Position numbers and translations under genes: made by a program. From Eledone cirrhosa (taxonomy: Eukaryota): a DNA stretch of 64,000 bases. The stretch covers positions 23,994,001 to 24,058,000 of the forward strand of contig OZ024753.1 of the NCBI GenBank assembly GCA_964016885.1. Reading direction: 5' to 3'. This document shows, piece after piece, positions 1 to 64,000 of this stretch. The notes under the pieces are model-generated. The model worked only from the letters and a program-made list of their open reading frames with translations. It had not been told where the DNA came from and made no database searches. How positions within the stretch are numbered: the first letter of the stretch is position 1; each line of letters starts with the position of its first letter.

Positions 1-1936
1 CACGTCTCTCTAGTTACACACACACACGTCTCTCTAGTTACACACACACACGTCTCTCTAGTTACACACACACATGTCTCTCTAGTTACACACACACAGA
101 GACGTGTGTGTGTGTAACTAGAGAGACATGTGTGTGTGTAACTAGAGAGACGTGTTTGTAACTAGAGAGACGTGTGTGTAACTAGAGAGACATATGTGTG
201 TGTGTAACTAGAGAGAGGTGTGTGCGTGTGTAATTAGAGAGAAATATGTGTGTGTTTAACTAGAGAGACGTGTGTATGTGTGTAACTAGAGAGATGTGTG
301 TGTGTGTGTGTAACTAGAGAGACGTATGTGTGTGTGTTACTAGAGCGACATGTGTGTGTGTAACTTGAGAGACGTGTGTGTATATAACTAGAGAGACGTG
401 TGTGTTTGTTACTAGAGAGACGTCTGTGTGTGTAACTAGAGAGACGTGTGTGTGTGTCACTAGAGAGACGTGTATTTAACTAGAGAGACGTCTGTGTGTA
501 ACTAGAGAGACGTGTGTGTGTAACTAGAGAGACGTGTGTGTGTGTGTGTGTAACTAGAGAGACGTGTGTGTGTAACTATAGACGTGTGTGTGTAACTAGA
601 GAGACGTGTGTGTGTGTGTAACTAGAGAGACGTGTGTGTGTAACTAGAGAGACGTGTGAGTGTAACTAGAGAGACGTGTGTGGGTAACTAGAAAGACGTT
701 TGTGTGTGTGTTACTAGAGAGACGTGTGTGTGTAACTTGAGAGACGTGTGTGTAACTAGAGAGACGTGTTTGTGTGTAACTAGAGAGACGTGTGTGTGTG
801 TGTGTGTAACTAGAGAGATGTGTGTGTGTGTGTAACTAGAGAGACGTGTGTGTGTGTTACACGTCTCTCTAGTTACACACACACACGTCTCTCTAGTTAC
901 ACACACACATGTCTCTCTAGTTACACACACACACAGACGTGTGTGTGTGTAACTAGAGAGACCTGTGTGTGTGTAACTAGAGAGACGTGTGTGTAACTAG
1001 AGAGACGTGTGTGTAAGTAGAGAGACATATGTGTGTGTGTAACTAGAGAGACGTGTGTGTGTGTGTAACTAGAGAGACGTGTGTGTGTGTGTAACTAGAG
1101 AGACGTGTGTGTGTGTGTAACTAGAGAGACGTGTGAGTGTAACTAGAGAGACGTGTGTGTGTAACTAAAAAGACGTTTGTGTGTGTGTTACTAGAGAGAC
1201 GTGTGTGTGTAACTTGAGAGACGTGTGTGTAACTAGAGAGATGTGTTTGTGTGTAACTAGAGAGACGTGTGTGTGTGTGTGTAACTAGAGAGACGTGTTT
1301 GTGTGTTACCCGTCTCTCTAGTTACACACAGACACGTCTCTCTAGTTACACACACACACGTCTCTCTAGTTACACACACACATGTCTCTCTAGTTACACA
1401 CACACAGAGACGTGTGTGTGTGTAACTAGAGAGACCGGTGTGTGTGTAACTAGAGAGACGTGTGTGTAACTAGAGAGACATATGTGTGTGTGTAACTAGA
1501 GAGACGTGTGTGTGTGTGTAATTAGAGAGAAATATGTGTGTGTAACTAGAGAGACGTGTGTGTGTGTGTAACTAGAGAGACGTGTGTGTGTGTGTTACTA
1601 GAGAGACATGTGTGTGTGTAACTTGAGAGACGTGTGTGTATGTAACTAGAGAGACGTGTGTGTTTGTTACTAGAGAGACGTCTGTGTGTGTAACTAGAGA
1701 GACATGTGTGTGTAACTAGAGAGACGTGTGTGTGTGTGTGTGTAACTAGAGAGACGTATGTGTGTAACTAGAGAGACGTGTGTGTGTGTGTAACTAGAGA
1801 GACGTGTAAGTGTAACTAGAGAGACGTGTGTATGTAACTAGAAAGACGTTTGTGTGTGTGTTACTAGAGAGACGTGTGTGTGTAACTTGAGAGACGTGTG
1901 TGTAACTAGAGAGACGTGTTTGTGTGTAACTAGAGA

Positions 1937-1971
<35 letters not shown>

Positions 1972-3074
1972 CTAGAGAGATGTGTGTGTGTGTAACTAGA
2001 GAGACGTGTGTGTGTTACACGTCTCTCTAGTTACACACACACACGTCTCTCTAGTTACACACACACACGTCTCTCTAGTTACACACACACATGTCTCTCT
2101 AGTTACACACACACAGAGACGTGTGTGTGTGTAACTAGAGAGACCTGTGTATGTGTAACTAGAGAGACGTGTTTGTAACTAGAGAGACGTGTGTGTAACT
2201 AGAGAGACATATGTGTGTGTGTAACTAGAGAGAGGTGTGTGTGTGTGTAATTAGAGAGAAATATGTGTGTGTGTAACTAGAGAGACGTGTGTATGTGTGT
2301 AACTAGAGAGACGTGTGTGTGTGTGTGTAACTAGGAGACGTGTGTGTGTGTGTTACTAGAGCGACATGTGTGTGTGTAACTTGAGAGACGTGTGTGTATA
2401 TAACTAGAGAGACGTGTGTGTTTGTTACTAGAGAGACGTCTGTGTGTGTAACTAGAGAGACGTGTGTGTGTGTGTCACTAGAGAGACGTGTATTTAACTA
2501 GAGAGACGTCTGTGTGTAACTAGAGAGACGTGTGTGTGTAACTAGAGAGACGTGTGTGTGTGTGTGTGTAACTAGAGAGACGTGTGTGTGTAACTATAGA
2601 CGTGTGTGTGTAACTAGAGAGACGTGTGTGTGTGTGTAACTAGAGAGACGTGTGTGTGTGTGTAACTAGAGAGACGTGTGTGTGTGTGTAATTAGAGAGA
2701 AATATGTGTGTGTGTAATTAGAGAGACGTGTGTATGTGTGTAACTAGAGAGACGTGTGTGTGTGTTACTAGAGAGACGTGTGTGTGTAAGTATAGAGACG
2801 TGTGTGTGTGTGTTTGTTACTAGAGAGACATGTATGTGTGTGTATAACTAGAGACACGTGTGTGTGTGTGTGTGTAACTAGAGAGACGTGTGTGTCTAAC
2901 TTGAGAGACGTGTGTGTAACTAGAGAGACGTGTGTGTGTGTAACTAGAGACACGTGTGTGTGTAACTAGAGACACGTGTGTGTGTGTAACTAGAGAGACG
3001 TGTGTGTGTGTAACTAGAGACGCGTGTGTGTGTGTAAGTAGAGACATGTGTGTGTGTGTAACTAGAGAGACGTG
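1..3074. repeat. Minisatellite: 14-bp core TAACTAGAGAGACG + variable (TG)n, with short inverted blocks
   Basis: Core repeated throughout. Reverse-orientation blocks (CGTCTCTCTAGTTACACAC) at about 1-97, 859-933, 1311-1405 and 2018-2113. Diagnostic variants (AGAGGTG, GAGCGACA) recur about 2017 bp apart. Confidence 0.95.
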
Positions 3075-3119
3075 TTGGTGCAGGCACCTGTGATATGTAT
3101 TTTCAGGAACTTTGATCAA

Positions 3120-3530
3120 TTCATAGAGCGTCGGACACCTTGCTTTTCAGTAAAGTCACGTCCCTTTACGTTCTGAGTTCAAATCCCGCCGAGGTGAACT
3201 TTGTCTATCATCCTTACGAAGTCGATAAAATATGGTACCAGTAACGTACTGGAGTTAATTTAATCGACTTTCCCCCTTCCCCTAAAACATGCTCGCCTTT
3301 TATCTAAATCAGAAACCATTATTTGACCAATGGCGGTGGATGGGCAGTATCGGTAGAGGGTCGGACGCCATTCTTTGCAGGAAAGAGTTGCGGCCCTTTA
3401 TGGTCTGAGTTCAAAACCCGCCGAGGTTAACTTTGCCTTTCATCCTTTCGGGGTCGATAAAATAAAGTACCAGTAATATACTGGCATAATTGTTGGCCTT
3501 GTGCCAAAAGTAGAAACAATTATTTGACCA
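3120..3530 (+). mobile_element. Tandem pair of tRNA-derived SINEs (Nin-domain-like core)
   Basis: Two about 200-bp units, each with a B-box (GAGTTCAAATCC / GAGTTCAAAACC), core CCGAGGTTAACTTTGCCTTTCATCCTTTCGGGGTCGATAAAATAAAGTACCAGT and tail AGAAACMATTATTTGACCA. Confidence 0.8.
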
Positions 3531-3539
3531 CTGTAGCGG

Positions 3540-3945
3540 GCCTTCCCTCCTTTTGTTTCATGAGCCAAGTTATGATGGAACCTCTCTCAGTTTCGACGAT
3601 AGGAATTCATTTGTTGCAATAGTTGAACGCCTTAATTAACTTGGATGTAGCTGAGTATGCCATAAACACCTTTATTCTATGGCAGAATCAGCATGACAAG
3701 CCTGACTTGCATGGACAATCCAGCATGTACGCTTCTATACCATCCTTTTCTACACAATTTCACTTCCAGATTTGGGTGTGTGACTCTTCCAACGCGTCTC
3801 ATCTCACCTCTGGGACAATGTCTATTCCATCCTTTCGACTGGGAACACAAGGAAGAGTGCCTGTTCCAACGCGTCTCATCTTACCGTCTCCAGCCGTGAC
3901 CACGAGTCTGACTGTCCTCCAAAATATTGAATGTGGTGGCTAGAG
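3540..3945 (-). pseudogene. Possible highly decayed LINE apurinic-endonuclease fragment with internal duplication
   Basis: GC-richer block. Minus-strand translation gives weak APE-like snippets (KDGIDIV, IKVFMAYSAT). CCAACGCGTCTCATCT occurs twice (about 3789 and 3866). Weak support. Confidence 0.25.
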
Positions 3946-4869
3946 ATGGTGAATAAATGGTAAAATATCAATAAACAGTCTTACTGTATTTGCTAAAGAA
4001 ATCTTTATATTTTCTTCTTAATTCATAGCCTATATTCCAATTTTACCCGGAATGTTTAATGGTTTAGTGACAACGTTTTCAAACAAGTGAAACTATTGAT
4101 TCACAGTCTACTACTTACTATTTCTACTAGTTCTTCAATACTCTCTACGAAAAATACATAACATTACATTGAAATATATTTTTCAGATAATTGGCACATC
4201 CAAACTTGTTTGGCATATTTGTATTGCATTAAACTATGTTATTTTACAAACATAATAAATGTAATGAACGATATCTGCATTGGTATTTATCTCACAGTTA
4301 TTGCAGTTTTCAGTTGTAAAACGTTTATATATAGTATGTTTAGTTCTGTCTGCTGCAATTGTATAATAATACATATATTATTACATTAGTTTTTCATGTG
4401 AAAATAACTCAATTTTCACAGCAATTAAACAATTCTATATTGATAAGTAATTCGATCTGCAAAGATGTATGATGTTCACCTTAAGTGATAATGTTGTTAG
4501 AAAAAGAAAGAATTATTGCTTTACGCACCGGAAAAAAAAAATCTAAATTTCACAGAACATTGAAAAAACTAACAATTCCTGATATATAAGAAATACATTT
4601 TTTATTGTCGTTTAGTTCGTAGAAAACTCATTGCCCATGTCACTTTCCAGGGCCTCCGAGATTAGATTCTTAGAAGAAAGAAGGTTATACTTATACTGGC
4701 GACCTGGGGGGTCTATGTTTGCAAAGACGACCAGAGACCAGATGGTGGATTAAGTCTACCACCGAATTAGGTATGGGAGGAATTTGAATTCAGAGTGCAA
4801 TAAATACCGCAAGGTATCTCGCCTGATACTCTAATCCAACAACTCTTCCCTTAATCTAGTGCCTTACAC

Positions 4870-4970
4870 TGACATTTTATTTACCGACTCCAGAAAGTTC
4901 AAAAGGCAAAAATAACCTTCGCAGGATTTGACATCAGAATGCATCTAACGCTTTCACGTTCTAACGCCTC
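4870..4970 (-). mobile_element. Degraded SINE fragment (same family as 3120-3530)
   Basis: TTTTATTTACCGACTCCAGAAAGTTCAAAAGGCAAAAATAACCTTCGCAGGATTTGAC is the reverse complement of the SINE core. Confidence 0.5.
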
Positions 4971-5684
4971 AAGATTGAAATATATATTTGCATAATATGA
5001 ACATATGATGCTTGGAGTATGTATATACGACATTTAGCAAGTTGTCGGTAAAGAAATCCCATTTAAAGGAAATGCTCTGAATTACAGAATACTTTGTAAT
5101 CTCAAAGAGACCATTAAACAAGATTAGATAAATGTCAAGATATTTGGCAGTGAAAGGATAAGCTACATATAACGAATCTCTCATCAAATATTTCTGAAAA
5201 TGCGGTTTTCTATGAAAATGTTTCCGCAGTGAAAATGTAGAATCTGAAAAACAAATTCTGAAACACAAACATATTTCAAATGCAGTTGTAAGTAGTATTT
5301 TGTGTGAATGTGCAGAAATGAATTGTTATTTATCCAAGCTGCAGCGTGTTATTTGAGGCTTTTTAGTTAGTTTGTAACTAAAATACAAAGCTGATATCAA
5401 AAGGCTGAAAGGTTCATAAGCTAACTATGAAGGAGTGATGCTAGAGCTGTGAAATCTTGCATTAATAACTGCATTGCTTTTTTCCAGGGACTATGTTGTA
5501 AAGTAAACCTCATCTGTTCATTCCAAGAGAGTATCAGCCTATGAAGTTTTCAGCCCATGAACGATCTTCGTATTTGGAGTCCCTTGCTCATTTCTGCTTT
5601 GTAATTTTTCGAGAGGATATATAACTATCTAGAATATAAATACATTGAAGACTAAGGGATAGTCTGCATCTGAAATACCATTAC

Positions 5685-6130
5685 GGGTGAATTGGTATAA
5701 TCGGTGCGTCGATCAATATGCTTTACGGCATACAGTTACGTCCGTTTGCGTTCTGTGTTCAAAACCTGCCGAGGTTAGCTTTGCCTTTCATCGTTTCGGG
5801 GGCGATAAAGTACCAGTAACGTTCTAAAATCGATTTAATTGTATTCCCCTCCCCTAAAATTGTTGGCCTTGTGCTTAAATCAGAAACCATTATTTCAGCT
5901 GTCCAGGGTGGTGAGTTAGCAATAATCTGTAGAGCGTCGAACAACATCATCTACGGCATAGATTTAAGGGCTTTTACATTCTGTGTTCAAATCCTGTCGA
6001 GGTTAGTTTTGTTTTTCACCCTTACGGGGTTGATAAAATACGAAAGTCAACGTGTACCAGTAATACACTTTGACTTTCATCTTCTCTTTAAATTGCTGGC
6101 CTGATATGAAAAGTAGAAACAATTATTTGA
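5685..6130 (+). mobile_element. Second tandem pair of tRNA-derived SINEs
   Basis: Two units with GTTCAAAACCTGCCGAGGTTAGCTTTGCCTTTCATC / GTTCAAATCCTGTCGAGGTTAG cores and AGAAACMATTATTT tails. Confidence 0.75.
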
Positions 6131-7269
6131 ATGACAAAGAAAATCAAAATCTGTTTTGTATAGGTGCAGCTTAAATTATAATACCGAAATTTTGTTTACG
6201 AGAAAGAATTATCAAAAATATAAATCGATAATGAGAAGAATATCTATGACAGCAGAGTAGAATTATTTTAGATTTGCTGTGTAACAAAAGTAAGAACACA
6301 TGTGATATAAAATTTATTTTCAAAAATGGTATAAAACTTAGATTGTCCCTCTAAGTTTTTTATTCACATAATTTTGATATATATACATATTTTGTACGTT
6401 ATATGCGTAACTCTATTTTCAATTTAAATCACAGAAACCTTCGAGAAGGAATATATTTAATACTTGGCTATTTCGTAACAATGATAATAAAACACAACTG
6501 TCTGATGGTATTTTATGTATTTTTTGTAGGAATGATAATAAAACATCATAAAATTCTAATCACATATGAATTACGATCTAAGCTGAATCTTTTCATAGTG
6601 ATGATGGTCTTTAGGGTTATTTATGAGAATCAAGATAAATAAAATCTTTTTTATAACTTTTCGTTCTTTTAACTAACATTGAAGCGGTATAAATTGAAGG
6701 AGCACTTCATACTTTTCAAATATTACATCTTGAAGTAAGTAAATCAACCCGCTACTGAGGAACGCTGCATTAATGTATGAGGAACATACATAATAGGAAA
6801 ACCTTCAAGTCCTGAATGGTTGACCGTAAACCTTTATATAATTCGAAATTTAGAAAACGCAAAGAAACATTACATATAGTTTTTCTTGGTGATTCGATTA
6901 GGAAGCTTAGAGCTGTCATCATCTCAGTATGACTGCGTTACTGAAAGTTAAACGTAATAATGTGAAAATGTAACAATAATAGTAGAAGTGTCAGAGACAA
7001 CTTAGATAAGAAAATAATTACCCTTCATTTAGAACTAAAGTTCTTAGTTTTGGTACTATGTACTCTTCCAGGAATAAGATGCTTGATAATTGATAACGTA
7101 AATGTAAATATTCAAAAGTCTTTCATGTCAAAAGACGTGAGTTATAGTCCTAAATTATATGATCGATATTTAATATGTACCTAATATATTTGCTGTGCTC
7201 TGTGCAATTTACATAGTTATACCGTCAACCATGGTATTCTTCCGAACCTCCGAAATAGTCTGGGTAAAA

Positions 7270-7510
7270 AGTCTAAGGTCTGTCTGGAGCCCGAAGGCTT
7301 ATCTCGATTTCCATGGCATGAAGTGATAGAGGGTAGGAAACACCCCGCTGGACAGGACGCCAGTCCATCGCAGGGTTGAACTCCCAGCTATTGCTACTGA
7401 TACTCATTTTCAGCTGAGTATATTGGAGTAACGTGAAACGAAGTGTTTTGCTAAAGAACATAACACATAACTCAGACCAGGAATCGAACCCCCGAAATTA
7501 TGATCGGGAT
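7270..7510 (-). mobile_element. tRNA-derived SINE with CORE-like central region
   Basis: Reverse strand reads GGTTCGATTCCTGGTC...TTTAGCAAAACACTTCGTTTCACGTTACTCC...AAATGAGTATCAG...AACCCTGCGATGGACTGGCGTCCTGTCCAG. Confidence 0.65.
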
Positions 7511-8039
7511 AAGAAACCATGTTAGCCAGAGATGGATTTGAATTCAGAATGGGCAGATCAATCACTGCCAAATTTCTCTCTCTCTCACTGTTCTATTACT
7601 TAAATGTGCACTTTATTTCCCAGACCCCCAGGAGGAGGAAAAGTAAATTTAATTACGGCGAAATTTTAATTCATAGTAAAGATAGTAAGATTAAGAATTT
7701 CTGATATTTTAAAAAAAAAATATTTTTTTTGTGTCACTTTGTCTGTAGGAAACACGGTACCCATGACACTTTCCAAGGGCTCCAATGATTAGATTAGTGG
7801 CAGGAAGACATTCATATTCATACTGGCATACTGGCCCTCAATGCAGAGCTGACGTGCTTCCTCTTTTTCTCTCTCCTCGGCACCAGGGTCTCACTTGCTT
7901 CCGCCACTGCAGTGGTGAAGTACCAGCTCCTCACACTCTCCTCAGTCTCTCCAATCTCTCTCTCATCTGCCTCTCCGCACAGAACACTGAGCCTCTTCCT
8001 CACTTCTACTGTGTACCTCTGCTATAGCTCTCTCTCTCT

Positions 8040-8151
<112 letters not shown>

Positions 8152-8211
8152 AAAGTTATATTTAAATTGTTGGGTTACAACGAGTAAATATTTATAACTG
8201 ATATAAAACTG

Positions 8212-8277
8212 TATTTTGTCTGAAGAAGGCATAACATATTTTTAATATGATATCCCTGAAATATATATAATGAAATA
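8212..8277 (+). ncRNA. Type I hammerhead ribozyme motif, family A (AT-rich), imperfect stems
   Basis: TATTTTGT-CTGAAGA-AGG...CCT-GAAA-TATAT-ATA-ATGAAATA, inside a (TA)n-flanked unit homologous to 38122-38380. Confidence 0.55.
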
Positions 8278-8523
8278 AATATGGTTTTATAAATATAATT
8301 TCCATTTATTTAATATCGTATATATATATATATATATCATATAATAATAATAATATTATTTATAGTTATATATACACTATATACACTATAAACAGGAAAG
8401 GTCAGTAATTTATTACTACCTTATTACCAGTAAGAGAAATAGCTCAATGTAAGAACATCAGGTGTTTTACAGAGCAGGAATATAAATTACACAATAATCA
8501 AAGTTATGTTCAAATCATTTTAT

Positions 8524-8570
8524 TGCTGACAATCGATTCTTCCAAACTTTCGTTTGGAATCATCGGAGCA
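8524..8570 (-). ncRNA. Degenerate hammerhead motif
   Basis: Reverse strand: TGCT-CCGATGA-TTCCAAAC GAAA GTTTGGAA-GAAT-CGATT-GTC-AGCA. Stem II (8 bp, GAAA loop) and stem I are perfect; the core has substitutions. Confidence 0.45.
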
Positions 8571-9170
8571 CTAGCAATGTTTGTACATATAATTAACCTC
8601 CTATTCAACTGAACAATCATATAGATACATGGATATTAATGTTGTCATCAACAGTTTCGTATTTACAGGTGGAATGGATGGGACATTTATTACAAGGGAA
8701 TTGTACAATAATAAAGAATTAAAAGGCACAGAGTGGAATGCATGCGACAGATATTACAAGGGAATAGTATAATAATTAAAGAGGCATTAAGGAAGAAAGT
8801 TACTCGTAAAACGAGGACACCAGCAGTACATATGCAAGCATATAGAGAGTGCAAATACGTTAGGCATATATAGGAAGGAAACATGCAATGGTACTGCGTA
8901 TATATAATTATTGTATGGCAAAGGTAACACATAAACTAACATAGGTTTACAAGCATATCAAGCAGGCAAAGATGTTTGTGTATTAAAATTATGTACGTAT
9001 ACAGACGTACAGCAGTATGTATATACATACATGCACACATAAATATATGCACGTATGGGTTCACTGAACATTTATTACAATGCTCGGTTTGTTTGTAAAC
9101 AAACAGCCCGAATTATTAGCCGTACAGTGTTCGACAACCATCGTTGCCATTTTGTTCAACACTGACAAAG

Positions 9171-9217
9171 GAACGATGAACTAGTTTCTAGCTTATTAGC
9201 TGTCATCAGCACCGTAC
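9171..9217 (-). ncRNA. Minimal type I hammerhead ribozyme
   Basis: Reverse strand: CGGTG-CTGATGA-cAGCT aata AGCTa-GAAA-CTA-GTT-CATCG. Palindromic stem III region AACTAGTT; stem I CGGTG/CATCG. Confidence 0.75.
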
Positions 9218-9424
9218 ACCTTCCTGTCAGTTGATTGAACGTTTGAAAGTATATACTTTCCTTATGCATATTAACGGCTGAGCAGCCTAATTTGCATATC
9301 GAGTGAGTTAGTCAGCCGGGCGTACCGAAAACGATAAATGCAACAAATGAAATTTCATTTCTCACTCTTAATACTTAAATATAAGTATGTATATGTACAT
9401 ACATATATGTATACAGCCGACTAA

Positions 9425-10860
9425 CTGGGAAGATGTGAGGATGAGGATGTCGTCCACGTACCTTGAGAAAAAGGCGACGGCGTTGGGGTGGCAGGTGTTG
9501 AGCCTGTCGGGTGTGCTAGCGATCTCATACATGGATAGCCTCGAGCGCAAGGCACTCAACACCTGCCACCCCAACGCCGTCGCCTTTTTCTCAAGGTACG
9601 TGGATGACATCCTCAACCTCACATCTTCCCAGGAGATGGCGAGCAGAATTTATGTGACGTTCAAAAACACGGACGAGAATATTGATTTTAGTGTTGAACA
9701 CCCCAACGACGACGAGTCCCTTGCCCTCCTCGACTTCCGAATCAACATCACGGAACAGGGAGGGATCCACACAAACTTCTACCGCAAGGCAGCCTGCGGG
9801 GACTTGTTCGTCCACTACAAGTCTGCCCTCCCTAACAGTGCTACAAGAGTGTACATCACGAACGAGATCACGCGAATTAAAAACAGATGTAGCGATCCCG
9901 TGAGTGGTGTCACCCATACCAAGCCGTTCCTCGGGGTGCTGGAGACGAACGGATAGCCAGCCTCACTTACAGAGTAAGAGACACCAGACGCAAGAGGCAG
10001 AGAAACACCCAAGACAAGTGCTTCCTTAAAATCCCGCACCCGGGCGAGAAAACCACCAACGCTATCCGCAGGGCTATACGGAGAGAGGGCCTCGACATCC
10101 ACCTGGCCCACTCGGGCCCTTACCTATGGAAATGCCTCTGCAGGAAAACGGGAAATCGACTGACGCGTGTTCCCTCAGAAACTGCCCGATGCGCCATACG
10201 AACTGTTGCCTACGCACATACGTTGTATACAGGGTAGAATGTGACAAGTACAACCACTACTATATCGGTAGCACAATCCGGCCGCTACATATCCGGATCA
10301 AGGAGCACATCAACACCAGGGCCTCGTCTTTCCGGAAACACATAATGAAATGCGGAAACAAAGATGGAAGTCTCATTGTCACAGTGCTAGCGACAGAACG
10401 CAACGTCGGCACGTTACGAATCAAGGAAGCACTTTGGACCACATATAAATAACCGATCCGAGAAAAGCGAGACGAGGTGGCTGGTGTAAACAAACGAGAC
10501 AACAGCACACGCACACACACACACACAGTGGCATTCGAACGATTGTTATTGTGTGTATAGCGCCCCCACCATCCACCGACCAACAAGCGACCAGACAGAT
10601 TACTACACTGCCAGTAACAAAGACTAGTACATATAGGTAGTACAATGGATTGACAGCTAGCACCATCCCACTCCCACAATAAAGAGGAGCTGCCTCGACC
10701 TTTGCTTGACCGCACCTATTCCGCGCGCACGTGCGCTCTACAGAATATCTGTTACACACAAACGGTGGACAACAGAGGCCACGTACCTCTCCGACAGATA
10801 TCTTTCCCCCTCGGAAACCCCCCAGTTGATGGATGCGAAATCCGAAATATAGGGACAATT
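9425..10860 (+). mobile_element. 5'-truncated Penelope-like element (RT C-terminal half + GIY-YIG), frameshifted
   Basis: RT motifs FFSRYVDDIL, LALLDF, FYRK, HYKSALP (ORF 9387-9956). Endonuclease CSLRNCP...C..VVYRVECDKYNHYYIGSTIRPLHIRIKEH (ORF 10126-10452). 3' boundary approximate. Confidence 0.9.
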
Positions 10861-11269
10861 AAATCTCTCCCATGGTAAATCTATCTCGTGTTATTATTTT
10901 TATTTTTTACGCTCTTTTCTACATTCCTCTAAACACTATAATCTCATTCTACATTTCCTCTTACATCTCTCTCTTCACCACCGGATTCTGTTACCCGGAA
11001 ATTTACCCATCTGCATTGTTGAGGCTTCCAAAACGACCAAAATTATATATATATATATATATATTTCAATTGTCCTTCAAGATAGTTGATAGTTTCACTC
11101 GATGATGAACTAAAACAAATAATGACCAACCCTCGCTTCCTCTTCAAAACCAATCACAAAATTGAATGCCAACTCTAATTTTTGTGAATTAATTGAGGCT
11201 TTTGTGTTTCATTAGAAGGAATCTAATGATGTGAATTAAGTTAAAATCAAAGAGTCACCACATTTCTCC

Positions 11270-11435
11270 CAGGTGGAGGCATGTGGCCTAGTGGTGAGTG
11301 TGTTGGACTTACGATCGTAATGTTACGGTTTCGATTCCTCGTCTGATTTGTGTGTTGTGTTCTTCATAAAACACTCCATTTCACGTTACGCCAGTATATT
11401 CAGCGGAAAATTAGTACCAGTAAAATCTAGGGGTT
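11270..11435 (+). mobile_element. tRNA-derived CORE-like SINE
   Basis: A-box TGGCCTAGTGG, B-box GTTTCGATTCC, then TGTGTTGTGTTCTTCATAAAACACTCCATTTCACGTT. Confidence 0.7.
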
Positions 11436-11769
11436 TAACCCTGTCCAAAGAAGGATTGGATAGTAAAAACAAAAACGATAGAAATTTTAATTGGAACTCA
11501 CCAATTTCCTCAGATTTGACGGTGTTAGTTCAATAGTTTGTGATATAGCTTGCAGCAAAACTCCTAAGAGTTATCCTTCAAACTTCACTCTTATGGAAAC
11601 TTCTTTCTGTTTATACTTATTTCGCAGGTATTAATATGATTGGATCCTTGCTTCCTCGTTGAGTTTTAAGGTCGCCGACATTACATGGGTGTTGAACACA
11701 CTTCAGGTTTGAATGTAGTAGGGAATTGAGAGGGAGAATGTGAGAGAGAAGAAGAATGAATCAATCACC

Positions 11770-11895
11770 TTACCACTCCGAAAGGAAGAAATGCAAAGTT
11801 GACCGTTGGGAGATTTGAACTCAGAGCACAGAGAGCCTGAACGAATCCCGCAAGACATTCTATCCGACGTTTTAACCAGTCTGCCAGCTCACCAT
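11770..11895 (-). mobile_element. SINE fragment (Nin-like family)
   Basis: GAAAGGAAGAAATGCAAAGTTGACCGTTGGGAGATTTGAACTCAGAG is the reverse complement of the SINE head/core. Confidence 0.6.
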
Positions 11896-12469
11896 TGCCT
11901 GCATCATGGTATAAAATTCTACGGAAGCCTGCAAAGTTTTATGGACGCTAGCCCAGGCCTGTTCCTTAAATGAACTAATGTAAACATATTTGAATGCTAC
12001 AATTTTCACTAGTAATCTCTTCCAGTTTCTGGATAACTACTGAGAGATTCCACTATTTACTTCTGATGCCAATAATTGATTGGAAGATAAATCATTGTAG
12101 ACATTTGTACTAGATAAACGAAATACGCGGAGAACGAAATGATTATACAACAAAATTATTTTAACTGAAGTCGATATTAAAAAAGAAATTCATATCAAGA
12201 TTTTCGATTGTAGAAAGTAATCTTGAAATGGCACCTTGGAGTAAGATCAAAGAATATTGTGATATTTTGTGGAGAGATGGAGAGATGTGTCAGTACAATA
12301 GAGTAACATATTTCAAAACAACGCAACCTACGGGAAATTATTGAATATAGAAATCTAAAACTTGTTTGGTTGATTTTCAGACTGAGGAAATAAAATAAAA
12401 TTGGTCAACAGACATATAAATGTCTTTAGAATTTGAGAGAACAGAATAATAAATTACTAGAAATATTAT

Positions 12470-12603
12470 GTAGGGAATTAGCAGAATATCATCAGGGTGT
12501 CAAATTCATCGGAAATTGTTTCGGTTTACTGCGATCTGAGTTCAAATCCCACGAAGGTCAACTTCGCCTTTCATCATTTCATAAACACACACATACACAC
12601 ACA

Positions 12604-12681
<78 letters not shown>
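12470..12681 (+). mobile_element. SINE fragment followed by (CA)n(CT)n microsatellite
   Basis: GAGTTCAAATCCCACGAAGGTCAACTTCGCCTTTCATC, then CA and CT runs. Confidence 0.6.
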
Positions 12682-12685
<4 letters not shown>

Positions 12686-13149
12686 AAGCTTTAGAAAGCA
12701 ATTCCTCTTTAACATACCATATACACAAAGGCGTAAGATTAAATAATAAAAAGATTCCGTATCTGCTGCTACTACCACCATTCCCTTTCAATCGCACAGG
12801 CATTCTTACCTCCCGCTTTCTACAGTATGACAGACAATTTACGCCACAGATATTTTAAATCGATTAATACTGTGGTGTATATTTAGTAAAACTGCGTCTT
12901 GTATGACATCCAGAAAAGAGGGTACATGTATTGGAATTATGGCGAATATAGCCTTCATGTTGGTGCAGATAGGGTATCTGGGCTGGGGGTTTTCCATGAA
13001 GAAGGCAGATGTCTCTTGACTTGTAAACAACCTTTGAACACCTCGTCCTTAGAGTTCAGTCAATTTTTCGATGAGTTCAAGCCCTGTAAAATCCTGATTT
13101 TTTTTCACCGAGGCAGAGGGAACATCTTTTCGTTTCATTGATGTATGGT

Positions 13150-13960
13150 CTAGAAATCTCTAGGGTTCTTTATTTTATGTTATGAGCGATTCCTTCATAT
13201 TTCAACTACCAGTCGTTGTGCTCTTAATTTCAGGGTCATGGAAGAGAAATGTGAATAGCATGGTTGTTTAAAACGATCTTGTACCATACCCACATATCTT
13301 TCACTGCTGTCTGCATGGTTGAAGGTAGTTGGTGTAATTCTGCCTCATAAACAATAGGCTGGGATTAATATTACAGCTCTCCCTAAGCGTTACATATGCA
13401 TTCTGTACCAGCGTGTGCCGTTTGCAGTCGCTATCAGATCTGTGCTTTGGAACTTAAGCGTCAGTTACGATAATCTCAAATCCACCAAAGCCTTGCGAAT
13501 GAATCTTCTGTAGGTTAATGTCAACAAGGTTACTTGGTTTTAACATTTTGTTTCTTAAATCGTCTCTCCTATATGTCTAACACACTTAAATAGTCTCTAC
13601 TTTGTCTAACACACTTAAATAGTCTCTACTATATGTCTAACACACTTAAATAGTCTCTACTATGTCTAACACACTCTGCGTCTTTCTTTCATCTCTATAT
13701 TTTGTCATTTTTAAATCATTTCTTTCAATCTCAACAATATTTGGATCGTTTGTGTTGAAGCTGAATATTTCAACAGCTTCACTGCCAACATGTTATTTTC
13801 ATTTCAGTTTTTTCTATATATCTGTTTGATCTTTTCAAATTTGTCAGAGAATGTCGGCTGTATTCTTTCCGGGTGAATTATTTTTCATTCATATGACATG
13901 TAGTAACTGGTCGGCTTCATGTGTGAGTAAATAGTTTTCTCCTTCCTCTGTATTTCCATT
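13150..13960 (-). pseudogene. Ancient decayed Penelope-like RT thumb / GIY-YIG remnant
   Basis: Reverse translation gives PIVYEAELH...YVGMVQDRFKQ (GIY-YIG-like, about 13270-13360) and KPTSYYMSY...IHP (about 13870-13920), resembling HKPNEFLSYIDVNSNHP of the 28-kb PLE. Many stops. Confidence 0.45.
13571..13674. repeat. About 29-31-bp tandem repeat, about 3.5 copies
   Basis: TGTCTAACACACTTAAATAGTCTCTAC repeated. Confidence 0.9.
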
Positions 13961-14374
13961 TTAAGAAGTTGTTCACTTGATTTGATTCTTGGTTTAATTA
14001 CTTGGTTAATATTCCTCGGCTGAAAACCTGGCTGCATCAGATTTCTCATTAATAAAACTCCATTGAATCTTCAGAAGGTCAATGATTACAACTATGCGAC
14101 AGATATTTAGTTCAAACATCATATATCACATAGCCAAAATACAAAATTAATACTAAACATAACTAACGAAAGGATGTCATGAGAAAATATAAAAAAATAC
14201 ACGACCAACACTAAGACACCATCTATATTCCATTGATTTCACATATTGATTTGAAGTAATATTTTAGCTGACAATTATTGAACACAGATGACCTGCAATA
14301 TAGGCACTCCTTTTGTAAGTTGATTGAAGTACATTTGTTAATAAATTGTGTTTTTTCAATGAAATCTTTTATAA

Positions 14375-14510
14375 ATAATTGTTTCTACATTTGGCACAAG
14401 GCCAGCAATTAGCCAGTACATTACTGGTACTTTATTTTATCGACCCTGTAAGGATGAAAGGCAAAGTTAACCTCGGTGGGATTTGAACTCAGTCTGTAAA
14501 GGGACGTAAC
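14375..14510 (-). mobile_element. SINE (Nin-like family)
   Basis: TACTGGTACTTTATTTTATCGACCCTGTAAGGATGAAAGGCAAAGTTAACCTCGGTGGGATTTGAACTCAG is the reverse complement of the SINE core. Confidence 0.8.
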
Positions 14511-14995
14511 TATGCTAGAAATCTTTTATAAATAATATTGATACATAATGATATATAATAGTCTCTCTCTCTCTCTGTGGACCACAATTTTGTGCCTAGC
14601 TAGCTGCAATTTTGCATATAAGCAGATCTTTATAAGGATAAGGTCACATACTATGCCCTTTTTTATCTGATTTGTTTTAGCTTGACAGAAAGTATCGCAA
14701 TATTGGAAAGCTTTACTGATCAAAAGAATAATTCATTTAGAGGACTTACATGTGTCAATTAGTTCAGTATTTTGAGAAAAATGTATATTTTCTGAGAAAA
14801 TAAAAAACATCTGTAAGAGCGATATATTATTTAAGTTTCAGTATAAAAATCGCTGGACAGATTTTCCGGGCAAAAACCAGCAGGCTGGAGACCTAGCGGT
14901 AGACTCCGAGCAAAATAGCTCAAAATGGTTCAAATCCAGTCTGCCAAGACTGGATTTGAACCATCAGCACAGTCGAGGTATGTCAGACATCAATT

Positions 14996-15064
14996 TATTT
15001 TATCTGATGAGGACGTACTGATGAAATAGCTCAGTACCTCTGAAATATGATGTATAATAAAATA
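14996..15064 (+). ncRNA. Type I hammerhead ribozyme, family A
   Basis: ATTTTAT-CTGATGA-GGACGTACTG...CAGTACCTCT-GAAA-TATGATGT-ATA-ATAAAAT. Homologous to 26946-27010. Confidence 0.7.
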
Positions 15065-15207
15065 TATTTGATCACATGAATGTCTATATTTATTAATATT
15101 TTGAAGTAATATTAATAACTCCAGAAAACCTCTTTGTTGAGTGCTTCTAATCTATTGTAAAACTTTATTCATTGATTAATTCAATGAACCTTATTAAACT
15201 TTTAATC

Positions 15208-15262
<55 letters not shown>

Positions 15263-15682
15263 CATGTATGTGTATATATATATATACACATGTATGTATA
15301 TATATATATATATATATACATGTACGTGTATATATATATATTCATATATGTATGTATATATATATAGATAGATAGATATCTTTAAATTTATCCAATTAGA
15401 TCTTCGTAAATATAGGACTACACCTTAATTAAAAGACCACACTAACCTATATACTGTCCGTCATTTCTCCTTAGTCAATAAACCCCTTATTTGCTCTCTT
15501 ACCTTATACAATTAAAATAATTAACTAATATAGACACTCTAATATACTCTCAATATACAACACCAACTAAATAGCAGACGACTGTGTATATAACACCAAT
15601 TACTCCAGTATATATTATGCCGCTCATTTCGAATTTTGTTTATCGTGAACTCGTGCGCCGATTTTTCGATACTGGATTATTC

Positions 15683-15739
<57 letters not shown>

Positions 15740-15743
<4 letters not shown>

Positions 15744-15857
15744 AGTCGTTTGGAAGCCTCGACAATGCGGATGGGTAAATCTCCGGGTAACAAGATCCGG
15801 ATCGTGTTACCCGGAGATTTACCCATCTTCATTGTCGAGGCTTCCAAACGACTTAAA
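15740..15857. repeat. Near-perfect 118-bp palindrome
   Basis: TTTAAGTCGTTTGGAAGCCTCGACAATG...GATCCGGATC...CATTGTCGAGGCTTCCAAACGACTTAAA. One arm is also present at about 10981-11037. Confidence 0.9.
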
Positions 15858-15934
15858 GAAATTTACCTTATTATTCCACAATGCTTCAAGCAAACTTCAA
15901 TACTCTCATATATATATACATCCAGATACACATC

Positions 15935-15974
15935 CCGAGCTGAAGATCCGCGAAGGTGAAACAATTGTTCTCGG
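15935..15974 (+). ncRNA. Minimal type I hammerhead motif (weak stem II)
   Basis: CCGAG-CTGAAGA-tCCgcgaaGGt-GAAA-CAATT-GTT-CTCGG, with palindromic stem III AACAATTGTT. Confidence 0.65.
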
Positions 15975-16001
15975 TATGGTGAACTAACTGTTGTGTAACC
16001 A

Positions 16002-16076
<75 letters not shown>

Positions 16077-17251
16077 TCACACATATATATATATTATATA
16101 CATATACAAACTATGTAAAAACTATCTAGTTATAATAAAATAATAAAAAAAAATGTTTTTAACTCCCTCCACACAAGTTGAAAAGATAACAATTATATAA
16201 TTAATAATAATATTTTATATACTCTATAAAGATTAATTTATAACACTACTACAATTATAAAACAACCCTTAACTTATCAACAACCTTAATTACCTCCCTT
16301 TGTTATTAACCCCCTTTACAACTTCCTGTGTAAACTCATAAATTTAAGCAACCTAACGGTTTACCAACAACTTAATAACGGTTAATACAAACCCTAGAAA
16401 AGATAATTTGTAGATAAAAATGCATAAGATAATATACCTACAATAACAACATGCCCAGTAATTCGGTGGAATCTACATTTAACAAACACCTACTGATTAT
16501 AAACGACTCAAAATAATCCCTTGGTTAATAGCTGTGAGTTACAAACAACATATACACATAAATACGAACTACAACACAAAAACACTTGAATGAAAATCAC
16601 ATATCCAACTCTATCACGTGCTTTGCATTATACCTCACATAACAAATACCTACATTATCACCATATGCCTCTCTAACAAATTCCACACTATCTTAAACAT
16701 TTCTAACACTTATAATATGCTTTAACACCCCACACAAAATATGTTTATTTCAACAGCATTATAACTCTTTCCTCATACATGCCTGTATTGACTGTATTGA
16801 CTCCTGCATTGTACACCCATAACAATAACTGTTCTCCAATGTCAACTTTATATCTACGATTACTGCGGCCAGTGTGGGCGACGTTTGATTGCTTTTGCTG
16901 TTGTTGTCATTGTTGTTGTTGTAGCTGTTGTCTTAATGTAGCTGTCAACAAAATATACCCCCCCCCCCCTCAGAGTCCCTTTTATTACTTCCACTATCTA
17001 CTGGGCTCTGGGTACACAGTTTTTTGTTTGATACAGATCAACATACTTGAGAGGTTACCTCTCTGCTAATTTACGACCTCAAATCCGTGGGGGATGCGTG
17101 AATACTGATTTCACTAATTGACACGTTGATAGCACTTTACTCCAGCAAACACGATGGATGGAAGACGCTTTCAGGAACTCATATGCCTGCTGGGCACACG
17201 AGCAGAACGACGTGTGTATTTTCCTGCCGACAGCATATCACAAAATTGGAT

Positions 17252-17340
17252 TTCATCTGAGGATACCGCTCTCATAACAACGACAAATGCATGAAGGATT
17301 TCTCGATTGCATGGAGAACCGTGGAAATAATTATAATGAT
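17252..17340 (+). ncRNA. Type I hammerhead with long stem II insertion
   Basis: TCAT-CTGAGGA-TAC(C)G...about 50 nt...CGTG-GAAA-TAATT-ATA-ATGA, with palindromic stem III ATAATTAT. Confidence 0.6.
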
Positions 17341-17369
17341 TAAACGATTTATGTAACATCATTTTATTT

Positions 17370-17406
<37 letters not shown>

Positions 17407-17411
<5 letters not shown>

Positions 17412-18273
17412 TATGAAGAGAGAAGAAACATTTAGATATAATTAGTAATAAAATGTATCATACCTAAACTGCTCCTAGATTCCTCGACTACGTAGTTTCG
17501 TGGCATAAACAAAAACAATACATCACAAAGATATAGAGTCCTTGCGAGGTCTGCCGACTTATCAAGAGGATACCTCATTTTACTAGTCTCAAGAACGCGT
17601 CTACACGACGTGAGAAAGATTCCCGCGGATGCATTCATGTATATGTGTGTGTCCGCATGTATCTGTGTGTTTTTAAATATATTGTTAATAACTCCCTCTG
17701 GTCGAGCAATCTTTGAAGTGTGGGGACTGCTGGAAAGCTTCCATTACTCATACTTCTCGCCCCCTTCACCACCTCTTCTACGGCTTCGATATAAATACCC
17801 CCTCCGCCTCCGTGGTATTTTCTTCGGGGTTATAAGAGGCTTAGCTCTGTTTCTCGACCGTTATATCGCGTGACTATCTCCCCCTCCGCCTTTTGGGAAT
17901 CTTTCTCACGTCGTGTAGACGCATTCTTGAGACTAGTAAAATGAGGTATCCTCTTGATAAGTCGGCAGACCTCGCAAGGACTCTATATCTTTGTGATGTA
18001 TTGTTTTTGTTTATGCCACGAAACTACGTAGTCGAGGAATCTAGGAGCAGTTTAGGTATGATACATTTTATTACTAATTATATCTAAATGTTTCTTCTCT
18101 CTTCATAATGTATTTTTAACTCTGATACTGGTTCAGTCTGGTTCAACCGGATTGGTCTGTCCCAGTCATTCATTGAGCAACATCGGTGAAGTTGGCACCC
18201 TTAACTCACGGTTGGGTGCGGATGCATTCATGTATATGTGTGTGTCCGCATGTATCTGTGTGTTTCTAAATAT

Positions 18274-18277
<4 letters not shown>
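17407..18277. mobile_element. Second insertion of the 591-bp HHR element: inverted partial copy (17407-17624) + about 1.1 direct copies, in (TA)n
   Basis: Highly similar to 34391-37606, with scattered substitutions. Orientation switch at GAGAAAGATTCCC|GCGGATGC. HHRs at 17481-17570 (-) and 17949-18038 (+). Confidence 0.9.
17949..18038 (+). ncRNA. Variant hammerhead (U3-A8 core)
   Basis: TCCTC-TTGATAA-GTCGGCA...TGCCAC-GAAA-CTACGTA-GTC-GAGGA. Confidence 0.8.
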
Positions 18278-18332
<55 letters not shown>

Positions 18333-18501
18333 AAAATCAGGACTCCGACGGCTGAGCTCCGGTCGTTTCGAAAGCTAGAACCGAACTATATAAATGTATA
18401 TACATAAACAATGAGTTATATGCTTTTTGATGAGTATTCATACCTATTGTAAGCGGAGGTTTATACTTTGGGTATGTCACTATCTTATACATCAAATATT
18501 G

Positions 18502-18562
18502 TATTTTATCTGATTTCAAGGATACTACAATTTAGTATCCTTGAAATATGTATAATAAAATA
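18502..18562 (+). ncRNA. Family A hammerhead relic with overwritten core
   Basis: TATTTTAT-CTGAT-TTCAAGGATACTA caatt TAGTATCCTTGAAA-TATGTATA-ATAAAATA. The GA of the core is replaced by an extension of the stem II palindrome. Confidence 0.45.
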
Positions 18563-18649
18563 AATATGATGCTATAGTGATATTTTCCAATTATTACTAT
18601 TATTAATATATGTATATATAGAGAGATATAGATATAGATATAGATATTT

Positions 18650-20500
18650 GTGTTCAATCGGGGGTAACCACAGTAAGTAAGGTATTCAATACATAGCAAA
18701 TTATAAATGTTTAATATAAAAATTGCTTCTACAGGACTAGAGCTGTTACATTCGAAGGAAATCATCAGAAAAGCCGACCGTCAATAGGATATGATGGTAA
18801 ATATATATGTTTTTTTAAGTTCTGCGTGTGTAGGGGTCGTCTTTTTAAGTCAAGTATTGTGTGCTGATTTCTAATCTGTGATTTGTTTGAGGGTTGAAAG
18901 GACGTATGACTAATGCTTCCCTAATTCTTGAATTGCCAACATTCCACTCTCTGGCTTCAAGAGGGACTTTTATATTTTTGTTGGTGTTTCTGCATTTGTC
19001 AGTTTGTCAATGTGAGGATACGTGTGTGTTGAGGTGTTCTTTAATGCGAGTGTGGAGTGCTCGAGTTGTGCTACCAATGTAGACCTCCTTACATTTGCTA
19101 CATTCAATCCGGTATACCACATGTGCCCACTAGCACATACCTGTGTCATGGATAGGGCAGTTAGTCAGCGAGCATTGGTTGTTGTTGTCTCTGAATTGCT
19201 TTCTAGACAAGTATCCACGCAGTGAAGGGGCGGAGTGTGCCAATTGTATGTCCGTCCAGTCCTTTGTGGATGGCTCTGTGGATAGCTGTGGTTATGCTTT
19301 CACTGAAGTGTGATACTTTCATGTAGCATGTGTCAGAGGAGGTATTATACCTGCGACGCCTTTGACTCTTAGGTCGATTCGCTGTGGATGTTGGGTATCC
19401 GTTCGTACATCTATGAAGTGTGCGGTGTGAGTGATCTGGTCCTCTATCTTGCTACCTTTATTCCATTTAGTACGCGTAATTTAATTTCTTATGTATCTAG
19501 TTTTAGCATCAAGGGAAAGGGCTGATCTATAATACAGAAACAGGTCTCTGCTGGTCGCTTTCCTATAGAAGTTCGTGTATATAGTACCTTCATCTGTTAT
19601 TCTAAACTGGAAGTCCAGCACTTACCAGGAACCATTTTTATCAGGGTGTTCTACGGTAAATCGTATGTTGTTGTCTGTGTTGGAGAATGCCATAGGCATT
19701 ATGTCGGCCTCCTTACGGGATGATGTGAGGATGAGTATATCATCTATGTATCGCGTGAAGAAAACACAGGAGCGGCAGGTGTTGAGCGCTCGACATTCTA
19801 TTTAGTTCACATAAGTGTTGGCCTGAAAGACTGGATCCCATGGGTAGGCCTGTTGTTTGTTTGTATGTGTGGTGGTGAAAAGTGAAATATGTATTTTCTA
19901 GGATGATGGATAGAAGCTGATGTATGTCTTGTAGGGTGAGGCCGAAGCAGTAAATGTTGTATGAAATGATGCAGTCAGTCACAAGTTTGACTACTAAAGC
20001 ATATCTGTCTCTATACTCGAGACAATTAGTCTAATATGTAGATAAACACTGGTTTTGTGGGTTTTAATGACGCGGTAGAACGTTGGTAGTCTGCTGTTTC
20101 TGGTAGTGAGGTTGTTTTCATATTTGTTTGAAAGTGGTCTCCACCTGCAGACATCTGTCCAGGTGGGGTTGATGTGATCTTCAATCTAGGATGCGGCAAT
20201 GTCTGTCACTTCTGTATATAGTTCACCGTTGTTAAAGTGATCATATGCCAAGCTGTTGTATGTGTCCTTAGAGATGATGCAGAATTCTTTCACTTTATCG
20301 AGGTCCTTCTCTCGCATATTGTTTAGAATGAGGTGTTCTTCGGTGGAGAGGTTAGGGAGTACCTTCTTATGTTTCTGTAATATGCTAAAAATAGACTGTT
20401 TAAGTCTGGAGAGTTTGAGATCAAGCCCTCGGTTGATAGGCGGGGCAGAGAGCAGGTGGTCTAAAAGGTATATAGGAAATTTAGAGTTGTTGCCAGGGCG
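18650..20500 (-). mobile_element. Decayed Penelope-like element (same family as 9425-10860) with terminal pLTR-like segment
   Basis: Reverse translation: YKQTTGLPMGSSLSG, ALNTCRSCVFFTRYIDDILIL, and CSLTNCPIH...VVYRIECSKCKEVYIGSTTRALHTRIKEH. Degenerate HHR (CTGATGA-TTTCCTTCGAAT-GTAA) at 18734-18775 in the 3' region. Confidence 0.9.
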
Positions 20501-20565
20501 TTGTTTATTACTGTACTGTAGTTTGTTTGAAGCATTGCATATAATACATTATATAATGTGTAAAG

Positions 20566-20608
<43 letters not shown>

Positions 20609-21239
20609 TAATTCAGCGAGAATCGTATTTCGGCTGGTAGAAAAAGCGAAACGAAACGCAAAATCGTAGAAATGCTGGCAAGCGCTCCAATAGTTACAAA
20701 ACTAGAGCTAAACAATATGTTAAAACGCCATACAAACTGAAAAGTGGTCAAGAAGGCATTAACCACCTAAGCGAAAAAACAAATCAAGTTAAACAGGTCA
20801 AACAAAATAAATGATAAAAACCGACCTGGACCCAAGTGGAATTGGTGGTAAAATCCAAATGTAGGGTTTCTATGACACCTAAATCAATAATATTTTCTGC
20901 TTAAAACTATAAGCTTTCAGCATAAAGATCGAACAAGGAATATCACGTTATCAACAGGTAATTTTGCTCTGTAACCAATTTTGCGAGTGACGCAGAAGTT
21001 AGTAAACGCACATGCGTAAGTCACAAGGGGACATTCCCCATATTTTGGCAAATGAATTCAGTATGTGTAAATCACACAAACAATTGCATAAATAGCACAA
21101 ATCGAATAAGCACTGAACCGATTAGTTTTTAAAATAAACTTATGCAATTAATCTGTCAATAGAATTATTAACAGGTTAATTGTAAGACTCGGGAGATTAA
21201 TACAAATATATATATATATTAATACAAATATATATATAT

Positions 21240-21565
21240 ATTTAATATAGAAATGGCTTCGACCGGACTAGAACTGTTTCATTCAGAGGAAAGCATCAGA
21301 AAGCCGACTGTCAATGTAAATTTCTGGTATTTATACATTTTGTATGGTAAGGGAAGGGTAGTTGTTGGGGTAGAGGTCATGGTGGGATTAAAGGATGGGG
21401 ATACTTAGAAAAAACAAAATTTATTTAGAGAAAGAAGTTTAGTGGAAAGTGGCAATTGAAATAAACATTTCCTTAATCTATAGTACAATTTTGAACAAAA
21501 GTTATATCAAGTAGTTGATCGAACATGTGGAAATGGTAGGTTAGTACAAGGTCACAAGCACACAC
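21240..21565 (-). repeat. pLTR-like segment with HHR-like motif; inverted homolog of 29275-29580
   Basis: About 300 bp of high similarity to the reverse complement of 29275-29580. Reverse strand reads CTGATGC-TTTCCTCTGAAT-GAAA-CAGTTC. Confidence 0.7.
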
Positions 21566-21729
21566 GCCAACACACACGCGCCCACGCGCGCGCTCACACA
21601 CACACATAAATACATATATACACATACATATATAAACATACATATACATACATACAGACACACATACACACATATATATGCACACATACACATACATACA
21701 CATATATACACATATATACATATACACAC

Positions 21730-21803
<74 letters not shown>

Positions 21804-21877
21804 ACATATATATATATGTATATATATACATATATATACACATATATACATATATATACATATATATACATATATAA

Positions 21878-22078
21878 AGAAATACACAGATACACGCGGA
21901 CACATACATATACATGAATATATCCACATATATCCATCAATTTGTGGTCCCAACCTCAACCGATGTTGCTCTATGAATAACTGGGACAAAATAATCCGAA
22001 TGGATTAGATTGATTCAGTATCAGAGCTATATAATACATTATAAAGAAAAAAGAAACATTAGATATAATTAATAAGAT
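21878..22078 (-). mobile_element. Diverged relative of the 591-bp element, cut by a SINE
   Basis: ACACAGATACACGCGGACAC...CCGATGTTGCTCTATGAATAACTGGGACA...CAGTATCAGAG...AGAAACATTAGATATAATTA aligns with 34825-35020. Confidence 0.8.
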
Positions 22079-22081
22079 ATA

Positions 22082-22215
22082 CCATACCCGTAGCTGAGCG
22101 GTTAGAGAATTGGATTCTCAATCGTAAGGTTGTGAGTTCGATTCCTGGACCAGGCGATGCGTTATGTCCTTGAGCAAGACACTTTATTTCACGTTGCTCC
22201 TTCTACATTGAGTTG
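22082..22215 (+). mobile_element. tRNA-derived CORE-like SINE (inverted copy at about 25170-25300)
   Basis: GTAGCTGAGCGGTTAGAG...GAGTTCGATTCC, then GTCCTTGAGCAAGACACTTTATTTCACGTTG (CORE-like). Confidence 0.75.
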
Positions 22216-22333
22216 CGACCGATAGTTAGTATTAGCAATTGGAAAAACCAGCGGAATATTGTTTCCTAGGTCCGATTTGACGAAAGTCGATCGTTCCTAA
22301 AAAAAAAAGAAATATATATATATGTATGTGTAG

Positions 22334-22407
<74 letters not shown>

Positions 22408-22442
22408 GTATATATATGAATATGTAGATAGACCAGGTTTTT

Positions 22443-22502
22443 TTCATTCTGAGGATTGAAGGCAACATTTTTTTGCTTTTAAGAAACCACTGGTTAATAG
22501 AA
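22443..22502 (+). ncRNA. Type I hammerhead, family B (mutated copy at 24957-25016)
   Basis: TTCATT-CTGAGGA-TTGAAGGCAA catttt TTGCTTTTAA-GAAA-CCACTG-GTT-AATAGAA. Confidence 0.7.
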
Positions 22503-22758
22503 TAATTGCCTTATGTTGTTTATTACATTACTACTATATATATGTATATATAAGATTCATATGAATTATCTAAGATTGAGTTTTACACACACACATATAT
22601 ATGTGTGTGTATGTATATATATATATATGTATGTGTGTGTGTATGTTTGTATTTGGTTGTGCGTGTTTGTGATATGTACGTATTTGTATGTGTATAATTG
22701 TATAGCTATGTATGTGTGTATGTGTATATATATATATATTTGTGTGTATGTGTGTGTG

Positions 22759-22829
<71 letters not shown>

Positions 22830-22846
22830 ATGTGTGTGTGTATATA

Positions 22847-22877
<31 letters not shown>

Positions 22878-23245
22878 TTGTGTATATATTTGTGTATGTG
22901 TATGTATGTGTTTATGTATTTGTATATGTATATTTATGTGTGAGAGTGTGTATGTATTTACCTTTTCGTACGTATGTGTACGTACATTTGTGTGTACTGC
23001 TTACCACGCGTGTCTGTTCATCTACTCGTCGCTGTATCGCCGTCAATTTTTTATATATATTTTTTCTTATATTTATTTGCGTGTGTGAATATGTAGAGGT
23101 GTGTATATTTTTATTATTTTGTACATGCATATGTACGCATTTATGTATGTATATGTATGTACGTGTGTATATAGGTATGATTGTGTGCATGTGTGGATGT
23201 ATGTATATGTATGTGTGTATGGCTATGTATGTGTATGTGTATGCA

Positions 23246-24549
23246 TGAGCGTCCGTCATCTACTACCGCCTGACCGTGGTGCCTTGCCCAAGGGAAACGC
23301 TCGCCAAAATGGAGCGCGCACTCTTCCAATTCCTTTGGAAGAAGCGGGCTCCTATGGTCAGGAGATCCATCTGCTGTCAACACCCTTCGAAAGGAGGGCT
23401 GGGTATGCCGTGGCTAATGATACGTAAACACGCATTAAGGCTACGGCACCTTCAGGTATTCCTCTCCGGTCAACCGGTGTGGGCCCCGTTTGTGAGGCGA
23501 GCCTTTCCCAGACTCGTCTCACTCACCGAGCTGCAATCCTGGGTCAAGCAAAGACCGAGAAAACTGGGCGCCTGGCACACCGAGTGTGCCCAGGCGCTCA
23601 CGGCTCTCTGGCAGGCGGACCCGGCTGTCAGTGGAGAATCCACCTCGTCATTCTATAGAGGGCTGGTGGTTAGCAGGTGCGACGACGCCCTCGGAGAAGC
23701 CCTAGGCATGGAGGAAGACGAACTGGCCAACCTGTTCGGAAGGACATTGAGCCCGGGACCCATGGATAACTTCCAGAGGTCCCTGGCCTGGCAATGCTAC
23801 AGAAGGGCTCTGCCCGTTCGAGAAAGGCTCTACAGACACGGGCGCCCGGGTAGGGACCCATCGAAAAAGGTCTGTCTCAGATGCGTGTGCGACGAGGAAA
23901 CCGTTGCACACGCATTGGTACACTGCTCGGGCATTGCCGATCTGTGGGGCTATGTCGAACAACTGCTGTCAAGGGTGGGACCGATCCGGTTGACCACCGA
24001 GTCTATTGTAACGATCAAGCCGCCTCCCCTCTTCAAAAACGAAGGAGAGGCGGTGTTTCTGTGCGTAATAGCCATGGCGAAAGAGGTTGTATGGTGGACG
24101 CGTCTGAAAGGACTGAGGTCAGACACCTTTCTCTCTGGCCAACAACTGGTCCGTTTCTTCCGATATCATTTCGGAAGAAGGATCAGGATGGAGAGAGAGG
24201 TGCTGCACCCCAGCCGTTTGTATGAAAGATGGGTGAAAGTGGCGAGAATGGCCCGTGTGAATGGGCCTTCACTCTACATCAGACTATAGGTGAGGAAGAT
24301 GAAAGACCAAGGGAGCACCCCTTCTCTGTGCTCCTGAGGAGAAGGGTTGCACACTTTTTTCGGGGGTGTGTGCGACCCCCCAAGGCGCCTCCTCTCTATT
24401 GAGGACTTTGTTATAAATTTTATTTTTTGTTATATTTTATTTTATTTTTATATATTGTTATTGCCTCCTCCTTATTGAGGACGCCTTGTTTTGTAAACTC
24501 CTCCCAGTGTACTTGTCCCACTTTTGATGCCCTGGTGGCAAATAAAAGA

Positions 24550-24552
<3 letters not shown>
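23246..24552 (+). mobile_element. 5'-truncated Tx1/L1-clade LINE (ORF2 C-terminus, 3' UTR) inserted in microsatellite
   Basis: Open frame 23276-24289: ERALFQFLWKKR, SKGGLGMP, zinc-knuckle CLRCVCDEETVAHALVHC. 3' UTR ends AATAAAAGAAAC(TA)n. Confidence 0.9.
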
Positions 24553-24592
<40 letters not shown>

Positions 24593-24773
24593 TTTTCTAT
24601 ATATATATGTGTGTATATATGTGTGTGTGGTTGTATATGTGTATGTATGGATGTGTTGATATTTATGTGTGTATGTATGGATGTGTTGATATTTATGTGC
24701 GTATGTATGTATGTGTACATGTATTTATATACACATATATATGTGTATATATGTGTGTGTGTATGTATGAGTG

Positions 24774-24816
<43 letters not shown>

Positions 24817-25416
24817 ATGTATTCTTTTGTGTGTGTATGTGTTTGCATGTGTGGTTTTATTTTATTTTTCCTTTCCTTCTTCTCTCTTCAGCCTCACTTT
24901 CATATAGATTGCATTTTTGTTTTTAAAATCCAAATTTAATAAACAGACCAGGATTTTTTCATTCTAAGGATTGAAAGCAAAATTTTTGGCTTTTAAGGAA
25001 CCACTGGTAAATGGAATAATTGCATTATGTTGTTTATTACATAACTATATATATATATATATACATATATTTCTTTTTTTTTTAGGAACGATCGACTTTC
25101 GTCAAATCGGACCGAGGAAACAATATTTCCGCTGGTTTTTCCAATTGCTAATACTAACTATCGGTAGCAACTCCATGTAGAAGGAACAACGTGAAATAAA
25201 GTGTCTTGCTCAAGGACATAACGCATCGCCTGGTCCAGGAATCGAACTCACAACCTTACGATTGCGAATCCAATTCTCTAACCACTTAGCTACGGGTATG
25301 GTATATCTTATTAATTATATCTAATGTTTCTTCTTTCTTTATAATGTATTATATAGCTCTGATACTGAATCAATCTAATCCATTCGGATTATTTGTGTGT
25401 GTATATATATATATAT

Positions 25417-25455
<39 letters not shown>

Positions 25456-25464
25456 TATACATAC

Positions 25465-25513
<49 letters not shown>

Positions 25514-25589
25514 CATACATATATATATACATATACATATGATATTAATTCAAAATATTAACAAAATAGATATTCTTGTGATCAATTAT

Positions 25590-25654
25590 ATTTTATTATA
25601 CATATTTCAGAGGTACTGAATTAAGTTCAACAGTACGTCCTCATCAGATAAAAT
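25590..25654 (-). ncRNA. Type I hammerhead, family A (inverted copy of 26946-27010)
   Basis: Exact reverse complement of the 26946 motif. Confidence 0.75.
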
Positions 25655-26945
25655 AAAATGATAAATGACATACCCTGACATGGTAGATGGTTAAGATTTA
25701 ATCAAGGTAGTGATTAACTTATGACAAAACTCAATATTTATAACCTAATATTGAGAACATGAGAAAACGTAATACTAACAATAGAGAGAGTGTGAGTAAT
25801 ATATTTTAAGAAATACATGGCATCAATATAACAGTTATAGAATTTTTTATTTTTTAAAACTACTAAAGAAAGAGGAGGGAAAGGAAGAAACAGCTGAAGT
25901 GATAACTTATTTAGTATTTAGCTTGAGAAGACAGATGAAAGATGATTAAAGAGAGAGAGACAGACAAAGGGGAGTAATTTATGTTCAAGTTTCTACACAC
26001 AGATTCTTATATCTAGTTGGCGGTTAATTTTCAAAATATTTAATTCATGTTATTTCAGGGTAAAGAATCAAATTTTAGGTTTTAAAAGTTAATAGGTATT
26101 TGTATTAATATTATAATATAATTATGTTAAATTTCTAAAATTCAAATTTTATGAAAACAAATTTAAAGGATTTACGAACCCAAGAAAGAAAGAAAAAATA
26201 TATATATAATGTTTTATATCCCCACGAAGGTAATCTTTTCCAAAATTACTTATAATATTGACATCAGTTTCTATAATATAATTTATAAGATATTTATAGT
26301 TATAACTATTAGAGAATTTATTGTTAAATAGTTTGAGTGCCTAAAGTATCAACCGGCCTTATAATTAAACTTAAAGAAGTCAGAATTTTCAACTATATAT
26401 ATGTATTGATCATAATATACCAAGATTATAGTTTATTATTTGTTCATATATTGTATTAAGTAAATGATTATATAAGTTCGACCTTCCAGGGAAAACCAAA
26501 CACTTATAATAATACATAATGTCATTTGAGTGTTTAAATTATTTATAAATGTAACTACGATTATGTTATTACACTATGTACAAACTATACTTAGATATAA
26601 TTATAGGTATTAATGAAACGGTATACATTTAATAAAGAATAACAATTATAATCATTGTTAGTAATGCTATAATTGTAGTTTTAACTCCAGTTCAGTGAAG
26701 AGATAGACCAATATTTGTCAGCTATTATGGTTTGTTAAATATACATAAAAAAACAAAGTGCTAATCCAGCTTTCTGAGTCCCCCAAAACCATCTCAAATG
26801 AGTAATATATATATATATATATAATATGCAAACGTATGAATGATCCACAGTTCAAATTATAATCAGTAAATTTACAAGTTAGATATCTAAACTATATATT
26901 TAAAACAGAGACAGAAAAATAAAGATCTGAATCATGTATCATTTT

Positions 26946-27010
26946 ATTTTATCTGATGAGGACGTACTGTTGAACTTAATTCAGTACCTCTGAAATATGT
27001 ATAATAAAAT
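26946..27010 (+). ncRNA. Type I hammerhead, family A
   Basis: ATTTTAT-CTGATGA-GGACGTACTG...CAGTACCTCT-GAAA-TATGT-ATA-ATAAAAT, with 7-bp stem I. Confidence 0.75.
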
Positions 27011-27164
27011 ATAATTGATCACAAGAATATCTATTTTGTTAATATTTGGAATTAATATTAATAACTCTGGAAAATATTTTTTAGAGTAGAGTGCTTCCAA
27101 TCTATTGTAAAACTCATTCTTTGATGTATTCATTGAATCTTGTTTAACTCTTAAATACATATAC

Positions 27165-27243
<79 letters not shown>

Positions 27244-27270
27244 CACATATATATATATATATATATACTT

Positions 27271-27311
<41 letters not shown>

Positions 27312-27460
27312 TGCATATATATATATACACATATATATATATACATATACACACACACACGCATATACACATACATATACATACACATACGTATACACAC
27401 ACACACACACATATATATATACATACATTCATACATATACACACATACACACATATATAT

Positions 27461-27538
<78 letters not shown>

Positions 27539-27779
27539 ACACATATAAAAATACACAAAGGGGAAACATTAAGGAAACAATCAAGATATGAAAAGCCATC
27601 AGATAACATAAATTAAAATTAAGTAACATAAATACAAGTAGAGAAAAGGTAAAGTAAAAGTTTGAAAGGTAACAAAACGAAGGTAGGGTTGGGGTGGGAG
27701 GGGGCACGGGGGAGTGAGTTTAATGTTTAATGTCGATTCCGTTGTCTTATGGGATCATCGTTCAGGGGGAAGAACTGGT

Positions 27780-29275
27780 CTATATGACTTGTAAGTTGCA
27801 TAGTGTTTGTGCATGCAATTCTAGCAGTGTTCTGGGAGTTTATTGAGTAAGGGTCCTTTGGCGAATAGTATTTCGTAACTCTCGGAAATACAAAGGTCAC
27901 AACAATTATGGCCTCCTGTGTAAGACCGCGCTCTCTGGGGTAGTTTCCATTTGAGCGTAAAGGGGATGGAGTTCCTTTTTAGGTCCCAGACATAGGCGGC
28001 GAGTGTTATTTTGTTGGACTTGTCCGGGCGTCGAAAAGAATGGGTGTGTGCGTTAAAGTTGTTGGAGGTCATCCCGATATACGTCTTTCTCTCTTCATCA
28101 GGGCCTGAGATGACATCACATTTGTATACAATATCCTTTATAAGGCATTTATTGCTTAAGAGGCATGCAGCCTTATCGTGGCAGTTGCACAGGACCCCGT
28201 ACAGGGATGGGTTTCGGAGGTAGTAGACTTATTTAACTTATTAATATTAATATTGGGTAAGTTCCTAGCTAGATTTGGTGTAGTGGAGTAAGAGAGTCTG
28301 ATTGTATTCTTATTAAAGATGGTGTAGTACTTATGTTGGGTGGGGAAGTGTTTGTGCAATAGACTAAAGAAATTTTTTGCTATAGGTGTAGATACCTCGC
28401 AGTTGAAGGGGGGGTTGTACCAGCTAATTTTCCTCTTCCTGGGTGGGCGTGGGGCTATTCTGAGATAAGAGATCTTATCTTTAAAACCTCTACGAGCTAG
28501 GGCTTCGTTGTAATAGAGGGCCGCGGCCCTAAAAATATCCTCATTGGCGGAGAGCCCAGAGATCCTAATGGAGACACTTTTAACTAAATTATCTGTAATG
28601 TTCTTGGGGTGATTCGAGTTAACGTCTATATAACTAAGGAATTCGTTAGGTTTGTGGTACGGATAATAAAGGGAGGTTTCTAAATCGAGAGTTACATCTA
28701 AGAAGTTGGCTCGAGTTAAACTCGAAGCTATAGTTATTCTGAGGCCTAGTTTATTGAAGAAAGCGTTAAGGTTTTTCTGAAACCCATCGGTAGTCCTAGG
28801 GTTACTTTTATGCAGGGAAAAGAGGCCGTCATCTCGGTATAATCCGCATGTAAGGCCTGTGAAGAGGGTTTTCATCCGGTTAAGGATAAACAGGCCCACC
28901 AGATCACTAATCTCAGCCGAGTCACTAGCACCCATGCTGACATCGAAGGGGGTCTCCGATTTTTTGTTGATCCAGTAGGACCCGTTATGGTACAAAAAGG
29001 TCTTAAGTGCATGGAGGATCACATCCTGCTCGGCGTCGGTTATGGTGGTTAGGTTTCTTGCGAAAGCAATTGCATCCTTCAGCAGGCACTCAGAAATGGA
29101 GGCGTAGTAATCCTCAATGTCAAGTTGCAGGAAACGGCTGTTGTGTTTGTCAGGCAGTTCTTCGAACCATGAGATTGCTTCGGATGTTCTATTCCAGAGT
29201 GGGAGAGGTGAAGCTGAACGCAGTGTCGGTAGTATCCTCTCCAGGATCTTCTTGCTGACAGATCCTATGGGGGTG
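27780..29275 (-). mobile_element. Penelope-like element, second type (YRDDGL RT; GIY-YIG without internal CxxC), frameshifted
   Basis: ORF 28156-29022: FDVSMGASDSAEISDLVGL, GLYRDDGL, NFLDVTL, YHKPN, SWYNPPF, RLSYS. Downstream IVYKCDV..VYIGMT and CDLCISE. Confidence 0.9.
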
Positions 29276-29592
29276 TGTGTGCTTGTGACCTTGTACTAAC
29301 CTACCATTTCCACATGTTCGATCAACTATTTGATATACCTTTTGTTCAAAATTGTACTATAGAATAAGGAAATGTTTATTTCAATTGCAACTTGCCACTA
29401 AACTTCTTTCTCTAATAAATTTTGTTTTTTCTAAGAATCCCCATCCTTTAATCCCACCATGACCCCCCACCCCCAATAACTCCCTTCCCTTACCATACAA
29501 ATTGTATAAATACCAGAAATTTACATTGACAGTCGTCTTTCTGATGATTTCCTCTGAATGAATAAAACAGTTCTAGTCGATATTAAATTACT

Positions 29593-29663
29593 TTTACTCT
29601 GTTATGTATTGAGTACCTTACTTACTGTGGTTATCCCCGATTTAACCCGGGATCTACACACAC

Positions 29664-29755
<92 letters not shown>

Positions 29756-29813
29756 CCCGGGTTAAATCGGGGATAACCACAGTAAGTAAGGTACTCAATA
29801 CATAACAGAGTAA
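29593..29813. repeat. Perfect about 70-bp inverted repeat enclosing (CA)/(TA)/(TG) microsatellite
   Basis: TTACTCTGTTATGTATTGAGTACCTTACTTACTGTGGTTATCCCCGATTTAACCCGGGATCTACAC and its exact reverse complement. The same motif occurs at about 18655 and 33625. Confidence 0.9.
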
Positions 29814-29832
29814 ATTATAATTTAAAATAAAT

Positions 29833-29905
29833 TTTCATTCGAACGACCGAAGTCAGACGTCTGTGTCAGGCTCGTCTGTCTTCATGAAACCTTTGGTAAA
29901 TGAAA
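29833..29905 (+). ncRNA. Family B hammerhead-like fold with altered core
   Basis: TTTCATT-CGAACGA-ccGAAGtCAGACG...CGTCTGtCTTCat-GAAA-CCTTTG-GTA-AATGAAA. Confidence 0.5.
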
Positions 29906-30145
29906 TAATTATCTTATGTTGTTTATTACATAACTAAAAAGCTCTGTAGTCTACATAGAGCACCTTCTTTTCCTTTACCTTTCCTAAGGAAACACTTCAC
30001 ACACACACACATATATATATATATATGAAGTGTTTCCATCTGTCCCCCTTCCTTTATTTCTTATTTCTTTTCCATTAATACTATTATTGATGTAGTAATT
30101 TGAATTTATAAGTTTACCATTACGCATGTATTTTGTATTTCTTAT

Positions 30146-30250
30146 CAGTTCGTGATGAAATGATGGAGGATGTATTTTAAATTGAGTTATGCTGTCTTCA
30201 GTGTTTAGCAATTTCTAGACAACTCTATCATGGAAACAATTGTTAGACTG
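30146..30250 (+). ncRNA. Degenerate hammerhead with long stem II
   Basis: CAGTTc-GTGATGA-aATGAT...ATCATg-GAAA-CAATT-GTT-aGACTG. Confidence 0.4.
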
Positions 30251-30293
30251 TAAATAAATCTCCTTGTTTGTACTGTTGACCATGTTATTCTTC

Positions 30294-30381
<88 letters not shown>

Positions 30382-30571
30382 GATAAATCTACCAAGAGTT
30401 TACGGTAGTGTCCAATCCGTATGAATATGCATGCCAATAGATCTGTTGAATATGCATGCCAATTCTTACACATATATATCCTAGAAACGATCGTTAAATA
30501 ATGAACTTTTTTTGTTTAATATAAGGAACTGTTTCATTGTTTTATTCATTATTTTTTTAATATTTTATATA

Positions 30572-30651
<80 letters not shown>

Positions 30652-30768
30652 TGTATATATAGTGTATTTTGCAATACACTGTATGCTTAATTAAAAGCAT
30701 TTCGAAGACCTTATGCTATTGTTTTACAGTAGTGACAGTCTCACTTTCTTTAATTTTCAGCAAACAGG

Positions 30769-30830
30769 GGAGATAAAGCCGACAGAGCCCTGTTTCACAT
30801 TTGTTGATGCTTATCAAGGCTAACTACTCC
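30769..30830 (-). ncRNA. Variant hammerhead (U3-A8 core), independent family
   Basis: Reverse strand: GGAG..AGCC-TTGATAA-GCAT caacaa ATGT-GAAA-CAGggctCT-GTC-GGCT..CTCC. A truncated plus-strand copy lies at 31014-31060. Confidence 0.8.
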
Positions 30831-31224
30831 TCCTTTTTTCTGAAAATCATGGATGTTTGATTCTTATAGAATTCTAGTAAATAATCAGGAACTGATTATA
30901 CAGAGCTGCTGCCGGTCAAGCAGAAATTGAAAATTAGAATTGGTGCTCTGAAATAGCTATATATATATGAATGTATATCTAGTGTATTTTGCAATATGTA
31001 TGCTTAATTAAAAGATAAGCATCAACAAATGCGAAACAGGACTCTGTCAGCTTTATCTCCCCTGTTTGCTGAAAATTAAAGTAAGTGAGACTGTCACTAC
31101 TCTAAAGCAATAGCATAAGGTCTTCGAAATGCTTTTAATTAAGCATACAGTGTATTGCAAAATACACTATATATACATTCATATATATATAGCTATTTCA
31201 GAGCACCAATTATAATATATACAA

Positions 31225-32440
31225 CTTTACAACTTCACATAAATACTATAAAATCTTTAACTCGCGCACCATTAGACTCTCATACTCCACTGCACCTAAC
31301 ATAGAACAACTAATTAGAAAACTCAACTCAGCAATACTGAATAAGTACATCCCTAATGACTCAGCGCACCAGCATAGCAACATACAACGCACTAACACGC
31401 AACCACAACCCCACCAAACTATCCAGGATTCTACTGCAAAACATAAAAATAATTGTAACTGCACCAAACCAGGTACGTGCCCACTGAATAACCAGTGCCT
31501 AGCACGCAATATTGTCTACCGATGTACAATAAATTCCGGAACCAACAAATGGTATTACGTCGGATGTACCGCAACTTCTTTCAAGGCTCGCCTATACCAA
31601 CATCGATCCTCGATCAGGCACGAGAAAATGCGCTCCGTAACAACCTCGCCGATAAAGCCTGGCAGCTTCGGAGGAACAATCAAGCGTTCTCCCTTTATTG
31701 GCAAATTATTGCAGCTGCGCCTGCATATCAGCAAAATCATCGATTCTGCAAGTTATGCAATTTAGAGATATACTGCATTTTAACGTCGGTAAACAAACTT
31801 TTGAACAGCAAAATTGAACGTTCTCTATACTGTAACCATCGTTTGAAAACGACTTTTTCTTTTTTTTAAATGCATATGTTACCTTTTTACACCACCGTTT
31901 GCAAATTTCTGTCTTATATGTTTATACACAAGATATGGCTTTCTATAATAATAGTACTAAACACTGTTTTTCTGGACCCCTTTAGAAATAACCTGCTACT
32001 GTAATAGCCCTAATAACTTGTCTGTGACACTGTACCACTTTGACCCCTTTAACTAAATTTTGTCCGAACAACACCACTAGAAGAATCTACTTCCCCGCCA
32101 ACCTTAGCACGGCTCATTAAGCTAACTGCTGCCAAAACATTCTCTCCTCACAATCTCTACTAGTCTGACAGTCTTAAATCCTAAGACTCCCTCCACCTTA
32201 CTCACTTCCCTCTTCCCCTTCTCTTCCTACCTCCTTCTTTATCTTTTATCTAGTGTATAAAATATTTTCATATCATTCTAATACAAAGGTCTGAAGACAT
32301 GGTGTGTGAGCTTACAGTGTACCTTCGGTTTATGATAATATTTGTATATTATTCAAATAGCGAGGTATAGGTAACCCATACCCTATAGAAACAATTGTTA
32401 CCTAATAAATTCTATATACCCGCATTTCCATTTCGTAAAC
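31225..32440 (+). mobile_element. 3' part of Penelope-like element (second type) with 3' UTR/pLTR
   Basis: Translation IFNSRTIRLSYSTAPN...CNCTKPGTCPLNNQCLARNIVYRCTI...YYVGCTATSFKARLYQH...CKLCNLE. HHR in the 3' region; ends at (CT)n(TA)n. Confidence 0.85.
32287..32403 (+). ncRNA. Type I hammerhead with about 90-nt stem II insertion
   Basis: AGGT-CTGAAGA-...-GAAA-CAATT-GTT-ACCT, with palindromic stem III, at the 3' end of a PLE. The base of stem II is imperfect. Confidence 0.6.
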
Positions 32441-32444
32441 TTCT

Positions 32445-32504
<60 letters not shown>

Positions 32505-32508
<4 letters not shown>

Positions 32509-33349
32509 TAAATCATGTCCTTAGAATTATTAGATAAAATATATACCATTTCCTCTCCCAATTAGCATAATTAACCATATAAAAAATCAATTAGACCAAG
32601 CTATAAGAAGAAAGGCTCTTATGAAGAAATCTCCGACAAATAACCGAAAGTCGCCTCTTATATATATCTATAACTTTATGTATATGTAAACCTTTATATT
32701 TAACAATCTCCCGTTAGGTTGAGATACAATTTGGCGATATTTGGCTGTGGTTTCTAGCAACAAGCCTACCCGCCGTAAGCAACCAATCACATTCTTTCTA
32801 GCTTGACCACGGCCACATTGCGATTCTTAGCCATTTTAAAATCTAATTTTGGCGCGATCACGTTGGAAAACTAAATGTCTAATTTTGAGTTTGTCTCCTG
32901 ATGAATCCTAACTCAAGACATTCCTATTAATTGGATGTCTAAAAATACGGATGAAACCATGGTAGAGATATAATTACGGTATGTACACATTTCTTCTAAG
33001 TTTAATTTTACACCTAATTGTGTATGGTTGATAGTATATTTAGTCAGTTTCTACATGCTGTCGAAATGTTGGATAAATACTCTATTGGGGCCACCGCGAA
33101 GAGGCCACTTTCGGTTATTTGTCGGAGATTTCTTCATAAGAGCCTTTCTTCTTATAGCTTGGTCTAATTGATTTTTATATGGTTAATTATGCTAATTGGG
33201 AGAGGAAATGGTATATATTTTATCTAATAATTCTAAGGACATGATTTATGATATATTGCTCTGATTATTTAATTTATTAATTCTTCATAGAACCAAAAAG
33301 TGACCGGTTGCAGCATATATATATATATAACTTTATGTATATGTAAACC

Positions 33350-33360
<11 letters not shown>
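32505..33360. mobile_element. Non-coding HHR unit with inverted partial copy (32505-32651 vs 33106-33254), flanked by (TA)n
   Basis: About 150-bp inverted repeat, a direct repeat TAACTTTATGTATATGTAAACCTTTATATTTTA at about 32671 and 33328, and an internal HHR. Confidence 0.75.
32892..32970 (+). ncRNA. Canonical type I hammerhead with extended stem II
   Basis: TGTCTC-CTGATGA-ATCC...AGACAT..ATGTCT...GGAT-GAAA-CCATG-GTA-GAGATA, with palindromic stem III ACCATGGT. Confidence 0.85.
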
Positions 33361-33438
<78 letters not shown>

Positions 33439-33619
33439 CAAGTGTATCGAACTAGACAAATTGAGTTTGCGCTGGTACGCTGAATTTACCCACTCGCTCA
33501 ATGACGGGACCTGCATTTCCGAATTAGCGGTCAGTGATTCTGAGCGCACACATTTAGTTATTAGAGGTAAAATTGGAGTCATGTGCGAGCGTTATGTAAA
33601 TCACCATATATATATACGT

Positions 33620-33790
33620 TATTCCGGGTTGAATCGGAGGTAACCACAGTAAGTAAGGTACTCAATACATTGCAGAGTATAAAGGTTTTAATATAGATGA
33701 GATTCTACAGGACTAGAACTGTTTCATTCTTTAGAAATCATCAGGAATCTGGGTATCAAAAAATAAATATGGTATTTATAGGTCTCTACA
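33620..33790 (-). repeat. pLTR-like segment with HHR-like motif (family of 18650-18790 and 21240)
   Basis: CCACAGTAAGTAAGGTACTCAATAC end motif. Reverse strand reads CTGATGA-TTTCTAAAGAAT-GAAA-CAGTTC-TAGTCC; stem I is weak. Confidence 0.55.
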
Positions 33791-34319
33791 AGTGGTAGGA
33801 GAGGGTGGGGAGTGGGATGGGTGTAGATCATTGGTTGATAGAAAAGGGAATTCATTAAAAGCTAATTCTACAAAGCTATAGTTTATTTTTATTAATTTTT
33901 GTTTTTAGAGTAACAAAGGCAGACAGAATTCTATAAACAGGTTCCGGATGGCATACCATTCCTTGTCATTAAGTTTCTCTTAAGCTAACAGATGTCTATA
34001 AGATCAGTGGGGGGTCAGTCATGGTAGATATAATTAAAGGAAAGGGAGATTCTTTAAAAGCTAAATTCATTAAGGTTCTACTAAGTGACAAAGGTTTAGA
34101 GAATTCTGTAGACAGATTCAAAATATTGAGTGCATATCATACAATTATCTTCGAACTTCTCTTAAACTAATCAACTATATGCCAAAAATCAACAGACACA
34201 TTCACAAAAAAACACACTCACTCACACACTCGCGCGCAACCATAAACACACATACACATACACATATACACACATAAAAACACACACACATATATAAATA
34301 TATTTATATACACATATAT

Positions 34320-34390
<71 letters not shown>

Positions 34391-34395
<5 letters not shown>

Positions 34396-37300
34396 TATGA
34401 AGAGAGAAGAAACATTTAGATATAATTAGTAATAAAATGTATCATACCTAAACTGTTCCTAAATTCCTCGACTACGTAGTTTCGTGGCATAAACAAAAAC
34501 AATATATCAAAGACATAGAGTCCTTGCGAGGTCTGCCGACTTATCAAGAGGATACCTCATTTTACTAGTCTCAAGAACGCGTCTACACGACGTGAGAAAG
34601 AATCCCAAAAGGCGGAGGGGGAGATAGTCACGCGATATAACGGTCGAGAAACAGAGCTAAGCCTCTTATAAACACGAAAAAAATACCACGGAGGCGGAGG
34701 GGGTATTCATATCGAGGCCGTAGAAGAGGTAGTGAAGAAGGCGAGAAGTATGAGTAATGGAAGCTTTCCAGTTGTCCCCACACTTCAAAGATTGCTCGAC
34801 CAGAGGGAGTTATTAATACATTTAGAAACACACAGATACATGCGGACACACACATATATACATGAATGCATCCGCACCCAACTGTGAGTTAAGGGTGCCA
34901 ACTTCACCGATGTTGCTCAATGAATGACTGGGACAGACCAATTCAGTTTGAACCAGACTGAACCAGTATCAGAGTTAAAAATACATTATGAAGAGAGAAG
35001 AAACATTTAGATATAATTAGTAATAAAATGTATCATACCTAAACTGTTCCTAAATTCCTCGACTACGTAGTTTCGTGGCATAAACAAAAACAATATATCA
35101 AAGACATAGAGTCCTTGCGAGGTCTGCCGACTTATCAAGAGGATACCTCATTTTACTAGTCTCAAGAACGCGTCTACACGACGTGAGAAAGAATCCCAAA
35201 AGGCGGAGGGGGAGATAGTCACGCGATATAACGGTCGAGAAACAGAGCTAAGCCTCTTATAACCACGAAAAAAATACCACGGAGGCGGAGGGGGTATTCA
35301 TATCGAGGCCGTAGAAGAGGTAGTGAAGAAGGCGAGAAGTATGAGTAATGGAAGCTTTCCAGTTGTCCCCACACTTCAAAGATTGCTCGACCAGAGGGAG
35401 TTATTAATACATTTAGAAACACACAGATACATGCGGACACACACATATATACATGAATGCATCCGCACCCAACTGTAGACGCGTTCTTGAGACTAGTAAA
35501 ATGAGGTATCCTCTTGATAAGTCGGCAGACCTCGCAAGGACTCTATGTCTTTGATATATTGTTTTTGTTTATGCCACGAAACTACGTAGTCGAGGAATTT
35601 AGGAACAGTTTAGGTATGATACATTTTATTACTAATTATATCTAAATGTTTCTTCTCTCTTCATAATGTATTTTTAACTCTGATACTGGTTCAGTCTGGT
35701 TCAAACTGAATTGGTCTGTCCCAGTCATTCATTGAGCAACATCGGTGAAGTTGGCACCCTTAACTCACAGTTGGGTGCGGATGCATTCATGTATATATGT
35801 GTGTGTCCGCATGTATCTGTGTGTTTCTAAATGTATTAATAACTCCCTCTGGTCGAGCAATCTTTGAAGTGTGGGGACAACTGGAAAGCTTCCATTACTC
35901 ATACTTCTCGCCTTCTTCACTACCTCTTCTACGGCCTCGATATGAATACCCCCTCCGCCTCCGTGGTATTTTTTTCGTGGTTATAAGAGGCTTAGCTCTG
36001 TTTCTCGACCGTTATATCGCGTGACTATCTCCCCCTCCGCCTTTTGGGATTCTTTCTCACGTCGTGTAGACGCGTTCTTGAGACTAGTAAAATGAGGTAT
36101 CCTCTTGATAAGTCGGCAGACCTCGCAAGGACTCTATGTCTTTGATATATTGTTTTTGTTTATGCCACGAAACTACGTAGTCGAGGAATTTAGGAACAGT
36201 TTAGGTATGATACATTTTATTACTAATTATATCTAAATGTTTCTTCTCTCTTCATAATGTATTTTTAACTCTGATACTGGTTCAGTCTGGTTCAAACTGA
36301 ATTGGTCTGTCCCAGTCATTCATTGAGCAACATCGGTGAAGTTGGCACCCTTAACTCACAGTTGGGTGCGGATGCATTCATGTATATATGTGTGTGTCCG
36401 CATGTATCTGTGTGTTTCTAAATGTATTAATAACTCCCTCTGGTCGAGCAATCTTTGAAGTGTGGGGACAACTGGAAAGCTTCCATTACTCATACTTCTC
36501 GCCTTCTTCACTACCTCTTCTACGGCCTCGATATGAATACCCCCTCCGCCTCCGTGGTATTTTTTTCGTGGTTATAAGAGGCTTAGCTCTGTTTCTCGAC
36601 CGTTATATCGCGTGACTATCTCCCCCTCCGCCTTTTGGGATTCTTTCTCACGTCGTGTAGACGCGTTCTTGAGACTAGTAAAATGAGGTATCCTCTTGAT
36701 AAGTCGGCAGACCTCGCAAGGACTCTATGTCTTTGATATATTGTTTTTGTTTATGCCACGAAACTACGTAGTCGAGGAATTTAGGAACAGTTTAGGTATG
36801 ATACATTTTATTACTAATTATATCTAAATGTTTCTTCTCTCTTCATAATGTATTTTTAACTCTGATACTGGTTCAGTCTGGTTCAAACTGAATTGGTCTG
36901 TCCCAGTCATTCATTGAGCAACATCGGTGAAGTTGGCACCCTTAACTCACAGTTGGGTGCGGATGCATTCATGTATATATGTGTGTGTCCGCATGTATCT
37001 GTGTGTTTCTAAATGTATTAATAACTCCCTCTGGTCGAGCAATCTTTGAAGTGTGGGGACAACTGGAAAGCTTCCATTACTCATACTTCTCGCCTTCTTC
37101 AATACCTCTTCTACGGCCTCGATATGAATACCCCCTCCGCCTCCGTGGTATTTTTTCGTGGTTATAAGAGGCTTAGCTCTGTTTCTCGACCGTTATATCG
37201 CGTGACTATCTCCCCCTCCGCCTTTTGGGATTCTTTCTCACGTCGTGTAGACGCGTTCTTGAGACTAGTAAAATGAGGTATCCTCTTGATAAGTCGGCAG

Positions 37301-37602
37301 ACCTCGCAAGGACTCTATGTCTTTGATATATTGTTTTTGTTTATGCCACGAAACTACGTAGTCGAGGAATTTAGGAACAGTTTAGGTATGATACATTTTA
37401 TTACTAATTATATCTAAATGTTTCTTCTCTCTTCATAATGTATTTTTAACTCTGATACTGGTTCAGTCTGGTTCAAACTGAATTGGTCTGTCCCAGTCAT
37501 TCATTGAGCAACATCGGTGAAGTTGGCACCCTTAACTCACAGTTGGGTGCGGATGCATTCATGTATATATGTGTGTGTTCGCATGTATCTGTGTGTTTCT
37601 AA

Positions 37603-37606
<4 letters not shown>
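34391..37606. mobile_element. Array of a 591-bp non-coding hammerhead element: about 1.8 inverted copies (34391-35475) + about 3.6 direct copies (35474-37606), flanked by (TA)n
   Basis: Period 591 (HHR cores at 35514, 36105, 36696; 37286 after a 1-bp deletion). Copies are nearly identical. Minus-strand HHRs at 34465-34552 and 35056-35143. Confidence 0.95.
35509..35596 (+). ncRNA. Variant type I hammerhead (U3-A8), predicted cleavage after C35591; repeated at 36100-36187, 36691-36778, 37281-37368
   Basis: Stem I TCCTC/GAGGA; core TTGATAA; stem II GT(c)GGCA/TGCCAC; GAAA; palindromic stem III ACTACGTAGT; GUC triplet. Confidence 0.85.
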
Positions 37607-37647
<41 letters not shown>

Positions 37648-37834
37648 CACATACATATATATGCACACACACACACACACATATATATATACACATATAT
37701 ATACACTCACACACATACATGTATGTATGTATGTATGTGTGTATGTGTGTATGTGTGTGTGTGTGTGTATATGTATATATTTGTGTATATATATTGTGTG
37801 TGTGTGTATGTGTATATATGTGTATATGTATATT

Positions 37835-37923
<89 letters not shown>

Positions 37924-37968
37924 ATGTGTGTATATATGTGTATGTATGTGTATATATGTATGTGTGTG

Positions 37969-38126
<158 letters not shown>

Positions 38127-38270
38127 GGTTATATTTAATTTGTTGGGATTCAACAAGTTTAAACATTTTTATAACTGATATAAAGCACTCACTATCCAGG
38201 AAGCTCCAACCGTTAAGGTTGTCTTTTTTCAGGGTATGTCAATATTTATTTATAAAACTAATCTGTATTG

Positions 38271-38336
38271 TATTTTATCTGATGAAAGCGCACTATAATT
38301 TGCCTTGGTGGCCTTTGAAATATGTATGATAAAATA
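38271..38336 (+). ncRNA. Family A hammerhead, probably inactivated (G at cleavage position)
   Basis: TATTTTAT-CTGATGA-AAG..CAC...GTG..CTTT-GAAA-TATGT-ATG-ATAAAATA, in a (TA)n-flanked unit 38122-38380. Confidence 0.55.
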
Positions 38337-38374
38337 AATATGGTTTTATAAATATAGTTTCCATTCATTAATAT

Positions 38375-38433
<59 letters not shown>

Positions 38434-38639
38434 AAGTATGACCCTGACGGCAGAGTTCAAGCCGTTTCGACGGCTATTTCTGGACTACTACCCTAAGTAT
38501 TGAGTACTCTGATATAAGATATATATATATATATATGTAACCATATATATATATATATCTTATGTATCCACATAAATCAACATAATACCTTACCATATAT
38601 ATATATATCATATGTATCCACTATCAACTCCAGAATGAA

Positions 38640-38760
38640 CGCAGCAAGGCGGTGCATATAGCAGAGTCTTTAGGACGTCGGATAGATGTTTTTCTGCATT
38701 CGTTCTGTCTGCCTGCGCTGTCAGTTCTCACGAAGGTCAACTTCGCCTTTCACCTCGTCG
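38640..38760 (+). mobile_element. Degraded SINE (Nin-like family)
   Basis: CACGAAGGTCAACTTCGCCTTTCACC core. Confidence 0.5.
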
Positions 38761-38769
38761 GTTACAGTT

Positions 38770-39330
38770 CCAAATGAAGACTCTGCAACTTCCATTTGAA
38801 CTCAAGAGGTAGAAATCATACAGAGCTAGATCTGGGCTGTAGGGAAGGTGTGGAAACGTGGGAATGTTTTTCTCAGAAATTCTCTAGTTGAAAGTGTTGT
38901 GTTTTCTGGCGCGTTATCGTTTGTAGTACACAATCTTCTGCAAATATCCTTTCCAACTCGCTGGACATGTTTTCGAAGTCGTTCTAAAACATATTTGTAG
39001 AAGGTGCAATTAACTGTATGTCCTGGAGGTAAATATACTTTGTGAACAATACCACGGCTGTTGAAGGAAATGTGTCATTCCTCACTTTACCGTTTTGTCT
39101 CTGGATCATACTCGAACACTTATGAATTATCTCCTGTTATTACTTAATCCGAAACATTTGGCGCAATTTCGAGTCTTTCGAGAAAATCCTGCCAAATTTC
39201 CTGCCAGTTCACTTTTCGCTCCACAAATGTTTCACAAAATCTTCATGTCTCGATAGCGTTGCATCCCCTAAGCTTGTGTTTAAGAATTAAATGTTTTGGT
39301 GGCAGATTTGTTGAGTTTCACACATAAACC
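38770..39330 (-). mobile_element. Mariner-family transposase relic
   Basis: Reverse translation gives VITGDNS*VFEYDPETKR*SEE*, DNAP and PHLPYSPDLALYDFYL, matching the mariner D,D(34)D-region motifs TGDE, HDNA and YSPDLAP. Confidence 0.85.
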
Positions 39331-40260
39331 ATTGTTCGATATTGTCCTACATCGCAAACGTAAGAAGAGTTATAAATATGTCTGTACATAAACAACAATA
39401 ACTGACGACTGACTCGATCTGTCACTATGTTGTGTATAGGAAAATCAATGCTCTAATATTTGGGAGAAATCTCGTATGTGACAAGGCTATGCCTTTAAAT
39501 CATAGATGCAATCCAACAGTCTTCCTTTCTCTCTGATATTACTCACAAAGCTTGAATCGACCCGAGGTTATGGTAAATTCATATGTCCATCTTGGGACGT
39601 TAAAGGTTTCACCGGTTCTTTTGTTTATTAAACATTTCATAGTATTTTCATGCTCTTAGATTGCAAACACGTAACCTCCGAAAAGATATGTGATGTAAAG
39701 GTCATGAATCCAAGAGAAGCATCACTTCTTGCCGATGTTAAAAACATCAAGTTTACAAGGAATCAAACATGGAATTTCATGATTGCGAAGCGAACTATTT
39801 ATCCACGCAACCAGCCCATGTGCATCATTGCATCTTTGGTGATCTATGATAGTATAATGGACGACTAGCTTAGATCTAATAATAGTTTAGAGGTGAGGTT
39901 AACGCTATGCAAACTTGAATGACCTATCAACAATTCAATGTTTGAAAGCTAATCGATATGTTAAAGAAAGAATTAAGACCACAAAGAAAGCAACTAGGAT
40001 ATAAGAATATCAATAAGTGGTATCATTTATTAATTACAAGGCTACCGTATAAATTAACAAATTAAGTTTCTTTGGAACTGGTTGGCCACAATGTTTATTT
40101 AGGGTGCATATGTCATAGCATAAACAATATCGGAGTACATTGATAGCGGTAAATTTGTCTGCGATTGACCTATCACCAAATTGCGCGTACGTATATGTAC
40201 GTACGTATGTATGTATGTATGTATGTATGTATGTATGTATATATGTATGTATGTATGTAT

Positions 40261-40718
40261 GGTCAAAGGGCAAAGGAGCTCTTAAGAGTCAATGGCCATC
40301 CAAAATCACCGGGAGAGATGACCCCTTAGCCTTTGTCAAGGCAGAATTCTAGGAGAAGGAAAACTCTGATATAACACCTGCAACTCTGATGGTATCCAAT
40401 GATGTTGACTTGTTCTTCTTTTTGGTAAATATCATCTTAGTTAAGAGAGTGGGGCTGGCTTTGTGCAGTGCCTTTGCTCACTATAAAAGCTTCATGGCAC
40501 AGGCATTGCTTTATATCTGGAGATCTCTCTGCACTTGTCGTTACATGGTACCATGGGCCCAGCACTATGTGTCAATAATTGTCACAAGTGTAGTGTTTGT
40601 ACCAGAGTTTTCAAGTCGCTGGCTGGACTAAAAAGTCACACTCGTTCAGCGCATCGGTAGGGGTTCTCCTACATGGATATAAAGTAGTGGCCGTACTCGA
40701 AAACGAGTTGGCAGCCAC
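40261..40718. mobile_element. GC-richer non-coding insert in (TATG)n, possibly LINE 5'-UTR-derived
   Basis: Sharply bounded by (TATG)n on both sides. Contains CTAGGAGAAGGAAAACTCTGA, which I recall from RTE-type 5' UTRs. Terminal hairpin GTGGCCGTACTCG aaaa CGAGTTGGCAGCCAC. Confidence 0.45.
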
Positions 40719-40747
40719 TATGTATGTATGTATGTATATATATATAT

Positions 40748-42080
40748 GTTCTTCTGGTTTTATAATTTCACAAAGTTTTCCCAACAGAGAGCGAGTCGGT
40801 TTCTAACATAGACACAAGACTCTCTCATTGGAATTTACACAACATCAACTAGGTAGATATGTATGTATGCATGTGCAGATATAGATGTTATTGTATGTGT
40901 GGATGTGGATGTTTTGAGTTGTATGTGTGCATGTGTATATGCTTTGTATCTGTACATGTGTATATGCAGTTATTAGATGCAAAGTTTTTGGAATGTTTTA
41001 CATATTTTTACTGTTCCATTAATGGATTGTACTTGTAATTTCCTAATTAGTTGTGTTCTTTCTGTTCCTGTGAAGCCTAGCTTCTCAAGATTTGTATTGA
41101 GGCAGTTACTAACATACCCCAGTGCCCCAATAATCACAGGCTTAAATCTGAAGGTGTAATCAGGGTGGAGTATCTGCAGATTTCTCATCAGTTCTGCATA
41201 AATATTCTCCTTTTCACTAATCTTTGATATTATATTGGCATCTGTTGGGCAGCTAATTTCCACTACTGTGCATGTTTTCTTCTCCCTGCCCCATATCATA
41301 ATATCTGGTCTGCATTTTATATCTGGTCTGCCTGCATTTTATTGGGGTTTTTACTGGAACATTCCACCAGTACTCTTTCATATTATGTACATGGATGTCT
41401 TCCACATTGCTGTAGCTTTTAATGTGTTTATTATCGGGGCTATCTTTTTTACGAACTGCATTGTACAGTGTTTGGGCCATTACATCATGCCTCATAGTTA
41501 GATAGTACCGCGATAACATCTTTGGACAGCTGCTGATGACATGGGTGATATCCTCGATGTTAGTTCTGCAGAGTCTGCACTTGTTATCACATCTAGGTGC
41601 TTTGCCTGCATCCCTATCTCTTTTGTGAATCAGGTATTTCGTGTTAATCTCCTGTTCCTGGATTGCAAAAGCGTATCCTTCAAAGTGGGAGCGAATATAG
41701 CGGTTGTTGGTCCAAGATAGACTACTTTCCTTATCTATATTACTCTCACTCTGGAGCTTCCTGGCAACATATCCATGCATGATTTTTTGCTGATAGGCAT
41801 GCAGTTTTTCATCCATGGATTCACTGCGATACTGCTGAGCGACATCCCTGGGTGTGAGTTTTTGATTATCACACAGGGAATATCTCTCGAGGAGTTCCTT
41901 CCCAACACTCATGATCTTATCTGTTTCATGCAGATAGACTTGCTGGAGAAACGGGCCCCTACGCTTCGAGGTTCGTAGATGTCGGAGAGATATGATGCGA
42001 CATTCAAATGTTGTCTGGACTGATGTTAGGTCTCTGCCTCCCTGCTTACGTTTCAAGTAAAGGCGGTCTATGTCACTGTT
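40748..42080 (-). mobile_element. 5'-truncated R4/Dong-like RLE LINE (CCHC finger + restriction-like endonuclease)
   Basis: DRLYLKRKQGGR, AIQEQEI, CRLCRTNIEDITHVISSC, RHD, PDIMIW..VVEISCP..EKENIY. Flanked by (TACA)n. Confidence 0.9.
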
Positions 42081-42181
42081 GTATATATGTATGTATGTAT
42101 GTATGCATGTATGTATGTATGTGTGTGTGTGTGTGTATGTATGTATGTGTGTATGTACGTATGTATGCATGTATGTATGTA

Positions 42182-43560
42182 TGATGGATGGTGTTTACAT
42201 CCAATATCGAACCTCTGACAGCATATTTAGCATCAGGCGCTTTGCTGCAAAAACAAAAGTATTTACATGAATCATAAGAGACCTCTTCTACGCAGATGAT
42301 TGCGATCTTGTAGCGAACACGGAGTTTGATATGCAGCACATTTTGAATGCATTTTCTGATGCTTGCACTGCCCTAGGATTGACTGTCAGTCTCGAGAAAA
42401 CCGTCATCAAGTAACAGCCTGCCCCGGTTAAGCAGTGCAATGAACCAAATATCTATGTGTATGGTAAACGACTTGGAGTGATTGATCAGTTTGTCTACCT
42501 GGGAAGCACTGTCAATCGATACAGCAATCTTGATATGAAATTCTACACATGCTTAGGAAAGCAAGTGTTGCTTTCGGAAAGCTAGAAAGGCGACTCTGGG
42601 GTCGGCGAGACATATGCAAGAAGACAAAGGTAAAGGTGTACAAGGCATGTGTGCTGTCTTCACTTCTTTATGCCTGCCAGACCTGGGTCACATATCGACA
42701 CCACCTTAAACAATTGGATTATTTCCACCAGATGTGTCTCAGACGGATCCATGGCGTTCACTGGAGGGACCACATCAGTAATATCGAGATTTTGGAAAGC
42801 TCTCTCTGTGAAAGTATAGAAGCTCTTGTGCTTAAGCAAAGACTCCGATGGAGTGGTCACCTTGCCAGAATGAAGGATTCTAGAATACCGTAACAACTCT
42901 TTTATGGAGGTTAGTTAAAGGAAAACGACCTCCACATAAACCAAAAAAGAGGTATAAGGATTCTTTGAAAGCCTCTTTGAAAGACGCTAATATCTCTGCT
43001 GATACATGGGAAAGCGTAGCTGCTGATCGTAATAAACGGAGAAAGACTGTATATGAGGGGAAAGTTGCCCTTGAGGCATCTCGTATCGCATACGAGAAAG
43101 TAAAGCGGGATGTGAGGAAGGGCATTGCTGTTGCATTTCCAGACCGCGAAGGTTCTCCTATGCCGCTGACATGCAGCGTCTGTACAAGACTCTGCCTCAG
43201 CAAAGCTGGACTCGAAAGTCATCTTCGCAGTCATAAAGTGAAATCAGTGGTTGACTACCAGGCTGCTGTCGCAGATGCTACTCATCATTCCTGACAAGCA
43301 TCTGGAAAGGAGTGTAGATCTGCAGGAGGGATCAAATCACGTGCAAAAGTACATGAATTCCAACCACAGCCAGCTATGCCCAGTGAATGTTTTTATCAGA
43401 GTTGCCAACTCTGTGCAGGACATTTTAGATCATTGAGTGAGCTAAAAAGCCTCATTCGATCGCAGCAATATTAATTATTAATGTGTGTATTTTGTTTTGT
43501 TGTATTTTTTTTTATCGCGCAATGGCCATACTCGATAACGAAGGGGCAGCCATCATAATG
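42182..43560 (+). mobile_element. 5'-truncated RTE-clade (BovB-like) LINE, decayed
   Basis: GVYIQYRT, LFYADDC, GLTVSLEKT, FVYLGS, KASVAFGKL, RLRWSGHLARM, and terminal C2H2 finger CSVCTRLCLSKAGLESHLRSH. 3' end approximate. Confidence 0.9.
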
Positions 43561-43869
43561 AATGTAAATATGTATGCATGTGATTTTGGACACCCTGCGG
43601 GACAAAAAACAAAACCTGGCACAGGACGGAAGAACTCATGAGTCAACGACCTTCGAAAAATGTGTAAATATGTATTTATGTGCATATGTATATATGTATA
43701 TACATGTATGCATGTGTATGTATATGCGCGGGGACATAGAAATAATCGGGATGGATAACCGATCGCGCGGTTAAGCCACTGGGAGTGAAGGACGCCTAGC
43801 CTAGGAGAAGGCAGATCAAGAAACTGGGATAGCTCCGACATAAAACTTTCGGTTCAGTAGTTACCAGTG

Positions 43870-46800
43870 TGTATGTAATGTCTGTTGTTATGTCTGTGTT
43901 TTGTTGTATGTATTGTAATGTCTTTTGTTATGTCTGTGTTGTGTTGTGGTGTGTATTGTAATGTCTGTGGTTATGTCTCTCTTGTGTTGTGTGTATTGAA
44001 ATGTCTGTTGTTATGTCTGTGTTGTGTGTATTGTAATGTCTGTGGTTATGTATGTGTTGTGTGTATTGTAATGTCTGTTTTTATGTCTATGTTGTGTGTA
44101 TTGTAATGGCTCTTGTTAAGTCTGTGTTGTGTTGTATGTATTGCAATTTCTGTTGTCATGTCTATGTTGTGATGTGTGTATTGTAATGTCTGTTGTTATG
44201 TCTGTGTTGTGTTGTATATATTTTAATGTCTGTTGTTATGTCTGTGTGGTGTTGTATGTAATGTAATGTCTGGTGTTATGTCTGCGTTGTGTTGTATGTA
44301 GTGTAATGTATCTTCTTATGTCTGTGTTGTGTGTATTGTAATGTCACTTGTTATGTCTGTGATGTGTTGTGTGTATTGTAATGTCTGTTGTTATTTATGT
44401 GTTGTCTTGTGTGTATTGTAATGGCTGTTGTTATATCTGTGTTGTGTTGAGTGTATTGTATTGTCTGGGGTTATGTATGTGTTGTGTGTATTGTAATGTC
44501 TGTTGTTATGTCTGTGTTGTGTTGTGTGTATTGTAATGGCTCTTGTTATGTCTGTGTTGTGTTGTATGTATCGTAATGTCTTTTGTCATGTCTGTGTTGT
44601 GATGTGTGTATTGTAATGTCTGTTATTATGTCTGTGTTGTGTGTATTGTAATGTCTGTTATGATGTCTTTGTTGTGTGTATTGTAATGTCTATTGTTATG
44701 TCTGCGTTTTTTTGTATGAATTGTAATGTCTGTTGTTATGTCTGTGGTGTGTTGTGTGTATTGTAATGTCTGTTGTTATGTCTGTGTTGTATGTATTGTG
44801 ATGTCTGTTGTTATATGTGTTGTGTTGTGTATTTTAATGTCTGTTGTTATGTATGTGTTGTGCTGTATGTATTGTAATGTCTGTTGTTATGACTGTGTTG
44901 GGTTGTGTGTATTGTAATGTCTGTTGTGATGTATGTGTTGTGTTGTGTGTATTGTAATGACTGTTGTTATGTATGTGTTGTGTTGTGTGTATTGTAATGT
45001 CTATTTGTTTGTCTGTGTTGTGTGTATTGTAATGGCTCTTGTTATGTCTGTCTTGTGTTGTATGTATTGTAATTTCTGTTCTCATGTCTCTGTTGTGATG
45101 TGTGTATTGTAATGTCTGTTGTTATGTCTGTGTTGTGTGTATTGTAATGTGTGTTGTTATGTCTGTGTTGTGTGTATTGTAATGCCTGTTGTTGTGTCTG
45201 TGTTGTGTGTATTGTAATGTCTGTTGTTGTGTCTGTGTTTTGTTGTATGTATTGGAATGTCTGTTGTTATGTCTGTGTTGTGTTGTGGTGTGTAATGTAA
45301 TGTCTGTTGTTATGTCTCTGTTGAGTTGTGTGTGTTGAAATGTCTGTTGTTTGTCTGTGTTGAGTGTATTGTAATGGTTCTTGTTATGTCTGTGTTGTGT
45401 TGTATGTATTGCAATTTCTGTTGTCATGTCTATGTTGTGAGGTGTGTATTGTAATGGCTGTTGTTATGTCTGGGTTGTGTGTATTGTAATGTATGTTGTT
45501 ATGTCTGTGTTGTGTTGTATGTAGTGTAATGTCTCTTGTTATGTCTGCGTTGTGTGTATGGTAATGTCAGTTGTTATGTGTGTGTCGTGTTGTATGTAGT
45601 GTAATGTCTGTTGTTATGTCTGTGTTGTGTGTATTGTAATGTCTGTTGTTATGACTGTATCGTGTGTATTGTAATGACGGTTGTTATGTTTGTGCTGTGT
45701 TGTGTGTATTGTAAAGTCTGTTGTTATGTCTCCGTTGTGCGTATTTTAATGCCTGTTGTTATGTCTATGATGTGTGTACTTTAATGTATGCGGTTATGTC
45801 TGTGTTGTTTTGTATGTATTTTAATGTATATTGTTATGTCTGTGTTGTGTTGTGTATTGTAATGTATGTTGTTATGTTTGTATTATGTTGTATGTAATGT
45901 AATGTATGTTGTTATGTCTGTGTTGTGTGTATTGTAATGTCTGTTGTTATATCTGTGTTGTGTGTATTGTAATGTCGGTTGTTATGTCTGTCTTGTGTTG
46001 TGTGTATTTTAATGTCTGTTGTTATATCTGTGTTGTGTTGTGTGTATTGTATTGCCTGGTATTATGTCCGTGTTGTGTGTATTGTAATGTCTGTTGTTAT
46101 GTCTGTGTTGTGTTGTGGGTAATGTAATGTCTGTTGTTATGTCTGTGTTGTGTGTATTGTAATGTCTTTTGTTATGTCTGTGTTTTGTTGTATGTATTGT
46201 AATGTCTGTTGTTATGTCTCTGTTGTGTAGTGTGTATTGAAATGTCTGTTGTTATGTCTGTGGTGTGTGTATCGTAATGTCTGTGGTTATGTAAGTGTTG
46301 TGTTGTGTGGATTGTAATGTCTGTTGTTATGTCTATGTTGTGTTGTGTATTTTGTAATGTCTGTTGTTATATCTGTGTTATGTGTATTTTAATGCCTCTT
46401 GTTATGTCTGTGTTGTGTTGTATGTATTGCAATTTCTGTTGTCATGTCTGTGTTGTGATGTGTGCATTTAATGTCTGTTGTTATGTCTGTGGTTTATGTA
46501 GTGTAATGTCTGTTGTTATGTCTGTGTTGTATATATTGTAATGTGTGTTGTTATATCTGTGTTGTGTGTATTGTAATGTCTGTTGTTATGTCTGGGTTGT
46601 GTGTATTGTAATGTCTGTGTCATGTCTGTGTTGTGTTGTATCTATTTTAATGTATGTTGTTATGTCTGTGTTGTGTTGTATGTAATGTAATGTCTGTTGT
46701 TATGTATGTGTTGTATGTAATGTAATGTCTGTTGTTATGTCTGTGTTGTGTGTATTGTAATGTCAGTTGTTATGTATGTGTTGTGTTGTATGTACTGTAA

Positions 46801-49800
46801 TATCTGTTGTTATGTCTGTGTTGTGTGTATTGTAATGTATGTTGTTATGTCTGGGTTGTGTGTATTGTAATGTATGATGTTATGTCTGTGTTGTGTTGTA
46901 TGTAGTGTAATGTCTCTTATGTCTGTGTTGTGTGTATGGTAATGTCAGTTGTTATGTGTGTGTCGTGTTGTATGTAGTGTAATGTCTGTTGTTATGTCTG
47001 TGTTGTGTGTATTGTAATGTCTGTTGTTATGACTGTATCGTGTGTATTGTAATGACGGTTGTTATGTTTGTGTTGTGTTGTGTATTGTAATGTCTGTTGT
47101 TATGTCTCCGTTGTGCGTATTTTAATGCCTGTTGTTATGTCTATGATGTGTGTACTTTAATGTATGCCGTTATGTCTGTGTTGTTTTGTATGTATTTTAA
47201 TGTATATTGTTATGTCTGTGTTGTGTTGTGTATTGTAATTTCTGTTGTTATGTTTGTATTATGTTGTATGTAATGTAATGTATGTTGTTATGTCTGTGTT
47301 GTGTGTATTGTAATGTCTGTTGTTATGAATGTATCGTGTGTATTGTAATGACGGTTGTTATGTTTGTGTTGTGTTGTGTGTATTGTAATGTCTGCTGTTA
47401 TGTCTGCGTTGTGCGTATTATAATGTCTGTTGTTATGTATATGCTGTGTGTACTTTAATGTATATCTTTATGTCTTTGTTTTGTTGTATGTATTTTAATG
47501 TATATTGTTATGTCTGTGTTGTGTTGTGTGTATTGTAATGTATGTTGTTATGTCTGTGGTGTGTGTATTGTAATGTCTGTTGTTATGTCTTTGTTGTGTT
47601 GCGTGTATTGTAATTTCTGTTGTTATGTATGTGTGGTGTTGTTTGTATTGTAATGTCTGTTTTTATGTCTGTGTTGTGTTGTGTGTATTGTAATTTCTGT
47701 AGTTATGTCTGTGTGGTGTTGTTTGTATTGTAATGTCTGTTGTTATGTCTGTGTTGTGTGTATTGTAATGTCTGTTGTCAAGTCTGTGTTGTGAGGTGTG
47801 TATTTTAATGTCTGTTGTTATGTCAGTGGTGTTTGTATTGTAATGTCTGTTGTTATGTCTCTGTTGTGTTGTGTGTATTGAACTGTCCGTTGTTATGTCT
47901 GTGTTGTGTGTATTGTAATGTGTGGTTGTGACTGTGTTGTATGTGTGCATTGCAATGTCTGTTGTTATGTCTATGTTGTGTTGTGTGTATTGTAATGTAT
48001 GTTGTTATATCTGTGTTGTGTTGTGTGTATTGTAATGTCTGTTGTTATATCTGTGTTGTGTTGTGTGTATTGTATTGGCTGGTGTCATGTCTGTGTTGTG
48101 TGTATTGTAATGTCTGTTGTTATGTCTGTGTTGTGTTGTGGGTATTGTAATGTCTGTTGTTATGTACGTGTTGTGTTGTGGTATGTATTGCAATGTCTGT
48201 TGTTATGTCTCTGTTGTGTAGTGTGTATTGAAATGTCTGTTGTTATGTCTGTGTTGTGTGTATTGTAATGTCTGTTATTATGTCTATGTTGTGTTGTGTA
48301 TATTGTAATATCTGTTGTTATGACTGTGTTGTGTGTATTGTAATTACTCTTATTATGTCTGTGTTGTGGTGTATGTATTGTAATTTATGTTGTCACGTCT
48401 GTGTTGTGATGTGTGCATTGTAATATCCATTGTTATGTCTGTGTTGTGTGTATTGTAATCTCTGTTGTAATGTCTGTTGTTATTTCTGTGTTGTGCGTAT
48501 TGTAATGTCTGTTGTTATGACTGTATCGTGTGTATTGTAATGACGGTTGTTATGCTTGTGTTGTGTTGTGTGTATTGTAATGTCTGCTGTTATGTCTACG
48601 TTGTGCGTATTTTAAAGTCTGTTGTTATGTCTATGCTGTATCTGCTTTAATGTCTGTGTTGTGTTGTATGTATTTTAATGTCTGTTGTTATGTTTGTGTT
48701 ATGTTGTATGTACTGTAATGTCTGTTGTTATGTCTGTGTTGTGTGTATTGTAATGTTTGCTGTTATGTCTGTGTTGTGTTGTGGTGTGTATCGTAATGTC
48801 TGTGGTTATGTCTCTGTTGTGTTGTGTGTATTGAAATGTCTGTTGTTATGTCTGTGTTGTGTGTATTGTAATGTCTGTGGTTATGTATGTGTTGTGTTGT
48901 GTGTATTGTAATGTCTGTTTTTTATGTCTATGTTGTGTTGTGTATATTGTAATGTCTGTTGTTATGTCTGTGTTGTGTGTATTGTAATGGCTCTTGTTAA
49001 GTCTGTGTTGTGTTGTATGTATTGCAATTTCTGTTGTAGTGTCAATGTTGTGATGCGTGTATTGTAATGGCTGTTGTTATATCTGTGTTGTGTTGATTAT
49101 ATTTTAATGTCTGTTGCTATGTCTGTGTGGTGTTGTATGTAATGTAATATCTGGTGTTATGTCTGCGTTGTGTTGTATGTAGTGTAATGTCTCTTGTTAT
49201 GTCTGTGTTGTGTGTATTGTAATGTCACTTGTTATGTATGTGATGTGTTGTGTGTATTGTAATGTATGTTGTTATGTCTGTGTTGTTTTGTGTGTAATGT
49301 AATGGCTGTTGTTATATCTGTGTTGTGTTGAGTGTATTGTATTGTCTGGGGTTATGTATGTGTTGTGTGTATTGTAACGTCTGCTGTTATGTCTGTGTTG
49401 TGTGTATTGTAATGGCTCTTGTTATGTCTGTGTTGTGTTGTATGTATTGTAATGTCTGTTGTCATGTCTGTGTTGTGATGTGTGTATTGTTATGTCTGTT
49501 ATTATGTCTTTGTTGTGTGTATTGTAATGTCTATTGTTATGTCTGCGTTTTGTTGTATGAATTGTAATGTCTGTTGTTATGTCTGTGGTGTGTTGTGTGT
49601 ATTGTAATGTCTGTTGTTATATCTGTGTTGTATGTATTGTGATGTCTGTTGTTATGTCTGTGTTGTGTTGTGTAGTTTAATGTCTGGTGTTATGTATGTG
49701 TTGTGCTGTATGTATTGTAATGTCTTTTGTTATGACTGTGTTGGGTTATGTGTATCGTAATGTCTGTTGTGATGTATGTGTTGTGTTGCGTGTATTGTAA

Positions 49801-52800
49801 TGTCTGTTGTTATGTTTATGTTGTGTTGTGTGTATTGTAATGTCTATTGTTTGTCTGTGTTGTGTGTATTGTAATGGCTCTTGTTATGTCTGTGTTGTGT
49901 TGTATGTATTGTAATTTATGTTCTCGTGTCTCTGTTGTGATGTGTGTATTGTAATGTCTGTTGTTATATCTGTGTTGTGTGTATTGTAATGTGTGTTGTT
50001 ATGTCTGTGTTGTGAGTATTGTAATGTCTGTTGTTATGTCTGTATTTTGTTGTATGTATTGGAATGTCTGTTGTTATGTCTGTGTTGTGTTGTGGTGTGT
50101 ATTGTAATGTCTGTTGTTATGTCTCTGTTAAGTTGTGTATGTTGAACTGTCTGTTGTTTGTCTGTGTTGTGTGTATTGTAATGGCTCTTGTTACGTATGT
50201 GTTGTGTTGTCTGTATTACAATTTCTGCTGTCATGTCTATGTTGTGAGGTGTGTATTGTAATGTTTGTTGTTATGTCTGTGTTGTGTTGTATGTAGTGTA
50301 ATGTCTCTTGTTATGTCTGTGTTGTGTGTATGGTAATGTCAGTTGTTATGTGTGTGTCGTGTTGTATGTAGTGTAATGTCTCTTGTTATGTCTGTGTTGT
50401 GTGTATGGTAATGTCAGTTGTTATGTGTGTGTCGTGTTGTATGTAGTGTAATGTCTGTTGTTATGTCTGTGTTGTGTGTATTGTAATGTCTGTTGTTCTG
50501 ACTGTATCGTGTGTATTGTAATGACGGTTGTTATGTTTGTGTTGTGTTGTGTGTATTGTAATGTCTGTTGTTATGTCTCCGTTGTGCGTATTTTAATGCC
50601 TGTTGTTATGTCTATGATGTGTGTACTTTAATGTATGCCGTTATGTCTGTGTTGTTTTGTATGTATTTTAATGTATATTGTTATGTCTGTGTTGTGTTGT
50701 GTATTGTAATGTATGTTGTTATGTTTGTATTATGTTGTATGTAATGTAATGTATGTTGTTATGTCTGTGTTGTGTGTATTGTAATGTCTGTTGTTATATC
50801 TGTGTTGTGTGTATTGTAATGTCTGTTGTTATGTCTGTCTTGTGTTGTGTGTATTGTAATGTCTGTTGTTATATCTGTGTTGTGTTGTGTGTATTGTATT
50901 GCCTGGTATTATGTCCGTGTTGTGTGTATTGTAATGTTTGTTGTTATGTCTGTGTTGTGTTGTGGGTAATGTAATGTCTGTTGTTATGTCTGTGTTGTGT
51001 GTATTGTAATGTCTTTTGTTATGTCTGTGTTTTGTTGTATGTATTGTAATGTATGTTGTTATGTCTGTGTTGTGTTGTGGTATGTATTGTAATGTCTGTT
51101 GTTATGTCTCTGTTGTGTAGTGTGTATTGAAATGTATGTTGTTATGTCTGTGGTGTGTGTATCGTAATGTCTGTGGTTATGTAAGTGTTGTGTTGTGTGG
51201 ATTGTAATGTCTGTTGTTATGTCTATGTTGTGTTGTGTATATTGTAATGTCTGTTGTTATATCTGTGTTATGTGTATTTTAATGCCTCTTGTTATGTCTG
51301 TGTTGTGTTGTATGTATTGCAATATCTGTTGTCATGTCTGTGTTGTGATGTGTGCATTTAATGTCTGTTTTTATGTCTGTGGTTTATGTAGTGTAATGTC
51401 TGTTGTTATGTCTGTGTTGTATATATTGTAATGTGTGTTGTTATATCTGTGTTGTGTGTATTGTAATGTCTGTTGTTATGTCTGGGTTGTGTGTATTGTA
51501 ATGTCTGTGTCATGTCTGTGTTGTGTTGTATCTATTTTAATGTATGTTGTTATGTCTGTGTTGTGTTGTTTGTAATGTAATGTCTGTTGTTATGTCTGTG
51601 TTGTATGTAGTGTAATGTCTGTTGTTATGTCTGTGTTGTGTGTATTGTGATGTCAGTTGTTATGTCTGTGTTGTGTTGTATGTACTGTAATATCTGTTGT
51701 TATGTCTGTGTTGTGTGTATTGTAATGTCTGTTGTTATGTCTGTGTTGTGTGTATTGTAATGTATGTTGTTATGTCTGTGTTGTGTTGTATGTAGTGTAA
51801 TGTCTCTTGTTATGTCTGTGTTGTGTATATGGTAATGTCAGTTGTTATGTGTGTGTCGTGTTGTATGTAGTGTAATGTCTGTTGTTATGTCTGTGTTGTG
51901 TGTATCGTAATGTCTGTTGTTATGACTGTATCGTGTGTATTGTAATGACGGTTGTTATGTTTTTGTTGTGTTGTGTGTATTGTAATGTCTGTTGTTATGT
52001 CTCCGTTGTGCGTATTTTAATGCCTGTTGTTATGTCTATGATGTGTGTACTTTAATGTATGCCGTTATGTCTGTGTTGTTTTCTATGTATTTTAATGTAT
52101 ATTGTTATGTCTGTGTTGTGTTGTGTATTGTAATGTATGTTGTTATGTTTGTATTATGTTGTATGTAATGTAATGTATGTTGTTATGACTGTGTTGTGTG
52201 TATTGTAATGTCTGTTGTTATATCTGTGTTGTGTGTATTGTAATGTCTGTTGTTATGTCTGTCTTGTGTTGTGTGTATTGTAATGTCTTTTGTTATATCT
52301 GTGTTGTGTTGTGCGTATTGTATTGCCTGGTATTATGTCCGTGTTGTGTGTATTGTAATGTCTGTTGTTATGTCTGTGTTGTGTTGTGGGTAATGTAATG
52401 TCTGTTGTTATGTCTGTGTTGTGTGTATTGTAATGTCTTTTGTTATGTCTGTGTTTTGTTGTATGTATTGTAATGTCTGTTGTTATGTCTGTGTTGTGTT
52501 GTGGTATGTATTGTAATGTCTGTTGTTATGTCTCTGTCGTGTAGTGTGTATTGAAATGTATGTTGTTATGTCTGTGGTGTGTGTATCGTAATGTCTGTGG
52601 TTATGTAAGTGTTGTGTTGTGTGGATTGTAATGTCTGTTGTTATGTTGTGATGTGTATATTGTAATGTCTGTTGTTATATCTGTGTTATGTGTATTTTAA
52701 TGCCTCTTGTTATGTCTGTGTTGTGTTGTATGTATTGCAATTGCTGTTGTCATGTCTGTGTTGTGATGTGTTCATTTAATGTCTGTTGTTATGTCTGTAG

Positions 52801-55800
52801 TTTATGTAGTGTAATGTCTGTTGTTATGTCTGTGTTGTATATATTGTAATGTGTGTTGTTATATCTGTGTTGTGTGTATTGTAATGTCTGTTTTTATGTC
52901 TGGGTTGTGTGTATTGTAATGTCTGTGTCATGTCTGTGTTGTGTTGTATCTATTTTAATGTATGTTGTTATGTCTGTGTTGTGTTGTATGTAATGTAATG
53001 TCTGTTGTTATGTCTGTGTTGTATGTAGTGTAATGTCTGTTGTTATGTCTGTGTTGTGTGTATTGTAATGTCAGTTGTTATGTCTGTGTTGTGTTGTATG
53101 TAATGTAATATCTGTTGTTATGTCTGTGTTGTGTGTATTGTAATGTCTGTTGTTATGAATGTATCGTGTGTATGGTAATGACGGTTGTTATGTTTGTGTT
53201 GTGTTGTGTGTATTGTAATGTCTGCTGTTATGTCTGCGTTGTGCGTATTATAATGTCTGTTGTTATGTATATGCTGTGTGTACTTTAATGTATATATTTA
53301 TGTCTTTGTTTTGTTGTATGTATTTTAATGTATATTGTTATGTCTGTGTTGTGTTGTGTGTATTGTAATGTATGTTGTTATGTCTGTGGTGTGTGTATTG
53401 TAATGTCTGTTGTTATGTCTTTGTTGTGTTGCGTGTATTGTAATTTCTGTTGTTATGTATGTATGATGTTGTTTGTATTGTAATGTCTGTTGTTATGTCT
53501 GTGTTGTGTGTATTGTAATGTATGTTGTCAAGTCTGTGTTGTGAGGTGTGTATTTTAATGTCTGTTGTTATGTCTGTGGTGTTTGTATTGTAATGTCTGT
53601 TGTTATGTCTCTGTTGTGTTGTGTGTATTGAACTGTCCGTTGTTATGTATGTGTTGTGTATATTGTAATGTGTGGTTGTGACTGTGTTGTATGTGTGCAT
53701 TGCAATGTCTGTTGTTATGTCTATGTTGTGTTGTGTGTATTGTAATGTCTGTTGTTATATCTGTGTTGTGTTGTGTGTATTGTAATGTCTGTTGTTATAT
53801 CTGTGTTGTGTTGTGTGTATTGTATTGGCTGGTGTCATGTCTGTGTTGTCTGTATTGTAATGTCTGTTGTTATGTCTGTGTTGTGTTGTGGGTATTGTAA
53901 TGTCTTTTGTTATGTCTGTGTTTTGTTGTATGTATTGTAATGTCTGTTGTTATGTATGTGTTGTGTTGTGGTATGCATTGCAATGTCTGTTGTTATGTCT
54001 CTGTTGTGTAGTGTGTATTGAAATGTCTGTTGTTATGTCTGTGTTGTGTGTATTGTAATGTCTGTTGTTATGACTGTGTTGTGTGTATTGTAATTACTCT
54101 TATTATGTCTGTGTTGTGGTGTATGTATTGTAATTTATGTTGTCATGTCTGTGTTGTGATGTGTGCATTGTAATATCCATTGTTATGTCTGTGTTGTGTG
54201 TATTGTAATCTCTGTTGTAATGTCTATCTTGTGATGTGTTTTTTGTAATGTATGTTGTTATGTCTGTGTTGTGTTTTGTTTTTTGTAATGTATGTTATGT
54301 CTGTGTTGTGTTGTATGTAGTGTAATGTCTCTTGTTATGTCTGTGTTGTATGTAGAGTAATGTCTGTTGTTATTTCTGTGTTGTGCGTATTGTAATGTCT
54401 GTTGTTATGACTGTATCGTGTGTATTGTAATGACGGTTGTTATGCTTGTGTTGTGTTGTGTTTATTGTAATGTCTGCTGTTATGTCTGCGTTGTGCGTAT
54501 TTTAATGTCTGTTGTTATGTCTATGCTGTATCTGCTTTAATGTCTGTGTTGTGTTGTATGTATTTTAATGTCTGTTGTTATGTTTGTGTTATGTTGTATG
54601 TACTGTAATGTCTGTTGTTATGTCTGTGTTGTGTGTATTGTAATGTTTGCTGTTATGTCTGTGTTGTGTTGTGGTGTGTATCGTAATGTTTGTGGTTATG
54701 TCTCTGTTGTGTTGTGTGTATTGAAATGTCTGTTGTTATGTCTGTGTTGTGTGTATTGTAATGTCTGTGGTTATGTATGTGTTGTGTTGTGTGTATTGTA
54801 ATGTCTGTTTTTATGTCTATGTTGTGTTGTGTATATTGTAATGTCTGTTGTTATGTCTGTGTTGTGTGTATTGTAATGGCTCTTGTTAAGTCTGTGTTGT
54901 GTTGTATGTATTGCAATTTCTGTTGTCATGTCAATGTTGTGATGCGTGTATTGTAATGTCTGTTGTTATATCTGTGTTGTGTTGATTGTATTTTAATGTC
55001 TGTTGCTATGTCTGTGTGGTGTTGTATGTAATGTAATATCTGGTGTTATGTCTGCGTTGTGCTGTATGTAGTGTAATGTCTCTTGTTATGTCTGTATTGT
55101 GTTTATTGTAATGTCACTTGTTATGTCTGTGATGTGTTGTGTGTATTGTAATGTATGTTGTTATGTGTGTGTTGTGTTGTGTGTATTGTAATGGCTGTTG
55201 TTATATCTGTGTTGTGTTGAGTGTATTGTATTGTCTGGGGTTATGTATGTGTTGTGTGTATTGTAATGTCTGCTGTTATGTCTGTGTTGTGTGTATTGTA
55301 ATGGCTCTTGTTATGTCTGTGTTGTGTTGTATGTATTGTAATGTCTGTTGTCATGTCCGTGTTGTGATGTGTGTATTGTAATGTCTGTTATTATGTCTGT
55401 GTTGTGTGTATTGTAATGTCTGTTGTTATGTCTTTGTTGTGTGTATTGTAATGTCTATTGTTATGTCTGCGTTTTGTTGTATGAATTGTAATGTCTGTTG
55501 TTATGTCTGTGGTGTGTTGTGTGTATTGTAATGTCTGTTGTTATATCTGTGTTGTATGTATTGTGATGTCTGTTGTTATATCTGTGTTGTGTTGTGTAGT
55601 TTAATGTCTGTTGTTATGTATGTGTTGTGCTGTATGTATTGTAATGTCTGTTGTTATGACTGTGTTGGGTTATGTGTATTGTAATGTCTGTTGTGATGTA
55701 AGTGTTGTGTTGCGTGTATTGTAATGTCTGTTGTTGTTTATGTTGTGTTGTGTGTATTGTAATGTCTATTGTTTGTCTGTGTTGTGTGTATTGTAATGGC

Positions 55801-58800
55801 TCTTGCTATGTCTGTGTTGTGTTGTATGTATTGTAATTTATGTTCTCGTGTCTCTGTTGTGATGTGTGTATTGTAATGTCTGTTGTTATATCTGTGTTGT
55901 GTGTATTGTAATGTGTGTTGTTATGTCTGTGTTGTGTGTATTGTAATGTCTGTTGTTATGTCTGTATTTTGTTGTATGTATTGGAATGTCTGTTGTTATG
56001 TCTGTGTTGTGTTGTGGTGTGTATTGTAATGTCTGTTGTTATGTCTCTGTTAAGTTGTGTATGTTGAAATGTCTGTTGTTTGTCTGTGTTGTCTGTATTG
56101 TAATGGCTCTTGTTACGTATGTGTTGTGTTGTCTGTATTACAATTTCTGCTGTCATGTCTATGTTGTGAGGTGTGTATTGTAATGTTTGTTGTTATGTCT
56201 GGGTTGTGTGTATTGTAATGTATGTTGTTATGTCTGTGTTTCGTTTTGTTTTTTGTAATATATGTAGTTATGTCTGTGTTGTATGTATTGTAATGCCTGT
56301 TGTTATGTCTGTGTTGTGTTGTATGTAGTGTAATGTCTCTTGTTATGTCTGTGTTGTGTTGTATGTATTGCAATTACTGTTGTCATGTCTATGTTGTGAG
56401 GTGTGTATTGTAATGTCTGTTGTTATGTCTGGGTTGTGTGTATTGTAATGTATGTTGTTATGTCTGTGTTGTGTTGTATGTATTGTAATGTCTCTTGTTA
56501 TGTCTGTGTTGTGTGTATGGTAATGTCAGTTGTTATGTGTGTGTCGTGTTGTATGTAGTGTAATGTCCGTTGTTATGTCTGTGTTCTGTGTATTGTAATG
56601 TCTGTTGTTATGACTGTATCGTGTGTATTGTAATGACGGTTGTTATGTTTGTGTTGTGTTGTGTGTATTGTAATTGATCTTGTTATGTCTGTGTTGTGCG
56701 TATTTTAATGCCTGTTGTTATGTCTATGATGTGTGTACTTTAATGTATGCCGTTATGCCTGTGTTGTTTTGTATGTATTTTAATGTGGTGTGTGTATCGT
56801 AATGTCTGTGATTATGTAAGTGTTGTGTTGTGTGCATTGTAATGTCTGTTGTTATGTCTATGTTGTGTATATTGTAATGTCTGTTGTTATATCTGTGTTA
56901 TGTGTATTTCAATGCCTCTTGTTATGTCTGTGTTGTGTTGTATGTATTGCAATTTCTGTTGTCATGTCTGTGTTGTGATGTGTGCATTGTAATGTCTGTT
57001 GTTATGTCTGTGTTTTATGTAGTGTAATGTCTGTTGTTATGTCTGTGTTGTATATATTGTAATGTGTGTTGTTATATCTGTGTTGTGTGTATTGTAATGT
57101 CTGTTGTTATGTCTTGGTTGTGTGTATTGTAATGTCTGTGTCATGTCTGTGTTTTGTTGTATCTATTTTAATGTATGTTGTTATGTCTGTGTTGTGTTGT
57201 ATGTAATGTAATGGCTGTTGTTATGTCTGTGTTGTGTGTATTGTAATGTCTGTTGTTATGAATGTATCGTGTGTATTGTAATGACGGTTGTTATGTTTGT
57301 GTTGTGTTGTGTGTATTGTAATGTCTGCTGTTATGTCTGCGTTGTGCGTATTATAATGTCTGTTGTTATGTCTATGCTGTATGTACTTTAATGTACATCT
57401 TTATGTCTTTGTTTTGTTGTATGTATTTTAATGTATATTGTTATGTCTGTGTTGTGTTGTGTGTATTGTAATGTATGTTGTTATGTCTGTGGTGTGTGTA
57501 TTGTAATGTCTGTTATGTCTTTGTTGTGTTGCGTGTATTGTAATTTCTGTTGTTATGTCTGTGTGGTGTTGTTTGTATTGTAATGTCTGTTGTTATGTCT
57601 GTGTTGTGTTGTGTGTATTGTAATTTCTGTTGTTATGTCTGTGTGGTGTTGTTTGTATTGTAATGTCTGTTGTTATGTCTGTGTTGTGTGTATTGTAATG
57701 TCTGTTGTCAAGTCTGTGTTTTGAGGTGTGTAATTTAATGTCTGTTGTTATGTCTGTGTTGTGTGTATTGTAATGTTTGTTGTTATGTCTGTGTTGTGTG
57801 TATTGTAATGTCTTTTGTTGTGTCTGTATTGTGTTGTATGTATTGGAATGTCTGTTGTTATGTCTGTGTTGTGTTGTGGTGTGTATTGTAATGTCTGTTG
57901 TTATGTCTCTGTTGAGTTGTGTATGTTGAAATGTCTGTTGTTTGTCTGTGTTGTGTGTATTGTAATGGCTCTTGTTACGTATGTGTTGTGTTGTCTGTAT
58001 TACAATTTCTGCTGTCATGTCTATGTTGTGAGGTGTGTATTGTAATGTTTGTTGTTATGTCTGGGTTGTGTGTATTGTAATGTATGTTGTTATGTCTGTG
58101 TTTCGTTTTGTTTTTTGTAATATATGTAGTTATGTCTGTGTTGTATGTATTGTAATGTCTGTTGTTATGTCTGTGTTGTATGTATTGTAATGTGTGTTTG
58201 TGCCTGTGTTGTATGTGTGCATTGCAATGTCTGTTGTTATGTCTATGTTGTGTTGTGTGTATTGTAATGTCTGTTGTTATATCTGTGTTGTGTGTGTGTA
58301 TTGTAATGTCTGTTGTTATATCTGTGTTGTGTTGTGGTTATTGTAATGTCTTTTGTTATTTCTGTGTTTTGTTGTATGTATTGTAATGTCTGTTGTTATG
58401 TATGTGTTGTGTTGTGGTATGTATTTCGATGTCTGTTGTTATGTCACTGTTGTGTAGTGTGTATTGAAATGTCTGTTGTTATGTCTGTGTTGTGTGTATT
58501 GTAATGTCTGTTGTTATGTCTATGTTGTGTTGTGTATATTGTAATGTCTGTTGTTATGACTGTGTTGTGTGTATTGTAATTACTCTTATTATGTCTGTGT
58601 TGTGTTGTATGTATTGCAATTTCTGTTGTCATGTCTGTGTTGTGATGTATGTAGTGTAATGTCTCTTGTTATGTCTGTGTTGTGTGTATTGTAATGTCAG
58701 TTGTTATATCTGTGTTGTGTTGTATGTACTGCCATGTCTGTTGTCATGTCTCTGTTGTGTTGTATGTAGTGTAATGTCTGTTGTTATGTCTGTGTTGTGC

Positions 58801-61800
58801 GTATTGTAATGTCTGTTGTTATGATTGTATCGTGTGTATTGTAATGACGGTTGTTATGCTTGTGTTGTGTTGTGTGTATTGTAATGTCTCTGTTATGTCT
58901 GCGTTGTGCGTATTTTAATGTCTGTTGTTATGTCTATGCTGTATCTGCTTTAATGTCTGTGTTGTGTTGTATGTATTTTAATGTCTGTTGTTATGTTTGT
59001 GTTATGTTGTATGTACTGTAATGTCTGTTGTTATGTCTGTGTTGTGTGTATTGTAATGTTTGCTGTTATGTCTGTGTTGTGTTGTGGTGTGTATCGTAAT
59101 GTCTGTGGTTATGTCCCTGTTGTGTTGTGTGTATTGAAATGTCTGTTGTTATGTCTCTGTTGTGTGTATTGTAATGTCTGTGGTTATGTATGTGTTGTGT
59201 TGTGTGTATTGTAATGTCTGTTTTTATGTCTATGTTGTGTTGTGTATATTGTATTGTCTGTTGTTATGTCTGTGTTGTGTGTATTGTAATGGCTCTTGTT
59301 AAGTCTGTGTTGTGTTGTATGTATTGCAATTTCTGTTGTCATGTCAATGTTGTGATGTGTGTATTGTAATGTATGTTGTTATGTCTGTGTTGTGTTGATT
59401 ATATTTTAATGTCTGTTGCTATGTCTGTGTGGTGTTGTATGTAATGTAATGTCTGGTGTTATGTCTGCGTTGTGTTGTATGTAGTGTAATGTCTCTTGTT
59501 ATGTCTGTGTTGTGTGTATTGTAATGTCACTTGTTATGTCTGTGATGTGTTGTGTGTATAGTAATGTCTGTTGTTATGTTTGTGTTGTGTTGTGTGTATT
59601 GTAATGTATGTTGTCATGTCTGTGTTGTGATGTGTTTATTGTAATGTCTGTTATTATGTCTGTGTTGTGTGTATTGTAATGTCTGTGGTTATGTCTTTGT
59701 TGTGTGTATTGTAATGTCTATTGTTATGTCTGCGTTTTGTTGTATGAATTGTAATGTCTGTTGTTATGTCTGTGGTGTGTTGTGTGTATTGTAATGTCTG
59801 TTGTTATATCTGTGTTGTATGTATTGTGATGTCTGTTGTTATATCTGTGTTGTGTTGTGTAGTTTAATGTCTATTGTTATGTATGTGTTGTGCTGTATGT
59901 ATTGTAATGTCTGTTGTTATGACTGTGTTGTGTTGTGTGTATTGTAATGTCTGTTGTTATGTTTATGTTATGTTGTGTGTATTGTAATGTCTATTGTTTG
60001 TCTGTGTTGTGTGTATTGTAATGGCTCTTGTTATGTCTGTGTTGTGTTGTATGTATTGTAATTTCTGTTCTCAAGTCTCTGTTGTGATGGGTGTATTGTA
60101 ATGTCTGTTGTTATGTCTGTGTTGTGTGTATTGTAACGTGTGTTGTTATGTCTGTGTTGTGTGTATCGTAATGTCTGTTGTTGTGTCTGTATTTTGTTGT
60201 ATGTATAGGAATGTCTGTTGTTATGTCTGTGTTGTGTTGTGGTGTGTATTGTAATGTCTGTTGTTATGTCTCTGTTGAGTTGTGTATGTTGAAATGTCTG
60301 TTGTTTGTCTATGTTGTGTGTATTGTAATGGCTCTTGTTTCGTATGTGTTGTGTTGTCTGTATTACAATTTCTGCTGTCATGTCTATGTTGTGAGGTGTG
60401 TATTGTAATGTTTGTTTTTATGTCTGGGTTGTGTGTATTGTAATGTATGTTGTTGTGTCTGTGTTTCCTTTTGTTTTTTGTAATATATGTAGTTATGTCT
60501 GTGTTGTATGTATTGTAATGTCTGTTGTTATGTCTGTGTTGTGTTGTATGTAGTGTAATGTCTCTTGTTATGTCTGTGTTGTGTGTATGGTAATGTCAGT
60601 TGTTATGTCTGTGTTGTGTTGTATGTAGTGTAATGTCTGTTGTTATGTCTGTGTTGTGTGTATCGTAATGTCTGTTGTTATGAATGTATCGTGTGTATTG
60701 TAATGACGGTTGTTATGTTTGTGTTGTGTTGTGTGTATTGTAATGTCTGTTGTTATGTCTCCGTTGTGCGTATTTTGATGCTTGTTGTTATGTCTATGAT
60801 GTGTGTACTTTAATGTATGTCGTTATGTCTGTGTTGTTTTGTATGTATTTTAATGTATATTGTTATGTCTGTGTTGTGTTGTGTATTGTAATGTCTGTTG
60901 TTATGTTTGTATTATGTTGTATGTACTGTAATGTATGTTGTTATGTCTGTGTTGTGTGTATTGTAATGTCTGTTGTTATATCTGTGTTGTGTGTATTGTA
61001 ATGTCTGTTGTTAAGTGTGTGTTGTGTTGTCTGTATTGAAATGTCTGTTGTTATGTCTGTGGTGTGTGTATCGTAATGTCTGTGGTTATGTAAGTGTTGT
61101 GTTGTGTGGATTGTAATGTCTGTTGTTATGTTGTGATGTGTATATTGTAATGTCTGTTGTTATATCTGTGTTATGTGTATTTTAATGCCTCTTGTTATGT
61201 CTGTGTTGTGTTGTATGTATTGCAATTGCTGTTGTCATGTCTGTGTTGTGATGTGTTCATTTAATGTCTGTTGTTATGTCTGTAGTTTATGTAGTGTAAT
61301 GTCTGTTGTTATGTCTGTGTTGTATATATTGTAATGTGTGTTGTTATATCTGTGTTGTGTGTATTGTAATGTCTGTTTTTATGTCTGGGTTGTGTGTATT
61401 GTAATGTCTGTGTCATGTCTGTGTTGTGTTGTATCTATTTTAATGTATGTTGTTATGTCTGTGTTGTGTTGTATGTAATGTAATGTCTGTTGTTATGTCT
61501 GTGTTGTATGTAGTGTAATGTCTGTTGTTATGTCTGTGTTGTGTGTATTGTAATGTCAGTTGTTATGTCTGTGTTGTGTTGTATGTAATGTAATATCTGT
61601 TGTTATGTCTGTGTTGTGTGTATTGTAATGTCTGTTGTTATGAATGTATCGTGTGTATGGTAATGACGGTTGTTATGTTTGTGTTGTGTTGTGTGTATTG
61701 TAATGTCTGCTGTTATGTCTGCGTTGTGCGTATTATAATGTCTGTTGTTATGTATATGCTGTGTGTACTTTAATGTATATATTTATGTCTTTGTTTTGTT

Positions 61801-64000
61801 GTATGTATTTTAATGTATATTGTTATGTCTGTGTTGTGTTGTGTGTATTGTAATGTATGTTGTTATGTCTGTGGTGTGTGTATTGTAATGTCTGTTGTTA
61901 TGTCTTTGTTGTGTTGCGTGTATTGTAATTTCTGTTGTTATGTATGTATGATGTTGTTTGTATTGTAATGTCTGTTGTTATGTCTGTGTTGTGTGTATTG
62001 TAATGTATGTTGTCAAGTCTGTGTTGTGAGGTGTGTATTTTAATGTCTGTTGTTATGTCTGTGGTGTTTGTATTGTAATGTCTGTTGTTATGTCTCTGTT
62101 GTGTTGTGTGTATTGAACTGTCCGTTGTTATGTATGTGTTGTGTATATTGTAATGTGTGGTTGTGACTGTGTTGTATGTGTGCATTGCAATGTCTGTTGT
62201 TATGTCTATGTTGTGTTGTGTGTATTGTAATGTCTGTTGTTATATCTGTGTTGTGTTGTGTGTATTGTAATGTCTGTTGTTATATCTGTGTTGTGTTGTG
62301 TGTATTGTATTGGCTGGTGTCATGTCTGTGTTGTCTGTATTGTAATGTCTGTTGTTATGTCTGTGTTGTGTTGTGGGTATTGTAATGTCTTTTGTTATGT
62401 CTGTGTTTTGTTGTATGTATTGTAATGTCTGTTGTTATGTATGTGTTGTGTTGTGGTATGCATTGCAATGTCTGTTGTTATGTCTCTGTTGTGTAGTGTG
62501 TATTGAAATGTCTGTTGTTATGTCTGTGTTGTGTGTATTGTAATGTCTGTTGTTATGACTGTGTTGTGTTGTGTGTATTGTAATGTCTGTTGTTATGTTT
62601 ATGTTATGTTGTGTGTATTGTAATGTCTATTGTTTGTCTGTGTTGTGTGTATTGTAATGGCTCTTGTTATGTCTGTGTTGTGTTGTATGTATTGTAATTT
62701 CTGTTCTCAAGTCTCTGTTGTGATGGGTGTATTGTAATGTCTGTTGTTATGTCTGTGTTGTGTGTATTGTAACGTGTGTTGTTATGTCTGTGTTGTGTGT
62801 ATCGTAATGTCTGTTGTTGTGTCTGTATTTTGTTGTATGTATAGGAATGTCTGTTGTTATGTCTGTGTTGTGTTGTGGTGTGTATTGTAATGTCTGTTGT
62901 TATGTCTCTGTTGAGTTGTGTATGTTGAAATGTCTGTTGTTTGTCTATGTTGTGTGTATTGTAATGGCTCTTGTTTCGTATGTGTTGTGTTGTCTGTATT
63001 ACAATTTCTGCTGTCATGTCTATGTTGTGAGGTGTGTATTGTAATGTTTGTTGTTATGTCTGGGTTGTGTGTATTGTAATGTATGTTGTTGTGTCTGTGT
63101 TTCCTTTTGTTTTTTGTAATATATGTAGTTATGTCTGTGTTGTATGTATTGTAATGTCTGTTGTTATGTCTGTGTTGTGTTGTATGTAGTGTAATGTCTC
63201 TTGTTATGTCTGTGTTGTGTGTATGGTAATGTCAGTTGTTATGTCTGTGTTGTGTTGTATGTAGTGTAATGTCTGTTGTTATGTCTGTGTTGTGTGTATC
63301 GTAATGTCTGTTGTTATGAATGTATCGTGTGTATTGTAATGACGGTTGTTATGTTTGTGTTGTGTTGTGTGTATTGTAATGTCTGTTGTTATGTCTCCGT
63401 TGTGCGTATTTTGATGCTTGTTGTTATGTCTATGATGTGTGTACTTTAATGTATGTCGTTATGTCTGTGTTGTTTTGTATGTATTTTAATGTATATTGTT
63501 ATGTCTGTGTTGTGTTGTGTATTGTAATGTCTGTTGTTATGTTTGTATTATGTTGTATGTACTGTAATGTATGTTGTTATGTCTGTGTTGTGTGTATTGT
63601 AATGTCTGTTGTTATATCTGTGTTGTGTGTATTGTAATGTCTGTTGTTAAGTGTGTGTTGTGTTGTCTGTATTGAAATGTCTGTTGTTATGTCTGTGGTG
63701 TGTGTATCGTAATGTCTGTGGTTATGTAAGTGTTGTGTTGTGTGGATTGTAATGTCTGTTGTTATGTTGTGATGTGTATATTGTAATGTCTGTTGTTATA
63801 TCTGTGTTATGTGTATTTTAATGCCTCTTGTTATGTCTGTGTTGTGTTGTATGTATTGCAATTGCTGTTGTCATGTCTGTGTTGTGATGTGTTCATTTAA
63901 TGTCTGTTGTTATGTCTGTAGTTTATGTAGTGTAATGTCTGTTGTTATGTCTGTGTTGTATATATTGTAATGTGTGTTGTTATATCTGTGTTGTGTGTAT
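43870..64000. repeat. Satellite, 35/40-bp monomer TTGTAATGTCTG-TTGTTATGTCTG-TGT(TGTGT)TGTGTGTA, with higher-order blocks
   Basis: Continuous head-to-tail array built on a 12-bp subrepeat, strongly G/T-rich on the plus strand. Runs off the window end. Confidence 0.97.

Follow-up and report, generated by a model that had tools for sequence, protein, structure and literature searches.

The window analysed here, a 64,000-nt stretch of Eledone cirrhosa DNA (assembly GCA_964016885.1, contig OZ024753.1, positions 23,994,001 to 24,058,000 of the forward strand), contains at 17407-18278 two arms of one repeat in head-to-head orientation, bounded by two (TA)n tracts. A second insertion of the repeat occupies 34-37 kb. 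Unit positions are numbered from the first base 3' of the predicted cut of a hammerhead-like motif. The features of both insertions, in window coordinates, are:

17375..17408, no strand: left (TA)n target tract (sequence read)
17407..17624, minus strand: A arm, from unit 455 through the predicted cut to 80, with its outer end at site A (sequence comparison)
17407-17420, minus strand: site A motif, terminal copy
17625..~18278, plus strand: B arm, from unit 186 through one full turn of the 593-nt unit to site B (~+245)
17949..18038, plus strand: type I hammerhead-like motif, predicted cut after 18033 (read directly in the sequence)
18034..18105, plus strand: predicted hairpin A, 3' end about 8 nt before site A, containing a splice donor at unit +22/+23
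18101..18123, plus strand: site A motif, internal copy
18200..18267, plus strand: predicted hairpin B, 3' end about 10 nt before site B, 5' base at unit 169-180
18279..18328, no strand: right (TA)n target tract (sequence read)
34390..35476, minus strand: second insertion, A arm of 1.84 units whose inner end is at unit 176
35474..37608, plus strand: second insertion, B arm with 3.6 copies of the 591-nt unit that are 99.7-99.9% identical to each other

In the 17-kb copy, the inverted arm (17407-17624) is 99.5% identical to 17895-18113, and the two arms meet at unit positions 455/186. With the predicted cut after 18033, site A falls at 18112/18113 (+79/80) and site B at +244/245, confirming the original prediction that the outer ends lie about 79 and 244 nt 3' of the cut. 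The right end, ...CTAAATATA, had been placed directly on (TA)n; the site itself was correct, but three more element bases (TTG) intervene and, because these belong to the 593-nt subtype, the element ends at about 18278.

The same inverted-then-direct architecture had been proposed for the array at 34-37 kb, and both its coordinates and the difference between the inner junctions hold. The array arms (34390-35476 and 35474-37608) overlap by 3 nt at an inner junction of unit 176/474. The two insertions are 95-97% identical to one another, whereas arms within each insertion are 99.5-100% identical; they belong to different subtypes (unit length of 593 nt in the 17-kb copy and 591 nt in the array) and have no common flank beyond (TA)n. 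The differing subtypes, junctions and flanks indicate that these are independent insertions, as was claimed, and we saw no sign of a segmental duplication joining the two loci. The array itself lies in (TA)n, next to a fragment of a Penelope-like family with 758-aa open frames (see below). Further degenerate hammerhead-like motifs of other families, adjoining (TA)n, were found by eye at 18330-18400, 18490-18560 and 38270-38480, and the region around the two insertions is a nest of hammerhead-motif insertions.

The hammerhead-like motif is present on the plus strand of every unit, and comprises a stem I (TCCTC/GAGGA), a U3-A8 core (TTGATAA), a long stem II, GAAA and a palindromic stem III; its assignment to type I was made only by hand. 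A U3-A8 core and a palindromic stem III are known from Penelope ribozymes, according to PMC4209133. The three stems are seen in the predicted fold, with a stability not above that of shuffled sequences (z = -0.41), and an Rfam scan of 14-43 kb returned no hammerhead match, only microsatellite-driven microRNA matches. The longest stop-to-stop frames across the element span 97-125 aa, leaving it without a reverse transcriptase (RT) or endonuclease ORF of its own. Judged by its sequence, the 591/593-nt element is non-autonomous; we class it by structure alone as a putative retrozyme, one that behaves as a Penelope insertion. A back-joint of 591 nt is present in raw reads, although tandem DNA would give the same joint.

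To count copies, we used as a marker a 25-base word located just 3' of B, a placement that disfavours arms ending at A or B. This word has 3,142 exact matches, and the genome thus contains at least 3,142 copies of the unit. Arms were then taken from all 58 loci holding the first 100 of the 3,142 matches (C1, 2.9-86 Mb), leaving out fragments below 92.9% identity but keeping one 66-nt old-family piece (L087), which counts among the 95 arms and the 28 single arms. The outer ends of these 95 arms lay at 78-81 in 53 cases, at 245-250 in 38 and elsewhere in four, so that 91/95 ended at A or B even though the two windows make up 3.6% of the unit; inner ends were variable. Random end points across the genome were therefore not seen. 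In 86 of the 91 ends at A or B, the following 20 nt were at least 85% (TA)n. Exact junctions between A and (TA)n numbered 2,516 genome-wide, and those between B and (TA)n 1,049, counted on the forward strand only because overlapping matches inflate the reverse count. Both flanks are (TA)n, with a median pure run of 26-27 nt, and no unique target-site duplication is legible; animal non-LTR retrozymes, where they have such a duplication, show one of more than 4 bp. In raw RAD-seq reads from a different study, loose ends in (TA)n likewise occurred at +80 (36262; 215 and 172 reads) and +245 (36427; 245 and 227 reads), together with strand-switch (inversion) joints at varied positions. The claim of two fixed end points, one per insertion side and both in (TA)n, was thus reproduced genome-wide and in independent raw reads.

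Among 61 sampled insertions, 33 were two-armed, with an inverted 5'-truncated arm and a partial tandem. Thirty of these paired an A end with a B end, none was AA or BB, and three had one broken or aberrant arm. After removal of one local duplicate, 29 of 32 were A+B, which has a probability of 2e-9 under free choice with p = 0.5. The duplicate comes from locus L067 (2119-5972), where an entire two-armed insertion is tandemly duplicated with a period of 2,554 nt. A length-unbiased scan of end junctions in the first 82 Mb of C1, a set that overlaps the previous one and includes the same local duplicate, gave 33 head-to-head pairs, all A+B and none AA or BB. The 30 top loci also contained A+B pairs only, but these favour long B arms and were left out of the counts. 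According to the original prediction, the inverted arm ends at A and the direct arm at B; one of each is indeed the rule, but the order depends only on the strand, since in the unbiased scan 17 of the 33 pairs read one way and 16 the other. Both orders being equally common, the description 'inverted A, direct B' could as well be reversed. About half of the ends in the exact-match scan were unpaired (37 A and 27 B of 130), indicating that single-sided events are common. The fixed-end, paired-arm feature is real and reproducible. The element is a non-autonomous retrozyme of Penelope type whose tail measures 165 nt and whose head-to-head arms strictly take one end of each kind.

A sister retrozyme family, with around 78% identity and the same two ends, has left old fragments at 21870-22088 (minus strand) and 25295-25400 (plus strand) of the window and at L179-L198. 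Its marker has 39 exact matches; judged by eye, 9 of 20 loci show a clear A+B pair and none is AA or BB. The surrounding part of the window also contains an inverted pair with 84% identity (21810-22327 and 25055-25545) that includes a tRNA-like piece, which we take to be a SINE, as well as a direct pair with 89% identity (22430-22550 and 24945-25063) flanking a 3' LINE fragment that matches zf-RVT at 23249-24289. Satellite arrays, with 24-nt units (inversion at 98) and 35/40-nt units, occupy 1-3075 and 43867-64000.

Arms proved far more similar to their own partner than to other insertions. Wherever the overlap sufficed (23 of 28 insertions), arm and partner differed at 28 of 7,612 positions (0.37%), compared with 1.67% to other insertions. 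Variants private to one insertion were found in all of its units in 27 cases, 18 of them spanning both arms, in part of the units in two and in a single unit in 85; no clearly mixed-arm insertion was seen, despite the many coexisting subtypes. Arms traversed the predicted cut 148 times without a nearby indel. Inner ends do not pile up there, which led us to reject a cleaved linear monomer as the template. Shared variants and cut crossings fit repeated copying of a putative circular monomer, although two identical RNAs or later conversion fit as well. The excess of A>G changes on the sense strand among all-unit variants was weak (8 versus 3 T>C; one-sided p = 0.02 in a single post hoc test).

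Each arm type runs across the start site of the other. In particular, 25 of 32 B arms extend beyond the 165-nt spacing between A and B, and so pass an A site, while none of the 32 ends within 20 nt of one. The 32 inner junctions showed an overlap of 1-5 nt in 21 cases, were blunt in five and contained extra bases in six. Inner ends cluster at unit 169-180, the base of hairpin B, with 11 ends in 12 nt, a density reached by 12 of 2,000 jittered controls. Very short arms (A arms of 57 and 62 nt; B arms of 67-70 nt) halt within their own hairpin, which is what independent starts would produce. In nine of 29 insertions each arm covers template that the other lacks; the remaining 20 have a geometry that allows fold-back, and the inner ends lie within 15 nt of each other in 4 of 29 (p = 0.06).

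At unit 201-207, between A and B, lies a 7-nt stretch of exact TA, longer than any other in the unit; it serves as the outer end in none of the 95 arms, which led us to reject the best (TA)n match as the basis of site choice. Of the proposed two fixed priming sites annealing to (TA)n, the fixed sites therefore stand, and may well prime, but annealing to (TA)n is not what selects them. Instead, a long predicted hairpin (z = -4.5 for A and -5.1 for B in the 591-nt subtype) ends 8-11 nt 5' of each site, and the sequences of A and B around AATGTATT agree at 17 of 21 bases, as read from the unit. In the sister family hairpin B is kept (z from -1.8 to -4.0), and hairpin A is weak (z from -0.3 to -1.7). 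Site choice thus appears to follow the two predicted hairpins and the common motif, and not the best (TA)n match.

The window contains pieces of several Penelope-like elements (PLEs) with RT and GIY-YIG matches, and we searched for a cognate autonomous element. None was found among 60 PLE loci, retrieved with proteins of two PLE families from the window, which showed no homology to the unit beyond microsatellite; a search with the core pattern and a shorter stem II also gave no matches. Two loose-end leads to an autonomous partner were discarded, one leading to the non-coding sister family and the other to a single-copy exon. The 758-aa family, autonomous in appearance and with many open frames of that length, is found at 27821-29295 and 33460-34200 of the window (both minus strand) and at L134 and L210-L219. 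It has no sequence in common with the 591/593-nt unit, but shows a weak GIY-YIG match, a hammerhead motif of its own and its own ends at +27 and +96; of 10 loci retrieved, three had both ends visible, and all three were paired one of each, a fourth being cut by the locus edge and one being complex. A second Penelope-like family is represented at 9368-10452 by a GIY-YIG frame and by an RT piece whose inverted 5' arm is short. In sequencing runs of 11 other organisms, 0.21-0.31 of the words of the element (17410-18275) were present, which is only a lead for relatives in other species.

A contig of run X4 exits the unit at a GT splice donor in hairpin A (window 36204, unit +22/+23) and continues, after an AG acceptor, in single-copy sequence (G000:C22:8279896; L199 1490-1530; L200 7225-7864). 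About 3.7 kb upstream there is a copy of the element in sense orientation, itself a B+A insertion. The contig looks like a spliced transcript running from the element into a host exon across an uncut ribozyme.

We consider it probable, at roughly 0.6, that a Penelope-type RT dimer started one RNA, probably a circular monomer, at A and B simultaneously, one start per cut target strand. The unit would be transcribed on the ribozyme strand, as the spliced contig indicates for one genomic copy, and the transcript would be cleaved and its ends joined to give a circular monomer. Hairpins A and B would be bound by an RT/GIY-YIG enzyme provided in trans; both (TA)n strands would then be nicked, and each 3' end would pair with a few bases at A or B. 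Nicking of both strands and two internal starts have been shown in vitro for another PLE (PMC11167929). Each enzyme would circle the template, presumably by strand displacement, and halt at a variable point; the variable inner ends and the passage across the other site are directly visible in the arms. Finally, the two cDNA ends would be joined, and the junctions show that this mostly involves 0-5 shared bases. Where a single start succeeded, a single arm would result. More tentatively, and with doubts that outweigh our confidence, Penelope integration might be obligately asymmetric in general: a dimer would grip one RNA circle at two hairpin-marked starts, one per cut (TA)n strand, and roll both ways, such that a single event would yield the inverted repeat, the tandem and the one-sided tail seen in every endonuclease-bearing Penelope element.

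Identical RNAs from one source locus, or later gene conversion, would also yield shared variants. An asymmetric dimer could hold two RNA molecules of the same source, either circles or uncut multimers, started at A and B respectively. Such a dimer accounts for the A+B pairing and for long overlapping arms with no need of strand displacement, the spliced contig traverses an uncut ribozyme, and reactions in vitro mainly used uncut RNA as template (PMC11167929). We nevertheless regard it as rather unlikely, given that many subtypes coexist 1.67% apart and no clearly mixed arms were seen, that private variants extend across both arms in 18 cases and only two are partial, and that there is no obvious reason why two free RNAs should avoid sharing one site. 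A single template sequence for both arms would also result if one cDNA, begun at one site, folded back or switched template onto itself, the second end being set by endonuclease resolution of the tail; self-priming was proposed in PMC3846280, and a tail formed by resolution in PMC8557442. This route agrees with the 20 of 29 insertions of permissive geometry and with the four whose inner ends nearly coincide, but the nine in which neither arm contains the other contradict it as a general route, and the very short A and B arms, halting in their own hairpins, also speak against it. It is improbable as the general mechanism, and may explain a minority of insertions.

In L1 twin priming both target strands prime, and the first cDNA halts at the site of the second primer. 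The original prediction invoked a twin-primed integration, which in this sense would mean that, on a linear RNA, the first cDNA starts from B and halts where the second primer anneals at A. The head-to-head layout is the same, and 21 of the 32 junctions show short overlaps. The B arms nonetheless pass the A site in most cases and never halt close to one, the sites are fixed and there is no poly(A). Arms crossing each other's start, along with the private variants common to both arms, rule out this mechanism unless templates were long multimers with a very loose stop, and we assign it a very small probability. There is even less chance that a single duplicated segment accounts for both window loci, or that misassembly at (TA)n created the layout. 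A local duplication of a whole insertion does exist at L067, and the junction at 17624/17625 is bridged by none of the read matches listed, whose contigs are short. Against this stand the differences in subtype, junction and flanks, the thousands of dispersed ends, and the recurrence of these ends, and of inversion joints, in raw reads produced by a separate study; for the family as a whole both possibilities are refuted.

The start of one RNA at A and B by an enzyme dimer, which we favour, shares with L1 twin priming the use of both strands, the head-to-head arms and the short junction overlaps; it differs in that the second site is fixed and not set by chance, the arms overlap on the template and can span several units, and poly(A) is lacking. 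With endonuclease-bearing Penelope-like elements, as described in PMC8557442 and PMC3846280, the element has in common the head-to-head inverted arm and tandem, the extension at one end, the microsatellite target and the hammerhead in the repeat. Unlike them, it has no ORF of its own, and its tail measures 165 nt, compared with the published 30-40; pairing is strict, whereas these papers describe the extension as present 'often' or 'optionally' at one end. How inverted and tandem PLE insertions are made is stated as an open problem in PMC8557442.

Animal non-LTR retrozymes (PMC7229834; bioRxiv 10.64898/2026.07.22.740005) also consist of non-coding tandem units with a type I hammerhead motif, and both sources propose a circular RNA intermediate and a PLE origin. 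The portions of these texts available to us describe no inverted arms or fixed array ends; the word 'inverted' is absent from the main text of PMC7229834 and, in that of the preprint, occurs only in the title of a reference. The return of animal retrozymes into DNA has so far only been proposed. The layout, the one-sided tail and two internal starts have already been published for Penelope-like elements (PMC11167929, PMC8557442, PMC3846280), and a strict pairing count, or twin priming in Penelope elements, was not found in the open-access literature searched.

The closest parallel is Poseidon_Ac, studied in vitro by Frangieh et al. 2024 (PMC11167929), which likewise has two internal starts 3' of the ribozyme that define the tail, an AT-rich target whose two strands are both cut and extended, and an enzyme predicted to form a dimer; according to that account, cleavage is unnecessary in vitro and uncut RNA is the main template. 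Its starts are described as adjacent and placed in a single AC-rich stem-loop; they lack homology to the target, and the two strands did not differ in start site. In the element from E. cirrhosa, by contrast, the sites are 165 nt apart, each follows its own predicted hairpin and has a few bases matching TA, and the two sides never share a site. Thousands of young copies make this rule countable, and its occurrence in a retrozyme, in a sister family and in an autonomous PLE constitutes a sharp prediction for the in vitro system (PMC11167929).
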